Assembly: GCA_965541585.1 (NCBI GenBank)
Contig: CBEUCH010000009.1
Span: 64,001-128,000, forward strand
DNA: 64,000 bases
Direction: 5' to 3'
Source: an uncultured bacterium
GTDB lineage: Bacteria > Zixibacteria > MSB-5A5 > UBA10806
Shown here: piece after piece, positions 1 through 64,000 of the stretch
Position numbering within the stretch: position 1 is the first letter of the stretch
Layout of the letters: each line of letters begins with the position of its first letter
Translations under genes and position numbers: made by a program
The notes under the pieces: generated by a model
Databases searched by the model: none
What the model was told of the DNA's origin: nothing
Seen by the model: the letters and a program-made list of their open reading frames with translations, nothing else

Positions 1-1628
1 CCACTGGAGGAATCCGGAAGCCAGTATGATTCCTGATGCAAATCCAGAAAGGGCACAAAGGCGTCCGCCGAATAGAAAAAAGAGTTAAATTCCGGGTAAA
101 ATTTCTCAACTGGGCCTGCTGACTTTTTGATTAAAGTGGTCGCGGTTTTCGTTTCCTGCAACAATCCAAAATGATCCCCTAATCTAAAGAATAACGTCCC
201 CGCTAATATTAAAAGCACCAAAAGCCTCAAAGCCTTATCCACCCGGTAGCCGTAACCGATTGTCCTATCCAAAAACCAGCCCCATGATTTTGCCAGTTTT
301 CCTATATCCCCATACTTCTGCCGCATTCTCTCTTTTTCCAGAAGGACCTTTTTGGCATCTCTATCCCTTCCCATCTCGCGATATACTTTTGCCAGTTGCT
401 GATATGGCTGGGGCAAATATTTCTTCTGCGGCTGACGTTTCAACCATTGGAGTCGCGTCTTAACATCGGTTGGTGTATTATCGGCGAATGAACTGTATTC
501 GAAACCATTGAGTAAGAGATTCCCTTCATCAGGCCAGCTCTTATCATCGTCAACAAAGGCACCAGCTTTTGTATTTAAGAGATCTATCTTACCCTTAACT
601 CTCTTTACTTTATTAAGACATAATCTTCCTTCAACTATTGCCTGCCTCAGTTGTAAAGCTGTTTTTTCTTTGTTTTGGAATGATGCGCCATCGCAGTAAA
701 GATTACCGCCGATATGTGCGCCCTCGAAGCGGAATTCCCCCTTGGATTCAATTCCATTCAGGAAAACGTCGCCTTTATTTGATATTCTGTCGCCATTAAA
801 GGATTCGCCATTTTTGTTCATGAATTTTGCGCCGTGGCATTGAAGATTGCCGCTTATATCTGCCGCGACCAGACGAAAAATCCCCGTGGATTTAAGTCCC
901 TTAAGGAAAACCGTACCTTTCGTTGTGATTGCGTCGCCGTTAAAGGATTCGTCCTTTTTGTTCAAAAATTTCGCGCCGGTGCAATCGAGAATGCCGCCGA
1001 TATTTGCGCCAACCAAGCGGAACACACCATTAGATTCAATTCCATCTAGAGAAACGTTGCCTTTGGTTGCTATTCCATCGCCTGAAAAAGCATCGGCCTT
1101 TTTATTTATAAATGTGGCGCCGTTGCACACAAGATCACGGCCGATATTTGCGCCAACCAGACGGAATTCACCCTCCGATCTCGAGTTATTAAAAAATGCT
1201 GATAGTTCAATAACAAGGCCGTCTGCATGACAATTATTAAAATAGCTGTTAGAGAAATCAATTAATTTTACACGTGCGAATAGGAGATCTACTTCGTCCG
1301 CAAAATGCGAATATTGTATATTGATGGGAGATGGAAAGGTCAGTGAAAAGAGATCCAATCTTCCGTCAATTCTTATGCCAGATATCATAATGCCCTTGTC
1401 GTGAATAAAATCCCGCGCTTTCTTGTCCCTCAACAGCCACTCCAGAAACTTCGCGCGGACATGACGGGATTCCGGCCAATTTTTAGCGTTCGCCGGGTCA
1501 TCAAATTTTTCATCGCCCGATCGCATATCCCCATACTCGCCTTTCGGCGCCTGCTCAAGCATTAGTTTTTCGGCTTCGGTGAGGCTTTTTTTAAACTCTT
1601 TGGGTACGAGACCGATCAACTTCGGCAT
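1..1628 (-). CDS. Beta-helix/pentapeptide-like repeat membrane protein, 3' end runs off the window (not in ORF track)
   Basis: Translated by hand from ATG at 1628 (SD-like AAGGGG upstream): MPKLIGLVPKEF..., open to position 1. Four 48-aa repeats (FRLVGANIGGxLxCxGAxFxNK), then PQPYQQLAKVY, WGWFLDRTIGYGYR, a hydrophobic helix and FYSADAFVPFLDLHQESYW. Confidence 0.85.
   Translation of the reverse strand, partial: MPKLIGLVPKEFKKSLTEAEKLMLEQAPKGEYGDMRSGDEKFDDPANAKNWPESRHVRAKFLEWLLRDKKARDFIHDKGIMISGIRIDGRLDLFSLTFPSPINIQYSHFADEVDLLFARVKLIDFSNSYFNNCHADGLVIELSAFFNNSRSEGEFRLVGANIGRDLVCNGATFINKKADAFSGDGIATKGNVSLDGIESNGVFRLVGANIGGILDCTGAKFLNKKDESFNGDAITTKGTVFLKGLKSTGIFRLVAADISGNLQCHGAKFMNKNGESFNGDRISNKGDVFLNGIESKGEFRFEGAHIGGNLYCDGASFQNKEKTALQLRQAIVEGRLCLNKVKRVKGKIDLLNTKAGAFVDDDKSWPDEGNLLLNGFEYSSFADNTPTDVKTRLQWLKRQPQKKYLPQPYQQLAKVYREMGRDRDAKKVLLEKERMRQKYGDIGKLAKSWGWFLDRTIGYGYRVDKALRLLVLLILAGTLFFRLGDHFGLLQETKTATTLIKKSAGPVEKFYPEFNSFFYSADAFVPFLDLHQESYWLPDSSS
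709..1169 (-). repeat. Four intragenic 144-bp (48-aa) tandem repeats
   Basis: Anchor ccgatatttgcgcc and variants recur at 709, 853, 997 and 1141, an exact 144-bp period. Confidence 0.85.
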
Positions 1629-1865
1629 AAACTGCCCCTTTATGGTTTCCGGTTGGTTGTAACCGTATTTTTGTACTCAAACAACCGCCGTATGCGTGCT
1701 GGGCCAAATATAATAGATAACATTGTTGTTTTTCAAGAATATTCGCACTCAAAATGACCAAATGAATCCCCTTGAATTCTTTTCTAAGAATTTGTATCTT
1801 GCCGCCGCAACGGGATTAGTTTGTCGTAGCGGTTACTTAAAGCGGCTTACTGATATGGAGGAGCA

Positions 1866-2789
1866 ATGGCTTTCAATAAAACAGATAAAATATGGATGAA
1901 CGGTAAACTCATTAACTGGGACGATGCCCGGATTCATGTCCTCTCGCACGTGCTTCATTACGGCTCGGGGATATTCGAGGGGGCCCGATGCTACAAGACG
2001 CCCAAAGGACCGGCTATCTTTCGTCTAAAGGACCATACAGACCGGCTATTTGATTCCTGCAAGATCTACAGGATGAAGATTCCATTCACCAAGCAGGAGA
2101 TAAACGAAGCGATAATAAATTTGATAAAAATAAATAAACTGGATGCCTGCTATATCCGTCCGCTGGTATATCGCGGCTACAGTCATCTGGGTGTCGATCC
2201 CACCGGGGTACCTATCGATGTCGCCCTCGCCGTCTGGCCCTGGGGGGAATATCTCGGCCCGGAGGCTATAGAAAGCGGTGTAGATGTCGGGGTGTCGTCC
2301 TGGCGGCGCAACGCTCCCGGCACCATGCCTGATATGGCCAAGTCATCGGCAAACTACATGAACAGCCAGCTCATCCGCCTGGAGGCCCATGCACACGGTT
2401 ATATCGAGGGGATTGCGCTCGACTACTTCGGGTTTGTCTCCGAGGGCTCCGGCGAAAACATCTTCATCGTCCGCGACGGCACGCTTATCACCCCACCTTT
2501 CGGATCATCGATCCTACCGGGCATAACCAGAAACACAGTCATCCTGCTGGCCGTGGATCTGGGTATAAAGGTGATCGAGGAGCAGATACCTCGCGAGGCG
2601 CTCTATATCGCCGACGAAGTTTTCTTCACCGGATCAGCGGCAGAAATTACCCCCATCCGCAAAATCGACGGTATCCAGATCGGCGAGGGGAAACGCGGGC
2701 CGCTTACCGAAAAACTGCAGAAAGAGTTTTATTCCATTTTCGAGGATAGCAAATACGATAAATTTAAATGGCTGACTTACGTAAAATGA
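1866..2789 (+). CDS. ilvE: Branched-chain amino acid aminotransferase
   Basis: HVLHYGSGIFEG, YIRPL, SEGSGENIF and ILPGITR motifs of class IV PLP aminotransferases; SD GGAGGAG. Confidence 0.96.
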   Translation: MAFNKTDKIWMNGKLINWDDARIHVLSHVLHYGSGIFEGARCYKTPKGPAIFRLKDHTDRLFDSCKIYRMKIPFTKQEINEAIINLIKINKLDACYIRPLVYRGYSHLGVDPTGVPIDVALAVWPWGEYLGPEAIESGVDVGVSSWRRNAPGTMPDMAKSSANYMNSQLIRLEAHAHGYIEGIALDYFGFVSEGSGENIFIVRDGTLITPPFGSSILPGITRNTVILLAVDLGIKVIEEQIPREALYIADEVFFTGSAAEITPIRKIDGIQIGEGKRGPLTEKLQKEFYSIFEDSKYDKFKWLTYVK

Positions 2790-3229
2790 AAATCGCCCTG
2801 GGCGCCGACCACAGGGGATTCGACTATAAAGACAAAATCAAGTCGCATCTCCTCGATAACGGTATCGAGGTGACCGACTTCGGCGCCTTCTCTGAGGAAA
2901 GCACCGATTATCCCGACTATGGATTGAAAGCCAGCGAAGAGGTATCTTCCGGAAATGCTGATTTCGGCATATTGGTCTGCTGGACCGGCAACGGCATGGC
3001 TATTACTGCCAACAAGGTCAAGGGGGTTCGGGCGGGCCTGGCCTTAAATGTCGAGATGGCCGAGCTTACCCGGTCGCATAACGATGCCAACGTGCTGGTG
3101 GTGTCCGGCAAATACACGCCTGCCGAGTTATTAGACGAGATCGTCGATAAATTCCTGGCCACCAAATTCGATGGCGGCCGGCATAAAAGGCGGGTTGATA
3201 AAATCACCAAACACGAGGATCGGAATTGA
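2786..3229 (+). CDS. rpiB: Ribose-5-phosphate isomerase B
   Basis: [38 protein letters not shown]; start at ATGA overlap with the ilvE stop. Confidence 0.95.
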
Positions 3230-4476
3230 TGTATGAGGAGCTGAAAGAAGCTGATCCGGAAATCTACCAGGCCATACAAAACGAAATAAATCGTCAGCAT
3301 GACGGCCTCGAGTTGATAGCCTCGGAAAACTTCGTATCGCTTCCCGTGCTTGAAGCCGCGGGATCGGTGATGACCAACAAATACGCCGAGGGTTACCCCG
3401 CCAAACGCTATTACGGCGGCTGCACCTTCGTGGATCAGGCCGAAGATCTCGCCCGCGACAGGGCGAAGGAGCTTTTCGGCTGCGAGCATGTCAATGTCCA
3501 GCCGCATTCCGGCTCGCAGGCCAACATGGCGGTCTATTTCACGGTTCTGAAACCGGGCGATACGATCATGGGGCTCAACCTCTCCCATGGCGGGCATCTG
3601 ACTCATGGCCACCCTATAAATTTTTCCGGGAAGCTTTATCATGTCGAACCCTATTCGGTCAGCAAGGAGACCGAAACCATCGATTATGACGAGCTGATGA
3701 AACGCGCCAGGGAGGTCAAACCGAAACTTATCATGGCCGGCGCGTCAGCCTATCCTCGTATACTGGATTTTGAAGCCTTCAGGAAGGTCTGCGATGAAGT
3801 CGACGCATGTCTTGTCGTGGATATCGCCCATATCGCCGGACTGGTGGCGACCGGTTTGCATCCATCGCCGATTCCTTATGCTGATTTCGTCACCAGCACC
3901 ACCCACAAAACGCTTCGCGGACCGAGGGGTGGCCTTATCATGTGCAAGGAGAAATACGCCAAAGACCTCGATCGCGAAGTCATGCCCGGCATCCAGGGCG
4001 GGCCGCTGATGCATGTGATTGCCGCCAAGGCCGTGGCTTTCAAAGAAGCACTGAAGCCTGAATTCAAAGATTACCAGAAACGGATTATCGATAACGCCAA
4101 AACGCTGGCGCAAACGCTTGCCGATGAGGGCTTTCATGTAGTTTCCGGCGGGACGGATACACACCTCATGCTGATATCATTCATCGGGCAGGGGATGACC
4201 GGCAAGCAGGTGGAAAAAGCGCTTGAGAAAGCTGCTATCACGGTCAATAAAAATACAGTGCCGTTCGATCCGGAAAAGCCGTTCGTGACTTCCGGCATCA
4301 GGATCGGCACGCCTGCCGTAACCACCCGCGGCATGGGCGCCGATGAAATGATGCAGATTGGCAGGATGATCTCCCGCGTCATCAAGAACCGGAAGGACGA
4401 GGATCTGATCGCCGAAGTCCGCAAAGAGGTCTCCGCCATCTGTGAGAGATTTCCGCTTTATAGGGATTTACAGTAG
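3229..4476 (+). CDS. glyA: Serine hydroxymethyltransferase
   Basis: [36 protein letters not shown] motifs. Confidence 0.98.
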
Positions 4477-4503
4477 CCTAAAAATATCGTTACGTGATGT
4501 CGG

Positions 4504-4612
4504 TCCTACGGATCCGTAGGAAAGTTACTTCCAACACCTGGCGTTTAATCGTCAGAAGTAACTTCTGACGCCACATGTTATTGTAGAGGTCGGACATGGT
4601 TCGACCTTTTTT
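4504..4612. repeat. Cluster of three palindromes (REP-like); the last doubles as the glyA terminator
   Basis: Perfect 18-bp palindrome TCCTACGGATCCGTAGGA (4504-4521); CGTCAGAAGT-A-ACTTCTGACG (4550-4570); AGGTCGGAC-ATG-GTTCGACCT followed by a T-run (4587-4612). Confidence 0.7.
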
Positions 4613-4697
4613 GTTTCGTATGTGCAGACAGTTTTCTCATTCCCATTGCACCGGCTCCCTGCATTTATTATTATTCTGAATAGAAAGGAGTATCCAG

Positions 4698-5003
4698 ATG
4701 CTGGCAATATTCTCGACGTTTCCAACGGGCAAGAGCGAATCTTTGGGAAAAGACGTGGCGGAGGTTATCAAACTGATAGATGAATCCGGTCTCGATTACC
4801 AGACCACCGCCATGGGCACCATTGTAGAGGGTGAATGGGACGAGGTCATGGGGCTTATCAAGAGCTGCCACCACAAGCTTCGCGAGAATTCCAGACGGGT
4901 TTACACTAAGATCAACATCGACGATAGGCAAGGCGCTACCGACCGCCTGAAGGGCAAGGTCGCCGATGTCGAGAAAATCCTGGGCCGCGAGGTAAGGAAA
5001 TGA
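4698..5003 (+). CDS. MTH1187/YkoF-family thiamine-binding-like protein
   Basis: SGLDYQTTAMGTIVEGEWDEV...RVYTKINIDDR pattern; SD AAGGAG. Confidence 0.9.
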   Translation: MLAIFSTFPTGKSESLGKDVAEVIKLIDESGLDYQTTAMGTIVEGEWDEVMGLIKSCHHKLRENSRRVYTKINIDDRQGATDRLKGKVADVEKILGREVRK

Positions 5004-5035
5004 AAAAACACGGCGTTATCCATCTGACCTGCATG

Positions 5036-5118
5036 GGGTGGCATGCTTTATCCGAAGGATTAAGCATGCGCCGGCCTTTTACCATAACATGCTCAGGCTT
5101 CGCCAGAGCATGCCACCC
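5036..5118. repeat. Inverted doublet of REP-like hairpins
   Basis: GGGTGGCATGCTTTATCCGAAGGATTAAGCATG (5036-5068, +) and GGGTGGCATGCTCTGGCGAAGCCTGAGCATG (5088-5118, -) share a GGGTGG foot, CATGCT/AGCATG stem and CGAAG loop. Confidence 0.7.
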
Positions 5119-5151
5119 GACCGAGTACTTTATGATAAACGAGGTGAGGAA

Positions 5152-5499
5152 ATAGAGAAACTTATCGTCATTTACGTAACCTGCGGATCGGATGAGGAGG
5201 CGGAAAAGCTTTCCGATGGCCTTTTGAGCAATCGTCTCGCCGCCTGTGTCAATATTGCGGATGTCAAATCGGTCTTTGAGTGGAAAGGCAAGATTGAAAA
5301 AGAAAACGAACGCCTGCTTATCATTAAATCTATACGCTCGAATTTTGATAAGATCGAAAAATATGTAAGGGCTAACCACTCATACGAGTGCCCGGAGATA
5401 ATAGCAATGGACATCACAGCCGCATCGGAGAAATACGCCTCCTGGGTAAGATCGGCCTGCCGGCCAGGAGAGAATATCGAGGATAGCAAGGAAGGATAA
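5152..5499 (+). CDS. cutA: Divalent-cation tolerance protein CutA (start uncertain, possibly ATA)
   Basis: VIYVTC, RLAACVN, SVFEWKGKIE, HSYECPEII motifs; homology begins near 5152, just after SD GAGGTG. Confidence 0.9.
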   Translation: MEKLIVIYVTCGSDEEAEKLSDGLLSNRLAACVNIADVKSVFEWKGKIEKENERLLIIKSIRSNFDKIEKYVRANHSYECPEIIAMDITAASEKYASWVRSACRPGENIEDSKEG

Positions 5500-5919
5500 G
5501 TGGAAAGCAAAAAAACTTCTGATGGATATCTTGTCAGATGCGATATAGGTGATGAGGTTATGTCGACCTTAACCAGCTTCGCAGCTGAAAATAAAATATC
5601 GTCGGGCACGGTCATCGGTATCGGCGCCCTCAAGGATATCGTCCTGGGATATTTCGACCTGGCCAAAAAAGAGTATCTGCGAAAAGAGTTTAACGGTATC
5701 TACGAGTTGTTGAGCCTTTCCGGAAATTTCGCGAAATTAAATTCGGAGACCATGCTTCATTGCCATGCCGTAATCTCGGATGCCGATTACTCGGTAACCG
5801 GCGGCCACCTGTTCAGCGGCGTGATAGCCATAACGGGCGAGTTCTATATCAGGCCTGCAGATACTGAGATCAACCGTGAACTCGATAAATTCACCGGCTT
5901 GAATCTAATAAAACTCTAA
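5500..5919 (+). CDS. PPC/DUF296 domain putative DNA-binding protein
   Basis: GIGAL, ELLSLSGN, HCHAVISD, GGHL motifs; GTG start after SD GGAAGG. Confidence 0.9.
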   Translation: MESKKTSDGYLVRCDIGDEVMSTLTSFAAENKISSGTVIGIGALKDIVLGYFDLAKKEYLRKEFNGIYELLSLSGNFAKLNSETMLHCHAVISDADYSVTGGHLFSGVIAITGEFYIRPADTEINRELDKFTGLNLIKL

Positions 5920-6680
5920 TGGGAATTATCACCATCGCCACCGATTTCGGCCATTTCGATGGCTATACGGCCGCCATAAAAGGAGTCATCAAAACCATCG
6001 CTCCGGAAGCCGAAATAGTCGACGTTACCGATGATCTTGCGGGAATCCTGAAAGCTTCCCTGGTGCTCATGAGATATTATCCATATTATCCGGCTGGGAC
6101 GGTTCATCTCGTGATCGTCGATCCGACCGTCGGGTCCGAAAGAAAAGCGCTTATCGGGCAGTCTGAAAATCAATATTTTGTCGGGCCGGATAACGGCCTT
6201 TTCAGCAGGGTGATCGCAGGAAATCCTGATTCTAAATGGTGGTCTGTGGATATTTCGTCTCTGCCACGTCCGGCAACGTCCACTACTTTTCATGGACGAG
6301 ACATATTCGCCCCCGCAGCCGCCCTGCTTTCAATAAACCGGGATCCGGATACTATTGGGGAAAAAACTAAACGACCACTTATGCTTGAAATTCCGCAGCC
6401 GGTGGATCGCCATAATGTTATCGAAGGTGAAATAATCGATATTGACAATTTCGGAAATCTTGTTACAAATATAAGTTCGGATATGTTTCAGCAAAGAATG
6501 AAGATTACTCTGGCTGACAGGGAGCCGATTCCATTTGTAAGGACATTTTTCGATGTTCCGCCGCAGAGTCCCCTGGCGTATATTGGAAGCCTTGGATATC
6601 TTGAAATCGCAGTCAACCTCGGCCGTGCCGATAGCTACTTCGATATCGGTATCGGCGGGAAAGTCACGGTGACCGGTTGA
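5919..6680 (+). CDS. SAM hydroxide adenosyltransferase (DUF62 / chlorinase-fluorinase family)
   Basis: ITIATDFG, VIVDPTVGSER, GPDNG, STTFHGRDIFAP, DNFGN, LEIAVN motifs. Confidence 0.92.
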   Translation: MGIITIATDFGHFDGYTAAIKGVIKTIAPEAEIVDVTDDLAGILKASLVLMRYYPYYPAGTVHLVIVDPTVGSERKALIGQSENQYFVGPDNGLFSRVIAGNPDSKWWSVDISSLPRPATSTTFHGRDIFAPAAALLSINRDPDTIGEKTKRPLMLEIPQPVDRHNVIEGEIIDIDNFGNLVTNISSDMFQQRMKITLADREPIPFVRTFFDVPPQSPLAYIGSLGYLEIAVNLGRADSYFDIGIGGKVTVTG

Positions 6681-7450
6681 TCTGCCCCGCCTGCAAAACC
6701 GACGGCGATAAAGTGATCGATTCGAGGCCCGCTGGTGACGGCCGTGCCATAAGGAGGCGACGTGAATGCCTCTCCTGCGGTAACAGGTTTACGACCTACG
6801 AACAGGTGGAAACTCCCGGCCCAGCTGTTGTCAAATCCGATGGCAGACGAGAATCTTTCGATGGCGACAAAATTACAGCCGGCTTAAAATTGGCTCTGAA
6901 GAAAAGGCCGGTATCCAATGAGAGACTCGGAGCCGTAGTATCCGATATCGCAACCCGCATTAAAAATGATTTTCCCGTGGAGATCACAAGCGCTCAAATA
7001 GCCGAGTTTGTATTAAATGAGCTTTTGAAGCTGGACGAGGTCGCCTATGTTCGTTACGCATCCGTGCATAAGCTCTATTTCGATAAAGACGAGTTTATTA
7101 TGTCATTGAAAGCTCTCCCTAATTCCCTGCAGGTTATCAAGTCCAGCGGACGATACGAGCCGTTCAAAAGAGAGAAGCTGTTTTTATCCATTAAGATCGC
7201 TCTGCGTAAGAGGCCCGTTTCCCGTAAGAGAATTGAGAAAGCTGCAGATGAAATCATCAATTCTCTCGGAAACAGAGCTGAGGTATCGTCATCGGAACTT
7301 GGCACGCTGGTAATGAAGCAGCTCCGCGAAATCGATGAGGTGGCCTACATCCGATTTGCCTCGGTTTACCGCAAATTTCAGGACGTGGCCGAATTTACCA
7401 GGGAGGTTGAAATCCTTTCCGAGGAAGAGAAAATTGACGGACAAAAATAA
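6677..7450 (+). CDS. nrdR: Transcriptional repressor NrdR with duplicated ATP-cone
   Basis: CPAC...VIDSR...IRRRRECLSCGNRFTTYE zinc ribbon, then two copies of VxKSxGRxExF...KRPVS...DEVAYxRxASV. Confidence 0.93.
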   Translation: MICPACKTDGDKVIDSRPAGDGRAIRRRRECLSCGNRFTTYEQVETPGPAVVKSDGRRESFDGDKITAGLKLALKKRPVSNERLGAVVSDIATRIKNDFPVEITSAQIAEFVLNELLKLDEVAYVRYASVHKLYFDKDEFIMSLKALPNSLQVIKSSGRYEPFKREKLFLSIKIALRKRPVSRKRIEKAADEIINSLGNRAEVSSSELGTLVMKQLREIDEVAYIRFASVYRKFQDVAEFTREVEILSEEEKIDGQK

Positions 7451-8186
7451 AGGCGAAATGCCGTTTCTGGACCATCTGGAGGAATTTCGGTGGCGAATCA
7501 TAAAAATCCTTATCGCTTTGATGATTGCCTCGATCGGATCATATGTGGTCTCCGACTATCTCTTTTTGTGGCTTCGCATGCCTCTCGAGAGGGCGGTTCC
7601 CGACGGTAGCGTCGATCTGAATTTTCTGAAAGTAGGGGAGGGCTTTACGGTCAGGATAAAACTCTCCATCCTGGCGGGGATCTTCATATCCATACCCATA
7701 ACGATCTATCAGATCTGGCGCTTTGTGATGCCCGGCCTTTATGATAAGGAGAGAAAAATCGTGATTCCTCTGGTGGCGTCATCGTCGTTTCTGTTTTTGC
7801 TGGGAGCAGCCATATGTTTCATCTGGGTCCTGCCGTTTACGATTAAATTTCTTCTGGAGATAGCGCCGCAGGATGTGAAGCCTGTATTGACGATTAACGA
7901 ATATCTCAATTTCATCATGTGGACGACCCTGGCGTACGGCGTGGTTTTTCAACTGCCCATTGTAGCCCTGTTTCTGGGTAAATTGGGGCTTATAAATGCC
8001 AGGCTTTTGGGGAAGGGAAGAAGATACGCTGTCGTCGGGATTGCCGCCTTAGCGGCCATCGTAACTCCTCCGGACATTTTTTCCATGGCCATGATGGGAT
8101 TACCGCTATATATGCTATACGAGCTCTCTATCTTGATCCTGATAATCATCGGAAAAAGCGGTAAAAAAACCGAGATGGCCGGGTAA
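7434..8186 (+). CDS. tatC: Twin-arginine translocase subunit TatC
   Basis: EMPFLDHLEEFRWR, YQIWRFVMPGLY, FQLP, TPPD, LYELS; likely TTG start at 7434 (or ATG 7458). Confidence 0.95.
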   Translation: MTDKNKGEMPFLDHLEEFRWRIIKILIALMIASIGSYVVSDYLFLWLRMPLERAVPDGSVDLNFLKVGEGFTVRIKLSILAGIFISIPITIYQIWRFVMPGLYDKERKIVIPLVASSSFLFLLGAAICFIWVLPFTIKFLLEIAPQDVKPVLTINEYLNFIMWTTLAYGVVFQLPIVALFLGKLGLINARLLGKGRRYAVVGIAALAAIVTPPDIFSMAMMGLPLYMLYELSILILIIIGKSGKKTEMAG

Positions 8187-8379
8187 TTGAATATAGCATA
8201 TAAAGTTACAAAATTGTTCAGATTTTGGGTATTGACAAAATCCATTTATGATATATCTTTTTACCGACGGGTTATGATGCCCGCTACAATCTTTAGAGCC
8301 TCTTTTGTGCCTTCATACGACGGATGGGGAACTCCGTCGAAGCGGAACAGGTTAACTTTATATGGGACAGGGGGTTTTC

Positions 8380-11253
8380 ATGAGGCTAAGTAAGATTGTC
8401 CTGGGGGGATCGCTTCTCTGGCTGATACTGGCACCTGGCACGCAGGCGCAGTATTATTTCGGGCAAAATAAAATCCAGTATGCCACCTTCGACTGGCAAG
8501 TCCTGACCACAGAACATTTTAATATCTATTTTTACCCGGAGGAAAAGGAAATAGCCGAAACGGCCGCCAGGTTGGCCGAGGATTCATATAATTTCCTCCA
8601 GGAAAAGTTCAATCACACAATAGACAAAAGGATTCCGTTTATCGTATACAGCTCCCCTGTCTTTTTCGAACAGACGAACATCATCCCGGGCATTTTGCCG
8701 GAAAATGTTGCAGGCTTCACGGAGTTCTTTAAGCAGCGTGTCGTTATCCCATTCAATGGTTCTTTCTCGGATTTCTCCCACGTCGTCCGGCACGAGTTGA
8801 TCCATGTTTTCACTATGCAGAAAATCGCCTACGTGGCGAAAATGCATCGCAAAAACAACGTACCCTCTCCGCCTCTGTGGTTTACGGAAGGTATCGCCGA
8901 ATACTGGTCAAGCGGCTGGGATAGCCAGGCCGATATGATAATGCGCGATATGGCAATAGCCGGACGGCTAATAACTCTGGAAAACATCTACTCCATATCC
9001 GGCAGCTTTCTGATGTATAAAGTGGGTCAATCTATTCTGAATTACATGGGAGAGACTTATGGTGACGATAAACTGGCAGACCTTTTCGATAACTGGTGGA
9101 GGGGCCGCACCTTTTCTGAAGTAGTCAGACTAACTTATGATAAGCCCCTCAAAGAAATCGGTGCAGAATGGGAATACTGGGTTAAGAAACGATACTACCC
9201 GTATATAAAGAGTCAGGAACTGCCGGACCGGGTGGCAAAACAGTTGACCCACGACGGCTATAATATCAAACCTACGATCTTCCTGAAAGATACTAAAGAG
9301 GGGCGAAAAGAATATATCGCATTCAAGACCTTCCGCATGGGATACGCGAGTATCGCCGAGATGCCCTTAGACGGCGAAAAGAGACGTTATAAAACACTGA
9401 TAAAGGGCGGCAGATCAGAACAATATGAATCTCTTCACTTTACTGATTCGGGACTGGACGCCAATATCGATGGCTTGATAGCGTTCGCCTCCAAGAGTCA
9501 GGAAAGCGACGTATTGTATATCTACGATTCCAAACGGGGAAAAGTCATAAAGAACATCAAGAATTCCTCACTTGTGGCTATCTCCTCGCCCTCATGGGCA
9601 CCCGACGGTCAGAGAATCGTATTCGAGGGCATCACCAAAGGTGGAAGATCCGACCTCTATATTTACGATTTTCACGACGAACAGTTTACCCGACTTACAA
9701 ATGATATTTATGCCGATAAAACTCCTTCCTTCTCCTTTACAGACGGCCTCATAGCATTCTCATCGGACCGTGATACCGATGGTATGAACGGATCGCGGAA
9801 CCTGTACTTATACCATCTCGAAAGTGGAAAGATAACACGCCTGACATCCGGAAATCAGATCGACGAATCTCCACGCTTTACCAGATCGGGGGATAGGATT
9901 ATCTTTACATCGGACTCCAACGGTGCCATGAACCTGTACATCCTCGATGGCGTAACCAATGGCAGCCTTAAGATCATGCAGATGACAAACTTCGTCACCG
10001 GCGCCTTCGATCCCATTCTCGCCAACTACGATTCCGTTGTGGTCTTCTCGGCTTACCAGGGCTTCAGATCCCATATCTATGAAATGCAGCTGCCGGAAAC
10101 TCCCATCGCCGAAATGCAACTGCCGGAAATCTCCATCGCCGCCAACGACCAGACCAGCAAGGATCGCCACCCCTGGACAATTGCCGATTCCTGGTCGCTC
10201 CCGAAACTCGAGGGCGAATTATCAGGAGGATCGGCCAGGTATAAGACCCAGCTCTCGTTCGATATCGCGCAATCCGCTGTCGCTTACGATCCTATAGTAG
10301 GAACCATGGGGGGGTTGCAGTTCGCTTTGACCGATATTCTCGGCAACCACCAGTATTACTTTCTGCTGTATAATACCGCCAACACCAGAGAGGATTTCCT
10401 GAAAAGCATCAATTTCGGCGTTACCTATCTCAATAAAACCAGAAGATTCAACTATGGCGGCGGATTCTTTCATTTCTTCAATGAATACTCCGAAGATTTC
10501 TATGGCTACGTTGCGGAGAGAACTTATGGTGGTTTTCTGGCCGGAAGTTATCCATTCTCCCGTTACAGGAGGCTTGAATCCGCTCTCTACGTACGCCGGA
10601 TCGATAAGGAGACGATCTTTTCAGAATCCCCTAAGGCTACCACCGCTCAGTGGATCCTGTCTTATATAAAAGATACATCAATCTGGGACCCCACCGGGCC
10701 AATTGAAGGCACCAGGTTTAATATCGGGATGTCGCAGTCACTTGACATAAAGAACTTCAGATATTACAGCAGCACCTACAATCTCGATTTCAGGAAATAT
10801 TTCCGCCTGGGAAATGCGTCCGCCTACGCTACAAGGCTTATGTATCTCCATTCGGTGGGAGAGGATCCCCAGAGATATTATCTGGGTGGGAGCTGGTCTC
10901 TGCGGGGTTACGCAAGACGTGAATTCTACAGTAACAATCTTCTATTGCTCAATAATGAGCTTCGTTTCCCGCTGGTGAACGATCTTCTGATCGGCTTTCC
11001 GATTGGCAACATCAGGTTTCAGGCGATCCGCGGGGCGCTGTTTTTCGATATTGGCAACTCGTGGGAGGACTCTTACAGAGGCACCGAAAAATGGCCCCAT
11101 GGTTCTGACGGCCTCGTGGGAAGTTTTGGATTTGGATTCCGGATTGCTCTGGGTTATGTTACGGTATTGAGATTTGATTTTGCGAGGAAGACCGATTTTA
11201 AATCGGTGAATAACAGCTACGATTTTGATTTCTTTTTCGGGTGGAATTTCTAA
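8380..11253 (+). CDS. Omp85/BamA-family outer-membrane protein with N-terminal HExxH peptidase-like domain and PD40/TolB-like beta-propeller
   Basis: Signal peptide; FGQNKIQY; HELIH plus WFTEGIAEY; PSWAPDG/PRFTRSG repeats; C-terminal barrel with LRGY, NNELRFP, FFDIG and terminal F. Confidence 0.88.
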   Translation: MRLSKIVLGGSLLWLILAPGTQAQYYFGQNKIQYATFDWQVLTTEHFNIYFYPEEKEIAETAARLAEDSYNFLQEKFNHTIDKRIPFIVYSSPVFFEQTNIIPGILPENVAGFTEFFKQRVVIPFNGSFSDFSHVVRHELIHVFTMQKIAYVAKMHRKNNVPSPPLWFTEGIAEYWSSGWDSQADMIMRDMAIAGRLITLENIYSISGSFLMYKVGQSILNYMGETYGDDKLADLFDNWWRGRTFSEVVRLTYDKPLKEIGAEWEYWVKKRYYPYIKSQELPDRVAKQLTHDGYNIKPTIFLKDTKEGRKEYIAFKTFRMGYASIAEMPLDGEKRRYKTLIKGGRSEQYESLHFTDSGLDANIDGLIAFASKSQESDVLYIYDSKRGKVIKNIKNSSLVAISSPSWAPDGQRIVFEGITKGGRSDLYIYDFHDEQFTRLTNDIYADKTPSFSFTDGLIAFSSDRDTDGMNGSRNLYLYHLESGKITRLTSGNQIDESPRFTRSGDRIIFTSDSNGAMNLYILDGVTNGSLKIMQMTNFVTGAFDPILANYDSVVVFSAYQGFRSHIYEMQLPETPIAEMQLPEISIAANDQTSKDRHPWTIADSWSLPKLEGELSGGSARYKTQLSFDIAQSAVAYDPIVGTMGGLQFALTDILGNHQYYFLLYNTANTREDFLKSINFGVTYLNKTRRFNYGGGFFHFFNEYSEDFYGYVAERTYGGFLAGSYPFSRYRRLESALYVRRIDKETIFSESPKATTAQWILSYIKDTSIWDPTGPIEGTRFNIGMSQSLDIKNFRYYSSTYNLDFRKYFRLGNASAYATRLMYLHSVGEDPQRYYLGGSWSLRGYARREFYSNNLLLLNNELRFPLVNDLLIGFPIGNIRFQAIRGALFFDIGNSWEDSYRGTEKWPHGSDGLVGSFGFGFRIALGYVTVLRFDFARKTDFKSVNNSYDFDFFFGWNF
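10081..10140 (+). repeat. 30-bp in-frame tandem duplication in the Omp85 linker
   Basis: gaaatgcagctgccggaaactcccatcgcc / gaaatgcaactgccggaaatctccatcgcc (EMQLPETPIA EMQLPEISIA). Confidence 0.85.
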
Positions 11254-12380
11254 GGCAGTTTTCTCTCAGCGCTCTGGCGGGATGGTTTTGCCTTATTTCT
11301 TGCGGCCCGCCGGAGCCATTCACAATCGACGAATCATCTGACTCTTGTTCATGGCAGCAGGGAGGAGGAGGTCCGGGAAGGTCTGCATTTGTCAATTTTC
11401 CCACCCCTGACGAACCCCGGCTGCTCTGGAAAGCCGAGTTCACATCTCGATTGAATATCGAGCCGACGGCCGCATTGGGAGCCATCCTGATTCCCACGCC
11501 GGATAAAAAACTCCACATAATTCTGGCTAATAATGGCTCAGGCTTTGCCGAAATAAAATTTAGGGAAGCCATCTTATCGCCTGCTATCCTGGCAGATTCA
11601 ATTGCCGTGATAAATCTGGGTGGAGATCGCCTTATGGTTGAAAACTGGATGACGCAAGAAATAAAATGGGAGGTCGAGCTCGCGGGGTCCTCCGTCGAGC
11701 CGCTTGTTTTCAATAATAAGCTTTACTGGTCCGATGGCATGCACTATCTGCGCTGTTTCGAACTCACTGGAGGCAAGAGGATCTGGGATGAGAGAATCAA
11801 GGGGGCCATTACTGCTCCCCCTCTGGCATGTTCACTTGGCGTAGTAGTATTTCCTGATGATGGGGTCGTAGAATGCTTCGATCCGGATACAGGCGTCAGG
11901 CTCTGGAGTTTTGCCGCGCGGGGGAGGATTAGGGGCGCATCCCTGATCATGGACGACCAGCTTTTATTCGCAACCGCGGATGGTCAGGTTACGCGAGTAA
12001 GGATGAAAGACGGAAACCTCATCTGGAACAGAGACCTGCATCTCCCGGTTTTGGCGCCACCCGCCTCCGACGGTGACGGCGTATTCATAGGTACAAATAA
12101 CCGTTTTATCATAAGACTTGATTTCGATTCCGGCGAAGTCGATTGGAAGATAGAAATTGGAGGACCCATTAAAGCCGGGCCGACAGTTTCAGGGAATTCG
12201 GTCATATTCGTTAGCATCGATCATAAGGTCTATTTCGTCGATAAAATCTCAGGGGAAATTCGTTATGTTTATGAAACCGGCGGTATGCTTACAACCAGGC
12301 CGTTGGCCTGCAGGGATAAAGTATTTATTGCCGGAGAAGATAAGAACCTTTATTGTTTTCAACTTTCCAAGGGTGAATAG
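11241..12380 (+). CDS. PQQ-like beta-propeller lipoprotein (BamB-like)
   Basis: Lipobox LISC; repeated xxxGxxxW blades (TGGKRIW, TGVRLW, DGNLIW, SGEVDW); overlaps the Omp85 stop. Confidence 0.8.
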   Translation: MEFLRQFSLSALAGWFCLISCGPPEPFTIDESSDSCSWQQGGGGPGRSAFVNFPTPDEPRLLWKAEFTSRLNIEPTAALGAILIPTPDKKLHIILANNGSGFAEIKFREAILSPAILADSIAVINLGGDRLMVENWMTQEIKWEVELAGSSVEPLVFNNKLYWSDGMHYLRCFELTGGKRIWDERIKGAITAPPLACSLGVVVFPDDGVVECFDPDTGVRLWSFAARGRIRGASLIMDDQLLFATADGQVTRVRMKDGNLIWNRDLHLPVLAPPASDGDGVFIGTNNRFIIRLDFDSGEVDWKIEIGGPIKAGPTVSGNSVIFVSIDHKVYFVDKISGEIRYVYETGGMLTTRPLACRDKVFIAGEDKNLYCFQLSKGE

Positions 12381-12382
12381 AA

Positions 12383-14554
12383 GTGGATATTAAGAGTCTA
12401 AGCCTCGATATTCTCCGCGATTTGTATGGCAGTTCCCGCCGGCTGGCCATGTATCCGCTGGGACATCCGGTTACGCAAGAAACACTGAAGAAACCTCTGA
12501 ATGCCTTAAACAAGATTTTTCCGTTCAAGCATAGCGTCATCATAGAGCTTTTCAAAGATAGCCTGCTGGCCGAAGGCGTTCTTCTTGAGGATACCATATA
12601 CGTCTCGGGACTTGCTCTCGACATGAAGAAGCACAATCTAGTGAATATCGGATTTTATTCCGATATCAACATTGGCGATCTCTATTATTTTCTGACATTG
12701 CTTGTCTCCAAAGCCGGCCCATCTGAAGATAACGTGGCCCGGATACTCAAGTCTAAAAATATATCTTCCATCAGGGTAAATATGGAAAATCCGCCGAATC
12801 TTTTTCACTTCGACAGATCGGATTCGGTAGGCGATACTGCACAATTCTCGTTGTCAAAGAGAGCCAGGGCTTTAATTTCCAGAAATCCCAGTATCATTGC
12901 GGCATATTATATGGGTCTGCTGAGAAAAGACGATGATATTCTGAAGTATATCAATGTGGATTTCCGATTGGCGTATCTCGGCCATCATTTCAAAGATGCA
13001 CTTCTTAATCTCGAAAGGGAGAAAGGCAAAAGACTTCTTGAAGAAATTGTTTTTTCTACCAACTGGCTCGATGATCATATTGATCCGGAGATGCTGTTGG
13101 GCTTACGGAGGCTCTTTAAGGATTATCTGTCACAGCATTCCGACCAGGAAATGCTCTCGGATATCTACGAACTTTTTAAAAAGGTTGGCACTCCCGATAG
13201 CGTGATGGATCAGATTTTCGATCGATCCTCGGTTTTGAAATTGCGCACCTTTCAGGAATCGGAGATGATAGTCAATACGCTGAAATATGCTGATCCTTCC
13301 CAGGTCGATCCGGCGGATTTGAGAAAAACGCTATTCAAGCTGGCATCCGCCGGGCAAAAGGATTATCTGAACGATCTATTGGATCAGCTCATCCGATCTC
13401 TCTCCAGCGCCACGAACGAGCTTCGTCAGAAGGCCCTGCACCTGGTGGGGACTGCGGGCGAGGTTCTCGTAAAAGGTGGCTTCTATGACGATTTTAATTC
13501 CCTTTGCAGGGAGGCCATCAGGCTGGCTCTGTTGCCGACCGAAACGTTGGAACCGGTGGAGCTAACAGCGGAGTTCGCCTGGCACGCCATAAAAGAAAAG
13601 CGGTGGCAGGAATTGAAGTTTTTGGTTCGAACTCTAAAGGGTATTAGAGATGATCATTCTCATCCGAAGAGCAAAAGGAACATAGCGGCCAGGAAGTTGA
13701 TAGAGATCAGTGAATCCAATCAATTAGCCGATATAGTCTCGGATATGATGGAGAATGTCTTGTCCGGGGATACCGGAGCGTTCTTTGAAGCTCTGGGAGA
13801 TCTGGGATCGAAAGATATCATCAGAATGCTTGCCGATAAGATTGCTCATCCCGACATAAATATTAGATCGCGCGTGATAAAGCTCTTGGCTAGCATGAGG
13901 GATCAATCGGCGGAGGTCCTCTCTGAATTGCTCGGCGAATGGGTGGGCAAATACGATGGAAGCGCAATCGATGATCAGGACTGGTATTATCTTAGAAATA
14001 TCCTCCGAATATTAAGGAGTGTTCAGGCCGAGGAAGCTTTTCCGTATCTGGAAATAATGAGCGGATGGCCCGAATTCCGGTTGAAACTGGAAATTATAAA
14101 AACTCTCGAGGGCATGCCTGCTGAGGACGCGGGTAAGCTTTATGAAAAGCTCTCAGGCGATCAGGATCTTGAGATCAAGAAAGCGGCGGTTGTGGCCATG
14201 GGGCTTACCGGCCATCCTGATATGATAATGAGACTCCTGGTAATATTCCGGCGGGAACCGGACCTCCGGGTCTATTCCGTTGCCTCTATAGGGCGAATCG
14301 GCGGCCCGCATGCCCGCGATAAGCTGATAGACATGTTCGAGGATGACCAGTTTTTCACTAATCTCAGTCTCTCAAAACGTGAGACAGAACAGGTAAGGAT
14401 TGCCATCCTGAAAGCGCTGTCTCGGATCGGGGATGAGGCCGCTTTGACGAAGCTCGAAGAATATTCACGAATGAGTTTCAGTAAATCATTATTTAAAAAA
14501 GACTTGCTATCCAATACGGCAAAGCTCATTCTCGATTCCAAAAGCAAGACATAG
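12383..14554 (+). CDS. HEAT-repeat (alpha-solenoid) protein
   Basis: N-terminal MYPLGHP motif; C-terminal HEAT-like units (DINIRSRVIKLL, WYYLRNIL, EIKKAAVVAMG, VRIAILKALSRIG). Confidence 0.75.
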   Translation: MDIKSLSLDILRDLYGSSRRLAMYPLGHPVTQETLKKPLNALNKIFPFKHSVIIELFKDSLLAEGVLLEDTIYVSGLALDMKKHNLVNIGFYSDINIGDLYYFLTLLVSKAGPSEDNVARILKSKNISSIRVNMENPPNLFHFDRSDSVGDTAQFSLSKRARALISRNPSIIAAYYMGLLRKDDDILKYINVDFRLAYLGHHFKDALLNLEREKGKRLLEEIVFSTNWLDDHIDPEMLLGLRRLFKDYLSQHSDQEMLSDIYELFKKVGTPDSVMDQIFDRSSVLKLRTFQESEMIVNTLKYADPSQVDPADLRKTLFKLASAGQKDYLNDLLDQLIRSLSSATNELRQKALHLVGTAGEVLVKGGFYDDFNSLCREAIRLALLPTETLEPVELTAEFAWHAIKEKRWQELKFLVRTLKGIRDDHSHPKSKRNIAARKLIEISESNQLADIVSDMMENVLSGDTGAFFEALGDLGSKDIIRMLADKIAHPDINIRSRVIKLLASMRDQSAEVLSELLGEWVGKYDGSAIDDQDWYYLRNILRILRSVQAEEAFPYLEIMSGWPEFRLKLEIIKTLEGMPAEDAGKLYEKLSGDQDLEIKKAAVVAMGLTGHPDMIMRLLVIFRREPDLRVYSVASIGRIGGPHARDKLIDMFEDDQFFTNLSLSKRETEQVRIAILKALSRIGDEAALTKLEEYSRMSFSKSLFKKDLLSNTAKLILDSKSKT

Positions 14555-14605
14555 CCAAAATGGCATAAGGGCGCCATAATGACATATAACCCTGCCATTA
14601 GGGCA
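14554..14605. promoter_or_regulatory. Three candidate upstream activator sites (GCCAwwnkGrCA)
   Basis: GCCAAAATGGCA (14554), GCCATAATGACA (14573), GCCATTAGGGCA (14594), 90-140 bp upstream of a sigma54-like promoter. Confidence 0.5.
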
Positions 14606-14692
14606 GTATCTTCCCAGTGGTCAAATCCCCCATTAACCTGAAATGAAATATAACATCATACAATATAATATGTTACAGTGATCCATAATTGA

Positions 14693-14709
14693 TTGGCACG
14701 AGTTTTGAA
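14693..14709 (+). promoter_or_regulatory. Sigma54-like -24/-12 promoter of hsp20-dnaK
   Basis: TTGGCACGAGTTTTGAA versus consensus YTGGCACGNNNNTTGCW; correct spacing, one mismatch (GA for GC at -12). Confidence 0.65.
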
Positions 14710-14757
14710 CATCAATCGGCCGGTGTTAGCTTAAAGGCAAAGAAAAGGAGGAATGAA

Positions 14758-15138
14758 ATGATAGGGTTTCATTACAAACCAGCGTTGGCCAGCTTTCTTC
14801 AAAGGAATAGCGACCGCCCGCGCCCGAACGTCGATATCATAGAGAACGCCGATAATTATCTTTTCAGTTTTGAAATTCCCGGCGCTATGAAAGAAGACGT
14901 CAAAATCTGGCTTGAGGATGATATTCTCACTGTTTCCGGCGAGAAGAAAGAGGAGCTTGCAGAAGGAGAAGCCAAACTTCTCTCCGAGCGGAATTTCGGC
15001 AAATTCGAGATGTCATTCAGGCTGACCGGCAGCATAGATGGGGCCAGGATAAAGGCCGAGTTCCAAAACGGATTGCTGAAAGTCATCGTTCCCAAGGCGG
15101 CAGAGGCAAAGCCGAAAGAGATCGCCATCCGGGATTGA
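14758..15138 (+). CDS. Hsp20/alpha-crystallin small heat shock protein
   Basis: PNVDIIE, EIPG, LTVSGEK, ERNFGKF, AEFQNGLLKVIVPK; SD AGGAGG before ATG 14758. Confidence 0.93.
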   Translation: MIGFHYKPALASFLQRNSDRPRPNVDIIENADNYLFSFEIPGAMKEDVKIWLEDDILTVSGEKKEELAEGEAKLLSERNFGKFEMSFRLTGSIDGARIKAEFQNGLLKVIVPKAAEAKPKEIAIRD

Positions 15139-15167
15139 TAGGCATTCCGGGAGCGGGGGAACAACTC

Positions 15168-15229
15168 CGTGTCCCACCCGGGTTCTCGATTTTACAAAAG
15201 CGGTGATTAAGGGACCCGGATGGGACACG
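15168..15229. other. Long intergenic stem-loop between hsp20 and the downstream genes
   Basis: CGTGTCCCACCCGGGTTC ... GGACCCGGATGGGACACG imperfect inverted repeat, no U-tract. Confidence 0.6.
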
Positions 15230-15276
15230 TTAGGTTCTGCCGTAAGGAAGATGCATCGAATGATGGGAGAAATAGA

Positions 15277-15459
15277 ATGCTTCTAACGCTTGCAATAATA
15301 CCTCTTGCGCTCGGTCTGATAGTAGTAATCATGGCCGCTATCAGGAAGTTGAGGCCGGAACCGGCGATGGAAGATATAGATACCGAGCTCGGGCCAACTC
15401 GACTGAACGCTGTCATTCGATCCGACTCCGAAGGCGAAAAAGTTTCTTTGAAGAATTAA
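15277..15459 (+). CDS. Small single-pass membrane protein (60 aa), hypothetical
   Basis: SD GGGAGA, hydrophobic N-terminus MLLTLAIIPLALGLIVVIMAAI followed by RK. Confidence 0.6.
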   Translation: MLLTLAIIPLALGLIVVIMAAIRKLRPEPAMEDIDTELGPTRLNAVIRSDSEGEKVSLKN

Positions 15460-15486
15460 TGATAATAATAAGGAGGTTCTAAAATA

Positions 15487-17391
15487 ATGTCCAAAGTAAT
15501 AGGCATTGATCTGGGCACCACCAATTCTTGCGTGGCTGTAATTGAGGCCGGAGATCCGATCATCATACCGAATTCCGAGGGTTCTCGCACAACGCCCTCG
15601 GTAGTAGCCGTCAATAAAACCGGAGAAAGGCTCGTCGGCCAGGTGGCCAAGCGCCAGGCCGTTGCCAACCCCACCGATACGATCTTCTCGGTCAAGCGGT
15701 TCATGGGAAGAGCCTATGATGAGGTTACAAGCGAGATTGCCAATTTCCCGTATAAGGTCAAAACCGGGAAGAATAATATCGTCAATATTGAGATGAGTGG
15801 CAAAGATTATTCTCCCCCTGAGATTTCGGCAATGGTTTTGCAAAAGATGAAACAGACTGCGGAAGATTATCTGGGCCATAAGGTGACCAAGGCGGTAATT
15901 ACGGTTCCTGCTTATTTCAACGATTCACAGCGCAAGGCCACGAAGGATGCCGGGCAGATAGCCGGGCTGGAGGTATTGCGGATCATCAACGAACCCACGG
16001 CTGCGGCTCTGGCATACGGACTCGAGAAGAAAAAAGACGAGAAAATCGCAGTCTATGATCTTGGCGGTGGGACTTTCGATATCTCCATTCTGGAAATGGG
16101 CGATGGCGTATTCGAGGTGCGCTCCACCAACGGAGATACTCATCTCGGTGGTGACGACTTTGACAAGAGGATTATCGATTGGCTGGTGGCAGAGTTTAAG
16201 AAATCCGATGGCATTGATTTATCGAAAGATCCCATGGCGATTCAGCGCTTGAGGGAGGCCGCGGAAAAAGCCAAAATGGAGCTTTCGAGCACAACGGAGA
16301 CCACCATAAACCTACCCTTTGTCACCGCAGATTCGAACGGCCCCAGGCATCTGAATCTCTCTCTTACCAGGGCCAAATTCGAACAGCTTGTCGATGATCT
16401 TATCGAGAGAACAATCGAACCATGCAGAAAGGCGTTGGCCGATGCCAAGCTTGCATCCTCGGACATCGATGAGGTAATTCTGGTCGGAGGGATGACCAGG
16501 ATGCCGATGGTGCAGGAGACCGTAAAGAGCTTTTTCGGCAGGGAGCCACATAAGGGTGTCAACCCCGATGAGGTAGTCGCCATAGGAGCAGCGATCCAGG
16601 GTGGGGTGCTGGCCGGCCATGTGAAAGACGTTCTGCTTCTCGACGTTACGCCGCTGTCATTGGGTATCGAAACGCTTGGAGGAGTCTTTACCAGATTGAT
16701 CGAACGCAATACTACTATCCCGACCAAGAAATCGGAAATCTTCTCCACCGCCGCTGATAACCAGATATCTGTAGAGATTCATGTCCTCCAGGGGGAACGG
16801 GACATGGCACTTCACAACAAGACAATCGGGCGTTTTCATATGGACGGTATGCTGCCTGCCCCGCGCGGGATGCCGCAGATCGAAGTTGAATTCGATATCG
16901 ATGCCAACGGTATCATGAATGTCTCTGCCACGGATAAGGCCACCGGCAAGGAGCAGTCCATCCGGATCGAGGCCACCTCAGGATTAACTGAGCAGGATAT
17001 TGACAAGATGGTCAAGGATGCTGCGGCGCATGCTTCCGAGGATAAGACTAATCGCGAAGAGGCCGAATTGAAAAACCGTGCGGATCAGGAAATCTATCAA
17101 ACCGAGAAGCAGCTGAACGAGTTCGAGGATAAAATCGATTCGGGAACAAAAGCGAGGGTCGAAGCAGCTCTCGATCGCTTAAAAGAGGCTGTGAAAAAGG
17201 AGAATATCGAGGAGATGAAATCTGCCTCCGAGGCCCTGACAGCGGTCTGGCATGAGGTCTCGGCGAAACTGTATCAAAAGCAAACATCGTCGACCCAGGG
17301 GGAGCATATGGACGCGGAATCCGGCCCTGCTCAGAACTCCGGCAAGGACGATCAGGATGCCGTTGACGCCGATTTCGAAGTGGTGAAATAA
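15487..17391 (+). CDS. dnaK: Chaperone DnaK
   Basis: [33 protein letters not shown]-terminal DADFEVVK. Confidence 0.99.
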
Positions 17392-17542
17392 AAAAGCGAT
17401 ACCAGGTGTTCCCGGTAGATTATCCGGGTAAGATCGAAAATGTAAAAGCTCCGGAAAAATGATGGTAAGCATCTATGGTGAAATCTCTCGTCAAAATCGT
17501 TTCTGCCATGGAGAGTTGAGGGGGAAAAGTGATGTTGGAATG

Positions 17543-17580
17543 AAACGGCCCGGCATATTCAAAGAGGCGGGGCCGTTTTT
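17543..17580 (+). terminator. Intrinsic terminator after dnaK
   Basis: AAACGGCCCGGC...GCGGGGCCGTTTTT hairpin with T-tract. Confidence 0.65.
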
Positions 17581-17593
17581 ATTTTCCCGAGAA

Positions 17594-17623
17594 GTTGACA
17601 CAAAATAGCATTTGGAATAGATT
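17594..17623 (+). promoter_or_regulatory. Sigma70-like promoter immediately before dnaJ
   Basis: TTGACA-18nt-TAGATT, ending 8 nt before the ATG; no SD visible. Confidence 0.5.
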
Positions 17624-17631
17624 TCAATAGA

Positions 17632-18753
17632 ATGAAAGATTTCTACAAAATACTCGGTGTATCTGAAACCGCGTCGGAGGGGGATATTAAACGGGCCTAT
17701 CGCGGGCTGGCTAAAAAGCATCATCCCGACGCCAATCCGGGAGATAAACAGGCCGAGGCAAGATTCAAAGAGGTCTCGGAGGCGAATGAAGTTCTATCGG
17801 ATGAAAATAAAAGAGCGCAGTTCGACCAGATGCGAAGATATGGGGGCGGCTTCGAAGGTGCGCGGCCCGGTGCCGGTTTCGGTGGCGGGGTCCGTTTCGA
17901 GGACCTGTCGTCTGTTTTCGGTAAATCGGGAGGTTTTGGATCGTTTGCGGATATTTTTTCGTCCATATTCGGGGATAACCTCCGTAATTCCGGATCTGGT
18001 TTCGGGCGAACCCGTGGCCCCGGGAAGGGCGATGATCTTTACACGGATATAAAAATACCGTTTTCAACGGCTGTCAACGGTGGAAAAGTAAAGGTCCGGC
18101 TCAATGTAAACGAACAGTGCTCGGACTGTAAAGGCACCGGATCGAGGCCCGGTTCGTCTCAGAGAATCTGTCCCGACTGCCAGGGCCGCGGAGTGGTTAG
18201 TTTTACGCAGGGTAATTTCGCCGTCTCGCGTCCCTGCCCGCGCTGTCTTGGCAGGGGCCGGATATCCGGCGAGGCCTGCTCCGGTTGCGCCGGTACAGGC
18301 TCGGTATCGAAACGTCGCGAATTATCCGTCAGGATTCCGTCGGGAATGGAATCGGGCAAAAAGATTCGTTTGCGAGGATTGGGAAATCCCGGAATCAACG
18401 GCGGCCCCCCGGGTGATCTCTACCTCCGGATCGATGTGACATCGCATCCGTTCTTCTTCAGGCGGGGTCTTGATATCCATTGCCGTATACCTCTAAGTAT
18501 CGAACAGGCAGTAAACGGATCGAGAATTCGCGTTAGAACGCTATCCGGGAAGAAGGCCGAACTCAAGATCCCGCCCGGCACTAAAGCGGGCGCAAAGTTC
18601 AGGCTGAAAGGCCTTGGCCTCGTCTTGAGAGAGCGTAAGGGAGATCAGATTGTAGAGATTGATATAAAAGAGACTGAGGATATGACTGATGAAGACAAGA
18701 GAAGTTCTTATAAGGCGACTCAGGGAGCCGGCACAGGAGACAAGGGAAGCTGA
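17632..18753 (+). CDS. dnaJ: Chaperone DnaJ
   Basis: J-domain with HPD, G/F region, four CxxCxGxG zinc-finger repeats, C-terminal domain. Confidence 0.97.
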   Translation: MKDFYKILGVSETASEGDIKRAYRGLAKKHHPDANPGDKQAEARFKEVSEANEVLSDENKRAQFDQMRRYGGGFEGARPGAGFGGGVRFEDLSSVFGKSGGFGSFADIFSSIFGDNLRNSGSGFGRTRGPGKGDDLYTDIKIPFSTAVNGGKVKVRLNVNEQCSDCKGTGSRPGSSQRICPDCQGRGVVSFTQGNFAVSRPCPRCLGRGRISGEACSGCAGTGSVSKRRELSVRIPSGMESGKKIRLRGLGNPGINGGPPGDLYLRIDVTSHPFFFRRGLDIHCRIPLSIEQAVNGSRIRVRTLSGKKAELKIPPGTKAGAKFRLKGLGLVLRERKGDQIVEIDIKETEDMTDEDKRSSYKATQGAGTGDKGS

Positions 18754-18925
18754 TCGGTAATGCGAACAGAAAAAAGATCCGGTGACAAAATAGTGATTGC
18801 CGCCGATGAAAACGGTTTGACATTTGATATCGATAGATTATCTTCAAAGAAATGGTTCTTTAAGAATTGAGGCTTTTGAATAATCCTGGCGTCTGATGAT
18901 AATTGAGATTGTCAAGGAGGCAATT

Positions 18926-19303
18926 TTGAGGCTGACAATATTAGCTCTTACGGTAACTTTACTTTTCTTGAGTTGTAGTGAAAAAGTCCCCGCGGAGAAT
19001 GAGCTATTTTCGCGCGCGCAGGAAGCTGAAGCAGCTCAGGAATTCAACCAGGCTCTCCAAGCTTATGATACGATAATCGAAAAATATCCCGATAGCCCGA
19101 ACCGATATAAGGCGATCTTCATGAAGGGTTATATCCACACCGAATACTTAAAAGATAAGACCAGGGCTCTTGAAGTGTTTGATCAATTGCTGGCGGAATA
19201 CCCCGACTGTGATCTGGCCGATGATGCCCGGGTCATGCGCGAAATTGCAGAAAAGGGCACCGACCTGATGTCGGTTTTCGAGGATTCGGTAAAAGCGGAA
19301 TAA
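18926..19303 (+). CDS. Small TPR lipoprotein (BamD/CpoB-like TPR fold)
   Basis: SD AAGGAGG before TTG 18926; lipobox FLSC; IIEKYPDS / LLAEYPDC TPR pattern. Confidence 0.8.
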   Translation: MRLTILALTVTLLFLSCSEKVPAENELFSRAQEAEAAQEFNQALQAYDTIIEKYPDSPNRYKAIFMKGYIHTEYLKDKTRALEVFDQLLAEYPDCDLADDARVMREIAEKGTDLMSVFEDSVKAE

Positions 19304-19526
19304 AACCGTCTCTCGTTCTGGAGCATATTGAATCTACAGCCATGTGGCTGGCCCCGAGCTGTAGATAATTGTTGACAACATTGTATATTATATATTAAAT
19401 TTATACTTAGGTAAGGAGAGTAGTTTACCTAAGACAACGTTGGCTTATTTGTAGATCGTCATAATTCTAAAGCTTGGGGAACGCTCCTTTTAAATGTCAT
19501 AAGAGGCTCTTTTCCGGAGGTGAAAT

Positions 19527-21899
19527 ATGAGGACTTTAATTGTTCTTAGTTTGGTTATGGCTCTAACAGCGGTAAATGCGATAGCTTTTGAGCCGATATT
19601 CGAAGCCCGGTTGGATTTTCCTGCAGGCGAGGGGCAATACTCGCTAACTGTCGGTGATTTTAACGCAGACGGTTTCGAGGATGTGGCCGTGGTAAATAAT
19701 TATTATGACAACGTATCGGTTTTTATAAACAAGGGCGACGGAGACTTCGAACCTGAAATAGTATACGATGTAGGTGACCGTCCCTGGTCTGTTTGCGCGG
19801 CCGATCTGGATGGCGACGATGATTCCGATCTGGCTGTCGCCAGCTACGGTTCCGATGATGTTTCCGTGCTCATCAGCAACGGCGACGGGACATTTCAGCC
19901 AGCCGTTGCATATCAGGCGGGCGGCGGTTCGAGCTCAGTTGTTGCCGCAGACTTCGATGCTGATGGCTTTAACGACCTGGCGGTGGCCAATATAGATGTG
20001 CGTACCATGTCGATTTTTCTCAATAACGGAGATGGAACCTTCCAGGAAGCCGTTGGCTACGATGTCTCTGACGCAGTCGGGGGGTTGGCCGTGACCGATA
20101 TTGATGAAGATGGCGATATCGATCTGGCCGTGGCCTCGATTTCCGGTCAGTCCCTTTATGTTATCAAAAACAATGGCGACGGGACCTTTGCACAGCCGCA
20201 AGGTTATTATCTGGGAGGATGGATGACATTTGTGGCGGCTGCTGATTTCAACGGCGACGGCTTCGACGATCTGGCTGTAAATCTATACGATGACGATCTG
20301 ATCTCGGTTCTCCTGAACAACGGCAACGGGGAGTTTCCAGAACATGTCGAATATGAAACCGGCGACACCCCACGTTTTTTATTAGCGGATGATCTGGACG
20401 AAGACGATGATTACGACTTGCTGGTCAGTAATGATGATGATATATCCATGTTCACCAATGACGGAAACGGTGCTTTCTCGGGGCCGCATTATTTCAACCT
20501 GGATAGAGGCGCACGCAGATTCGCTGTCGTTGACGTTGACGGAGATGGCCTCAAGGAATTAGTGACTAACGGCGTATCCGTCTACAGGAATAAAGGAGAT
20601 CTTTCTTTCATGGCAGGGACTTATCTCGAGACCGGGTATAGTCCCTGGTCTCTTTCGGCCGGCGATCTTGATGGTGACGGGGATAATGACGTGGCCGTCG
20701 TACATGCTGGGGCAGAGGATCTCGGCATTTATATCAATAACGGAGACCGGACATTTCTTCCTGCCCAGTTCTACGACATAGACTGCATTTCCTTTACCGT
20801 TCTTATCTCAGATTTAGACGGAGACAGCCATAATGATCTGGTAACGGGGAACTTATTAACTTGCGACGTCCTTGTTTTATCCAACAACGGCGACGGTACA
20901 TTTCAGGCGCCGGTTGCGTATGGTGGCCAATACTGTGCTAATTCAATATCTGGCGGAGATTTCGACGGCGATAATGATGTTGATCTGGCTCTTGCGAATA
21001 TATGGGCAAATGGCCAGATCGCGGTATTGCGTAACAATGGCGACGGGAGCTTCCAGCAGGAGGAGTACTACCCTTGTGGAGATGGTCCAATGTCCATTGT
21101 GGCCTCGGACTTCAATGATGATACCCATGATGATCTGGCTACGGCAAACGCCTTTTCGGACGATATCTCGGTTCTCCTGAATAACGGTGACGGGACTTTT
21201 CAACCGCCGGTCAATTATCCGGCGGGCGACAGCGCCTGGGCGGTAACCGCCGGAGATTTTAATGATGATGACCATAATGATCTGGCTGTGGCCAACGCCG
21301 GTTCGGAAAATGTTTCTGTTTTTATTAATAATGGAGATGGCACTTTTCAAATGGAGGTTTCCTATCGGGTGGGAGATTCTCCTTTTTCCGTTATCGCGGC
21401 TGATTTCGATAGCGATGGTGATCTGGATATTAGCACAGCTAACAAGGCGGGCAATGTCTCTGTTTTGCTTAATGACGGAAGTGGTTTCTTCGAGCCGACC
21501 TCCAAATACGGTGTGGGCATCGAGCCTCATTCAATTTTCGCCGCCGATCTCGATCATCGTGGAGGTTTGGATCTTGTGACGGCGAATTCCGGTTCCGGCG
21601 ACATTTGTGTCTTGTTCAGTATCGTTGCTGGAGCTTGCGTCTATATTCCGGGTGATTGCAACCATAACTCGGTACCGGTAGAGCTGGTGGACGTTATCGC
21701 CATGGTATCAATGTATAGGGGCACGTTATCGCCGGAGTATACGTGCGAGTGCGCAAATTGGGGTGTCGATTTCGCCCCTGAAGCCGACCCCGACGGAAAC
21801 TGCGTCGCACTTGAGCTTTCCGACGTCGTTACCCAGATTGCGGCCTATAGAGGCAATGCTACTCCCTCGGGATGCCCTGATTGCCCAGGACTGCCTTAG
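19527..21899 (+). CDS. Secreted FG-GAP/VCBS-repeat protein with C-terminal dockerin-like domain
   Basis: Signal peptide; about a dozen (A/G)D(F/L)DGDGxxDLAV...VLLNNGDGTF repeats; duplicated GDxN/DxDGN...ELxDV...YRG tail. Confidence 0.92.
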   Translation: MRTLIVLSLVMALTAVNAIAFEPIFEARLDFPAGEGQYSLTVGDFNADGFEDVAVVNNYYDNVSVFINKGDGDFEPEIVYDVGDRPWSVCAADLDGDDDSDLAVASYGSDDVSVLISNGDGTFQPAVAYQAGGGSSSVVAADFDADGFNDLAVANIDVRTMSIFLNNGDGTFQEAVGYDVSDAVGGLAVTDIDEDGDIDLAVASISGQSLYVIKNNGDGTFAQPQGYYLGGWMTFVAAADFNGDGFDDLAVNLYDDDLISVLLNNGNGEFPEHVEYETGDTPRFLLADDLDEDDDYDLLVSNDDDISMFTNDGNGAFSGPHYFNLDRGARRFAVVDVDGDGLKELVTNGVSVYRNKGDLSFMAGTYLETGYSPWSLSAGDLDGDGDNDVAVVHAGAEDLGIYINNGDRTFLPAQFYDIDCISFTVLISDLDGDSHNDLVTGNLLTCDVLVLSNNGDGTFQAPVAYGGQYCANSISGGDFDGDNDVDLALANIWANGQIAVLRNNGDGSFQQEEYYPCGDGPMSIVASDFNDDTHDDLATANAFSDDISVLLNNGDGTFQPPVNYPAGDSAWAVTAGDFNDDDHNDLAVANAGSENVSVFINNGDGTFQMEVSYRVGDSPFSVIAADFDSDGDLDISTANKAGNVSVLLNDGSGFFEPTSKYGVGIEPHSIFAADLDHRGGLDLVTANSGSGDICVLFSIVAGACVYIPGDCNHNSVPVELVDVIAMVSMYRGTLSPEYTCECANWGVDFAPEADPDGNCVALELSDVVTQIAAYRGNATPSGCPDCPGLP

Positions 21900-22305
21900 A
21901 TTACCCAACTTCATCGATTGGTGTATGGAGAAGGCGGCCGGCAGTAGAAATCCCGGAAGCTGCTGGCCGTTAGAGAGAGCCTCGAGCCACGGATTTCGCA
22001 CCTGAAAAAAGCTTGACAGAAGACCAAAATGCCTATATTTTAATATAGGTTTTGAGACTGCGCGCCTTGAGTAAGTCTTCTTGCGCAGTAGTATTACAAT
22101 ATCTGCAGATATGGGGTCTATTCCGTTCGCAGGTAAGGATATTGCTAATAATCCATAAAACCAATTAACCGGGAGGTGACTCGCAGACATTAAAGTAGTG
22201 CAGCCTGTATCTTTAGGAATAAGAACAATGATTATGGATACGCGGCTGCTGAGTTAGTTGGACACTGAGGGATTTCAAAGACGGATTTGAGGAGAGAGAA
22301 GTATT

Positions 22306-24357
22306 ATGAAAAAACATCTTTTATGGATGCTAATCCTTTCGCTGCTCTGTATATGGACAGTTGCCGGGGCAGATACGCCTGGTAACCAGGCGCCTCCTGA
22401 TGAGATCGAGAAGGAAAAACTCTATGAGCAGCAAAAGCTTGCGTTAGAGACAGAACCGGCAGAAGAGGAAGCCAGGCGGGTGGCCGAAAAGATAAGGCTG
22501 ACCGAGGAAATGAATCTGACGCCCGAGCAGGCGGAAGCCCTTAAAGAAAGCCGATTTCTCGAGGCCAATCCCGGCTACAAGGATGAACTCGATGATCCGC
22601 CCACCATTCTGGTTCAGGGGGACGTTTGCTCAGATCCTTTCATAATTCCCGAGAGCTTTCCGTATTCTCATAGCGACAATACCTGTGATTATACCAATCA
22701 GTGCGATATCGCATTCTCGGACAACAGCGATGTCATTTATCAGTTGGATATAACCACTACGATCGACTTAACGGTCTCTTTGTGCGGATCCTCGTATGAT
22801 ACCAAATTAGCCATATATACTCCCACCTGCTGTTCCGGCGATCAGGATTATTGGCAATACAACGATGATTTCTGCAGCCTGCAGTCGGAAATCACCGCTA
22901 CATTTACTCCGGCCACCTACTATATCGTGGTCGACGGGTTCGGTACCAATTGCGGGGCCTACACTCTGAATATTACCGAATACGTGATACCCACCGGCCG
23001 TTGCTGCTATGGCGATCCGTATAATCCGGACTGCGTTGACAACATAATCGAGGCTGACTGCACCACTCAGTATTCTGGAGTATGGACCGAGGGGCTGGAT
23101 TGCGGAACACCATGCCCTGTACCAACCGACTGCAGCAACGCCATCCAGGTTATTCTGCCGCCGCCACCCTTGACCTGGCCTTACGTTGATGCCAATCAAA
23201 CAACGTGTGGCAGAGGCCACAGCTACGATGATGCCACCTGCCTCGAGCCTTACTACGATAATGGTGAGGACATAATCTATGAGATAACGGTCACGGAAGA
23301 AGTAACCGTTGGCATTTATCTTACCTCCAATACGACCTGGACAGGTATGGCAATTGGCACCTCCTGTCCTCCGGGACCCGGCTGTCTGGCCCTGTCAAAG
23401 AGCTCCGGTAGTGATGAAACGATTGAAGGTCTTACACTTGCCACCGGCACATACTACCTCATGATAGATACCTGGTCATCGCCGGACTGTATTGATAACT
23501 ACACTCTAACTATCGATGAATACGTATTACCCACCGGTCGTTGTTGCTATGGCGATCCGTATAATCCGGACTGCGTCGACAACGTAACCGAGGATGATTG
23601 CCTCGCTGGGTATTCCGGAACCTGGACTGAGGGACTGGATTGTGGTACTCCTTGCCCGATTCCGCCGGCCAACGACGATTGCGAGAACGCCGAACTGGTT
23701 GCGGTGCCCTCCTCCACGCAGGGTAATACCGACCTTGCAAATGGAGAGACACTCCCGTTCTGCGGCACCAGCGATGGCGCGCCAGGGGTCTGGTATAGAG
23801 TTATCGGCACCGGAAACACCATGACCGCCACGACATGCAATCCCTATACCGACTTTGATACTAAGCTCAGAGTGTTCTGCCATACTTGCGAAGATCCTTA
23901 CTGCGTTGGCGGTAATGACGATACGTCTGGTGCCCCGCCCGAGTGCGATCTTAACGGTTTGAACCGCAAGTCTACAGTGGTCTGGTGCTCCGAAGTCGGC
24001 ACCGAGTACCTGATTCAGGTTTTTGGATTCTCATCCTATACAGGCAATTTCCAACTGGATGTCTTCGACGATGGAACACCATGCCAGGATCCGCCCTTAT
24101 GTGCTCCCCCGACCGGCGCCTGCTGTGTAGATATGGTCTGCGTTGAGACCAACACCTTTGAGGAATGTTCTGTCCTTGGTGGTTTCTGGTACGAAGGGGA
24201 AGACTGCACAACTTTCGAATGCCCGGAGCCTCCGAACATCCCCACGCTTTCCGAATGGGGTATGATTATCTTTACACTGCTCTTGCTGACAGCCGGCACC
24301 ATCGCTGTCATTCGGAGACGTAATACCGTTTCTGCAAAAGAGGCTGCCCGAAGCTGA
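22306..24357 (+). CDS. Secreted Cys-rich protein with PPC-like domains and IPTL-CTERM sorting signal
   Basis: Signal peptide; three PPC-like domains (YDTKLAIY...TYYIVVDG; TYYLMID; FDTKLRVF...EYLIQV); C-terminal IPTLSEWG, TM helix and RRR. Confidence 0.88.
   Translation: MKKHLLWMLILSLLCIWTVAGADTPGNQAPPDEIEKEKLYEQQKLALETEPAEEEARRVAEKIRLTEEMNLTPEQAEALKESRFLEANPGYKDELDDPPTILVQGDVCSDPFIIPESFPYSHSDNTCDYTNQCDIAFSDNSDVIYQLDITTTIDLTVSLCGSSYDTKLAIYTPTCCSGDQDYWQYNDDFCSLQSEITATFTPATYYIVVDGFGTNCGAYTLNITEYVIPTGRCCYGDPYNPDCVDNIIEADCTTQYSGVWTEGLDCGTPCPVPTDCSNAIQVILPPPPLTWPYVDANQTTCGRGHSYDDATCLEPYYDNGEDIIYEITVTEEVTVGIYLTSNTTWTGMAIGTSCPPGPGCLALSKSSGSDETIEGLTLATGTYYLMIDTWSSPDCIDNYTLTIDEYVLPTGRCCYGDPYNPDCVDNVTEDDCLAGYSGTWTEGLDCGTPCPIPPANDDCENAELVAVPSSTQGNTDLANGETLPFCGTSDGAPGVWYRVIGTGNTMTATTCNPYTDFDTKLRVFCHTCEDPYCVGGNDDTSGAPPECDLNGLNRKSTVVWCSEVGTEYLIQVFGFSSYTGNFQLDVFDDGTPCQDPPLCAPPTGACCVDMVCVETNTFEECSVLGGFWYEGEDCTTFECPEPPNIPTLSEWGMIIFTLLLLTAGTIAVIRRRNTVSAKEAARS
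22978..23657 (+). repeat. Intragenic ~140-bp direct repeat (22978-23117 and 23518-23657) encoding a Cys-rich module
   Basis: EYVxPTGRCCYGDPYNPDCVDN...WTEGLDCGTPCP repeated at a 540-bp offset with high DNA identity. Confidence 0.9.
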
Positions 24358-24382
24358 TCTCGCTTTTGACAATCTCGCTTTC

Positions 24383-24409
24383 AAAAAGCGGCCGCAAGGC
24401 CGCTTTTTT
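24383..24409. terminator. Bidirectional intrinsic terminator
   Basis: AAAAAGCGGCC-GCAA-GGCCGCTTTTTT. Confidence 0.9.
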
Positions 24410-24460
24410 ATTGACTATATCGCATATTCGTAATAGAGTTAGCTGCTGATTGGAGGGATA

Positions 24461-24898
24461 GTGAAAGCAGTCCTGCAGCGGGTCGCCGAGGCCTCCGTGG
24501 AGGTCTCAGGGGAGATGATTGCTTCTACAGGTCGCGGGCTCTTGCTTTTGATTGGAGCCGATCAGGGGGATTCCGAGAAGAATGCCGATTCTCTGGCCGA
24601 CCGTTGCCTGGGATTGCGGATCTTCGAGGACGATGAGGGTAAGATGAACCGCTCCCTGGTCGATACCGGCGGTGATCTATTGGCCGTAAGCCAGTTTACG
24701 CTATCGGCGGATCTCTCTAAAGGCAGAAGGCCGAGTTTCACCTCCGCCATGAAGCCGCCCGAAGCGGAAAAGCTCTTCGACTATTTCGTGAAAAGGCTGA
24801 TGGAAAGTGGATTGAATGTAAAAACGGGACGATTCGGGGCCAGGATGAAGGTACGGCTTATAAATGACGGACCGGTTACGTTCGTCCTGGAAGGATGA
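24461..24898 (+). CDS. dtd: D-aminoacyl-tRNA deacylase
   Basis: AVLQRV, LRIFED, SQFTL, NDGPVT motifs. Confidence 0.97.
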   Translation: MKAVLQRVAEASVEVSGEMIASTGRGLLLLIGADQGDSEKNADSLADRCLGLRIFEDDEGKMNRSLVDTGGDLLAVSQFTLSADLSKGRRPSFTSAMKPPEAEKLFDYFVKRLMESGLNVKTGRFGARMKVRLINDGPVTFVLEG

Positions 24899-24913
24899 CC
24901 GAACTTTAGGGAG

Positions 24914-25507
24914 ATGAATACAATTACGGCCATGAAAATAGTCTTGGCGTCGGGTTCACCGCGAAGGGAAAAACTTCTTTCTGAAATGGGTTACGAATTC
25001 GAGATTGTGGCTCCGGTCGTTTCCGAGAAGAATATCCCCGGGGAGGCGCCTGAGGATCACGTTCAGAGGCTATCGCGGCTGAAGGGTGGATCTGTTGCCC
25101 GGCAATTCCCGGACAGCCTCGTGGTGGGAGCGGATACCGTGGTCGTTTTAGAAAGCAGCATTCTCGGTAAACCGGAATCGAAGTCGGAGGCGAGATCGAT
25201 GCTTGAGCTGCTTTCAGGTAAGACCCATACCGTCTATACAGGCTTATCCATGATGGTTTTGACGAAAGATATAACCACGTCGGATTACGATTCGACGAGA
25301 GTGACATTCAACAAACTCGATCCGGAGCAGATTAAACGCTATGTGGACTCAGGGGAGCCGCTGGATAAGGCGGGGGCTTATGGCATCCAGGGGATGGGCT
25401 CGTTTTTGGTCGATAGTTACGAAGGTGAACTCGATACCGTGATCGGTTTTCCATCGAAGCTTTTTGAGAGGATGTATAAAGAGGTTCTGACTTGTCCAGA
25501 GCTCTAG
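24914..25507 (+). CDS. maf: Maf family nucleotide pyrophosphatase
   Basis: LASGSPRR, GADTVV, LGKP, EPLDKAGAYGIQG. Confidence 0.95.
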   Translation: MNTITAMKIVLASGSPRREKLLSEMGYEFEIVAPVVSEKNIPGEAPEDHVQRLSRLKGGSVARQFPDSLVVGADTVVVLESSILGKPESKSEARSMLELLSGKTHTVYTGLSMMVLTKDITTSDYDSTRVTFNKLDPEQIKRYVDSGEPLDKAGAYGIQGMGSFLVDSYEGELDTVIGFPSKLFERMYKEVLTCPEL

Positions 25508-26244
25508 GCGACAAACTTCGTGAAGGCAGAGAGGCCAAAGGGTTGAATATTGAGCAACTTGCGGCCCTCACGAGATTAAATCAGCAATTTATTGTAGCTT
25601 TAGAGAGCGGGCGTCGCGACCTGCTGCCGGGGCAGGTCTATTTGAAGCCGTTTACCAAAATCTGTGCCGAGGCTCTGGATCTTGACCTGAAAGAACTTTA
25701 TGGATTAATCGATGACGAGAATGGAGAAAAGGTAAACGATGAAATCCCGGCGGCGACTATCTCCGAATCCAAGCGAGGTTTGGATTATAGACTTCCGCTT
25801 GTCATTGTAATCGGCCTTATGATCATCGCGTTGATCTATCTAACTGTCAGCTTCCGGCAGGGCCGATTCCCCGATTCGGGGGATACAGATATTGTTCCGG
25901 CAGAAAGCCATCAACCGAGACGAGATGTCGAATGGAGCAGGCCCTGGGAGCGTCCGGCAGCCTGGGAAAGCCCCGGCCTTAATCAAAGATTGCGAATCGA
26001 GGCATCCGACTTAGTGTGGATCAGTGTTGTTGCCGACGGCGATACGGCATATGTGGGATTTCTAAATCCCGCCACGGCCAAAACCTTTACCGCCAGAGAG
26101 GGATTTACCCTGAGTCTCGGGAGAAACGACTGCGTCATTGGATACTTCAATGGTGAAAAAGTAGCCAGAATCGGCTCCAGTATCAGAGGTCTATTTAACT
26201 ACCGTCTGGGAGTCACAGGGGAAAGGCAAGATCTTGAGCGTTAA
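25492..26244 (+). CDS. RodZ-like HTH membrane protein with DUF4115-type C-terminus
   Basis: N-terminal HTH (LGDKLREGRE...ALESG...YLKPF), a single TM helix, C-terminal beta domain (LRIEASDLVWISV). Confidence 0.8.
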   Translation: MSRALGDKLREGREAKGLNIEQLAALTRLNQQFIVALESGRRDLLPGQVYLKPFTKICAEALDLDLKELYGLIDDENGEKVNDEIPAATISESKRGLDYRLPLVIVIGLMIIALIYLTVSFRQGRFPDSGDTDIVPAESHQPRRDVEWSRPWERPAAWESPGLNQRLRIEASDLVWISVVADGDTAYVGFLNPATAKTFTAREGFTLSLGRNDCVIGYFNGEKVARIGSSIRGLFNYRLGVTGERQDLER

Positions 26245-26785
26245 GATCCGCGGTATCGTACAGAGATTCGCCGGCCTGAAAGACGCTTTTACACACAGGC
26301 CGGATCCGGTTAATTTTAGCGATCTTTCAGGCAATTTCAGGGCTTGCCTTGTCTGTATGCCTGCCAGACTGGAGCTTATCAGGGCGGCCTCAGATATTCT
26401 TCCTGAGATTGCAGAGATCTTTCCAAATAGAGACATCAGGATTCTGCTGACATCGAATGTAGATCCCCAATCGCATGATATTATTAAGAAATTCATAGTC
26501 ATAAAACCGCTATCGTATGATCTCGATGCTTTTTCGTTGCCGAAAAGGGAATTCATACAACGTGTTTCGGCGGGCGGTTTGGCGGTTTCGGTGGATCTGG
26601 ATATATATCCCAATTTTTTCAACGCTGTGGTTTCGCTCCGGTCCGGGGCGATAGTCAGGACTGCATTTGACAAAGGAGTTGGACTCCCCTATTATAATTT
26701 AATTGTCGGCATTCCTGCGGCGGAGGCGGCTCCGAAGGTCTCGTGCCGCGCCATGGCTGACATTCTCGGCAATTTTAGATTGTAA
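26234..26785 (+). CDS. Hypothetical protein (resembles DUF6913 / GT9 N-terminal half)
   Basis: Coupled ORF between the rodZ-like gene and smc; VDLD...SGAIVR...PYYNL pattern. Confidence 0.6.
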   Translation: MSVKIRGIVQRFAGLKDAFTHRPDPVNFSDLSGNFRACLVCMPARLELIRAASDILPEIAEIFPNRDIRILLTSNVDPQSHDIIKKFIVIKPLSYDLDAFSLPKREFIQRVSAGGLAVSVDLDIYPNFFNAVVSLRSGAIVRTAFDKGVGLPYYNLIVGIPAAEAAPKVSCRAMADILGNFRL

Positions 26786-26796
26786 AGGAGACGATC

Positions 26797-29700
26797 GTGT
26801 TACTTTCGCGCCTTGAAATTTCCGGATTCAAGTCCTTTCCGAACAGGACTATCATAGACTTCGACGGCGGTATAACAGGCGTAGTTGGGCCGAACGGATG
26901 CGGCAAATCCAACATTCTCGATTCCATAAGATGGGTGCTCGGGGAACAGCGCACGAGTATTTTGAGAAGTTCGCGAATGGAAGAGGTGATATTCAGCGGT
27001 ACGTCTCAGTTGAAGCCCATAGGAATGGCCGAGGTTACTCTTTTCATAAAGAACAATCGCGGTCTTCTGCCGATCGAATATGACGACCTCAACATTACCA
27101 GAAGACTTTACCGCTCGGGGGAATCCGAATACCTGCTCAACAAAAATCAATGCCGCTTGAAAGATATTGTGGAGCTATTTCTCGATACCGGAATAGGACC
27201 GCACGCCTACAGCGTTATACAGCAAGGGATGGTCGATGCTATTCTATCCGACAGGACGGAGGATCGCAGATCATTATTTGAGGAAGCCGCCGGTGTCACC
27301 AGATACAAACATCGCAAGAAGGAAGCGGAAAACAAACTTGTGGCCACCGAGGCCGACCTTCTGCGGCTCGGAGATATTATCGCCGAAATAGAGAAACAGG
27401 TTATTCTGCTGCGGCGCCAGGCCAAGAGGGCGCAGAGGTATTCCGGACAGAAGGAGCTCTTAAAAGATATCGAATGCACCCTGGCAGCCGCCCGGCTTTT
27501 CAGTTCGCAGGAGCGGTACAAAGAGTTGCTTGATAGAAAAAAGAGTCTGCAGATCGATCTCGAAGTTTACAATGCAGAAATAAAAAAATATGAATTCAAT
27601 CTTCAGGAAATTAAGCTCAAGGTAACCGATCATGAGACTCAGGCCTCCGAATACAGGCAGACTGAATCGGATGCGACAATCAAATCCGCTCGTATTGAGA
27701 GCGAGATCACACTTAACAAACAGCGTGCGGAAACATCATCGAATGAAATCCAGAAATGCAAGGCCGAGATCAACGCCCTGGAAAACCGTATACAAGCGCT
27801 GGAGAATGGGATATCGGAAAACCGGCGTCGGCTGAACGATATCGATACTCAAAAGAAATCTTCAGAAGAGGATAATGAGACGATAGAGGCTAAGCTGGAG
27901 GGACTTTCGAAGGAGTCGACGGAAGCGGAGTCTGCCCTCGAGAAACAGAGAACCGACCACTCCGGAATTACAGAGAGGATATCGGGTATCAAGGCCGAGG
28001 CCGAATCTCTGATAGAAGTGAAAGATGGTCTCGAACAAAAGATTGTACAGCTCCAGAAGGATGTCAGCGGGTACGATAAATTTCGTGATGAAAACCGCCG
28101 CGATATTGTAGATCTCGAGGAGAAAAACCGGGGAATTATCAGGAAGGTCGATAGCACGAAAGCATCCCGAGATTCGAAATCAAAGGAGATTGCCGATATC
28201 GAGGAATCACTGACCCGCTTGAAAGATAGACTCTCCGCGCAAAAATCTGAATCTTCGGCATTGCAAGCAAGAGATGAACTTCTGGGGCAACTTATAGAAT
28301 CGGGTGAGGGTTATTCCGGTGGAGCGAAAGCTCTTCTCTCGTGGTCCGAAAAGCCCGCCGGCATGTTCTTGCCTCTGGCTGAAGCTCTCGAGGTGCCGCC
28401 GGATTATCGGGTGCCGTTAACTGCGGCCCTGGGTCAGATGGGCGAGGTTATCCCGGTAGGAAGCTACTTGGACGCGGAATCTGCTATTGAGTATTTGAAT
28501 TCCAGCGCGGGAGGCCGGGCTACTTTTCTCGTCCTGGAGGGATTGAATGAATCAAAGTCCGGTGATGATAGACCCGATGGTGCTGACGGATTCCTGGGGT
28601 ATCTCGACGATCTTGTTGATTATCCTGAAGAGTATCGCCCGGCTGTGAAGCTGCTTTTGAACCGTGTTGCCCTTTTCGAGTCAAGAGGTTCGGCATCCAA
28701 CGCAGGTGGCCCCTGGCAATATCTAACCAGAGTCACCCTCGACGGTACCGTTTACCTGCCCTCGGGTTTTGTCTCGGGTGGCAAGACGATTCCAACCGTT
28801 CTCGGCAGGAAGCAAGATTCAGACTCCATCAAGGCAAAACTCAAGATAATCTCCACCGAAATCGATTCGACCGAAGCCGAACTGAACCACAATCTCGGGG
28901 TTCTGGAAAAACTGAAAGCGGAATTCCAGAATATCCAGAGGGACATCGATAGTCTGGAAGATGATCGCGGCAAAGTCGAGACTGAATTTGGCCAGTTCAA
29001 ATTCGATTTCAGGGAAAAGGAGAATCGATACAAAGCGGCCATTGATGAGGTGGAGAAGTTAAATAAGGAGATCATCTATTACAGTGAGAAACTGGATAAA
29101 CTCGATACCGAGCTGGGAGAATATGAATCAAGATCTGCAGAAAGCGTTGAAACCCTGGCCCGGATGACCGATCATGCCGGGAACCTAAGAAATTCGGTTA
29201 AGGAAATTGAGGTCCGCCTGACAACGGCCAGGATTAAAAATGTAGAGCTTGATGGTAAGACGGCAAAATTGAATTCCGAAATCAAGCACGGCCTCGAATT
29301 AAGCTCGGAAGCCACGAAAATGATTGCGACCAATCGCGATAATATAGCCGGAGCAGAACAGGCTATATCGGAATCCCGGACGAAAAATGAAAAATTAAAA
29401 CAATCGCTCGAGAGCTGTTTCGATGATCGAAACAGGCTAAAAGAAAAAATCAATGTGGTAGATGGCTCTATTTCGGAGCTGATGTCCGATTTGAAACAAC
29501 TCGAGAGTAAACTTGCCGGCAAGCGCCCGGAGAGGGAACAACAAACCTCCGCGCTGCATCAGTTCGATATGGAAATCATGGAATTTGATTCCACGCGAAA
29601 ATCGGCAATGGAGCGCCTCAAGCTGGAGTTCGGCGTAACCTCAATAGAATCGGCGCCGCTGCCAGATGGCATCACTGTCGAATCGCAGATGGAGAAAAGC

Positions 29701-30345
29701 GAATCGATTCGCAACTCTCTCCAAAGGATGGAACCTGTCAATCTCATGGCCGCCGAGGATTACGAACGAGAAAACGATCGGCTGGAATTCCTCCTCCGTC
29801 AACGCGAGGATCTGCTTGAAGCAAAAACATCTTTGAAGCAGGCCATTACGCGCATCAATACGACGGCGGAGAAACGTTTCAACGGAACCTTCGAGAAAAT
29901 CAACGAGAATTTTCGGGATGTATTCGTTTCGCTCTTCGAGGGGGGAGAGGCCGGAGTAGAGTTGGAGGATCCTCTGGACCCGCTCGAAAGCCCGATAAAA
30001 ATATGGGCACGTCCACGCGGCAAAAAAATGCTTTCGGTAACCCAGCTTTCCGGAGGAGAGAGAGCTCTAACCGCTATATCATTGTTATTTGCAATCTATC
30101 TGGTAAAGCCCAGCCCGTTCTGCATTCTCGATGAAGTCGATGCGCCCCTCGATGATGCCAACCTGATGCGTTTTCTGAAGCTGATCAAGGAGTACGCCGA
30201 GGGCACTCAATTTATCATAATCACCCATAATAAGTTGACCATGGAGGCCTCTGATATCCTCTACGGAGTTACCATGCAATCCCCCGGAGTTTCAAAAGTA
30301 GTGGCTGTCAAATTCAGGGGCAACGGAGATGGTGACGAAGGATAA
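26797..30345 (+). CDS. smc: Chromosome segregation protein SMC
   Basis: GFKSF, Walker A GPNGCGKSN, coiled coils, hinge, LSGGE, LDEVDAPLD. Confidence 0.98.
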   Translation: MLLSRLEISGFKSFPNRTIIDFDGGITGVVGPNGCGKSNILDSIRWVLGEQRTSILRSSRMEEVIFSGTSQLKPIGMAEVTLFIKNNRGLLPIEYDDLNITRRLYRSGESEYLLNKNQCRLKDIVELFLDTGIGPHAYSVIQQGMVDAILSDRTEDRRSLFEEAAGVTRYKHRKKEAENKLVATEADLLRLGDIIAEIEKQVILLRRQAKRAQRYSGQKELLKDIECTLAAARLFSSQERYKELLDRKKSLQIDLEVYNAEIKKYEFNLQEIKLKVTDHETQASEYRQTESDATIKSARIESEITLNKQRAETSSNEIQKCKAEINALENRIQALENGISENRRRLNDIDTQKKSSEEDNETIEAKLEGLSKESTEAESALEKQRTDHSGITERISGIKAEAESLIEVKDGLEQKIVQLQKDVSGYDKFRDENRRDIVDLEEKNRGIIRKVDSTKASRDSKSKEIADIEESLTRLKDRLSAQKSESSALQARDELLGQLIESGEGYSGGAKALLSWSEKPAGMFLPLAEALEVPPDYRVPLTAALGQMGEVIPVGSYLDAESAIEYLNSSAGGRATFLVLEGLNESKSGDDRPDGADGFLGYLDDLVDYPEEYRPAVKLLLNRVALFESRGSASNAGGPWQYLTRVTLDGTVYLPSGFVSGGKTIPTVLGRKQDSDSIKAKLKIISTEIDSTEAELNHNLGVLEKLKAEFQNIQRDIDSLEDDRGKVETEFGQFKFDFREKENRYKAAIDEVEKLNKEIIYYSEKLDKLDTELGEYESRSAESVETLARMTDHAGNLRNSVKEIEVRLTTARIKNVELDGKTAKLNSEIKHGLELSSEATKMIATNRDNIAGAEQAISESRTKNEKLKQSLESCFDDRNRLKEKINVVDGSISELMSDLKQLESKLAGKRPEREQQTSALHQFDMEIMEFDSTRKSAMERLKLEFGVTSIESAPLPDGITVESQMEKSESIRNSLQRMEPVNLMAAEDYERENDRLEFLLRQREDLLEAKTSLKQAITRINTTAEKRFNGTFEKINENFRDVFVSLFEGGEAGVELEDPLDPLESPIKIWARPRGKKMLSVTQLSGGERALTAISLLFAIYLVKPSPFCILDEVDAPLDDANLMRFLKLIKEYAEGTQFIIITHNKLTMEASDILYGVTMQSPGVSKVVAVKFRGNGDGDEG

Positions 30346-31255
30346 GAGGGTGCTTAAGAGATTCGCTGCCGGCCTGAAAAAAACCAGAAATGCCATCGCC
30401 AATAATTTTCCGGGTTTTGTAGGTCTGCCGGGAGAGAATGAAACTCTCGATAGAGAGACTCTGGGGGAATTAGAAGAGGCCTTGATCCTGGCCGATATCG
30501 GCGCCATAGCGGCGGCCGAGATTATTGATGACCTGGTAAAGAACTATACCGGCAAGGCGCCTCAAAATGTGCTGGCGAGAATAATCGCTGATCGGTTCAA
30601 CACAAATGCTGACGAAGAATTATCTTTGACCGCGAAGCCGCAGGTCATTCTGGTTGTCGGGGTCAACGGTTCCGGAAAGACCACCACTATTGCGAAGATT
30701 GCGGACACGGCTATAAAATCCGGCGGCAGGGTAATCATGGCGGCGGCCGATACGTTCAGAGCGGCGGCAGGTGAACAACTCGAACACTGGGCCGAAACGG
30801 TGGGCGCGGAGATTGTCCGGCAGGCCGAACGGTCAGATCCTGCCGCTGTGGCCTTCGATGCCGTCAAAGCGGGGATCGCTCGCAACTACGATCTTGTCCT
30901 GGTCGATACCGCCGGAAGACTCCAGACCAAGACCAATCTCATGGAAGAACTCAAAAAAATAAAAAGGGTGATCAATAAGGCCATGGAGGGAGCGCCGCAC
31001 CAGATCCTGATGGTTATGGATGCCACCACAGGCCAGAATGGCCTTTCGCAGATAAGCATTTTTGATGAAGCGATTGGATTGACTGGAATCGCAATTGCCA
31101 AGCTCGACGGCACGGCAAAGGGAGGAGTGCTGGTTGCCGCTGTCGAGAAATTCAAAGTACCCATAAAGTATGTCGGGGTCGGAGAGAAACCGGAGGATTT
31201 GATCGAATTCGATCCGGTGGCTTTCGCCGAGGCCCTGGTAGGTATCGATGAATAG
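30329..31255 (+). CDS. ftsY: SRP receptor FtsY
   Basis: GVNGSGKTTT, DTFRAAA, DTAGR, KLDGTAKGG. Confidence 0.97.
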   Translation: MVTKDKRVLKRFAAGLKKTRNAIANNFPGFVGLPGENETLDRETLGELEEALILADIGAIAAAEIIDDLVKNYTGKAPQNVLARIIADRFNTNADEELSLTAKPQVILVVGVNGSGKTTTIAKIADTAIKSGGRVIMAAADTFRAAAGEQLEHWAETVGAEIVRQAERSDPAAVAFDAVKAGIARNYDLVLVDTAGRLQTKTNLMEELKKIKRVINKAMEGAPHQILMVMDATTGQNGLSQISIFDEAIGLTGIAIAKLDGTAKGGVLVAAVEKFKVPIKYVGVGEKPEDLIEFDPVAFAEALVGIDE

Positions 31256-31655
31256 GTTACACCACATGGATATCCGCACGGATAGACGAAATCAATTTCT
31301 CGATATAAGCGACATGGTTCGGGATCTGGTAAGTCAATCAGGCGTGGCGGAAGGCTCGGCAGTGATTTTTGTTCCTCATACGACTGCCGCCGTGACCGTA
31401 AACGAAAACGCCGATCCTGCAGTCCAATCCGATATATTGGACCACCTCGAGAAATTAATCCCCGGAAGCGAACAATTCCGCCATTCCGAGGGAAACTCCG
31501 ATTCGCATATCAAGGCCAGTCTTATTGGCTCAAGGGTGTCCATTTTCATCTCAGGGGGGAAAATTGTTCTGGGAACCTGGCAGGGGATATATTTCTGCGA
31601 ATTCGATGGCCCCCGCTCAAGAAAACTGATTGTTAAGATAATTCCCGATAAATAG
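31248..31655 (+). CDS. yjbQ: YjbQ / UPF0047 (secondary thiamine-phosphate synthase) family protein
   Basis: PHTTA, NENADP, HSEGNSDSHIK, LGTWQGIYFCEFDGPR. Confidence 0.93.
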   Translation: MNRLHHMDIRTDRRNQFLDISDMVRDLVSQSGVAEGSAVIFVPHTTAAVTVNENADPAVQSDILDHLEKLIPGSEQFRHSEGNSDSHIKASLIGSRVSIFISGGKIVLGTWQGIYFCEFDGPRSRKLIVKIIPDK

Positions 31656-31660
31656 AAATT
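31605..31660 (+). repeat. Direct repeat copy 1 (3' end of yjbQ including stop), att-like
   Basis: 50/56 identical to 34633-34688 by manual alignment. Confidence 0.92.
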
Positions 31661-31926
31661 AGCGGAAATGGAATGGATAACACACGATCTTTCACCCCCA
31701 TATCCAAAGGGACGATGATTTCCCTTTTTAGGATTTTCGAGAAGATTGAGATAGATATGAGGGTATGTGGACAGGTAGGTCTTTGTAGTTTAGAGATAAA
31801 GCTACCAGCGTATATAAGTCAAGTTGGTTGATTTTTTTGTTGCATTATGGACTAAACAGGGCTATGTTTTATACGATGAATTGACACAGTTTATTGTGCC
31901 ATTGTTACCGGAAAGATTATCGTTAA

Positions 31927-34620
31927 ATGAATCAGAGAGAGTTTGAAGGCAACACCCGTTCATTCGTTCCCATATCCAACGGGACCATAATCTTCCACTA
32001 CAAGGTCATTAAGAAGATCGGCGCCGGTGGCATGGGCGAAGTGTATCTGGCCGAAGACACCAGGCTTGATCGTAAGGTCGCACTCAAATTTTTACCGCTC
32101 CATCTATGTCCGGATGAAGATTACCACATACGATTCAAAAGGGAAGCCCAAGCCGTTGCTAAATTAAATCACCCTAATATAATTACAGTCTATGAGGTTT
32201 CAGAATATCAAGGACGCCCATTCTTCGCGATGGAGTTGGTCGAGGGTCAATCATTACGAGAATTATCCTCAAGTAAAGGATTAAGCTGCGAGAGAATTAT
32301 TGAACTTGCCATTCAGATATGCGATGGTCTAAGCGCCGCTCATGAGAAAGAAATAGTTCATCGAGATATTAAACCGTCCAACATCGTTATCGACGCTTAT
32401 GGCCGTCCTAAAATTCTTGATTTTGGTTTGGCGGCAATTCGGGGCCGTGAACAAATTACCAAGACCGGATCTACTCTGGGTACAATAAGATACATGTCAC
32501 CAGAGCAGGTAGAGGGAAGAAAAGTTGACAGTAGGTCAGACCTGTTTTCACTCGGTACCGTTCTTTATGAAATGATCGCTGGCCGCACCCCATTTGAGCG
32601 CGACAATGAGGCCGCCACCCTAAAGTCCATTGGTCAAGACAATCCTGAGCCGCTGGGAAGGTACAAGTCCGATATACCTGATGAACTTCAACGCACAGTT
32701 TCCAAGTTGCTTGAAAAAGATCCGTCAATGAGATATCAGAGCGCCGCAGGTGTTATTAGTGATTTGAAACCACTTATTGCATCGACCAGGAGCTCCATGA
32801 CTTTACCCTCGACCAAACAGAAGAACAGATGGCCTCTTGCGGTCGGTGGGCTGGTAATTATCGTAGGTTTACTGGTAGCAGGTGTAAAATACTGGCCCGA
32901 CGGTGATACTGGGCATCCCGGTGCGCCAACTCAAGGGCGGATAATGTTGGCAGTACTTCCATTTGAAAACCTGGGAGCGCCGGAGGATGAATACTTCGCC
33001 GATGGAATCACTGATGAAATCACCTCAAGAGTCGCGGTTCTTAATGGTCTCGGCGTAATTGCGAGGACGAGTATCTTGCAATACAAGGGCACAAAAAAGC
33101 GAATTGCGGAAATTGGCTCTGAACTGAATGTTGACTACATTCTTGAGGGGACGATTCGCTGGGACAAGTCGGGCAATATCGACAGAGTCCGTATCACACC
33201 GCAATTGATCCGGGTGTCGGATGAAACGCATCTCTGGGTGGACAATATTCAAAAAGACCTCTCGCAGATTTTTGAAGTGCAAGAAGAAATTGCCACGAGT
33301 ATCGCCGGAGCGCTAAACGTAGCCTTAATAACCGGAGAGCGAGAGACGCTTGTTTATCGACCGACCGAAAACCTCGAAGCCTATGACTATTATCTTAGAG
33401 CGAGAAACTATGGCGACCATGACGATTTTCTCGCGGCGATTGAATTGCTCGATAAGGCCACCGAGCTGGACTCGACTTTTGCATTGGCCTTCGCCTTGAA
33501 ATCTCAATCACATTCAAATTATGCCTTTGGAGAGGAATTGGGCGCTTCAGAGCATTCCGGGCCGGCGCGACTCGCTTATCAAAGGGCTTTTGAAATTCAA
33601 CCTGACTTGGCTGAGGCACATCTGGCCCGCGGGACTTATTTGAATTTAATTGAAAGAGATTACTCGAGCGCTCTCGAAGAATTTGAACTTGCTCAGCAAG
33701 GACAAGTTGACGAAGCGCAGGTTCTAAATGCAATCTCAATAGTCAAGATGCGACAGGGCAAATGGCATGAGGCAATAGCTATCGCCAGGCAGGTCAACAA
33801 GCTTGACCCTCGATCATTTCGGGCTGGGTTAGTGGCGATCCAGGCAAACTTGTTCGTTCATCAGTACGACGAGGCACTGGAAGCCGTTGAGCGAGCAATC
33901 TCTTTAGCTCCTGACGAAGTTGGAATCTATTCCATAAAAGCACAGATTCAGATTAACATGGGAGCGGATGTCGAGCAGATTCAAGAGACCCTTTCCGAAT
34001 GGTCACGCCGTACCACTTTAGAGGGATGGGCATTCGAGTCAGAAGGACCGATGTTTTTCGGACTCTTTCGCTTATGGAATCAGTCGATTGACGTGGATGC
34101 AAAGATCTCTGTTATGAAGTCAAGATTACATGACTATCAGAATCCAGATCAGTATTTCTACACGGGGCTTCTGTATCAACTTAAGGGGGACGAAGTTTCT
34201 TCGTACGTCTATCTGGATTCGGCGTGTATCCTGATCAAAAATCGTGTCGCGAAGGCCCGGGGCGACACTACCGGTCGATTTGAAAATTTCGATCTGGATC
34301 ACAGCATTTATAATTTTCTTGCGCTGGCTTATTCACAGACAAATAGACATAAGCTCGCTATTGATCACGCACAGTTGGCCATGGAAACCATGACTACCGA
34401 TGACTGCCACTGGTGAGGACCTGGTTCGGTCATGGTCATGGCCTATGTTCAGTTGAATGCCGGGAATATTGATGTGGCGCTTGATTATCTGGAAGAGGTC
34501 TTGTCTATTCCGTCTTCCTATTCGACGGCCTGGGTTGAGCTGGACCCTCTATGGGCGCCGGCACGCAATCACGTTCGCTACGAAGAAATAATCTTGAAGT
34601 ACAAGGGTATTTCCTTCTGA
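31927..34620 (+). CDS. Membrane Ser/Thr protein kinase with TolB-N-like and TPR domains; in-frame UGA at 34414-34416 (candidate selenocysteine 830; 897 aa if read through)
   Basis: GAGGMGEV, VALK, HRDIKPSN, DFG, YMSPEQ; TM helix; LAVLPFENL...YFADGITDEI; TPRs. The frame continues after TGA into ...LDPLWAPARNHVRYEEII. The kinase call is firm; the readthrough is inferred. Confidence 0.85.
34417..34452 (+). promoter_or_regulatory. Candidate bacterial SECIS element
   Basis: Hairpin GGUCAU-GGUC-AUGGCC (34428-34443) starting 11 nt after the UGA; loop begins with G; weak lower stem CUGG/UCAG. Confidence 0.55.
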
Positions 34621-34632
34621 AGAGAAAGTTGT

Positions 34633-34688
34633 GATGGGCCCCGCTCGAAAAAACTGATTGTTAAGATAATTACCGATAATTAGGAATT
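34633..34688 (+). repeat. Direct repeat copy 2 (duplicated yjbQ 3' end), att-like
   Basis: GATGGGCCCCGCTCGAAAAAACTGATTGTTAAGATAATTACCGATAATTAGGAATT matches 31605-31660 at 50/56. Confidence 0.92.
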
Positions 34689-34817
34689 GCCCAGCCTGCT
34701 CCGGCGCTCCGGGAAATAGATCCCCTAACTTAAAGCGGACATATTCGCTATTAATAGGAACAATTCGCACTTGAGTTGCAGTTAAGTTAATCAGAATTGA
34801 CAACGGGGAGTGCAACA

Positions 34818-35867
34818 ATGAGAAAGCAGCTTTTGATCCTAAATCTAATCGCCTTGTTTGCAAGCGGTTGTGGCGATGATTCAACCGCGCCGGGGCAGGG
34901 TGTAATTGTAGATGATGAGATTTACTCCGGCGGGGTGCCGCGCGACGGGATACCAGCCTTGAACGATCCGGTATTCATAGAGGCAAATCAGGCCATATAT
35001 TTATCCAGTGCGGATCTTGTCCTGGGCGTAGTCATCGAGGGTGAAGCCAGGGCTTACCCTATCAACATCATGAATTATCATGAGATCGTCAACGATCACT
35101 TTCAGAGTCGCCCGGTCTGTGTCACCTATTGTCCCTTGACCGGTTCAGGGGTGGTATTCGCAAGTGTCCTGGACGGGCGGGAGGTTTCTTATGGAGTCTC
35201 CGGGCTTCTATTCAGGAATAATCTGATCCCATACGACAGAACCTCGTCCAGCCTCTATTCGCAGATGTATGTCAGCGGTATCAGAGGAGACTACCGCGAT
35301 TTCGATTGGCTATTGTATCCCTCTCTGCGATGCACATGGGGATTCTGGAAGAATCATTACCCGGATACGAAGGTAATGTCTCCGAATACCGGCCATTCCC
35401 GGGACTACACCTCGAGTCCTTATGGCAATTATTCTGTGACTTACTCGACACTTTTCCCGGTCAGGTTTCCGGATAGCAGATACCATCCCAAGCATCTGAC
35501 TCTGGGAGTGCAATTCGGTGGTCAGGCCATGGCGTTCCCATCGACCGAGCTTTTCAATGAGAAAGTGGTGAATATCGAACTTGCCGGTATGCCCCTGGTG
35601 ATTGTCTATGACTCCAACGGCCGGTATATGGGCGTTTATTCACGTCTGGTGAGCGGCGACATTCTGAGTTTCTCGTTGATCAGAAACAATAGTTCTAAGA
35701 CGACAATGACCGACGATCAAACTGGCTCTACCTGGTCGGCTACGGGGCTGGCGACTGACGGCTCATTAGCGGGGGAGAAGCTGGAACAACTCCCGTTCTA
35801 TACAGCCTACTGGTTCGCCTGGCACGATTTCTACCCGGAGACCGGGGTTTACACCGCCGAAGAATGA
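34818..35867 (+). CDS. DUF3179 family lipoprotein
   Basis: Lipobox ASGC; SGGVPRDGIPALNDP, ARAYP, HEIVND, VTYCPLTGSG, GVSGLL, YWFAWHDFYPET. Confidence 0.9.
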   Translation: MRKQLLILNLIALFASGCGDDSTAPGQGVIVDDEIYSGGVPRDGIPALNDPVFIEANQAIYLSSADLVLGVVIEGEARAYPINIMNYHEIVNDHFQSRPVCVTYCPLTGSGVVFASVLDGREVSYGVSGLLFRNNLIPYDRTSSSLYSQMYVSGIRGDYRDFDWLLYPSLRCTWGFWKNHYPDTKVMSPNTGHSRDYTSSPYGNYSVTYSTLFPVRFPDSRYHPKHLTLGVQFGGQAMAFPSTELFNEKVVNIELAGMPLVIVYDSNGRYMGVYSRLVSGDILSFSLIRNNSSKTTMTDDQTGSTWSATGLATDGSLAGEKLEQLPFYTAYWFAWHDFYPETGVYTAEE

Positions 35868-35915
35868 TGTGAGACACCCGGCGGCCGGTGCCGGATTTTT
35901 GCATACAGACATCCC

Positions 35916-35944
35916 TTGACTGGAAAAACCGAAGACGGTATAGT
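35916..35944 (+). promoter_or_regulatory. Sigma70-like promoter
   Basis: TTGACT-17nt-TATAGT. Confidence 0.65.
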
Positions 35945-35993
35945 ATATATAGAGACTTTTGTAATGGAACCAGGCGGAAAAAGAGAGGTGGGC

Positions 35994-36200
35994 ATGTTCT
36001 GGCTCAGGATGGCGGGCGGTATTCTGATGGCAACCGGCGCCGGAATCTTGGGATACTATATCGTCGATATCGTTCAGCTCGGTTTTTCTCACATGAGCGG
36101 ATGGTATATCGAGAGATTACGGCCTTTCATGACGGTCGGTGCTGTTCTGATCGTTATCGGAATATTAGCCTACAAAGAGGGAAACAGGCGCACCGATTAA
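35994..36200 (+). CDS. Small two-TM membrane protein, hypothetical
   Basis: SD GAGGT before ATG 35994, two hydrophobic segments, promoter upstream. Confidence 0.65.
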   Translation: MFWLRMAGGILMATGAGILGYYIVDIVQLGFSHMSGWYIERLRPFMTVGAVLIVIGILAYKEGNRRTD

Positions 36201-36336
36201 AGTAACCCGTCTGAGCGTTTGAACGCGTTAGTCTGCATGGCAAAAAGACCGGCCTACTTCCTTGATCGGATGCGAATATCGGCCTTTCAAAGTGCGGTAT
36301 ATATCCGGGACAGTTGACGGAAGTTGATCTTGTAGA

Positions 36337-36567
36337 TTAATTGCCACCTGCTTTCAACAGATTCATTATTTGATCCAGAGGGCAATCACCGGATAATGCC
36401 ATATACGTCCCGCAAATCGGGAAAAACAAGGCGATAATAAAAATCCAGATGGCCAGGATCCGCCCGAATTTACTGACAGTTCCTTCTGCTCTGGCAGAAG
36501 AGAACAGTACAAAATAGCCAACTGTCGCCCAGAAGGTTGCCGGAATTAAAGAGAAAAAGAAACACAT
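36337..36567 (-). CDS. Small two-TM membrane protein, hypothetical
   Basis: SD AAGGAGG; hydrophobic helices with GYFVL...FGRILAIW pattern. Confidence 0.7.
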   Translation of the reverse strand: MCFFFSLIPATFWATVGYFVLFSSARAEGTVSKFGRILAIWIFIIALFFPICGTYMALSGDCPLDQIMNLLKAGGN

Positions 36568-36595
36568 CTGTAACGCCTCCTTTTTTCAACACCAG

Positions 36596-36654
36596 AAAAA
36601 AAATCGAGCCGATTCGAATAAAGGGCCTTTCGCCTATATTTGCAACCCGATTTT
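36596..36654 (-). terminator. Long hairpin with U-tract after the beta-barrel gene
   Basis: Minus strand AAAAUCGGGUUG...CGGCUCGAUUUUUUUU; the G-U pairs form only on the minus strand. Confidence 0.6.
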
Positions 36655-36725
36655 ATAGTGGCATGCTTATTTTTGCAGGAGCAAGTCCGTCGGGCCGGCA
36701 AGGCATTATTTGCGAATTCAAATTC

Positions 36726-37295
36726 TCAGATAAAAAAGCTCAAGCCGCCAGCTATCTCCAATGACGATTTTAGGCTAAGCTCATCCCCGAAGAAGCTACG
36801 ATATGCAATCTGCATCCTCACCGCTGCATGCTTGCGGAAAAAGTGACGAATACCTCCCTGAAATCCCACATATCCCTCTGTATCTGTATCACCATTGGAG
36901 AGAGAGAGAACTCCCAAAAGGACGCTTGCGAAAGGGGACGTCCTGGCATCCGATTCTCCGAAAGCAGCCCCTATTCCACCCTCAGTGTTAAAGACTCTGA
37001 AATCACCGCCATCGCTTACGTTAAACAAAGAAAAACCGAAGTCGAACACGATCAGCGATTTCGTCCAAACCGACATCCGCAGCATGGACGTCATCGGGAA
37101 AGCGCTTGAACCACCCGGGATCGTTAAATAAGACTCGGTGTTATCTCCTCCAAAATAACCTTCGAAGGTTAATACGTTGAGACCCCCGAGCAAGGCAAAC
37201 TCTACGCTGCCGCCATCAGGTCTCTGGGCAAGCGTATTTGATGTAAAAGTCAGAATCGTTAGAATAGTAAGAGCTAAAGTAATCGTAAATCTCAT
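36726..37295 (-). CDS. Small outer-membrane beta-barrel protein
   Basis: Signal peptide ending TLA-Q, alternating amphipathic strands, C-terminal GGLSFFI; SD AGGAG. Confidence 0.75.
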   Translation of the reverse strand: MRFTITLALTILTILTFTSNTLAQRPDGGSVEFALLGGLNVLTFEGYFGGDNTESYLTIPGGSSAFPMTSMLRMSVWTKSLIVFDFGFSLFNVSDGGDFRVFNTEGGIGAAFGESDARTSPFASVLLGVLSLSNGDTDTEGYVGFQGGIRHFFRKHAAVRMQIAYRSFFGDELSLKSSLEIAGGLSFFI

Positions 37296-37576
37296 ACCTT
37301 CTCCTCAGTTTCTAAGTGCTCATAATTTCATCATTCATGTGCGCTGAATAAAGACTCTCATGCCGCTATCGGGCCTATCCGTTCCCGTAGGTAGCCATGC
37401 ACATAACAGAAAACTTTCCTCAATCCACATCATATTCAACGATGAGACTTACTCCTTCTATTCAGTTTTAGAGCTTCGCAAGGGAAAATCGCGTTTACGC
37501 AAATATGGGAACTTTTGCCTATATTAGCAACCTGATTTTCCGGCAGGCGCAATGAAGATAATTTCCCTCAACCGGC

Positions 37577-37604
37577 TTGACTTCCCTGATCGATCCCATA
37601 TATT
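37577..37604 (+). promoter_or_regulatory. Sigma70-like promoter of the rib operon
   Basis: TTGACT-16nt-TATATT placing +1 at the start of the riboswitch. Confidence 0.6.
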
Positions 37605-37609
37605 ACCCC

Positions 37610-37728
37610 TGTCTTCGGGGCGAGGCGAAAATCCTCGACCGGCGGTGAGAGCCCGCGAGTCCCGCAAAAGTGGGATTGAGCCGGTGGAATTCCGGTGCCG
37701 ACGGTGAAAGTCCGGATGGGAGAAGACA
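37610..37728 (+). ncRNA. FMN riboswitch (RFN element)
   Basis: CTTCGGGGCGAGGCGAAAATCCTCGACCGGCGGT...AGCCCGCGAG...GAGCCGGTGGAATTCCGGTGCCGACGGTGAAAGTCCGGATGGGAGAAG matches the RFN consensus; upstream of ribD. Confidence 0.97.
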
Positions 37729-37756
37729 ACTGATGGTGATGATATACCATCTGTAT

Positions 37757-37778
37757 CCCCCGAAGTCGGGGTTTTTTT
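37757..37778 (+). terminator. Riboswitch expression-platform terminator
   Basis: CCCCGA-AG-TCGGGG-TTTTTTT; 5' arm CCCCGAAG is complementary to aptamer CTTCGGGG (37613-37620). Confidence 0.85.
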
Positions 37779-38853
37779 GTTGGCCGACTTTGAAAAATTA
37801 ATGGCAGAAGCCTTTGAACTGGCGGAGAAAGGGCTGGGGTATACTAGTCCCAATCCCGCTGTTGGCGCCATGCTCTTCAAACGCGATCGGATTATTGCCA
37901 AAGGCTACCACAGGCGCGCCGGCCTGCCTCATGCTGAAATAGAGGTTATCAGGACAGCCGATAAGAATGCCCGCGGCTCAACTCTAATAGTTACTCTCGA
38001 ACCCTGTCCACATCACGGTAAAACTCCGCCCTGTACCGATGCGATTATCGCTGCTGGTATAAAAAAAGTCGTGGGGCCCATAACTGATAAGAATCCTCAA
38101 GTTTGCGGCAGGGGATATCGAAAGCTTCGCCAGGCAGGTATCGAGGTGGTAAGCGGCGTTCTGAAAAAGCAGGCCCGGAGATTTTACGAGCCTTATTTTA
38201 AATTCATCACCACCGGCCTGCCATTCGTGACACTGAAATTCGCTCAGAGTATCGATGGCAGGATCGCTACCCGAAATGGCAATTCACGCTGGATATCCTC
38301 GCCGGAATCGCTTAAACTATCACATAAGATAAGGGCTGTAACCGACTCTGTGTTAATCGGTAATGAAACTCTTGGTATGGACAATCCACAGCTTACCACC
38401 AGACTTGCGAAAGGCCCCAATCCTATCAGGATTTTGCTTTCCGCCTCCGGACGAGTAGCCAGACGACGAACCATGTTTACCAACGGGGCGGCGCCAACAT
38501 ATGTCGCCACTGCAACGAATTCGAATTTGAAGCAAAGCGGAAATTTGAAAATCATCAGGGTCAAAAATTCGAAATCCGGCCTTGATTTGAAAGACCTTCT
38601 GTCGAAGCTCGGCAAGATGGGCATAGTCACTCTTCTGGTCGAGGGCGGATCGCAGGTATTGACATCGTTTATCAAACAAAGGATGGCGGATAGGGTTATG
38701 GTCTTTATCGCTCCCATCATGATAGGCGACGGTGTCCCGGCTATCGGGAACCTGGGGGTGGCGAACATTAAAGATTCTATAGCTCTGGGTGAAATGGAAT
38801 GGTTCAAATCGGGACCAGATCTGTTCGTAAGCGGGCGACCGATTTGGGGATAA
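37777..38853 (+). CDS. ribD: Bifunctional deaminase/reductase RibD (start uncertain)
   Basis: SPNPAVGA, HAE, LEPCPHHGKTPPC, SIDGRIA, LLVEGG. Confidence 0.96.
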   Translation: MLADFEKLMAEAFELAEKGLGYTSPNPAVGAMLFKRDRIIAKGYHRRAGLPHAEIEVIRTADKNARGSTLIVTLEPCPHHGKTPPCTDAIIAAGIKKVVGPITDKNPQVCGRGYRKLRQAGIEVVSGVLKKQARRFYEPYFKFITTGLPFVTLKFAQSIDGRIATRNGNSRWISSPESLKLSHKIRAVTDSVLIGNETLGMDNPQLTTRLAKGPNPIRILLSASGRVARRRTMFTNGAAPTYVATATNSNLKQSGNLKIIRVKNSKSGLDLKDLLSKLGKMGIVTLLVEGGSQVLTSFIKQRMADRVMVFIAPIMIGDGVPAIGNLGVANIKDSIALGEMEWFKSGPDLFVSGRPIWG

Positions 38854-38854
38854 G

Positions 38855-39490
38855 ATGTTCACCGGTATAATACAGGAAATCGGACGGGTGAAATCGATTG
38901 CCGGGAGAGGCGGCAATCGGGCTATCGCCGTGGATTCAAGCAAACTGATCAGCAAACTCGATATCGGTTTTTCCATCGCGATCAATGGCGTCTGCCTGAC
39001 CGTGACGGAGCTTTCCGGGGAAAAATTCATAGTCGAGGCCATCGGGGAGACTCTTAAACGCACCAATCTCGGCCAATTAGGCACTGGTTCTCCTGTAAAC
39101 ATGGAAGTGCCATTACGGCCGGATGACTTACTTCATGGCCATCTGGTACAGGGGCATATCGATTGTACGGGAATTATCTCCCGAATCTCCCGGGCTGACG
39201 GAAGTGTGATCTTTGCCATAGACTATCCCGCTGAATACGGAAAGTTCCTGATCGAAAAAGGTTCCATAGCGGTCGACGGGATCAGCCTGACAACAGTGGA
39301 ATTGTCAGACAGCCATTTCACTGTTGCGTTGATACCTCATACGATAGAAAACACCAATTTTAAATACAGGAGGTCGGGCGAAACTGTAAATCTGGAGTTC
39401 GATATGATAGCCAAGTATGTCGAGAGAATGGTTATGCCCGGGAATAGAAAATTAACGGTAAACTTTTTAAAGGAGCATGGATTCGGTTGA
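38855..39490 (+). CDS. ribE: Riboflavin synthase (alpha chain)
   Basis: MFTGII, SIAINGVCLTV, GHLVQGHID, KGSIAVDGISLT. Confidence 0.97.
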   Translation: MFTGIIQEIGRVKSIAGRGGNRAIAVDSSKLISKLDIGFSIAINGVCLTVTELSGEKFIVEAIGETLKRTNLGQLGTGSPVNMEVPLRPDDLLHGHLVQGHIDCTGIISRISRADGSVIFAIDYPAEYGKFLIEKGSIAVDGISLTTVELSDSHFTVALIPHTIENTNFKYRRSGETVNLEFDMIAKYVERMVMPGNRKLTVNFLKEHGFG

Positions 39491-39516
39491 GATTTTTTAA
39501 CCGGCCATGAGAATAA

Positions 39517-40749
39517 ATGTCTGAACTTTCTACCATCGAAGAAGCAATTGAGTGGATAAAGCAGGGCCGCATCGTGATCGTAGTGGATGATGAAAACCGC
39601 GAAAACGAAGGCGATCTGGTCCTGGCGGCGGAATTCATCACTCCCGAAAAGGTGAATTTCCTTACGAAGTATGCCCGCGGTTTGATTTGTGTGCCCATGC
39701 CCGGGGAGCGATTGGAGGAACTCAAGCTGACCCCCATGGTGCAATTCAACACCGCGCTGCACGGGACGAGATTCACGGTTTCGGTTGATGCAGTGAAGAA
39801 CACGACCACCGGCATTTCGGCTCAGGACCGAGCAATGACGATAGAGACCCTGGCCGACGACGGTGCGCAACCCGAGGATCTGGGGCGACCGGGCCATATA
39901 TTTCCGATCGAGGCCAGACCGGGGGGAGTTCTCTCCCGCGCCGGCCATACCGAAGCCACCGTTGATCTCTGTCGCCTGGCCGGGCTTAAACCGTATGGCG
40001 TCCTCTCCGAAATACTCGACGATGACGGTAAGATGGCTCGTTTGCCTCTGCTTTTGCAGATGGCCGGAGATATGGATCTGAAAATCATAAGCGTCGAGGA
40101 TCTCATAAAATACCGTCGTCGAAATGAGAAGCTGGTTAAGATGGTCACCACGGTCGATCTGCCTACCGAACATGGGAAGTTCAAATTGCATCTATACAAG
40201 AGTTCCATTGATGACCACCATCATCTGGCTCTGGAGAAGGGCGATGTCCGGGGCAAGCAGGATGTTATGGTCAGGGTGCACTCGTCCTGTCTCACCGGTG
40301 ATGTCTTCGGATCATGCCGGTGCGATTGTGGCGAGCAGCTTACCGCCTCCATGGAATTGATCGACAATGAGGGATTGGGTGTAGTGTTATATATGCGGCA
40401 GGAGGGCAGAGGCATCGGTCTGGCCAAGAAAATACTGGCATACAAACTTCAGGATGAAGGACGAGATACCGTCGAGGCCAACGTCGAACTTGGATTTCCG
40501 GCGGATCTGAGAGATTACGGAGTGGGGGCGCAGATTCTCGCCGATCTCGGCCTGACAACGATTCGGCTTCTCACAAATAACCCCAGGAAGGTGGTAGGAC
40601 TGCAAGCCTTTGATCTAAAGGTTACGGGACGTATACCGTTACAGACGACACCGAACAAGCATAATGTCCGCTACCTTGAAACCAAACGGGATAAGCTGGG
40701 ACACCTGATAGATAGCACCAGCGCAGAGGATTTAAAGGAATGCAAATAA
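39517..40749 (+). CDS. ribBA: Bifunctional DHBP synthase / GTP cyclohydrolase II
   Basis: VVDDENRENEGD, RAGHTEA, RVHSSCLTGD...CDC, QEGRGIGL, LLTNNP. Confidence 0.97.
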   Translation: MSELSTIEEAIEWIKQGRIVIVVDDENRENEGDLVLAAEFITPEKVNFLTKYARGLICVPMPGERLEELKLTPMVQFNTALHGTRFTVSVDAVKNTTTGISAQDRAMTIETLADDGAQPEDLGRPGHIFPIEARPGGVLSRAGHTEATVDLCRLAGLKPYGVLSEILDDDGKMARLPLLLQMAGDMDLKIISVEDLIKYRRRNEKLVKMVTTVDLPTEHGKFKLHLYKSSIDDHHHLALEKGDVRGKQDVMVRVHSSCLTGDVFGSCRCDCGEQLTASMELIDNEGLGVVLYMRQEGRGIGLAKKILAYKLQDEGRDTVEANVELGFPADLRDYGVGAQILADLGLTTIRLLTNNPRKVVGLQAFDLKVTGRIPLQTTPNKHNVRYLETKRDKLGHLIDSTSAEDLKECK

Positions 40750-40759
40750 GGAGTAAGAA

Positions 40760-41224
40760 ATGACCAAAGAGATTCACGGAGAGCTGAACGCAACAGGGAA
40801 GAAGTTTGCTATCCTTGTTTCGCGATTCAACGATTTTCTTACGGCAAGAATCAAGGACGGCGCTATTGATTGCCTTGTAAGGCATGGGGCTTCCGACAAC
40901 GATATCGCCGTGGTCTGGGTACCCGGATCTTTCGAGTTGCCCCCTGTGGCCGCACGGTTGGCTGAGAATGGCCAATATGATGCCATCATTTGCCTGGGGG
41001 CCTTGATCCGCGGCCAGACTCCTCATTTCGATTATATAGCATCTGAGGTGGCCAAGGGGATCGGGAGAATTGGTCTTGAAAAAAACATCCCGGTAATCTT
41101 CGGTGTGGTCACCGCAGATACGCTGGAACAGGCCATCGAAAGGGCCGGTGCCAAGCAAGGGAATAAGGGATTTCAGGCGGCGTTATCCGCTATAGAGATG
41201 ATCGATCTTTACGGCAGGCTTTGA
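40760..41224 (+). CDS. ribH: 6,7-dimethyl-8-ribityllumazine synthase
   Basis: [29 protein letters not shown]. Confidence 0.97.
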
Positions 41225-41628
41225 TGGGCAAAAGAAGAGACGCAAGGGAGACGGTTTTAGAAGCTCTTTATTGCTATGAGATAAGGGACGCCTCGAGCAT
41301 TGATGGGATTTTCGAATATTGCAGGGAGACCCATCAGCTGGATGATGAATCCGCCGAGTTCGCAAGAAATCTCTTTACGAAAACCGTGGAGAATCTGAGT
41401 GAGCTTGACAAGAAAATAGCGGCCCACACAACGAACTGGGATCTTGATCGGCTGGCGACCATCGATAAGAATGTACTTCGACTTGGACTGGCAGAGCTGT
41501 TTTATTTCCCTGATATCCCCAAGAAAGTTTCTATCGACGAGGCCATTGAGCTGGCCAAAACATACGGCACCGCCGAGTCAGGCCGGTTTGTCAACGGCGT
41601 ACTCGACGCACTGATTAAGGATCTATAG
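41224..41628 (+). CDS. nusB: Transcription antitermination factor NusB
   Basis: RRDARE, NWDLDRL, IDEAIELAK, FVNGVLD. Confidence 0.96.
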   Translation: MGKRRDARETVLEALYCYEIRDASSIDGIFEYCRETHQLDDESAEFARNLFTKTVENLSELDKKIAAHTTNWDLDRLATIDKNVLRLGLAELFYFPDIPKKVSIDEAIELAKTYGTAESGRFVNGVLDALIKDL

Positions 41629-41677
41629 TCTATCTTATATTGACAGAATCATCCGGTTTATAGTAGGTTAGACGCAC

Positions 41678-41703
41678 AAAGCACCCGGGGCAGGTGCCTT
41701 TTT
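41678..41703 (+). terminator. Probable terminator after nusB
   Basis: GCACC-CGGGGCA-GGTGC followed by CTTTTT. Confidence 0.5.
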
Positions 41704-41795
41704 CAAATATGACGATTGGCCTGATCTAAATAAGGAAGAGCCGGGACGGGAAAATATGCTGAACTCAATTGACTTTTGTCGAATATAATATCAGG

Positions 41796-44405
41796 ATGAA
41801 GTTATATAAGGACAAATATTTCTTAAGCTTATCGATATCAGCAACTCTAATCAGCCTCATCATCTACTGGATAACCAAGGCTCCGACCTTCTCTTTCTGG
41901 GATTGCGGTGAGTTCATAGCCGCATCATATATTATGGGTGTGCCTCATCCGCCAGGCTATCCTTTATATATAATTCTGGGGCGGTTTATATCTTTGCTCC
42001 CCCTTTCCCCGGATATTGCTGTTCGTGTGAATCTGCTCTCGGTGTTCGGTGCTACGGCATCGGTATTAGTGGCTTATTGGCTCATCCTGAGAGCTACCTT
42101 GGGATGGGGAGAGAATGTTCCGGGAGGTTTGAGAAAGATCGGGGCTGGTATCGGGGCTCTGGCCGGGTCTATCATAATGGGATTCTCGTACACCTTCTGG
42201 TCCAGCGCCGTGGAGGCCGAGGTTTACACCCTATCGATGTTCCTGATGCTTCTGGCAAATTACCTGGCCTTCAAATGGGGACACGATACTCGAAGCAAAG
42301 GACGCGACCGCTCAATTCTTTTGATTTCCTATCTCATGTGGTTATCGCTTGGCATACATATGACTACCTTTATTCTGATGCTGCCGATAGTTGCATATAT
42401 GGCTTATAAGGATTACGTTGAAAGCGGATTTCGACGCTGGCCAGTATGGGCCGTGATGGCGATATTTATCCTGTATGCCGTGCCTCTCCATGTTGAAATT
42501 CTACGACTTTTCGGCATAGACCTGACAAGATATGAACTCGAATCATTCATATTGATTTTTGTAACGGCCCTGGTTATCGCCTCACTGGTAGCCCTGATTA
42601 AGAATATAAGAAAATCCAGAAGCGCGCATGTCTGGACCCTGGCTGCAACGACCATGATCTTCGCCGCCATAGGATACTCTACCGTAGTTTATATTCCTAT
42701 CAGGGCATCCCAGAATCCAGGTATCAACGAGAATAACCCATCGAACTGGAACCGCTATAAAGGCTTTCTCGAGCGCAAGCAATATGGTCAGGAATCGATG
42801 ATCCGACGGATGCTGAAGAGACGGGGAAGCTGGACCAACCAACTGGTATCCGATCCCAGGTTTGGATTATGGGCGAATTTCTCTTTTCAGTATGCCTCTC
42901 CGGACACAAGGATCGCCCTCTTTGATACGAATAAACGTGGTGATGGAGGAGTCGGGACCGAATTCAGCCTTGCGCTGCCCATGCTCTTCGTGATTATCGG
43001 CTTGTATGGAATATATGAAATCTTAAGGCGCGCACCGCCCGAGGGGATCTTCCTCTTTACGACACTGATGATATGTACTATCGGGCTGGCAATTTATATG
43101 AATTTCTCCGATGGTTCCTATAATACCGCTATCGCCCCCGCAGCCGAGGTGCGCAACAGAGACTATTTCTACACGCCGGGATTTATGTATTTCGCTGTGA
43201 TGATCGGGATCGGTATGGTGTATCTTCTCCAATGGCTTGGCGGTAAAACCAGGTTGCCCGGCACAGTTGGGTATTTCATGCGTGCGATCTTCACGCTGGC
43301 CCTGATTACAGCAATTATACTATCGGCGCAGACGGTTCGCGCCAACTTCGAGCAAAACGACAGGCGCGGCAATTTTCTTCCCTGGGATTACGCAAACAAT
43401 ATACTGAATTCATGCGATTCCGATGCAATCCTTTTTACCAACGGTGATAACGATACTTTTCCGCTATGGTGCCTGCAGGAGGTCGATAGCATCCGGACGG
43501 ATGTTAGAATCGTGAACTTAAGTCTGTTGAACACTTCCTGGTATATCAATCAATTAAAAAATCAAATGGATATCCCTATCACCCTGCGCGACGGTGAGAT
43601 CGATAGTCTTCAAGCGTTCCTTCTTCCCGACCGTGAAGGTTTGTGGCGGGTACAGGATCAGATGATCCAGCATATCGTGACCAATATCCAAAGGGACGGC
43701 TGGAAAGTACCCGTTTATTTTGCCATTACGGTTCCTTCCCGGAACAGGCTCGGTCTGGACGATCACCTGGTCATGGAGGGAATGACTTATCGCATAACCG
43801 AATCGTCCGGCGTTAACCGCGTGGATACCGGTATCGGGTATAAGATTTTTGCGGCAGCGGAACACTTCAGGGGTATAGACGATCCCTCCGTGGGGAAAGA
43901 TGAAAATGATCGGCGGATGGTTGTAAACTATATCGTGGCGATGCTGCAGGTGGCAGACGCATACCAGAAGGAGGGCCATATAGATTCGGCAACCTATATA
44001 GCCGAGATGGCTGTTGAATTACAAGCCCAGATCAATTTCTGGCAGGCCAAGGCGTATCTTGCCATAATATATGCCGCAGACCGCAGGTTTGACAAAGTAG
44101 CAGATCTTGCCCGGGACTCTTCCGAAGGTGAGAAGATTTTCCTGGCTGCCTCGCAGGACCTTATCAAGAATTCAGAGTATTCTGCTGCTGCCGGGCTGCT
44201 GGAGCTAACCTTGAGGGAATACCCTTCGTCGTTCACGGCCCTTAACAACCTGGCCGCTATATACTACCAGAACGGCGATACTGTCGCGATCGATACCCTG
44301 ATAGCGAAATTTCGTGCGGATAACATAAATGATCTTAACCTGTTAATGACGCTGGATCAATTGGCTGATCGGCTGAATAAGCTTCCGCCATTGCTTAAGA
44401 GGTAG
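41796..44405 (+). CDS. DUF2723 / TMEM260-like GT-C membrane glycosyltransferase with C-terminal TPR
   Basis: APTFSFWDCGEF, VPHPPGYP, FWSSAVEAEVY, EVRNRDYF, FTNGDNDTFPLW motifs; many TM helices. Confidence 0.9.
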   Translation: MKLYKDKYFLSLSISATLISLIIYWITKAPTFSFWDCGEFIAASYIMGVPHPPGYPLYIILGRFISLLPLSPDIAVRVNLLSVFGATASVLVAYWLILRATLGWGENVPGGLRKIGAGIGALAGSIIMGFSYTFWSSAVEAEVYTLSMFLMLLANYLAFKWGHDTRSKGRDRSILLISYLMWLSLGIHMTTFILMLPIVAYMAYKDYVESGFRRWPVWAVMAIFILYAVPLHVEILRLFGIDLTRYELESFILIFVTALVIASLVALIKNIRKSRSAHVWTLAATTMIFAAIGYSTVVYIPIRASQNPGINENNPSNWNRYKGFLERKQYGQESMIRRMLKRRGSWTNQLVSDPRFGLWANFSFQYASPDTRIALFDTNKRGDGGVGTEFSLALPMLFVIIGLYGIYEILRRAPPEGIFLFTTLMICTIGLAIYMNFSDGSYNTAIAPAAEVRNRDYFYTPGFMYFAVMIGIGMVYLLQWLGGKTRLPGTVGYFMRAIFTLALITAIILSAQTVRANFEQNDRRGNFLPWDYANNILNSCDSDAILFTNGDNDTFPLWCLQEVDSIRTDVRIVNLSLLNTSWYINQLKNQMDIPITLRDGEIDSLQAFLLPDREGLWRVQDQMIQHIVTNIQRDGWKVPVYFAITVPSRNRLGLDDHLVMEGMTYRITESSGVNRVDTGIGYKIFAAAEHFRGIDDPSVGKDENDRRMVVNYIVAMLQVADAYQKEGHIDSATYIAEMAVELQAQINFWQAKAYLAIIYAADRRFDKVADLARDSSEGEKIFLAASQDLIKNSEYSAAAGLLELTLREYPSSFTALNNLAAIYYQNGDTVAIDTLIAKFRADNINDLNLLMTLDQLADRLNKLPPLLKR

Positions 44406-44407
44406 AT

Positions 44408-45520
44408 TTGAGAATACTGGCGTTAAACTGGCAGGATTTGAAGAACCCTCAGTCCGGGGGAGCCGAGGTTCACTTAGAGGAGATCTTAAAAAGGCTGGTT
44501 CGATCGGGACACCAGGTTGATCTCTTATGCAGCAATTATCCGGGCGGGTCGAAAACAGACGTTACCTCCGGCATAAAAATCAATCGACACGGGTCACGCT
44601 ATAATTTCAACTGGGTTGCTCCCTTCGTCATGAGAAAGCTCATAAAAGCGAATAGATATGATGTGGTCGTGGAAGATATCAATAAAATCCCGTTCTATTC
44701 GCCTGTTTATCAAAAGCTGCCCACGCTCATCGTCATCCCGCATCTTTTCGCAGACGCCGTTTTCAAGGAGATCAATTTTCTTCTGGGCACTTATATATAT
44801 TTATCAGAGAAACTGGTCGCCAGAGTTTACAGGAAGAATAGTTTCATGGTGATCTCTAATTCTACTGCCGCAGAACTGGAGAAGCGCGGCGTGCCCCGTG
44901 AGAGTATCCACGTGGTTGAATGCGGTGTCGACAAAGAGGTCTATCGATTCGACCCGGAGGTGCACAAATTCGAGGTTCCGACCCTCCTGTATGTTGGCCG
45001 GTTGAAGAAATATAAGTCGGTGGAGACGGTGATCGAGGCAATGCCCGCGATACGCGGTTCAGTTCCCGCGGCCCGGCTGATCGTCATAGGCGCCGGCGAT
45101 CACAGGTCGATCCTCGAGCATCGAGTCTCGGCTCTCGGTTTACGGGATGCCGTCGAGTTCAAGGGATACATTCCGGAAACGGAGAAGGTGTCGTATCTCC
45201 GGCGCGCTCACATTTCCGTGTATCCATCCTTGAAGGAAGGCTGGGGATTGACCAATATTGAGGCCAATGCCTGCGGGACGGCGGTTCTCGCTGCCAGGGT
45301 ACCGGGCCTTCAGGATTCTGTTGATGAAGGAAATTCCGGGCTACTTTTTGAATATGGCGATGTCGGTCAAATCTCCGAACTGGCGATTAAGTTACTCACC
45401 GATGAAGCACATAGAAGGGCTATCGAAATGGGAGGGCTTCGCTGGGCTGCCAACTTTTCCTGGGATAAGGCTGCCCGGGATACAGAGGAAATCCTGAGAA
45501 GGATCGCTGTAGAACGGTGA
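44408..45520 (+). CDS. Glycosyltransferase family 4
   Basis: NWQDLKNPQSGGAE, YVGRLKKYK, EGWGLTNIEA. Confidence 0.93.
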   Translation: MRILALNWQDLKNPQSGGAEVHLEEILKRLVRSGHQVDLLCSNYPGGSKTDVTSGIKINRHGSRYNFNWVAPFVMRKLIKANRYDVVVEDINKIPFYSPVYQKLPTLIVIPHLFADAVFKEINFLLGTYIYLSEKLVARVYRKNSFMVISNSTAAELEKRGVPRESIHVVECGVDKEVYRFDPEVHKFEVPTLLYVGRLKKYKSVETVIEAMPAIRGSVPAARLIVIGAGDHRSILEHRVSALGLRDAVEFKGYIPETEKVSYLRRAHISVYPSLKEGWGLTNIEANACGTAVLAARVPGLQDSVDEGNSGLLFEYGDVGQISELAIKLLTDEAHRRAIEMGGLRWAANFSWDKAARDTEEILRRIAVER

Positions 45521-46617
45521 AAAAGCGGATCAACGTTATAATCGGCATTCTAATCAGTGCGGTATTCGTCTATCTTGCCTTCAGAAGGGTCGAGCTCACG
45601 GAGGTTATGTATTCTGTTCGGCATGTCAATTACCTCTGGGTGATTCCCAACGCGGTTTCAGTCGTGTTGATGATGGTAATTCGTGCCGAGAGATGGAGGC
45701 ATATTCTCAAGCCGATACGTAAATATGAAATGAAGCAACTATTCCCGCCGGTCATGATCGGTTTTATGGCGAACAACGTTCTCCCCATTCGATTGGGCGA
45801 GGTTGTCAGAGCGTATTCCCTGGGAGCGAAAACAGGCGAATCGAAATCATCCATATTCGCAACCGTAGTAATAGAGCGCATTTTCGACAGCCTCTCGTTG
45901 ATGGTCTTGTTCTGGCTGGTGATTCTTTTTATTCCGCTTCCAGACATCGTGAGGAAATTGGGAATCGCTACGCTCATACTCAACCTGGTGCTCATAGCCT
46001 TTTTAATCATCCTCAAGAAGAAGGGTAAATCGCTGGTCGGTTGGATAACCGGTCATGCTCAGTTTTTGCCGTCTGGCCTGGCAGAAAAAATCGATCATAT
46101 ATTTCGCAAGTTCGCAGAGGGCTTGAACATAGTCGAGAAGTACAAGTCGCTGGGATTCATAGCGGCCTGGTCGTTATTTCTCTGGGTGGCGACCGGTCTT
46201 TCGAATTATTTCGTATTCATGGCTTTCGGATTCTATCCCGATATTGCGGCTTCGTTTATCCTTCTTCTCCTTGTGGCTGCCGGAGTCATGCTGCCATCAG
46301 CCCCGGGTTTCGTTGGAGTCTTCCAGGCGGCTGTCATAGGTGCATTTGCGCTGTTGAACAACCTGAATATGATCGGCTATCAGTTGACACTGGAGAAAAT
46401 CCAGATGATGTCTCTGACCGTACCTGCATTCTTGGAAGCTCCCATTCCGGCCTTCGGGTCCTATTGCGGGACGCTTGGCCTGTTCGGAATATCTAAAGGG
46501 GAGGCTCTTTCTTTTTCGATAATCTTATGGCTTTGCCAGTATATACCGGTTACACTGATCGGCCTGTATTATCTTAAGCGCCAGCATCTATCGCTAAGGA
46601 TATCAAATGATGGATGA
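45517..46617 (+). CDS. UPF0104 / lysylphosphatidylglycerol-synthase TM-type putative flippase
   Basis: RAERW, GFMANNVLPIRLGE, ERIFD, PSAPGFVG motifs. Confidence 0.9.
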   Translation: MKKRINVIIGILISAVFVYLAFRRVELTEVMYSVRHVNYLWVIPNAVSVVLMMVIRAERWRHILKPIRKYEMKQLFPPVMIGFMANNVLPIRLGEVVRAYSLGAKTGESKSSIFATVVIERIFDSLSLMVLFWLVILFIPLPDIVRKLGIATLILNLVLIAFLIILKKKGKSLVGWITGHAQFLPSGLAEKIDHIFRKFAEGLNIVEKYKSLGFIAAWSLFLWVATGLSNYFVFMAFGFYPDIAASFILLLLVAAGVMLPSAPGFVGVFQAAVIGAFALLNNLNMIGYQLTLEKIQMMSLTVPAFLEAPIPAFGSYCGTLGLFGISKGEALSFSIILWLCQYIPVTLIGLYYLKRQHLSLRISNDG

Positions 46618-46834
46618 AAAAAGAAGCTCATGCAGCGGATCGAAGCAATATGGGCGGCCATTGAAAACAGCGGCATCGATAAATGTTTATTATGGTTTAT
46701 TCGGTTCTGCCATGATCCGGATTACGTCTTGTGCGAATTAGACGATAATGCTATTATGGAATAGATGAAGAACTGAAAGCCAGAGATCCGGAAGGAAGGA
46801 CTATTGCAAAATCTAAATCAGGCGGTCTTGAATT

Positions 46835-48070
46835 ATGAAGAGCGAAGATAAGCTTTATGGCAGAAGAAGGGTGAAGAAACAAAGACCGATCGTTACCCCC
46901 AAAGAGATTGAGGAAACGCCGGTCGGCGATGCCCCTTCACCTGCTGAGAAGGATAAAGTCCCATCCATCGAGTCACCTGCGGCGGGCGAGACGACCCGCT
47001 CCGACGGTGTGGCGGGGCCAGCGAGAAAACAAGCGCTAATGCCGCGAAGGGAACCATCGCCCAGGAGACAACCCTCGAGACCTCAACCGCGGCGAGATTA
47101 CAGACGGGATCAGAATTCTCCGAGGGCAAAAGAGGCGGGATCAAGAAAAAAACCGTACAGCAAACCTCGCATACGAGTGAGTATCGTTATCCCCGCTTAC
47201 GACGAACAGGATAACATAAAACCTCTTCTGGAACAATTCGACGAGGTCATAAGGAGATCAGGGAAGGACTGGGAAGTTATCCTGGTCAATGATGGCTCTA
47301 CGGATAAGACGGCGGAAAGGGCCAGGGACGCTTCTTTCAGGTACCGCTGGCTTAATGTTGTTAGCCATTCCAGGAATAGGGGATTGACTGCCGCTCTATA
47401 CACCGGATTCAAAGCCGCTAAAGGCACTATATTTGTCTTCTACCCGTCTGATATGCAATATCATGCCCAGGATATACCCAGGATGATTGCAAGAATTGAC
47501 CGCGGCGCGGACCTGGTGACAGGCTGGAAACAAGGAAAATATCGAAAGCGGATTGTATCCTATATTTATAACAAACTCTGCCGGGTCCTCTTTGGCCTTA
47601 AGGTGCATGATTTGAATTCGGTTAAAGCATTCAAAAAAGAGGTGGTGAATGATCTCTCTCTACGGAGAGACTGGCACCGGTATATGGTCGTTATGGCCGC
47701 CGAGGCCGGCTTCGTAATAGAAGAGGCAAAGGTCACGCTCTACCCGCGTAAATATGGGAAAAGCAAATTCGGGTCGGCCAGAATCCTGGGCGGGCTTCTG
47801 GATCTTTTCTCGGTGAAGTTTCAGATTTCCTTTATGAAAAGACCGCTAAGGTTTTTCGGCACCTGGGGTTTCGTCTTCGGGTTTGCCGGACTTGTTACAG
47901 GCCTGGTGGCTGTGTATCTCCGGTTTTTCACCACTCATGGCTCGAGGACATTATTATACCTGGTTATCCTCCTGACCCTGTCGGGCCTGATGCTTTTTGC
48001 CATCGGCTTTCTGGCCGAGGTGATGGTCGGTTTAAGGGACGAGATTGAGTCGTTGAAATCGAAAAAGTAA
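46835..48070 (+). CDS. GT2 polyprenyl-phosphate glycosyltransferase (ArnC/GtrB/DPM-like) with disordered N-terminal extension
   Basis: SIVIPAYDE, VNDGSTD, NRG, R..GKSK, two C-terminal TM helices; about 110 aa of Arg/Pro-rich leader. Confidence 0.9.
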   Translation: MKSEDKLYGRRRVKKQRPIVTPKEIEETPVGDAPSPAEKDKVPSIESPAAGETTRSDGVAGPARKQALMPRREPSPRRQPSRPQPRRDYRRDQNSPRAKEAGSRKKPYSKPRIRVSIVIPAYDEQDNIKPLLEQFDEVIRRSGKDWEVILVNDGSTDKTAERARDASFRYRWLNVVSHSRNRGLTAALYTGFKAAKGTIFVFYPSDMQYHAQDIPRMIARIDRGADLVTGWKQGKYRKRIVSYIYNKLCRVLFGLKVHDLNSVKAFKKEVVNDLSLRRDWHRYMVVMAAEAGFVIEEAKVTLYPRKYGKSKFGSARILGGLLDLFSVKFQISFMKRPLRFFGTWGFVFGFAGLVTGLVAVYLRFFTTHGSRTLLYLVILLTLSGLMLFAIGFLAEVMVGLRDEIESLKSKK

Positions 48071-48098
48071 ACCTCCTATGGAATACCCCTGATAGAAG

Positions 48099-50483
48099 AT
48101 GAACGCCAGAGACATAATCAGACGATATTGGCCATATTTTTATTTTGTGCTTCTTACCGTCGCAGTATTCGCTGAATTTATATTTTCCGATAAGATGCTC
48201 TTTGGTTCCGATACAGTCGAGGCCGGATTATTTTTCCGCGGATTTTATGCCGAATTCGTAAAATCCTATCACAGGATTCCGTTATGGAATCCTTATATCT
48301 TCGGGGGTCTGCCCTTCGTAGATGCCATGCACGGTGATACGTTTTATCCGCTGGCGATTTTACAGTTCATAATGCCTCTGCACAAGGCCCTGGGTTATAA
48401 GCTCGTTCTGGCAGTCCTGATGGCAGGCATTTTTGCCTACCTTTACTTAAGAGAAATGAAAATGTCCGTCTGGGCCGCAGTCTTCGGGGCTACCGCATAC
48501 ATGATATCGGGATTCATGGTATCGCTGGTTTATGCGGGCCACGACGGCAGGATGTACGTCAGCGGCATACTGCCACTGCTTCTATATACTCTGGAGATAG
48601 GTTTCCGGCGACGGCGGTTTCTTTGGTGGTGGCCATTTTCGGCGGCTTTCGGGCTTTTGATTCTGGCCAATCACCCTCAGTTCTCCTACTTTGCCATGTG
48701 GTGTGTGGGCGCCTATTTCGTTCTTAAACTCGTTTTCTTATACCGCGAGTCCGGGAAAATCAGTTCAGTATTAATCCCCGGCTTTGGATTCATCGCTTCC
48801 ATGCTTTTTGGCATTGCATTGGGCCTGATTCAGATCTGGCCGGCGCAGGATTACGTCCGCAAATATTCGCCCCGCTCAGGTGAGGGCAGAGGTTACCAGT
48901 ATTCTGCCTCATGGTCGCTGCATGCCGAGGAGGCCATCTCCCAGGTGGTTCCCGGGTTTGCCGGGTTAAGCAATCTGCAGAATCATCCGCCGCTAACCCG
49001 TGAACATACTTACTGGGGAAAAAACTATTTCAAAATCAACAGCGAATACGCCGGCATGGTGGCACTGTTTTTGGGACTGGCCGGTCTGTTCCTCTACAAA
49101 GATAGATATTCATATTTCTTTCTGGGGACAGCCATTTTCGCGCTGCTATACGCGCTCGGCGATTCGGGTTTGATATTCAGACTTTTCTATCATGTCGTGC
49201 CTTTCGTCAAGCAATTCCGAGCGCCTTCCACCATAATGTTCTTATTCAGTTTTTCTATTGCATATCTGGCAGCAAGAACCATTGATACACTTCAAAAGAC
49301 GAAGAAAACTCCTCGTGCCGCTAAGATCTTTCGCTGGCTTTTAATCCTTGCGGGAGTCTACCTTCTTTCGGGCCTGATTTTCATCCGGGCAGGATCGGGA
49401 ATTATGAAGATTTACACATCGATATTCTATTCGAATATGGAGACCGGTCAGTGGAATAGCCTGCAGGCCAATCTATCGAATATCTCGTCAGGATTGATCA
49501 TTGGCGCCCTGCTTATCGGGGCCGTAGCGGTGACCTTCTGGGCATCTCTTAGAAAAAAAGTTCATTTCGGAGTTATGGCCTCGGCTTTGCTGGTCCTGGT
49601 GATGATAGATAGCTGGATCATGGAGGATATGAAATTTATCAGGTCAGTTGACCACAAACCCTATTTTGCCACGCCGGCCGGGATACCGTTCTTGCAGGAG
49701 CAAGATGGGCCTTTCAGATCATTTGTGCTACCCGGCACAATGCCCAATCAGAACAGCCTGGCGATGTTCGGTCTCCAACAGGTGGCCGGGTATCATGGCA
49801 ATCAGCTTCGATGGTATAACCAATTTCTCGGCGATAGATTCGCGAATCTTCTCGGGAATCCTTCCGGGCTGGCCCTGGCAAATACCAGGTATATTATGAT
49901 ACGACAGGAGGTAAACCATCCCAATCTGGAGAAGGTGAATAGCGTCGGTGGAATCAATATCTATCAGAATAATTTCGTTATCCCTCGCGCCAGAATCGTG
50001 TATGACTACATTGTGGTTCCCGATCCGGATTCAGCTCTATCTCTAATCCTCGAGCCGGATTTTGATGTTGTCAAAAGAATTGTCATCGACCGACGGCCCT
50101 CAGGCGAAATCAAGGCCCCGGATTCGACACAGGATGATTTCGTACAGATTCTCGATTCACCACCCGATCGCATAAGGGTCAAAGCGCATCTCTCGGTACC
50201 CGGTTTCCTGGCGCTTCAGGATAACTGGTATCCATACTGGAAGGCATTTGAGGGCGATATCGAATATCCTGTTTATAGATCGGATTTCACCTTTATGGCC
50301 GTCGAGCTTCCCGCCGGAGAGCATTTATTGGAGTTCAGAGTTGAAAATCCTAATTACATATATGCCAGGATGGTGTCTGAGATCTCCTGGATTATATTGA
50401 TTATCGGTATTACAGCGGGTCTTATATCAAAATCCGTTCGTCGGCGGAGGGGAGATTCGAAACCGGCTCCTTCCGGCAAATAA
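48099..50483 (+). CDS. YfhO-like GT-C membrane protein
   Basis: PLWNPYIFGGLP, FYP, HPQF, YSASWSL, FRAP, NWYPYWKA, LPAGEH. Confidence 0.85.
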   Translation: MNARDIIRRYWPYFYFVLLTVAVFAEFIFSDKMLFGSDTVEAGLFFRGFYAEFVKSYHRIPLWNPYIFGGLPFVDAMHGDTFYPLAILQFIMPLHKALGYKLVLAVLMAGIFAYLYLREMKMSVWAAVFGATAYMISGFMVSLVYAGHDGRMYVSGILPLLLYTLEIGFRRRRFLWWWPFSAAFGLLILANHPQFSYFAMWCVGAYFVLKLVFLYRESGKISSVLIPGFGFIASMLFGIALGLIQIWPAQDYVRKYSPRSGEGRGYQYSASWSLHAEEAISQVVPGFAGLSNLQNHPPLTREHTYWGKNYFKINSEYAGMVALFLGLAGLFLYKDRYSYFFLGTAIFALLYALGDSGLIFRLFYHVVPFVKQFRAPSTIMFLFSFSIAYLAARTIDTLQKTKKTPRAAKIFRWLLILAGVYLLSGLIFIRAGSGIMKIYTSIFYSNMETGQWNSLQANLSNISSGLIIGALLIGAVAVTFWASLRKKVHFGVMASALLVLVMIDSWIMEDMKFIRSVDHKPYFATPAGIPFLQEQDGPFRSFVLPGTMPNQNSLAMFGLQQVAGYHGNQLRWYNQFLGDRFANLLGNPSGLALANTRYIMIRQEVNHPNLEKVNSVGGINIYQNNFVIPRARIVYDYIVVPDPDSALSLILEPDFDVVKRIVIDRRPSGEIKAPDSTQDDFVQILDSPPDRIRVKAHLSVPGFLALQDNWYPYWKAFEGDIEYPVYRSDFTFMAVELPAGEHLLEFRVENPNYIYARMVSEISWIILIIGITAGLISKSVRRRRGDSKPAPSGK

Positions 50484-50507
50484 GCCGGTCAGAATGGTAT
50501 TTCGAGG

Positions 50508-51371
50508 ATGCCTTTTCGATATCAGATTAGCAACATAATTGTAAGCTATAACTGCCTCGAATCATTAAAGACCTGCGTCGCATCGCTGGAGGATCAAAAG
50601 GGCGTGGAATCGGAGATGATTGTCATTGATAACGGCTCGAACGATGACACCGACGCTTTTTTGAAAGAACAAGAATTCAGGACGATATTGTCTCAAAAAA
50701 ATCTAGGTTATGGCGCGGCGGTTAACCAGGCTGCAAAGAATGCTGAAGGCAAGTATCTTTTCATTTTGAATCCCGATACTGAATTGCCTCCGACTGCACT
50801 CGATACAATATACAGGTATGCTGAAGATAATCCCGATGTTGGTCTCGTGTCCCCCTGTTTGCGTTATCCGGACGGCCGTTTACAATTATCGGCGCGCAAA
50901 TCTCCGAGACGTCGAGATTTCCTTCTGGGGCGAGGTTCCCCGCCATTTCTGCTCGGCCTGACGGGGGAGAAGGAGGCCGGCTATATAGCCCTCGATGGTG
51001 ACGAACCCGTGGATGTTCCGGCAGTATCGGCCACCGCCCTTTTCGTAAGATCCGAGTTGTTCCAGAAAATCGGGGGGTTCGATGAACGATTCTTTTTATA
51101 TCTGGAGGATCTCGATCTCTGCCGCAGGGTCGGGAATATGGGATTCAAAGTAGTTCTTCTGCCGTCAGTGAAGGTGTTACATTCATGGCGAAAATCTTCC
51201 GGCAAGCGACCGTATTTCTCGTCCTTCCATCACCATATTTCAGTTTTCAAATATTTCAGAAAGCACTACCCGGATCAGTGGCTGTCTAACCTTATGCTTC
51301 TTTCCGCCCTGGTTGCGGGCTTGGTAATAAGCTCCTTCATAATAACCCTCAGCAGGAGGAAGCGGAAGTGA
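50508..51371 (+). CDS. Glycosyltransferase family 2 (WbbL-like)
   Basis: IDNGSND, NLGYGAAVN, LNPD, GFDERFFLYLEDLDLCRR. Confidence 0.92.
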   Translation: MPFRYQISNIIVSYNCLESLKTCVASLEDQKGVESEMIVIDNGSNDDTDAFLKEQEFRTILSQKNLGYGAAVNQAAKNAEGKYLFILNPDTELPPTALDTIYRYAEDNPDVGLVSPCLRYPDGRLQLSARKSPRRRDFLLGRGSPPFLLGLTGEKEAGYIALDGDEPVDVPAVSATALFVRSELFQKIGGFDERFFLYLEDLDLCRRVGNMGFKVVLLPSVKVLHSWRKSSGKRPYFSSFHHHISVFKYFRKHYPDQWLSNLMLLSALVAGLVISSFIITLSRRKRK

Positions 51372-52417
51372 ACTGGAGAATTCCGGCCTACGTATTGGTG
51401 GCATCCCTTTCGGCCTACCTTACCTACCTGCTCGTTCCCCTGATAAAATCATATTGCCACAAGAGAAACTTTCTGGACCACCCGGGCCCAAGGAAGATAC
51501 ACTCGAATCCGATTCCACGACTCGGCGGAGTGGCTCTCGTTATCTCTTTCACTCTGGCAGTATGGCTCGGCTTCGTCGCCAGCCCGGGACTATGGTATGA
51601 AAACTGGATTGGTATATCCGGAATCCTCGCCGGGGGGATAGTGATTTTTCTGCTGGGATTGAAAGATGATTTTAAGGAAGTTCCGCCTATCCAGAAGCTG
51701 CTCGTGCAGATCCTGGCGGCTTTGATTCCCGTTCTATGTGGAATCAGGCCGGAATTCTTGAATATACCTTATTTCAAGGTCGTGCCTCTGGGACTCTGGA
51801 GCATACCCATAAGCGTCCTGTGGATAGTGGCGATAACCAACACCTTCAATCTTCTCGATGGGCTGGATGGCCTGGCTGCCGGTATTGGTGCGATCTCGGC
51901 CTTTACTTTTGTCATTCTGAGCATCGTTCTTAACCTCCCTCTGGCGTCGCTTCTGGCCGCCGGCATTCTGGGCGTTACCTTAGGCTTTCTGCGTTTCAAT
52001 TATTTTCCAGCCCAGATTTTCATGGGCGATTCCGGCTCCCTTTTTATCGGATATATACTGGGGGTAGTATCCCTGTATTGGCCCAAGAGTTACGCCTCAT
52101 TGGTGATGTTTGTTCCTATCCTGGCGTTAGGGCTTCCGATAATCGAGGTGGTAACGACTACTATCCGACGGTTGGCGACCGGCAGGAAAATCTACGTCGC
52201 CGATCGGCGTCACCTCTTCCATTACCTGATGGAGCAAGGGTTATCACATCGAAGCGTGGTCTGGTTTTTTTATTTGATAAGTTTTCAATTCTCAATCATG
52301 GCGGTGGGCTTCGTCATAGGCAAGGTTAATATAATTCTTGTATTGGAAGGTGTATTTATTATATTTATTGCCATATTTCTCTCCCGGAAAATACGGGCTG
52401 GAGGCGGGAATGGATGA
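51368..52417 (+). CDS. Undecaprenyl-phosphate GlcNAc-1-phosphate transferase (WecA/TagO, MraY family)
   Basis: RKIH..PIPRLGG, GLKDD, NLLDGLDGL, FMGDSGS, DRRHLFH. Confidence 0.92.
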   Translation: MNWRIPAYVLVASLSAYLTYLLVPLIKSYCHKRNFLDHPGPRKIHSNPIPRLGGVALVISFTLAVWLGFVASPGLWYENWIGISGILAGGIVIFLLGLKDDFKEVPPIQKLLVQILAALIPVLCGIRPEFLNIPYFKVVPLGLWSIPISVLWIVAITNTFNLLDGLDGLAAGIGAISAFTFVILSIVLNLPLASLLAAGILGVTLGFLRFNYFPAQIFMGDSGSLFIGYILGVVSLYWPKSYASLVMFVPILALGLPIIEVVTTTIRRLATGRKIYVADRRHLFHYLMEQGLSHRSVVWFFYLISFQFSIMAVGFVIGKVNIILVLEGVFIIFIAIFLSRKIRAGGGNG

Positions 52418-53393
52418 AAAATACTATCTCGAGTTTGAAAAACCGATTATCGAGCTCGACCGAAAAATACAACAGATGAGAGATCTTACCTCGACCGGCG
52501 ACCGCGATCTCGAGGAGCAAATTCGTGTACTGGAGAAGAAAAGGAGCAAGATTCAATCGGATGTCCATTCGAGGCTGTCCAGATGGCAGAGGATTCAACT
52601 GGCCAGGCATCCCTTGAGGCCATATACTCTTGATCTGATTGCTCTGATTTTCGACGACTTCGTTGAATTGCACGGCGATCGCTATTTCGCTGATGATAAG
52701 GCCCTTGTTGGCGGTTTCGCAATGCTGCAGAATATTCCTGTCATGATAGTCGGCCAGCAGAAGGGCAGAGACGTGAAACAAAGACAATTCCGCAACTTCG
52801 GCATGTGCCATCCGGAGGGTTATCGCAAGGCTCTACGTCTATTTAAACTGGCTGAAAAATTTGACAAGCCTATAATTATTTTCATAGATACACCGGGCGC
52901 TTTCCCCGGCATAGGCGCCGAAGAAAGGGGGCAGGCGGAGGCCATCGCCAGGAATATCAGGGAAATGTCGGTCATCGAGGTCCCCATCATTATCGCTATA
53001 ATTGGCGAGGGCGCTTCCGGCGGGGCGCTCGGCATCGGTGTGGGCGATACCGTGTTGATGCTTGAGAATTCCTGGTATTCGGTAATTTCGCCCGAAGGTT
53101 GCGCCGCAATCCTGTGGAAGAATATGAACGATCCCAAGCAGGCTGAACAAAACAAAACCCAGGCCGCCGATGCTTTAAAACCCACCTCCGAAGATCTGAT
53201 TGCTCTGGGCGTCGTTGATGGAATTATACCTGAACCTCTTGGTGGCGCGCACAGGGATTATTCCGCCACGGCAAGGGCCTTGAAGCAAGAACTGATTCTC
53301 GAATTGGAAAAACTTATGCGTAAAGACAGGGAGACTCTGCTGGCGGAGCGGCTGAACAAATTCAGGTCCCTGGGGGTTGTAAAGCGAGATTAG
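52410..53393 (+). CDS. accA: Acetyl-CoA carboxylase carboxyltransferase alpha
   Basis: LEFEKPI, ARHPLRP, ELHGDR, DTPGAFPG, GEGASGGA, SVISPEGCA; ATG 52410 after GGAGG. Confidence 0.97.
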   Translation: MDEKYYLEFEKPIIELDRKIQQMRDLTSTGDRDLEEQIRVLEKKRSKIQSDVHSRLSRWQRIQLARHPLRPYTLDLIALIFDDFVELHGDRYFADDKALVGGFAMLQNIPVMIVGQQKGRDVKQRQFRNFGMCHPEGYRKALRLFKLAEKFDKPIIIFIDTPGAFPGIGAEERGQAEAIARNIREMSVIEVPIIIAIIGEGASGGALGIGVGDTVLMLENSWYSVISPEGCAAILWKNMNDPKQAEQNKTQAADALKPTSEDLIALGVVDGIIPEPLGGAHRDYSATARALKQELILELEKLMRKDRETLLAERLNKFRSLGVVKRD

Positions 53394-53405
53394 TGGAGGT
53401 TGCCA

Positions 53406-53570
53406 ATGCTTTCTGAAAAACTCCTTGAAATATTAGCCTGTCCCAGGTGTAAGGGGGATTTGAATTATGATCGGGATAACGATAAGTTGATTTGCGAAAA
53501 TTGCAGATTGCGCTACAGGATCGAAGATGATATTCCGATTATGTTGATTGATGAAGCTGAGAAGTTTTAA
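53406..53570 (+). CDS. Trm112/YcaR (UPF0434) family protein, 54 aa (not in ORF track)
   Basis: Hand translation MLSEKLLEILACPRCKGDL...LICENCRLRYRIEDDIPIMLIDEAEKF; SD GGAGG. Confidence 0.93.
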   Translation: MLSEKLLEILACPRCKGDLNYDRDNDKLICENCRLRYRIEDDIPIMLIDEAEKF

Positions 53571-53581
53571 CTGGAGGCTTA

Positions 53582-54037
53582 ATGATAAAGCTGTCGAGAT
53601 TTTGTGAAGATGATGTCATATCGTTCAATCTGAAAGGCGAATCCAAGGATGAGATAATAGCCGAGCTTGTGGATTTGGCCGCCAACTCGCAGATGGTGAA
53701 AAACAAAGAAGATCTCTTAAAAGCGGTGCTGGATCGTGAGAAACTGGTAACCACCGGAGTTGGCTATCATGTTGCCTTTCCTCACGCCAAGACCCGCGCC
53801 GTGAAAGGAATTGTAATAGCCTTCGGCCGCAAGAATGAGGGAGTGGACTTCGATGCCATGGACAGAAAAACAGTATATCTGTTTTTCCTGATTGCCGCTC
53901 CGGAGGACGCCATCGGCGCTCATCTTAACGTCATGGCAAAGCTCTCGTACCTGATGAAAAGCGAGAAAAACCGACAGAAGCTCATGAAGGCCAAATATAA
54001 GGAGGACCTCATAGAGGTTCTTGATTCTAACGATTAG
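53582..54037 (+). CDS. ptsN: PTS IIA (Ntr/fructose-type) protein
   Basis: REKLVTTGVG..VAFPHA, VDFDAMD, HLNVMAKLS. Confidence 0.88.
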   Translation: MIKLSRFCEDDVISFNLKGESKDEIIAELVDLAANSQMVKNKEDLLKAVLDREKLVTTGVGYHVAFPHAKTRAVKGIVIAFGRKNEGVDFDAMDRKTVYLFFLIAAPEDAIGAHLNVMAKLSYLMKSEKNRQKLMKAKYKEDLIEVLDSND

Positions 54038-54835
54038 ATGTGGATTTCATTGAGGGGGATATTAAGAAGTCCTCACTTCAAGCCGGTATCGATCGTGATA
54101 ATCATCTCGATTGTCATGATCGTCATGCCGCTGCGGTTCAAAACAACTCTTTCCAGGCTGGGAGCGGTATCGGTCCTTCTCCCGCTTATAGAGATCGATA
54201 AATATCTCCTGAGAATAGATAATACCTTTGAAATAAATAGACATCTCAATCGAAAACTCGATTCGCTATCAGTGCAGATATCTTCGCTGATAGAGTACAG
54301 GTATGAAAACGAACGGCTCAGAACGATGCTGGGCTTCGACCTGAATCTCCCGTATTACCTCGTTCCGGCAGAAATTCTCGCAGTATCGCCTACCAGCAGG
54401 TTTAAATCAGTTCTTATCGATGCCGGTACGGAGAGAAGGGTAGATATTAATATGCCGGTCATCTCGCCGTCCGGAATCATTGGCAAGACAGTGGCCGTGG
54501 ATAAAAGAGCCTCTACTGTTCAGCTTCTACTGGATCCGAACTGCAAGGTTGCCGCCCGGGTCCAGAAAAGCCGGGCCTCTGGAATAGTCAGCTATCTGGG
54601 AGGGCCATATCTTTCCCTGACGAATATCCCGGTCGACCAGCAGGTTTCTGCAGGCGATGCAGTCATTTCGTCCGGTTTAGGTGGAATATTCCCGCAGGGG
54701 CTGTTCATCGGGACGGTGGTTAAATCTGAAGGAAGAGAGGGGGAGTTGTTCCTTGACATCCTCATCAAGCCGGGCGCTGATTTCTCCATTCTGGAGGAGG
54801 TTTTCGTCATAGTCTCCTCCATGGAAAGCCAATAA
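54038..54835 (+). CDS. mreC: Rod shape-determining protein MreC
   Basis: TM helix, ENERLRTML, GIIG, GDAVISSGLGGIFPQG. Confidence 0.95.
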   Translation: MWISLRGILRSPHFKPVSIVIIISIVMIVMPLRFKTTLSRLGAVSVLLPLIEIDKYLLRIDNTFEINRHLNRKLDSLSVQISSLIEYRYENERLRTMLGFDLNLPYYLVPAEILAVSPTSRFKSVLIDAGTERRVDINMPVISPSGIIGKTVAVDKRASTVQLLLDPNCKVAARVQKSRASGIVSYLGGPYLSLTNIPVDQQVSAGDAVISSGLGGIFPQGLFIGTVVKSEGREGELFLDILIKPGADFSILEEVFVIVSSMESQ

Positions 54836-55320
54836 TGCCTAATTTTTATTTATTCGCCAGCTGGTTTTTTATTATCTTCTGCCAGGTAGTGATAGCGCCC
54901 CGTCTGGCTATTGGCGAAATATACCCCGATATCCTTCTGGCAACCGCTGCTTTTATAGGAATGAGAAGTGGGTGGAAAATGGGATTATGGTTCGGTTTCG
55001 CCACCGGATTGACCATCGGTTTGCTTGATCCCCGCAACCTGGGATGGATAACTCTGCTGGTCTCGTTAGCGGGTCTCGGGGCTGGAACGATTAGAGAGAA
55101 GATCTATGTCGAAAACAGCTTTTATCAGACCGTAATGGTGCTGGCCATTGTCTTCGTTTATCAGATCCTCTTTCACTTCGTAAGCTGGCCGGGCTACTTT
55201 TTTGACAACCTTCTGGGATCCTTATCCGAATCGTTCCTGACAGCGGTTTATTCGGCCTTAATAGGCGGTCTTGGTCTGCTGTTGTTAAGGCAACGGTATC
55301 GCTTGAAGGAGCTTCTATGA
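54835..55320 (+). CDS. mreD: Rod shape-determining protein MreD
   Basis: Hydrophobic 161-aa protein with PD motif between mreC and mrdA. Confidence 0.88.
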   Translation: MPNFYLFASWFFIIFCQVVIAPRLAIGEIYPDILLATAAFIGMRSGWKMGLWFGFATGLTIGLLDPRNLGWITLLVSLAGLGAGTIREKIYVENSFYQTVMVLAIVFVYQILFHFVSWPGYFFDNLLGSLSESFLTAVYSALIGGLGLLLLRQRYRLKELL

Positions 55321-57134
55321 TCGCAGATAGCCAAGAAAGACGCAGATCGAACTATTATGTTCTCCTGGCCGGAATAATTATATCCGTGCTATTTATCGTG
55401 GTCAAGCTATTCGGCATGCAGCTCTTCTCAGGCGGCTTTTATAGAAAAGCCTCAGAGCAAAACGGGGTGCGCATGGTTCCGATTCAGGCTCCTCGCGGAA
55501 TAATAACCGACCTTCACGGGACCGTGCTCGTAAAGAATCGTCCCTCTTACTCAATCTATCTGGTTCCCTACGAAGTGAATAGCATCGATTCTGCGTCAAT
55601 CAATCTCGGCCGGGTGCTGAATCGGGAGCCGGAAGAGATAAAAGCCCGGATCAAATTGGGCTGGCAGGGCCGCTTTCAACCGATCCGACTAAAACGCGAT
55701 CTCCAGTTCGAGACCGTTTGCTATATCGAGGAGCATGCGTTGGAGTTCCCGGGCATAATTTTTCAGGTCGAACCGACTAGGTTATATCCTGAGGATAATT
55801 CTGGCTCTCATATCTGGGGCTACGTCGGCGAAGCAACGGAAGATGATCTTGCCAATGATGATATCGGGAGTTATTCCCTGGGAAACGTTATCGGCAAAGA
55901 AGGACTTGAAAAACAATATGAGCGTTACCTGCGGGGGCAGGACGGCTTAAAATATCTGGAGGTCACCGCCGGAGGAAGGATCCTCGGTGAGCTACCCGAC
56001 AAGGAGAGAATCAGCCCCGTAAGAGGATCTGCACTTGAGCTGGAGATCGACTGGGAGCTGCAAGAGATAGCTGAACGAGAGCTGGCCCTTTACGGTTCAG
56101 GCGCCGTGATTGCAATCGATCCCCGCAATGGCGGAGTACGAGTATTGGCATCGGCTCCCAATTTCGATGCCAATCTGTTTTCCGGCGTGATATCCAGGGA
56201 AGTCTGGGAAGCCGTTTCATCGGATTCCCTTCACCCTCTATTCAACAGAAGTATAAAGGGGACCTACCCGCCGGGGTCCACGATGAAACCGTTCACCGCC
56301 GCCGCCGGACTCGAAAATGATATTATAACAGTGGAAAGCGTTTTCGATGCCTGTCGAGGAGCGAAGAAATTTGGCAATAGAGTATTCAGATGCTGGCGTC
56401 CCGGAGGTCATGGAAAGCTTAACATCGTCGGTGCCATAATACAGTCCTGCGACGTCTATTTTTATCAGCTCGGTGTGGAATCAGGGCTGGATTTCTGGAG
56501 TTTAATGGCGCAGGATTGCAGATTCGGGGTGACAACGGGAGTTGATCTTCCGGGTGAGCTCACGGGGCTGGTTCCCTCAGAGGATTATTTCGATTCGAGA
56601 TATGGGGTGGATGGCTGGACGAGATATCTGATCTTGAACCTTGCCATCGGGCAAGGAGAGCTTCTTGTAACGCCGATACAGATGGCAGTGCTGTTCGCCG
56701 CGCTGGGAAACGATGGCATTGTTTACAAACCGAGGATCGTCTCCAGGATCATCTCCCCTGAGAGTGATTCTCTGAAAATCGAGCCGGAGATAACGGGTCA
56801 GTTGCCTATAAGCGAGGAAAATATGGACATCCTTCATCAGGGACTCCTCGGTGTCGTCGCTGGCGAACACGGAACAGCGCGCTCTGTCGCATCTATCGGC
56901 GTATCGGTTGCTGGAAAGACGGGGACGGCTCAAAACCCGCACGGTGACGACCACTCCTGGTTTGTTTGTTATGCGCCGGCCGAAGCTCCGGAAATCGTCG
57001 TGGCTGTGGTGGTCGAAAACGCCGGTCACGGTAGCACCGTCGCGGCTCCGCTGGCTAAAAAAATCTTGGAAAAATATTTCGAGAATGCGCCGGTGGCTTC
57101 AGACCCTCGAGATACTTTGAATGCCCGGCCATGA
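55317..57134 (+). CDS. mrdA: Penicillin-binding protein 2
   Basis: APRG, GKEGLEK, YPPGSTMK (SxxK), SCDVYFY, KTGTAQ. Confidence 0.96.
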   Translation: MIADSQERRRSNYYVLLAGIIISVLFIVVKLFGMQLFSGGFYRKASEQNGVRMVPIQAPRGIITDLHGTVLVKNRPSYSIYLVPYEVNSIDSASINLGRVLNREPEEIKARIKLGWQGRFQPIRLKRDLQFETVCYIEEHALEFPGIIFQVEPTRLYPEDNSGSHIWGYVGEATEDDLANDDIGSYSLGNVIGKEGLEKQYERYLRGQDGLKYLEVTAGGRILGELPDKERISPVRGSALELEIDWELQEIAERELALYGSGAVIAIDPRNGGVRVLASAPNFDANLFSGVISREVWEAVSSDSLHPLFNRSIKGTYPPGSTMKPFTAAAGLENDIITVESVFDACRGAKKFGNRVFRCWRPGGHGKLNIVGAIIQSCDVYFYQLGVESGLDFWSLMAQDCRFGVTTGVDLPGELTGLVPSEDYFDSRYGVDGWTRYLILNLAIGQGELLVTPIQMAVLFAALGNDGIVYKPRIVSRIISPESDSLKIEPEITGQLPISEENMDILHQGLLGVVAGEHGTARSVASIGVSVAGKTGTAQNPHGDDHSWFVCYAPAEAPEIVVAVVVENAGHGSTVAAPLAKKILEKYFENAPVASDPRDTLNARP

Positions 57135-58336
57135 ATAAGACTTTCGATCTCAGAATATTTATTCCGGCCTTCATCTTGAGCCTTATAGGAATCCTGCTTG
57201 TCTACGCCGCCACATACTATTCACCGTTGCCGGATGTAAAAGCCCTCTACCAGAAACAATTAATATGGTTCGGGGCAGGGCTGGTTGTCTGCATCGCTAT
57301 TTTTCTTATTCCTTTAAAGATCCACGAGGCCTTCGCATACGTTTATTACTTTCTGGCGATATTGCTGCTCGTTATCTTGCTGGCCTCCTCGAGAGGATCG
57401 ACATCCCGATGGTTTCATCTCGGGCCGTTCAATATCCAGCCGGCAGAATTAGCTAAGCTGGCCGTGGTGCTGGCTCTCTCCAGGTTCCTGGGATTCGGCA
57501 AGGCCCGGCTGGAGGAATTCAAATGGGTCATTATTATGCTTGCGATTATTGCCGTGCCCGCAGGGTTAATTATCCTGCAGCCTGATCTCGGTAGTTCCCT
57601 GGTATTTTTCACTCTGTTCTTCGCCTTGATCCTGTGGTCCGGAATGCCACTGAACAGGTTATTTCTGATAGTGACTCCGGTCCTGAGTATCATCTTTGCT
57701 TTTCATTGGCTTTCCTGGGCGGTTTTTTTCTTCGTTATCCTGATACTGATTTTTCTCTCCCGTCTCCGTATCTGGCAGGGAGTATTTTTCTTTTTTGCCA
57801 ATCTTTCAATTGGAATGGTTACCCCTTTGATATGGAATAATCTGCACGGGTATCAGAAGATGCGAATCATAACGTTTCTTGATCCCGGCCAGGATCCGCG
57901 TGGCGCCGGCTACCAGATTATACAGTCGAAAATAGCTGTCGGGGCCGGCGGATTGTTCGGCCAGGGATTTCTGCAGGGAACCCAGACCAAGCTCAATTTT
58001 CTCCCTGAGCGGCATACCGATTTCATATTCTCCGTTCTTGCGGAACAATTCGGTTTCATCGGCTGTATGATCGTGCTAATTTTATTTGTTTTGCTTTTCT
58101 ACAGGGGATTTGCCGTGGCCTTGAAGGCTCGCAACCAGTTCTACAGCTTTGCCGCCTGTGGACTCACCGCAATTTTGCTCTTCCAGGCCCTGGTCAATAT
58201 CGGCATGTCCCTGGGCCTTATGCCGGTGACGGGCCTGCCGCTTCCATTTTTGAGTTACGGCGGATCGTCGCTTATATTCTTCTGGGCGGCCATCGGCTTC
58301 TTACTGGCGTTTAACAGAGATTGGCAGGAGTACTGA
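57131..58336 (+). CDS. rodA: Rod shape-determining SEDS protein RodA
   Basis: QPAELAK, QPDLG, GYQIIQS, LPERHTDF, PVTGLPLPFLSYGGS. Confidence 0.96.
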   Translation: MNKTFDLRIFIPAFILSLIGILLVYAATYYSPLPDVKALYQKQLIWFGAGLVVCIAIFLIPLKIHEAFAYVYYFLAILLLVILLASSRGSTSRWFHLGPFNIQPAELAKLAVVLALSRFLGFGKARLEEFKWVIIMLAIIAVPAGLIILQPDLGSSLVFFTLFFALILWSGMPLNRLFLIVTPVLSIIFAFHWLSWAVFFFVILILIFLSRLRIWQGVFFFFANLSIGMVTPLIWNNLHGYQKMRIITFLDPGQDPRGAGYQIIQSKIAVGAGGLFGQGFLQGTQTKLNFLPERHTDFIFSVLAEQFGFIGCMIVLILFVLLFYRGFAVALKARNQFYSFAACGLTAILLFQALVNIGMSLGLMPVTGLPLPFLSYGGSSLIFFWAAIGFLLAFNRDWQEY

Positions 58337-59172
58337 TGTATCCTGAACTCCTCGAATTCTTGGGGATAAGTTTTATCCGTTCCTATGGCGTAATGCTGGC
58401 AATTGGATTTCTGATCGGCATTATCTGGGCCAGAGGGCGGGCCGTCAAAACAGGCATTCCACCGGAACATGTTATCGACTTGTCCTTTGTTGTGCTTATC
58501 TCATCTATTGTCGGTTCACGGTTGTTTTACGTGATCTATCATCTCGATGAGTTCGCCGATAATCTCTTTGATATAGTCAATCCGTTTCAGGGAGGATCGG
58601 TCGGAATATCCGGATTATCCATGATGGGGGGAGTAGTTCTGGCGTTGATATCGGCCTACTTATTCTTCGTCATCAGGCGCCTGCGGCCGTGGGGTATTCT
58701 TGACGCCATGATGCCTATGTTTGCCCTGGGAATAGGAATTGCCCGGATCGGATGTTTCTTAAACGGATGCTGCTATGGCCTGCCGGCTCATGGCCATCTC
58801 GGGGTGATATTTCCTCCGAACTGCGCCGCCGGATTTCATTTCCCTGATACGCCTCTCATACCCGTTCAACTTTACTCGTCGCTGGCCGGTATCGCCATAT
58901 TGCTGATCGTCCTCGGGAGCGAAAAATTCAAGAAGTTCGACGGCCACTCGTTCTGGCTTACGATCGCTCTATATTCTGTATGGCGTTTTGTGATCGACTT
59001 TTTCAGATATTACGAGGATTCCATGGTAGTCGCCATAATAGGCGATCAGCAATTCTCACTCAATCAGGCTCTTTCGCTTTTCTTATTCGTTGGTTCAATC
59101 ACAGCTTATCTGGTAATGTATTCCCGAGGAAGAAGCAAAACCGGGGTTTTACATAATGAGCGTTCTTCATAA
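58336..59172 (+). CDS. lgt: Prolipoprotein diacylglyceryl transferase
   Basis: SYGVM, GSRLFYV, RIGCFLNGCCYG, PVQLY, RFVIDFFR. Confidence 0.93.
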   Translation: MYPELLEFLGISFIRSYGVMLAIGFLIGIIWARGRAVKTGIPPEHVIDLSFVVLISSIVGSRLFYVIYHLDEFADNLFDIVNPFQGGSVGISGLSMMGGVVLALISAYLFFVIRRLRPWGILDAMMPMFALGIGIARIGCFLNGCCYGLPAHGHLGVIFPPNCAAGFHFPDTPLIPVQLYSSLAGIAILLIVLGSEKFKKFDGHSFWLTIALYSVWRFVIDFFRYYEDSMVVAIIGDQQFSLNQALSLFLFVGSITAYLVMYSRGRSKTGVLHNERSS

Positions 59173-59902
59173 AACCTCCGAGTTTGCCAGGTCTCTCTAC
59201 AACGATCTCAAGGAATTCCTTTCACCCTCGTTTTGTCTTGGCTGTAACGGCGACATCCTCTCTGATGATCCGCTTCTGTGTGAATCCTGTATCGAAACTC
59301 TAAAGAAAACAAATGCGGGGGAGGGTCCGATCTGTCCTTTCTGCGGTCGCCCGGATGGAATCGGCGATCGCTGCCGCTTTTGCAGGAAACAAGAAAAAAT
59401 CAAATTATTTTTTTCGGGAGTATATGATGGGCTGTTGAAGGATTGCCTGGTGCAATTCAAATTCAACGGTGCAATTGATCTCGGTTGCCGCCTGGCAGAA
59501 ATGGCGGTTGACTCTCTTCATCAAAGGATCTCCGGCAACCATTATGATATGGTCGTCCCCGTTCCTCTTCATAGATCGCGGCGTCGCGAACGCGGTTTCA
59601 ACCAATCTGAAATACTGGCCCGTCGCCTTGCCGACCTTCTTCATTTAGAATTGAATACGGAGATTCTCAAACGCATAAGGCCGACCCAACAGCAGGCCAT
59701 GCTTGAAGAAAGCGAGAGATGGGAGAATGTCAGGGGTGCGTTCGGGTTGGCTGATATGGGTGAAGCATCTCTATCGGGAAAAGCGATTCTCCTGGTTGAT
59801 GATATCGTTACTACAGGCGCCACGATTTGTGAAGCGGCGAAACCTTTGCAGGCCGGAAATCCGTCGCTGGTGGACGTCTTCTGCCTGGGATACGCAAGAT
59901 GA
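59156..59902 (+). CDS. comF: ComF family protein (zinc ribbon plus PRTase-like)
   Basis: Four CxxC motifs, PVPLH..R..ERGFNQ, LLVDDIVTTGAT. Confidence 0.92.
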   Translation: MSVLHKTSEFARSLYNDLKEFLSPSFCLGCNGDILSDDPLLCESCIETLKKTNAGEGPICPFCGRPDGIGDRCRFCRKQEKIKLFFSGVYDGLLKDCLVQFKFNGAIDLGCRLAEMAVDSLHQRISGNHYDMVVPVPLHRSRRRERGFNQSEILARRLADLLHLELNTEILKRIRPTQQQAMLEESERWENVRGAFGLADMGEASLSGKAILLVDDIVTTGATICEAAKPLQAGNPSLVDVFCLGYAR

Positions 59903-60333
59903 CAGAAAGACCGAAATTTAAGATCGTCGAGGATACAACCTCGGCGGATTTTGTCTTCGAGGCCTACGGCGTCAGCATCAACGAATTATTCGCCAATTGT
60001 GCCCTGGCCTGCTTTTTCGCCATGACCGATACGGCCGGCGTCGACCCGGTTACAAGCTTTGACGTGGAAGTAAAAGGGGAAACCATCGAAGATCTTTTAT
60101 ATAACTTCATGGCCGAAATCATATTCATAAAGGATGCTGAGAAAGTCTTTCTCTCGCAATTCGATATAGATATTTCGCTCAACAATACCATATTGAAAGC
60201 GGTTGTCAGGGGTGAAGGGATCGATTATAATAAACATACGATAAAGACCGATGTGAAAGCGGTCACTTATCATGATCTTCATGTACGGGCCGAAAAGGAG
60301 GGCTATTCGGCTCGCATGATTCTGGATCTTTAG
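59899..60333 (+). CDS. Archease
   Basis: TSADFVFEAYG...LF, DVKAVTYH, C-terminal ILDL. Confidence 0.92.
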   Translation: MTERPKFKIVEDTTSADFVFEAYGVSINELFANCALACFFAMTDTAGVDPVTSFDVEVKGETIEDLLYNFMAEIIFIKDAEKVFLSQFDIDISLNNTILKAVVRGEGIDYNKHTIKTDVKAVTYHDLHVRAEKEGYSARMILDL

Positions 60334-60341
60334 GAGATGAC

Positions 60342-61787
60342 GTGAAACCAAATAAGGTCGCCGAGAATATCTGGGAGATTTTACCGGATTATAAACAGGG
60401 CATGCGAGTGCCCGCCAGATTCATCGCCTCCGAAAAACTGATGCAGGAGATGGATGAGGGGGTCATAAATCAAATTACCAATGTCGCCTGCCTGCCGGGA
60501 ATCAGCCGACATGCCTGGTGTATGCCGGATGGTCACTGGGGCTATGGTTTTCCCATAGGAGGGGTGGCGGCCTTCGACCGGGATGAGGGCATTATTTCTC
60601 CGGGAGGCATCGGATTCGATATAAACTGCGGCGTCCGAATGATAAAAACCGATTTGACCGAAGAGGAAGTACGGCCGAGACTCAAAGAGCTGCTTGATAC
60701 ACTTTATTCAACGGTTCCCGCTGGTGTCGGTAAAAGTGGGTCTATAAGGCTCGGCAAGGCCGGATTTAAAGAAGTACTGACGGAGGGCGCTTCCTGGTGT
60801 TTGAAGAACGGATATGCCTACGAGGCCGACATCGACCATATAGAACAACGAGGAAAATTGCCGGGCGCCGATCCGTCGGCCGTTTCCGATAAAGCGTTCA
60901 AGAGAGGAATCGATCAGGTGGGAACTCTTGGTTCGGGCAACCATTATCTCGAAATACAAAGCGTCACATTCGAGAACGATTGTGATCAGGAGACAGCGAG
61001 ATTGCTCGGTATCGAAAGCTCCGGTCAAGTGGTAGTCATGGTACACTGCGGCTCCAGAGGATTCGGTCATCAGATAGGCACCGACTACCTCCAGAGTTTT
61101 GGAGCCGCTATGAAGAAATACGGAATTAAGACCAACGATCGAGAACTGGCATGCGCCCCGATAAATTCTCCTGAGGGAAAAGCTTATTTCGGCGCCATGG
61201 CGTGCGCCGCTAATTCAGCATTTGTCAATAGACAGGTTATCACCCATGGCATAAGGCAGAGTTTCGCCAGTGTATTCGGCAAACCGGCGGATCGTATGGG
61301 CATAAACCTCATATACGACGTTGCGCATAATATCGCGAAGTTCGAGACTTACAATATAAACGGAAAGCCAACAGAGCTACTCGTGCACCGTAAAGGAGCG
61401 ACGCGAGCATATGGCCCCGGCAATAGCAATCTGGTTGGCGTTTTCAAAACCACCGGCCAGCCGGTCCTGGTCGGCGGCTCTATGCAGACCGGCTCCTACC
61501 TTCTGGTGGGCACCAGGAAAGCCGAGGAACTTACTTTCGGATCCACGCTGCATGGCGCCGGGCGGGTGATGTCCCGGGCGGCCGCCAGGAAGAAGGTCCG
61601 CGGCACCGATCTGCAGCAGAGAATGGAACAGGACGGTATACTGGTTCGAACCGCCTCGTTTTCAGGTTTGGCGGAGGAGGCCGGTTTCGCATATAAGAAC
61701 GTCTCCGAGGTGGTCGATGTGGTTCATGCCGTCGGCATCTCGAGAAAAGTAGCGCGGCTCATCCCCATGGCAAATATTAAGGGATAA
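60342..61787 (+). CDS. rtcB: RNA-splicing/repair ligase RtcB (archaeal-type)
   Basis: MPDGHWGYGFPIGG, DINCG, GTLGSGNHY, HCGSRG, HNIAK, HRKGATRA, HGAGR. Confidence 0.97.
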   Translation: MKPNKVAENIWEILPDYKQGMRVPARFIASEKLMQEMDEGVINQITNVACLPGISRHAWCMPDGHWGYGFPIGGVAAFDRDEGIISPGGIGFDINCGVRMIKTDLTEEEVRPRLKELLDTLYSTVPAGVGKSGSIRLGKAGFKEVLTEGASWCLKNGYAYEADIDHIEQRGKLPGADPSAVSDKAFKRGIDQVGTLGSGNHYLEIQSVTFENDCDQETARLLGIESSGQVVVMVHCGSRGFGHQIGTDYLQSFGAAMKKYGIKTNDRELACAPINSPEGKAYFGAMACAANSAFVNRQVITHGIRQSFASVFGKPADRMGINLIYDVAHNIAKFETYNINGKPTELLVHRKGATRAYGPGNSNLVGVFKTTGQPVLVGGSMQTGSYLLVGTRKAEELTFGSTLHGAGRVMSRAAARKKVRGTDLQQRMEQDGILVRTASFSGLAEEAGFAYKNVSEVVDVVHAVGISRKVARLIPMANIKG

Positions 61788-61957
61788 AATAGCCTTTCTC
61801 ACGCCAATCTCTATGGATTTTTGACCGCATTAATAATACCATATCTACTAATCTCGCTCAAAAAAGGCGATGATCAGGGTTCCCTCAATCGGAACTGCGT
61901 CATCCTTTATGTTCTCCATTGGTTTTGAGCTATAGTCAGCCTTCGGTATAAAAATTC

Positions 61958-61987
61958 TTGACTATCTAATTAAGGCGGAGATATAAT
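61958..61987 (+). promoter_or_regulatory. Sigma70-like promoter of the pfk pair
   Basis: TTGACT-18nt-TATAAT. Confidence 0.65.
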
Positions 61988-62035
61988 AAACTTTCTTGGG
62001 AATGCTGTTTTGAGGGTGTGGAGATTAGCTCAATT

Positions 62036-62995
62036 ATGAACAGGATCGGTCTGTTAACGTCGGGTGGAGATGCCCCGGGCATGAATCCCTGTATCAGGGC
62101 GGTAGTCTATGAGGCTGAAAAGAGCGGGACTAAAATTGTGGCTTTCAGAAGAGGCTACGCCGGGATTCTCGACAATGATTGTTTCGTGATGGAGGTAAAA
62201 GATACCAGCGGCATCATTCAACGCGGGGGGACAGTTCTGCGATCATCCCGTTGCGAGGAGTTTAAATACGAGGAGGCACAGAAGGAGGCCATAAAGGTCT
62301 TGATAGAAAATGGCTGCGACGGTCTCATTACCATAGGTGGTGACGGCACCTTAAGAGGCGCGGCCGCTATTGCCGATCGGGGAGTAAGCGTGGTTGGCGT
62401 GCCAGCGACCATCGATAATGACATTTTTGGAACCGATATGACATTGGGAACCGATACGGCTCTGAACAACATCGTGGAAGTTATAGATAAGATAAAGGAC
62501 ACGGCATCATCACACGAAAGAACCTTCATCATCGAGGTGATGGGGCGGGGCTCCGGATATCTGGCGCTCGTTTCCGCCATCGCCACCGGAGCCGAGGCCG
62601 CCCTGATACCCGAGGTGGAATTCGATCTGGAAAAGATTGCAAAACGCCTCCTTGAGAGGTATAAAAGGAATAAGGCGGCTAATATAATTGTTGTGGCGGA
62701 GGGTGCTTCCACGGCTTATCAAATAGGGCGCAAATTATCTAAAATTGCTCGTATCGAGTCGAAAATCACTGTACTGGGGCATCTACAGCGGGGGGGCTCG
62801 CCATCCCCATTCGACAGACTGCTCGGGACAAGACTCGGCTCGGCGGCCGTTTCGGAACTGTTGCAGAATAAATCCAATTGCATGGTCGGCCTGGTTAAGG
62901 GAAAGGTCGAGACAACACCGCTCGATGATGTGCTCAAGAAAAGAAAACCGCTTAATGAGAAATTCATACGGCTTGCAGAAATGCTGGGGAATTAG
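62036..62995 (+). CDS. pfkA: ATP-dependent 6-phosphofructokinase
   Basis: TSGGDAPGMN, GGDGT, PATIDND, EVMGR, LGHLQRGG; start ATG 62036 or GTG 62018. Confidence 0.95.
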   Translation: MNRIGLLTSGGDAPGMNPCIRAVVYEAEKSGTKIVAFRRGYAGILDNDCFVMEVKDTSGIIQRGGTVLRSSRCEEFKYEEAQKEAIKVLIENGCDGLITIGGDGTLRGAAAIADRGVSVVGVPATIDNDIFGTDMTLGTDTALNNIVEVIDKIKDTASSHERTFIIEVMGRGSGYLALVSAIATGAEAALIPEVEFDLEKIAKRLLERYKRNKAANIIVVAEGASTAYQIGRKLSKIARIESKITVLGHLQRGGSPSPFDRLLGTRLGSAAVSELLQNKSNCMVGLVKGKVETTPLDDVLKKRKPLNEKFIRLAEMLGN

Positions 62996-63009
62996 TATGG
63001 AGCGCTATA

Positions 63010-64000
63010 ATGCCTGAGAGGATCGGCTTATTAACCGGAGGTGGAGATTGTCCGGGTCTGAACGCTGTAATCAGAGCCATAGTCAGGAAGTCGGTGGATA
63101 TATACAATTACAGGGTTGTCGGTTTTATCGGCGGCTGGCGCGGTATCCTGGAAATGGAATACGCAACGCTAAACAGAAACAAAATATCCGGAATCCTCCA
63201 CCGGGGCGGAACTATCATCAAGACCTCTCGTACCAATCCATTTAGAGAAGAAGATGGAGTAAAGCGCATCAAGGAGAATTTCGAGAAATTGAAGCTCAGC
63301 GCTTTAATTGCCATAGGCGGCGAGGACACGATGGGTGTGGCAAAAGCCCTTGATGAAGGAGGAATTCCGATAGTGGGAGTGCCAAAGACAATCGATAACG
63401 ATCTTTCCGGCACTGATTATACTTTCGGATACGATACCGCGATAAATGTCGCCATGGAGGCCATAGACCGTGTGCACACCACCGCCGAATCGCATAACCG
63501 CGTAATGGTCGTCGAAGTCATGGGGCGTCATACCGGGTGGATCGCTCTGGGAGCGGGACTGGCGGGCGGCGCTGATGTCATCTTAATCCCCGAAAAGCCG
63601 TTCGATATCGAAAGAGTCTGCGAGATTATCACCATGCGCCATGGCAAGGGACGGGATTTTTCTATAGTCGTGGTTGCAGAGGGCGCGAAATTTAAAACCG
63701 AATCGAGCGGGGAAGAAAGGATGATCCTTCGAAGAAAGGAAAAGGATGCCTTCGGACATGTATATCTTGGAGGTATCGGCAATGTCCTGGCCGAAGAAAT
63801 AGAAAAAAGAACCGGTTTCGAATCGAGGGTTGTCATACTCGGCCATATCCAGCGCGGCGGATCACCCACGGCCTTCGACCGTATTCTGGCGACCCGTTAT
63901 GGTATAGCAGCTATCGATATGGTCCATAAAAAAGATTTCGGAAAAATGGCGGCCTTGAAGGGGACGGATATTGTGGCCATCCCGATATCGGAGGCTGTTA
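63010..64000 (+). CDS. Second PfkA-family phosphofructokinase, group III, PPi-type signature (runs off window; not in ORF track)
   Basis: Hand translation MPERIGLLTGGGDCPGLNAVIRA...GGEDT...PKTIDND...TTAESH...EVMGRH...LGHIQRGG. Confidence 0.93.
   Translation, partial: MPERIGLLTGGGDCPGLNAVIRAIVRKSVDIYNYRVVGFIGGWRGILEMEYATLNRNKISGILHRGGTIIKTSRTNPFREEDGVKRIKENFEKLKLSALIAIGGEDTMGVAKALDEGGIPIVGVPKTIDNDLSGTDYTFGYDTAINVAMEAIDRVHTTAESHNRVMVVEVMGRHTGWIALGAGLAGGADVILIPEKPFDIERVCEIITMRHGKGRDFSIVVVAEGAKFKTESSGEERMILRRKEKDAFGHVYLGGIGNVLAEEIEKRTGFESRVVILGHIQRGGSPTAFDRILATRYGIAAIDMVHKKDFGKMAALKGTDIVAIPISEAV

Follow-up and report, generated by a model that had tools for sequence, protein, structure and literature searches.

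The TGA codon that lies inside the sensor domain of a membrane receptor kinase gene is, judged from sequence comparisons, almost certainly a conserved selenocysteine (Sec) codon, and it marks a widespread receptor family that is routinely mis-annotated. It is highly probable that the gene encodes one 897-residue receptor in which UGA is decoded as Sec by SelA, SelB, SelC and SelD, with a downstream hairpin as the likely SECIS and the Sec-bearing region serving as a portable sensor. Coordinates are positions on the forward strand of the window, i.e., the whole 64,000-nt stretch of DNA that was analyzed; contigs C11, C25 and C28 are from the organism’s own genome.

The ORF at 31927..34416 encodes 829 amino acids and ends with GAC TGC CAC TGG TGA. 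Past this TGA (34414-34416) the same frame is open for 67 codons (GPGSVMVMAYVQLNAG...LDPLWAPARNHVRYEEIILKYKGISF) up to a second TGA at 34618-34620. An initial annotation, made from the sequence, had read the triplet as an in-frame UGA completing a CxxU motif at codon 830, and the ORF coordinates, the C827-H-W-UGA830 motif and the 67-codon extension all bear this out. It had also expected gene callers to split off a 62-aa orphan, which they do: a 62-aa ORF (34432..34620) is in the ORF-finder list, and public collections record the 62-aa product as a protein of its own, so that the public entries consist of a truncated “Ser/Thr kinase/TPR protein” and a separate orphan peptide. The proposed 897-aa architecture of a kinase (Pkinase, residues 25-271), one transmembrane (TM) helix and a TPR region was recovered as well, with the TM helix at 32830-32895 corresponding to a hydrophobic segment at residues 302-323. 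The features are as follows.

31927..34620, forward strand: putative full selenoprotein receptor kinase gene; by translation, 897 codons including Sec830, then the true stop, TGA 34618-34620
31999..32739, forward strand: Hanks-type Ser/Thr kinase domain, residues 25-271, predicted cytoplasmic; Pfam PF00069, 179.7 bits (cut-off 31.7)
32830..32895, forward strand: single TM segment WPLAVGGLVIIVGLLVAGVKYW, residues 302-323, as read from the sequence, with basic TKQKNR just before it
32896..33363, forward strand: juxtamembrane region, approximately residues 324-479, predicted extracytoplasmic; includes LAVLPFENLG (341-350) and is conserved across kinase, cyclase and anchor-only forms
33364..34617, forward strand: TPR superhelix sensor domain, approximately residues 480-897, with the TGA inside it; several Pfam TPR families
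34405..34422, forward strand: C-H-W-U-G-P motif; Cys827 (34405-34407), His828, Trp829, Sec830 (TGA 34414-34416), Gly831, Pro832
34417..34617, forward strand: post-UGA tail of 67 codons, comprising the last TPR helices and an end-of-TPR cap (LDPLWAPARNHVRY)
34428..34443, forward strand: candidate SECIS hairpin GGUCAU-GGUC-AUGGCC; stem of 6 bp, loop of 4 nt, 11 nt past the UGA; also encodes V-M-V-M-A

The domain score and the catalytic Lys, HRD, DFG and APE-like motifs (VALK 51-54, HRDIKPSN 145-152, DFG 165-167 and SPE 191-193) identify a Hanks-type Ser/Thr kinase. The receptor is probably oriented N-in/C-out, based on the positive-inside rule and the need of the kinase for the cytoplasm. The juxtamembrane stretch (~324-479) has no Pfam family match; a block reading AVLPF.N...DEYF.DG is visible in the same part of four relatives (L079, L089, L091 and L098). 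An AF2 model of residues 500-897 is entirely helical, with no strands (pLDDT 89.5, pTM 0.89), and Foldseek comparison with the PDB retrieved generic TPR superhelices only (TM ≤0.53). The repeats end in a TPR_END_plus cap (NCBIfam NF047558; residues 844-889; 40.7 bits, cut-off 32), which lies past the TGA. The Sec-bearing TPR module is not confined to kinases. It is fused to a cyclase in L089, L098 and L079 (Guanylate_cyc, 54-59 bits), and L091 is an anchor-only form; occurrence of the module on a kinase, a class III nucleotidyl cyclase or a bare membrane anchor suggests a portable sensor (input) domain. No conserved gene neighborhood was detected, the best candidate cluster being common to three of 25 loci (sensor genes and antisense shadow ORFs excluded), and the neighbors within the window are housekeeping genes (SMC, FtsY, UPF0047, DUF3179 and rib genes).

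The same TGA is present at the aligned codon of 39 verified loci in 32 of the 285 genomes of the class (sets of 22 and of 16 of 17 loci, plus that of G095, which is L081; together 39 of the 40 class rows marked with one TGA). Four further TGA loci were found in three additional genomes (G285, G288 and G289), which are counted as outside the class solely from their absence in the class genome listing. Beyond the TGA the frame stays open for 60-74 codons at 22 of 22 and at 35 of 37 loci. The C, U and P of the motif are invariant, with ≥90% conservation of the H, W and G, across 22 sequences that are mostly just 28-33% identical; the same pattern recurs in 37 named loci and 16 further loci. Among 185,579 species genomes the TGA motif pattern has 37 exact matches, compared with ~0.02 expected by our own estimate. 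The matches come from named MAGs that independent projects assembled, and 15 agree letter for letter over the 72-nt core with loci of the class set. In the phylogenetic tree a single branch (SH-aLRT 99) separates 22 Sec proteins from 18 non-Sec proteins, and terminal branches reach ~1.2 changes per site. At codon 830 of homologues the initial annotation had anticipated either a conserved TGA or an alternation of TGA and Cys; the former was found (39 class loci and four others) and the latter was not, every motif-bearing member having TGA.

Viewed in isolation, a lone TGA within a long ORF looks like a nonsense mutation, a pseudogene or an assembly error in this one genome, and two relatives have indeed decayed (L084 is frameshifted, while the tail of L082, which is L125, is cut by a TAG after 35 codons). 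We give this explanation practically no weight, as it is refuted by the presence of the same TGA across the class and in the 37 MAG matches, by sequencing data and by selection on the tail. Confirmation of the TGA in sequencing data, as had been suggested, came from metagenome contigs of relatives (4 runs, 3 studies), which are unchanged at 34414-34416; this check covers the relatives’ contigs, as none of the 7 runs listed (shares ≤0.07 each) contains the organism’s own stretch as such. Downstream of the TGA, dN/dS is 0.10-0.31 in nine of nine pairs, in line with the predicted purifying selection.

The short stretch between the TGA and the first downstream ATG is particularly informative. The third base of the Pro832 codon is T, G, C or A, yet Pro is retained in 44 of 44 sequences, and 43 of the 44 keep the frame from the TGA to that ATG, the exception being the decayed L084. 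Retention of Gly831 and Pro832 as amino acids while the third base of the Pro codon varies indicates that the codons between the TGA and the ATG are translated. This bears on the possibility that the TGA is a genuine stop in a split gene, with the kinase ending at residue 829 and the tail made from one of the conserved ATGs of VMVMA by translational coupling, or with selenium-limited termination itself being the signal. In-frame ATGs 15 and 21 nt past the TGA in nearly all members, together with the 62-aa product predicted by gene callers, would suit such an arrangement. We nevertheless regard it as very unlikely, since the two conserved residues lie upstream of the first ATG, the frame from TGA to ATG is kept in all but the one decayed copy, and a separate tail without a signal peptide would remain in the cytoplasm, apart from the exported TPR domain that it completes in the AF2 model.

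Machinery for Sec insertion is encoded in the organism’s genome, where selC (tRNA-Sec), selD, selA and selB cluster at 66.8-77.0 kb of contig C11, all above curated cut-offs (tRNA-Sec, 75.6 bits; selD, 349 bits); selD itself contains an in-frame TGA. The initial annotation had asked whether these four genes occur, and all were found. It had listed as evidence against Sec a lack of this machinery, a TGA private to the assembly and a decayed tail, and on each count the opposite was observed: the machinery is present, the TGA is shared and the tail is under purifying selection. The genome also has a Trx/Prx-like gene with W-U-P-V-C, and Sec is thus in use in a known family in this organism. Genome-wide reassignment of TGA was considered and rejected; of the 1036 open frames that reach 400 codons or more, TGA closes 356 (34%), and it is the kinase gene’s own terminator. 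Within the class, 264 of 285 genomes have a selA match; with the gene nearly universal, a comparison of where the TGA form and the Sec machinery occur is uninformative. Two genomes (G117 and G118, 86% and 78% complete) have the TGA form but no selA match.

The candidate SECIS lies immediately downstream, its loop 17 nt past the UGA. Across 44 distinct sequences 99.2% of cells in the hairpin are paired, and the closing pair is GC in 39, AU in three, UA in one and GU in one, with L127 and L128 adding U-A plus C-G. None of 500 shuffles reached the observed covariation score, a statistic that overstates support, since variation is limited to two stem pairs in related sequences. Almost no stem position varies, and the stem doubles as the coding sequence for VMVMA. 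Constraint also extends to synonymous sites: GTC is used for 21 of 21 and for 19 of 20 hairpin Val codons, compared with 28% elsewhere in these genes. The bSECIS model, as quoted in PMC13188914, specifies a 3-9 nt apical loop, a 4-16 bp upper stem, 16-37 nt between UGA and loop, G in the first two loop positions and a minimum free energy ≤-7.5 kcal/mol. Loop, stem and spacing of the hairpin all fall within these ranges. Its energetics are modest. Folded by itself, the hairpin has a median energy of -5.2 kcal/mol (-7.9 to -2.1). Of the 44 sequences, 42 reach ≤-7.5 kcal/mol over the 48 nt past the UGA, although just 10 have this very hairpin in the unconstrained MFE structure. An Rfam scan of 34350-34560 with E-values up to 10 gave three chance-level matches and no SECIS family.

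Other folds and comparators were considered. RNAalifold, applied to the 72-nt alignment, proposed pairing of the Cys, His and UGA codons with the VMVMA codons; this fold was rejected as less supported because no compensatory changes back it, and because the variants A24 and A37, for which the 6-bp hairpin compensates, disrupt its pairing. As SECIS comparators from the same genome, formate dehydrogenase was set aside (the TIGR01591 matches have no in-frame stop), as was the hairpin of the Trx/Prx-like selenoprotein, which differs in sequence. The genome’s selD also shows GGUC at a hairpin apex.

Almost all selenoproteins have Cys homologues (PMC12013277), and the lack of one here is atypical. 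The Cys pattern CHWCGPxxVM has no match in the 185,579 species genomes, compared with the 37 for the TGA pattern. In a search of 1.84 billion proteins, 129 rows among the best 150 of 8,604 matches (E ≤1e-30) span the site, and none has Cys at either column; 16 of these best 150 end directly after C-x-W. Cys homologues aligned with Sec, which are usual for selenoproteins and not obligatory, were thus absent from the pattern matches and from the spanning rows among the best 150. What is found instead are non-selenium paralogues, two of them in the organism’s own genome (C28:18782-20428 and C25:26555-28204), which are like the receptor in architecture and length, are 27-39% identical to it and share its C-terminal DP.W.P.R.HPR(F/Y) cap and TPR_END_plus end. 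They have no TGA and carry P-[VI]-S-K-D-A-x-x-G-P at the motif site. Among the rows from the best 150 of 8,604 matches, 123 of 129 have D or E at the Cys827 column, and the Sec column is variable. The paralogues sit across the 99%-supported branch from the Sec proteins.

These comparisons also inform a further alternative, in which a near-cognate or suppressor tRNA inserts Trp, Cys, Arg or Gly at the UGA, helped by downstream structure, so that full-length protein is made without selenium. Read-through would accommodate the clear signs that the tail is translated, a hairpin of modest stability that is not the sole MFE structure, and the lack of any Cys homologue among the sequences searched to mark the site as a redox position. 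Under read-through, however, a sense codon should have become fixed somewhere in so deep a clade, and none of the 129 spanning rows among the best 150 of 8,604 matches has CHW followed by a sense codon at the Sec column. The site moreover lies within C-x-x-U, the hairpin geometry and GG loop fit the SelB-type SECIS model (PMC13188914), and selA is nearly universal in the class. We therefore consider Sec-independent read-through unlikely, and favor Sec.

Decoded as Sec, 31927-34620 would yield a single membrane receptor whose Hanks-type kinase is cytoplasmic and whose TPR sensor, beyond one TM helix, is extracytoplasmic. The organism’s own SelA, SelB, SelC and SelD would read the TGA at 34414-34416, and the hairpin with the GGUC loop (34428-34443) would most likely direct them to it as a bacterial SECIS. 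Sec830 and Cys827 would be paired in the invariant C-H-W-U-G-P loop, predicted to cap the N-terminus of a TPR helix and to stand where the non-selenium paralogues have their conserved S-K-D-A-x-x-G-P loop, and the state of the pair would control cytoplasmic output. We see a roughly even chance that the Cys-Sec pair exerts such control either as a selenenylsulfide redox switch or as a soft-ligand (metal/chalcogen) site. A broader proposal, which we offer tentatively and place slightly short of probable, is that these proteins form the first selenoprotein receptor class, an obligately selenium-dependent extracytoplasmic module with a Cys827-Sec830 plus His/Trp switch and kinase, cyclase or anchor outputs, distributed over Zixibacteria and neighboring FCB-group lineages. 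In a bolder variant, the ratio of truncated to complete receptor may itself report selenium supply, full-length synthesis needing selenium.

Known bacterial selenoproteins are overwhelmingly oxidoreductases. If our reading is true, selenium biology would extend from catalysis to environmental sensing, with Sec placed in the ligand- or redox-sensing domain of signaling proteins (kinase, cyclase and anchored sensor) that are widespread in an uncultured, selenium-rich lineage. The family would be a concrete case in which sulfur apparently cannot replace selenium. It would also expose a systematic annotation error, the division of such genes into two public entries. Selenoprotein finders that depend on Cys/Sec pairs would miss these receptors by design.

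The receptor family has no entry in the selenoproteome surveys and reviews compared, and its likeness to known systems is partial. The apical loop of fdhF reads GGUC, with 11-nt spacing. Like selenoproteins of the E. coli fdhF type, which use SelB and a SECIS within the ORF, the receptor has a conserved UGA, selABCD and database entries truncated at the UGA, and, as in the bSECIS model, a downstream in-ORF hairpin whose small apical loop, 17 nt past the UGA, opens with G-G. It differs from them in being a signaling protein with Sec in a TPR sensor instead of an oxidoreductase active site, in having no Cys homologue found, and in its short (6 bp), weak stem.

Selenoprotein O (SelO) is an AMPylating pseudokinase with Sec at its C-terminus. 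Thioredoxin-fold CxxU/UxxC selenoproteins (SelW/Rdx-like, AhpD-like, Trx-like and Prx-like; PMC2398784, Table 2) likewise have Cys and Sec two residues apart, and in the receptor, as in these proteins, Sec stands at a helix N-terminus, a position that would favor a selenolate and a reversible selenenylsulfide. The receptor falls outside this group, since its model is an all-alpha TPR superhelix with Foldseek matches to TPR only; the intervening residues are His-Trp, and the motif is predicted to be extracytoplasmic and tied to a kinase or cyclase. With SelO, the known selenoprotein whose fold is kinase-like (PMC3281104), the receptor shares a kinase-fold domain and Sec in one polypeptide. Assignment to SelO was rejected, as the 22 Pfam matches include Pkinase and PK_Tyr_Ser-Thr and no SelO family. 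In contrast to SelO, the receptor has a canonical Hanks-type Pkinase, and its Sec would lie ~560 residues away, across the membrane in the sensor domain.

Translation of the window bore out the positions that the initial annotation had assigned to the gene (31927..34620, plus strand), its in-frame TGA, the neighboring cysteine and the transmembrane segment. The codons across the site read ...GAC TGC CAC TGG TGA GGA CCT..., with the TGA at 34414-34416, and the same frame continues for 67 further open codons until it is ended by a second TGA at 34618-34620. This first TGA is very probably a real, conserved selenocysteine (Sec) codon, and the TPR module in which it lies represents a new sensor-domain family that is Sec-only, with a function that is plausible but unproven. 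As had been predicted, an ORF finder splits the gene into a shortened kinase of 829 aa (31927..34416) and a 62-aa ORF (34432..34620); the 62-aa product is a separate protein entry in public collections, where truncated relatives have also been entered. The receptor has the proposed kinase, single membrane segment and TPR region:

Residues 25-271: Pkinase domain (179.7 bits) with VALK, HRD, DFG and SPE motifs
Residues 302-323: single hydrophobic segment with basic residues ahead of it
Juxtamembrane region: conserved, without a family match
After the juxtamembrane region: TPR superhelix

Residues 500-897 were modelled with AlphaFold2 from a 22-sequence alignment (pLDDT 89.5, pTM 0.89); the model places C-H-W-U (model residues 328-331) in a loop that joins helices 309-322 and 332-345, and Sec caps the second of these helices at its N-terminus. 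Downstream, the kinase gene adjoins a gene for a DUF3179 protein (34797-35867, 300 bits) and then riboflavin genes (ribD, ribE and ribBA); the kinase-DUF3179 pairing is not kept at other loci of the family. Elsewhere in the window, the C-terminus of a 683-aa ORF (22306-24354) is an IPTL-CTERM sorting motif (23.6 bits vs. a cut-off of 20.8).

The source genome (G000) is able to decode Sec, with selA, selB, selC and selD all present on contig C11; its relevant features are:

C11: tRNA-Sec, 75.6 bits (gathering score 47)
C11: selA, 459.9 bits
C11: selB, 341.6 bits
C11:72826 (locus L001): selD, 349 bits, itself interrupted by an in-frame TGA (...AACAG-U-ASKLS...)
C16, ~77400-78300, minus strand: Trx/Prx-like selenoprotein, classic W-U-P-V-C motif in a 728-aa open frame

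SelD is a selenoprotein itself, and GGUC lies at a hairpin apex 32 nt after its UGA. The C-terminal part of the Trx/Prx-like protein presumably resembles a secretion-sorting tail. TGA is otherwise an ordinary stop in this genome, ending 356 of the 1036 open frames that have 400 codons or more, as well as the kinase gene itself. Within the class (285 genomes), selA was found in 264 genomes, and in 193 of the 198 of high quality; the selA match of one genome (G164:C64:9741-11075) holds one in-frame TGA.

The initial annotation had named a conserved TGA or TGA/Cys alternation at codon 830 as supporting evidence; the conserved TGA was recovered at 39 loci in 32 genomes of the class, and the searches described below found no Cys form. 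When 41 related genomes were searched in six frames, the two top-scoring foreign matches each had one TGA, at the exactly aligned codon in C-H-W-TGA-G-P. The search of the class gave matches at E ≤1e-25 in 110 of 285 genomes (150 rows listed and 22 further ones). Among the 150 matches listed, 40 were flagged as having one TGA, the position of which was examined in every case; it is at the motif in 39 (22 loci, 16 of another 17, and one in G095 at the same place as L081), and the remaining row, L129, is of the non-Sec type with its TGA away from the motif. The DNA pattern C-[HFLY]-W-TGA-[GS]-P-x-x-V-M-[VG]-M, searched in 185,579 species, each represented by a single genome, matches at 37 places, all of which belong to this gene family. 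Most of these records are labelled Zixibacteria/Zixiibacteriota, the others Ignavibacteria/Ignavibacteriales, Calditrichaeota, Neomarinimicrobiota, FCB group or uncultured bacterium. The labels Ignavibacteriales and Calditrichaeota are no evidence of a wider range, because two records so labelled coincide with places in class genomes G095 and G162; G285 and G288 (labelled Neomarinimicrobiota) and G289 (“uncultured bacterium”) are absent from the class listing. For fifteen of the 37 places, the 72-nt core matches a locus already in the class set exactly. The TGA is also present in sequencing data from relatives of the source organism: 34404-34454 is covered by contigs from 4 metagenome runs of 3 studies, none of which lists a change at 34414-34416, and one contig of 396 nt spans 34296-34688 without indels.

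Past the TGA the frame stays open for 63-74 codons in 22/22 class loci and for 60-74 codons in 35 of 37 named loci. One exception, L084 (CAVOPW010000004.1), is a decayed copy that has lost 1 nt immediately past the hairpin described below; the other, L082 (the same as L125; G036:C41:7454-8884), is the first of two tandem copies, and a TAG ends its tail after 35 codons. The tail is under purifying selection, which had been proposed as a check, with dN/dS of 0.10-0.31 in all nine close pairs; values for the 200 codons ahead of the TGA are 0.13-0.56 in eight pairs, one pair being saturated. Residues 844-889 match the curated NCBIfam domain TPR_END_plus (40.7 bits vs. a cut-off of 32). The Gly and Pro that separate the TGA from the first ATG after it are conserved while the third base of the Pro codon varies, which argues against a separately initiated tail.

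A candidate SECIS hairpin, GGUCAU-GGUC-AUGGCC, is found at 34428-34443, 11 nt after the UGA. The bacterial SECIS model given in PMC13188914 calls for 3-9 nt in the loop and 4-16 bp in the stem, a loop that opens with two Gs, a UGA-to-loop distance of 16-37 nt (stated also in PMC10778597) and MFE ≤ -7.5 kcal/mol. The hairpin lies within this geometry (loop 4 nt, stem 6 bp, GG loop start, spacing 17 nt). In 44 distinct sequences, two of them decayed copies, 99.2% of stem cells pair and the covariation score was reached by none of 500 shuffles, statistics that are generous because the sequences share ancestry and the stem also encodes V-M-V-M-A. The closing pair, both positions of which are third-codon positions, is GC in 39 sequences, AU in 3, UA in 1 and GU in 1, and the third pair is UG in 41, UA in 2 and CG in 1; L127 and L128 have a further variant, U-A plus C-G. 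Synonymous sites at the hairpin are constrained: the stem valines are GTC in 21/21 and 19/20 Val codons vs. 28% of the 1048 other Val codons of these genes, and Gly831 is GGA in 19/21 Gly codons vs. 24% elsewhere. The GGUC of the loop recurs at the apex of the selD hairpin of this genome. Taken by itself, the kinase hairpin is weak (median -5.2 kcal/mol). In 42 of 44 sequences the 48-nt stretch that follows the UGA reaches ≤ -7.5 kcal/mol, but only 10 of the 44 have the exact hairpin in their free MFE structure; RNAalifold favored a different fold, and Rfam has no match for the hairpin region.

The back-translated motif CHWCGPxxVM, with C for U, had no matches in the collection that gave 37 for the TGA pattern. 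A profile of 22 tails gave 8,604 matches at E ≤1e-30 among 1.84 billion representative proteins. In the best 150 of these 8,604, 16 proteins stop directly after C-[HYQ]-W and another four rows are either gapped or matched by chance; the 129 rows (125 proteins) that cover the site have no Cys at either the Sec or the Cys827 column (the latter holds D 96, E 27, N 4, G 1, Y 1), so that within these best 150 neither the motif Cys nor the TGA occurs without the other. Non-Sec paralogues differ in having another conserved loop, P-[VI]-S-K-D-A-x-x-G-P. Three non-Sec members hold one in-frame TAG within the match (G244:C58, L057; G237:C1, L061; G107:C1:1689623-1690732); L057 and L061 have GAC (Asp) at the Sec-aligned codon, so their TAG sits elsewhere.

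A quick maximum-likelihood tree was built from the C-terminal 540 residues of the 40 loci for which 500 residues or more could be used; in it, a single branch (SH-aLRT 99) parts 22 TGA-bearing from 18 TGA-free proteins; terminal branches reach ~1.2 changes per site. The closest relatives of the window gene (70% and 60% identity) come from other taxonomic families, f17 and f9. Neither of the two genomes from the same genus gave a TGA-type match: G001 (89% complete) had no match and G002 only a non-Sec paralogue. This patchy distribution suggests lateral transfer or loss. The family also expands by tandem duplication: contigs C26 and C27 of G140 hold four TGA-type copies (L050, L113, L114, L116), two of them <3 kb apart on C27, with a non-Sec paralogue nearby.

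The module is joined to more than one output. In L089, L098 and L079 the membrane-anchored TPR-CHWU module stands behind a class III nucleotidyl cyclase domain (PF00211, 54-59 bits vs. a cut-off of 21.9), and in L091 behind membrane segments only; kinase and anchor-only N-termini both occur among the shortened database proteins. A single input module joined to several outputs is a hallmark of sensor domains; of the indirect evidence that the module senses something, this arrangement is the strongest. The conserved, recoded UGA, with its decoding machinery and RNA element, places a Cys-x-x-Sec pair in the sensor domain, which would be extracytoplasmic. The pair could alternate between selenolate/thiol and selenenylsulfide, or bind a soft ligand jointly with His828, and its state may alter TPR packing and hence cytoplasmic output. 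We consider such redox or soft-ligand control of the output about evenly balanced between true and false.

No kinase, TPR or cyclase selenoprotein appears in the portions covered of PMC2398784, including its Table 2 (51 families), or by term search in the main text of PMC13188914, PMC13326102 and PMC12013277 or in PMC9312934 and bioRxiv 10.1101/2022.07.06.499078. The terms kinase, TPR and tetratricopeptide have 0 occurrences in ~4.0 million characters, perhaps not the whole, of the BSepDB supplement of PMC13326102 (111 families), and full-text searches of the open literature returned no such selenoprotein. A putative histidine-kinase selenoprotein in Deltaproteobacteria is mentioned in PMC8318568; histidine kinases are a different kinase family from the Ser/Thr receptor kinase encoded in the window.

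Follow-up and report, generated by a model that had tools for sequence, protein, structure and literature searches.

In SECIS elements of the fdhF type, SelB contacts the G and the U of the apical loop together with a bulged U, and the bacterial redox selenoproteins that carry a C-x-x-U motif belong to the thioredoxin-like, AhpD-like, DsbA-like and similar families. The E. coli fdhF gene (NC_000913.3) has its TGA followed by 11 nt and then by GGTTGCA-GGTC-TGCACC. The general bacterial model (bSECISearch), as summarized in the legend of Fig. 2 of a 2026 review (PMC13188914), has an apical loop of 3–9 nt on an upper stem of 4–16 bp, a G in loop position 1 or 2 that is usually followed by G or U, a distance of 16–37 nt between UGA and loop, and a minimum free energy no higher than −7.5 kcal/mol. 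Almost all selenoproteins have Cys homologues, according to the deep-Sep paper (PMC12013277).

The gene that we compare with these systems lies on the forward strand of the window, i.e., the whole stretch of 64,000 nucleotides that was analyzed, and appears there as an ORF of 829 codons (31927–34416) terminated by the TGA at 34414–34416. Its upstream part, codons 1–829 (31927–34413), delimited from the ORF list, the Pfam matches and the translation, ends in C827-H-W829. It encodes a Ser/Thr protein kinase domain at residues 25–271 (Pfam Pkinase, E = 9.6e-53), a single predicted hydrophobic span at about residues 303–325, read off the translation by eye, and, C-terminal to this span, a long TPR-rich domain in which several TPR families of Pfam were matched. 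Past the TGA the frame remains open for 67 codons (34417–34617), coding for the last TPR helices and a C-terminal tail with homology to the C-terminal end of paralogues that are not interrupted, and it ends at the true stop codon, a TGA at 34618–34620 placed by reading of the frame and by comparison with homologues. The product of readthrough has 897 residues. A structure model of the TPR domain (pLDDT 89.1) is continuous across the TGA position and places C827-H-W-U830 in a loop immediately N-terminal to a helix; the search of PDB structures with this model gave generic TPR superhelices as the sole matches. In a scan of the window for pairs of ORFs joined by a TGA, the kinase gene was the sole credible case.

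The in-frame TGA (34414–34416), which we propose as the selenocysteine codon U830 of a C-x-x-U motif, is shared with distant relatives. We compared residues 740–897 by tblastn with 75 loci and found 60 sites, in 53 loci, that align across codon 830. Nine of these, in eight loci that belong to eight species-representative genomes, have a TGA at this codon, so that together with the window there are 10 sites (10 genes in nine assemblies), referred to below as the 10 sites. Within this orthologous clade every member with DNA has TGA at the aligned codon, with no other stop and no sense codon in any of them, and the context C-H-W-TGA-G-P is found in all nine further sites as in the window. Predicted proteins of the truncated type, including that of the window, end exactly at the TGA position after C-[H/Y/Q]-W in 22 out of 22 cases, and so do all 15 matches of the protein search, the window's own protein again among them.

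The frame past the TGA is open for 64–74 codons at eight of the 10 sites; at the other two it stops after 35 codons in one case and leaves the contig after 64 in the other. The identity of the tail averages 40.8% vs. 35.7% for the upstream 300 residues (45 pairs), and the closest pair differs in the tail by 18 synonymous and 20 amino-acid changes. Conservation equal to that of the rest of the protein, along with many synonymous differences, marks the tail as translated. The Gly-Pro that separates the TGA from the first ATG after it follows the same pattern, since the amino acids are kept and the third positions are free (GGA at eight sites and GGC at two; CCT at four, CCG at three, CCC at two and CCA at one), and the pair is also kept in the uninterrupted paralogues.

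The sequence that follows the TGA is as it was given in the preliminary description: an 11-nt spacer and a 6-bp stem GGUCAU/AUGGCC, with one G-U pair, closing a GGUC loop. The spacer, GGACCTGGTTC (34417–34427), is made up of the Gly-Pro codons and then of variable bases, and aligns without gaps. By folding and comparison, the 5' arm GGUCAU (GGTCAT in the DNA) was located at 34428–34433 and the 3' arm AUGGCC (ATGGCC) at 34438–34443, the six pairs of the stem including one U-G; the apical loop GGUC (GGTC) lies between them at 34434–34437, and its GGU (alignment columns 42–44) is invariant at the 10 sites. This hairpin is present in the minimum-free-energy fold and in the centroid of 34414–34480, and equally in those of 34414–34452. 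The only gathering-level match of Rfam in the window was an FMN riboswitch located elsewhere, and a permissive Rfam scan of 34380–34520 gave only a chance match to sR28 (E = 6.2).

Folding energy alone cannot tell this hairpin from chance. The 16 nt by themselves are weak (−5.2 kcal/mol), and a large part of the shuffled sequences fold at least as well as the 39-nt stretch (145 of 200, z = +0.66) or the 67-nt stretch (176 of 200, z = +1.15). Single-sequence z-scores over all 10 sites range from −1.35 to +1.32, none of them significant. The SECIS of E. coli fdhF, a proven element used as a control, gave z = +0.10, with 103 of 200 shuffles at least as good, and because it failed the same test the energy z-score was dropped as a criterion. 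A hairpin that arose by chance after a nonsense mutation or a sequencing error, the gene being then a pseudogene, would fit these energies, and the preliminary description had allowed for chance. However, the comparison of homologues speaks strongly against it. The same TGA, hairpin and conserved open frame are found in 10 genes from nine assemblies whose proteins are only 32–70% identical, and the same pattern recurs in dozens of metagenome proteins, which refutes this explanation and leaves it a probability that we regard as negligible.

The proposed SECIS-like hairpin starting 11 nt past the UGA is borne out by these relatives, since all 10 sites have a hairpin-forming 16-mer, identical at nine of them, at a distance from the TGA of exactly 11 nt and with no indels at any site. 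Over the 10 sites 96.7% of the stem cells are paired. Each of the eight TGA-bearing loci contains a single copy of the 16-mer, always at +11, and there is no other copy in the 77 loci, which add up with the window to 684 kb; the 51 paralogue sites without TGA have no hairpin sequence and show variable residues at codon 830. Of the 61 tail ORFs that the protein database lists separately, 60 begin MVMA and the remaining one begins at the second Met. Conservation among the UGA-bearing homologues, on which the proposal had been made to depend, is thus found, as nine identical copies and one variant that refolds. This variant (L073:6425) has four changes and keeps the hairpin by a shift of register, with a bulged U and at −5.0 vs. 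−5.2 kcal/mol; among random variants with four substitutions, 4.2% do as well. As for covariation, none of the pairs shows a compensatory change: four are constant throughout and the other two are disrupted in the variant alone, a count that is empty because the element is nearly invariant. The weak lower stem suggested initially, CUGG (34421–34424) with UCAG (34449–34452), spans 34421–34452 and lies outside the conserved element. It forms in the window's own fold, and across the 10 sites only 47.5% of its cells are paired, no better than in slid or shuffled controls, which leaves this part of the proposal without support.

Selection on the RNA shows in the synonymous positions. Among 71 conserved codon columns of at least four-fold degeneracy, two keep a single codon in all 10 genes, and both are within the hairpin. 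The hairpin codons are GTC (10 of 10), GTC (nine of 10) and GCC (10 of 10), whereas none of the 68 other conserved columns of this degeneracy in the same genes keeps one codon. In addition, the base that precedes the hairpin codons is G at the 10 sites even though its codon specifies different residues (S, L, Q, M or V); the frequencies of G at third positions in these genes are 0.23–0.42, with a product of 6e-6. Its partner in the stem is the C, likewise invariant, at the third position of the Ala codon. Judged from these comparisons of sequence, the hairpin is under selection at the nucleotide level, and the suspicion that the unusual Val-Met-Val-Met-Ala coding is constrained by an RNA structure is supported. 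The same 16 bases would have a dual coding role, specifying (x)-Val-Met-Val-Met-Ala in the protein, a peptide that the requirement on the RNA would dictate.

The frozen codons also bear on the possibility that the gene is genuinely split, i.e., that translation ends at the TGA and that a separate 62-residue peptide is started from the conserved ATGs, with a GAGGA that overlaps the stop as ribosome-binding site and the 16-mer as start region. Gene callers do split it, into 22 truncated kinases and 61 separate tail ORFs; a TGAGGA with a Shine-Dalgarno-like GAGG is present at the 10 sites, and the 16-mer contains two in-frame ATGs. However, the variant L073:6425 codes for V-Q-V-L-A and has no ATG in the element, and a start region explains neither why the third positions of GTC, GTC and GCC are frozen nor why a G precedes them. 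The Gly-Pro that would precede the start is maintained as amino acids and is homologous to the translated Gly-Pro of the paralogues, and a break here would fall immediately before a helix, within a TPR domain that the structure model shows, with confidence, as continuous. Moreover, the stop would be TGA in 10 out of 10 cases, never TAA or TAG, vs. 13 of 36 stops in the window. We therefore regard a split gene as very improbable.

A different objection concerns the fold and leaves the recoding as it is. The 16-mer could instead pair with the upstream Cys-His-Trp-UGA-Gly-Pro codons, forming a longer and imperfect hairpin whose stem includes the UGA and whose loop consists of the variable 6 nt. 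This long-range fold is the one preferred by RNAalifold on the 10 sites (13 pairs, −11.27 kcal/mol), ten of its pairs are kept in at least nine of the 10 sequences, and five of the 10, folded singly, adopt all or part of such a structure as their minimum-free-energy fold (the window, L022, L029, L034 and L037). On the other hand, it shows no covariation and its upstream arm is fixed anyway by the amino acids C-H-W-U-G-P. Pair 27–38 is lost in two sequences through GGC variants, and three pairs are lost in the L073b variant. The synonymous C of the Ala codon (alignment column 51) is left unpaired and unexplained by it, while the local hairpin explains that C. When a UGA is in the A site, the mRNA just upstream lies within the ribosome, so the upstream arm would be inside it and only the local hairpin could exist at that moment. 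For these reasons we hold the long-range fold to be unlikely as the signal, although the two folds are not mutually exclusive and may alternate.

Compared with the described systems, the local hairpin is closest to the minimal upper stem-loop of fdhF, with which it shares the 11-nt spacer, the GGUC loop, a GGU start, a CC end and a short stem of six pairs; the 17-nt minimal hairpin of fdhF has −4.2 kcal/mol vs. −5.2 in the kinase. The bulged U of fdhF is absent from the common kinase form and present in the variant L073:6425. The fdhF fold reaches approximately 40 nt, whereas the kinase element has no conserved lower helix, and while fdhF comes from a proteobacterium, the host of the kinase is of the Zixibacteria or FCB-group kind, binding of its hairpin by SelB being putative. 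The resemblance that had been noted to fdhF and to the general bacterial model holds for three of the four criteria of the latter as they stand in the legend of the review (PMC13188914): loop and stem are of 4 nt and 6 bp, the loop starts with G followed by G, and UGA and loop are 17 nt apart. The energy is borderline against the −7.5 kcal/mol given there, with −5.2 for the 16-mer, whereas stretches of 39 and 42 nt reach −7.6 and −8.3, their extra flanking pairs being non-conserved. The hairpin lies towards the low end of each permitted range. It is located inside the coding frame, directly past the in-frame UGA and with conserved coding sequence on both sides. We consider it quite likely that the hairpin at 34428–34443 is a bacterial SECIS of the E. 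coli fdhF type. Weighing against this are the low stability of the hairpin, the lack of covariation, the different fold preferred by RNAalifold, the single origin of the TGA sites, and the failure to find Sec machinery in the DNA scanned or a Cys form among the homologues compared. Since it is kept in distant relatives and is close to the E. coli signal, the gene most likely encodes a selenium-containing membrane kinase, as far as can be judged from sequence.

Under this reading, when the UGA is in the ribosomal A site the 11-nt spacer would occupy the mRNA channel and the 16-nt hairpin would stand at the channel entrance, where its GGU-bearing apical loop would be bound by the C-terminal domains of SelB. 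SelB would bring Sec-tRNA(Sec), the UGA would be read as selenocysteine, and translation would run on for the 67 remaining codons. The product would be a membrane-spanning Ser/Thr kinase with its TPR domain presumably outside the cytoplasm. The CxxU pair would most likely give the sensor domain a site that reacts with redox agents, selenium or metals.

We searched for the machinery that such a mechanism involves. There are no tRNA genes in the 64-kb window, no SelA, SelB or SelD domains in the 43 window ORFs scanned and none in 32 neighbor ORFs of the TGA-bearing loci; tRNA-Sec was not found in the 60 of 77 loci scanned, where only ordinary tRNAs (Gly, Ser, Asp) were seen. A changed genetic code, with TGA read as Trp or Gly, was considered and rejected. 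The genes of the window are intact under table 11, and TGA ends 13 of its 36 Pfam-supported ORFs and is the final stop of seven of nine complete clade genes; being an ordinary stop in both sets, its reassignment is not the explanation. The hairpin could also stimulate a readthrough that is independent of Sec, with Trp, Cys, Arg or Gly inserted by a near-cognate or suppressor tRNA. That no Sec machinery was seen in the window and in the loci scanned, and that the family yielded no form with Cys, would agree with such a mechanism. But it predicts a sense codon in some of the 10 deeply diverged members and there is none, no sign of TGA reassignment is present in the window, and the element of fdhF, which depends on SelB, is matched in the C-x-x-TGA context, in the spacing of 11 nt and in the GGUC loop. 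Sec-independent readthrough seems to us a very unlikely account.

In a quick tree (58 rows) the genes with TGA group together in a single deep clade (SH-aLRT 98), with end branches of up to 1.27 changes per site, so that TGA and hairpin have been kept together over a long divergence. As all the TGA sites have a single origin, the association between TGA and hairpin is to be counted as one event that has been maintained and not as many independent ones. The gene neighborhood has nothing common to the eight TGA-bearing loci. The closest relatives found were metagenome proteins, 57–78% identical. Outside the clade, Cys does not occupy the Sec position at any of the 51 paralogue sites or in any of 140 representatives aligned across the site, and the non-Sec paralogues also have no partner Cys at −3. 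With both positions non-Cys in the paralogues, the CxxU site appears to be an invention of the TGA clade. A comparable case is GrdA (glycine reductase selenoprotein A), named in the deep-Sep paper (PMC12013277) as the one selenoprotein long thought to have no Cys homologues; likewise none was found for the kinase family, although the two proteins are unrelated and the kinase does have non-Sec paralogues, with variable non-Cys residues.

With the bacterial CxxU redox selenoproteins the kinase shares the C-x-x-U motif and, according to the structure model, the position of the Sec right at the N-terminus of a helix. It differs from them in that the motif would belong to the sensor region of a kinase, on a TPR superhelix and not on a thioredoxin fold. 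The four residues C-H-W-U are also found in a protein that we take to bind an iron-sulfur cluster. Both this protein, one sequence of deep-Sep Data S1 (PMC12013277), and its context are unrelated to the kinase, and the match is probably a four-residue coincidence.

No kinase or TPR family of selenoproteins is mentioned in the main text of the 2026 review (PMC13188914), in the deep-Sep main text and four supplements, including the table of previously reported families (PMC12013277), or in the main text and part of the supplement of BSepDB (PMC13326102), the family table of which (Table S2) falls outside the comparison and may bear on novelty. Literature joining Zixibacteria with selenocysteine or selenoprotein gave nothing bearing on Sec use, and that joining selenoprotein, protein kinase, in-frame UGA and TPR gave nothing related. 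The best reading is a canonical bacterial SECIS, similar to that of fdhF, in a family of selenoproteins that is absent from the known-family lists compared; its members would be Ser/Thr kinases whose TPR domain bears CxxU. Tentatively, and with doubts that slightly outweigh our confidence, we propose that FCB-group bacteria resembling Zixibacteria have a hitherto undescribed family of transmembrane Ser/Thr kinases in which selenocysteine is obligate, with C-x-W-U in an extracytoplasmic TPR sensor and no cysteine form.

If the selenoprotein reading is right, annotation systematically turns this widespread gene into a truncated kinase and a "hypothetical protein" of 62 residues (22 truncated proteins, the window's own included, 61 tail ORFs and nine further species-representative sites in our searches). 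An obligate-Sec family would be invisible to the Sec/Cys-pair searches used in selenoprotein discovery; current pipelines may filter out selenoproteins without Cys homologues, as the deep-Sep authors remark (PMC12013277), and such proteins could be found from a conserved TGA together with frozen synonymous sites. Under the tentative proposal, the exact conservation of an fdhF-like hairpin across the clade would also mean that SelB recognizes essentially the same minimal RNA in lineages as distant as Proteobacteria and the FCB group. The element would be a textbook case of dual coding, in which a 16-nt RNA signal fixes both the codons and the Val-Met-Val-Met-Ala of a helix in a protein that elsewhere has about 35% identity. 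A protein kinase would be added to the selenoproteins. Under the tentative proposal its sensor domain would be shorter by 67 residues whenever Sec is not inserted, and a kinase signaling pathway of bacteria would be gated directly by the supply of selenium or by redox state.

The kinase gene is listed as a forward-strand ORF of 829 codons ending in TGA (31927-34416), and the same frame stays open past this internal TGA for another 67 codons (34417-34617, forward strand), up to a second TGA at 34618-34620. The ORF encodes a Ser/Thr protein-kinase domain (residues 25-271, Pfam E 9.6e-53) followed by one hydrophobic span and an extended TPR-rich region, and the residues flanking the internal TGA (codon 830) read C827-H-W-[TGA]-G-P. 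Starting 11 bases after the TGA is the hairpin GGTCAT-GGTC-ATGGCC (34428-34443, forward strand), whose stem of six pairs, one of them U-G, closes a four-base loop, exactly as the preliminary description had it; the hairpin is present in the predicted folds. A changed genetic code was excluded, TGA being an ordinary stop that ends 13 of the 36 Pfam-supported ORFs in the window. The next gene 3′ of the kinase (34797-35867, forward strand) encodes a DUF3179 protein (Pfam E 2.2e-89) whose N-terminus resembles that of a lipoprotein (…LFASGCG), and was not a conserved neighbor in the other TGA-bearing loci. Further along the same strand are an FMN riboswitch (Rfam RF00050, 100.6 bits; 37607-37731) directly upstream of a riboflavin operon (37777-41224; RibD deaminase/reductase, lumazine-binding riboflavin synthase, a DHBP synthase/GTP cyclohydrolase II fusion and lumazine synthase) and two adjoining phosphofructokinase-family genes (62018-62995 and 63010-63999), the second running off the window. 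ORFs of 542, 683 and 794 residues (3-1628, reverse strand; 22306-24357 and 48099-50483, forward) matched nothing in Pfam at E up to 1e-5.

The interruption is shared by the closest relatives. Residues 640-897, used as query in a word-based protein search, retrieved 15 proteins including the window's own, all covering only 74% of the query, and in the alignment the 14 relatives (65-78% identical) all terminate at the same point, after C-[H/Y]-W. HMMER, run with residues 740-897 on 1.84 billion representatives, found 1076 matches at E up to 0.001, the seven best of which end immediately before the TGA position; 22 of all the proteins retrieved up to this search, the window's included, end in C-x-W. 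Among the best 150 of these matches, 140 representatives align across the TGA position, where none has Cys (A 20, F 14, I 12, D 12 and others). The kinase/TPR family is very large: a scan of species-representative genomes gave 610 pattern matches, at least 521 of them confirmed relatives, from Zixibacteria, Ignavibacteria-labelled MAGs, Gemmatimonadota, Latescibacterota, KSB1 and others. We kept the 80 best, which lie in 75 loci and come mostly from Zixibacteria and other FCB-group MAGs. With tblastn of residues 740-897, 60 sites in 53 loci could be aligned over codon 830; 22 loci gave no alignment at this position. TGA was found at nine sites in eight loci, always as C-H-W-TGA-G-P, while the other 51 had variable sense codons or a gap, roughly P-[VI]-S-K-D-A-x-x-G-P, and none had Cys. 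When the loci and window (684 kb) were scanned in all six frames for the pattern C-H-W-stop-G-P, it turned up only at these nine sites and at that of the window.

Behind the TGA, the frame is open for 64-74 codons in eight of the ten sites and for 35 codons in one; another runs off its contig. The short, TAG-ended tail (L073:3780-3887) may represent a naturally shorter form, a copy in decay or a misassembly. Mean identity over the 45 pairs was 40.8% in the tail (nine hairpin-encoded residues excluded) versus 35.7% in the 300 residues upstream, and the tail codons of the closest pair comprise 30 identical, 18 with synonymous differences and 20 with amino-acid changes. Tail ORFs have been annotated separately (68-100% identical to the window's, its own counted), 60 of 61 starting M-V-M-A and the remaining one at the second Met. 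Gly-Pro stands ahead of the first ATG that follows the TGA in all ten sites, with free third positions (GGA in eight and GGC in two, and all four CCN codons), and is homologous to the G-P of the uninterrupted paralogues. A conserved tail with this Gly-Pro kept as amino acids indicates, at the level of sequence comparison, that translation continues through the internal TGA instead of starting anew downstream.

Codon usage shows selection on the RNA itself. The proteins of the ten TGA-type genes are only 32-70% identical, and the 16-mer forming the hairpin lies 11 nt after the TGA in all of them, identical in nine in the ungapped alignment, with the tenth refolding; conservation in UGA-bearing homologues had been named beforehand as a test. 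Apart from these sites the 16-mer is absent from the 77 loci, and the window has it only once. We considered the 71 columns with the same amino acid in at least nine of the ten genes and four or more codons for it. Only two used a single codon throughout: GTC for Val +5 and GCC for Ala +9, both of them hairpin positions. At Val +7, the remaining such column in the hairpin, nine genes have GTC and one has GTT, and none of the 68 outside was restricted to one codon. In addition, the hairpin opens at a third codon position where the encoded residue differs between genes (S, L, L, Q, M, M, Q, Q, V, L), yet this base is G in all ten sites (frequencies of G at third positions in these genes 0.23-0.42, product 6e-6). 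This invariant G pairs with the frozen C of the Ala codon GCC. The suspicion that the odd Val-Met-Val-Met-Ala coding was constrained by RNA structure is supported. The lower stem also proposed (CUGG, 34421-34424, with UCAG, 34449-34452) was not conserved, only 47.5% of its cells being paired over the ten sites, and no covariation was found in the local hairpin over the same sites.

The 16-mer could possibly pair instead with the Cys-His-Trp-UGA-Gly-Pro codons, which are partly complementary to it (34414-34443 of the window; columns 14-50 of the alignment of the ten sites), giving a long imperfect hairpin with the UGA within its stem. RNAalifold favors this fold on the ten sites (13 pairs) and, whole or in part, it is the single-sequence optimum in five of them. 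However, it likewise lacks covariation, its upstream arm is already fixed by protein constraints, and it leaves unexplained the frozen C of GCC, whose pairing with the invariant G the local hairpin does explain. Codons just upstream of a UGA lie within the ribosome while it is decoded, so the upstream arm would sit there at the critical moment; the long-range fold may instead be adopted by the mRNA at rest, when it is not being translated.

The local hairpin resembles that of Escherichia coli fdhF (TGA, 11 nt, GGTTGCA-GGTC-TGCACC; NC_000913.3) in spacer length, loop, first three bases and last two bases. E. coli SelB contacts the loop G and U of the SECIS and a bulged U. The one variant, at L073:6425 (GGTCCAGGTTCTGGCC, encoding V-Q-V-L-A), loses two pairs in the original register and refolds so that a bulged U separates two pairs from four (-5.0 kcal/mol versus -5.2 for the common form), which brings it closer still to fdhF. 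Such stability is matched by only 4.2% of 20,000 random four-substitution variants and by 11 of the 81 that alter the same four positions, modest support as it is one event only. As to folding energy, the 39-nt and 67-nt stretches gave z = +0.66 and +1.15 against dinucleotide shuffles (145 and 176 of 200 shuffles folding at least as well), and the nine homologous sites (z from -1.35 to +1.32) were likewise no better than shuffles. These values are not evidence against function, since the fdhF SECIS scores z = +0.10 in the same test, and its minimal 17-nt hairpin has -4.2 kcal/mol versus -5.2 for that of the window. The bacterial consensus model given in the Fig. 2 legend of a 2026 review (PMC13188914) has an apical loop of 3-9 nt, an upper stem of 4-16 bp and 16-37 nt from UGA to loop, ranges that include the values found here (4 nt, 6 bp and 17 nt). 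It also has G at loop position one or two, mostly with G or U after it, as in the GGUC loop here. Its minimum free energy of -7.5 kcal/mol or lower is reached only with non-conserved flanks (-7.6 to -8.3, against -5.2 for the hairpin alone). The comparison among homologues, not the energetics, supports the earlier SECIS-like interpretation and the hairpin as a candidate SECIS of the known bacterial kind.

Selenocysteine would then be the residue at the UGA. No tRNA and no Sel-protein domain were detected within the 64-kb window, nor tRNA-Sec in 60 loci scanned, nor a Sel-protein domain among 32 neighbor ORFs of TGA-bearing loci. Our literature search found no kinase or TPR selenoprotein; there is none in the main text of the 2026 review, where "kinase" refers only to PSTK (PMC13188914), in the BSepDB main text and a part of its supplement outside the family table (PMC13326102), or in the deep-Sep main text and four supplements, including the table of previously reported families (PMC12013277). 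The family could have been overlooked because, as stated in the deep-Sep text, selenoproteins without Cys homologues, of which GrdA was long the sole known example, may be lost to that method's filtering (PMC12013277). The tetrapeptide C-H-W-U also occurs in one unrelated protein of deep-Sep Data S1 (PMC12013277), probably by coincidence.

A quick maximum-likelihood tree was built from 58 family members, leaving out rows of fewer than 350 residues. In this tree, the ten TGA-bearing genes form one clade (SH-aLRT 98) with end branches reaching 1.27 changes per site, which points to a single origin followed by long joint maintenance of TGA, partner Cys and hairpin. The association of TGA and hairpin thus appears as a single historical event, and the evidence lies in its preservation. 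Family genes are often in tandem, and several genomes contribute three or more loci each. Two TGA-type genes only 33% identical lie head to tail (L073:1335-3887 and L073:3896-6619), and a kinase-TPR gene (L047:1593-3977) directly precedes the TGA-type L047:3977-6637; no TGA-type site was found in the former, whose C-terminus stayed outside the alignment. An AlphaFold2 model of residues 470-897 (37-row alignment; confident, with pLDDT 89.1 and pTM 0.89) is an all-helical TPR solenoid whose PDB matches are generic TPR superhelices. In it, C827-H-W-U830 (model residues 358-361) falls in the loop after helix 339-352, U830 directly preceding helix 362-375. The TPR domain would be located outside the cytoplasm, because the single hydrophobic span follows the kinase domain. 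Altogether, this looks like an undescribed selenoprotein family, in which the CxxU motif may have a redox, selenium or metal-sensing role.
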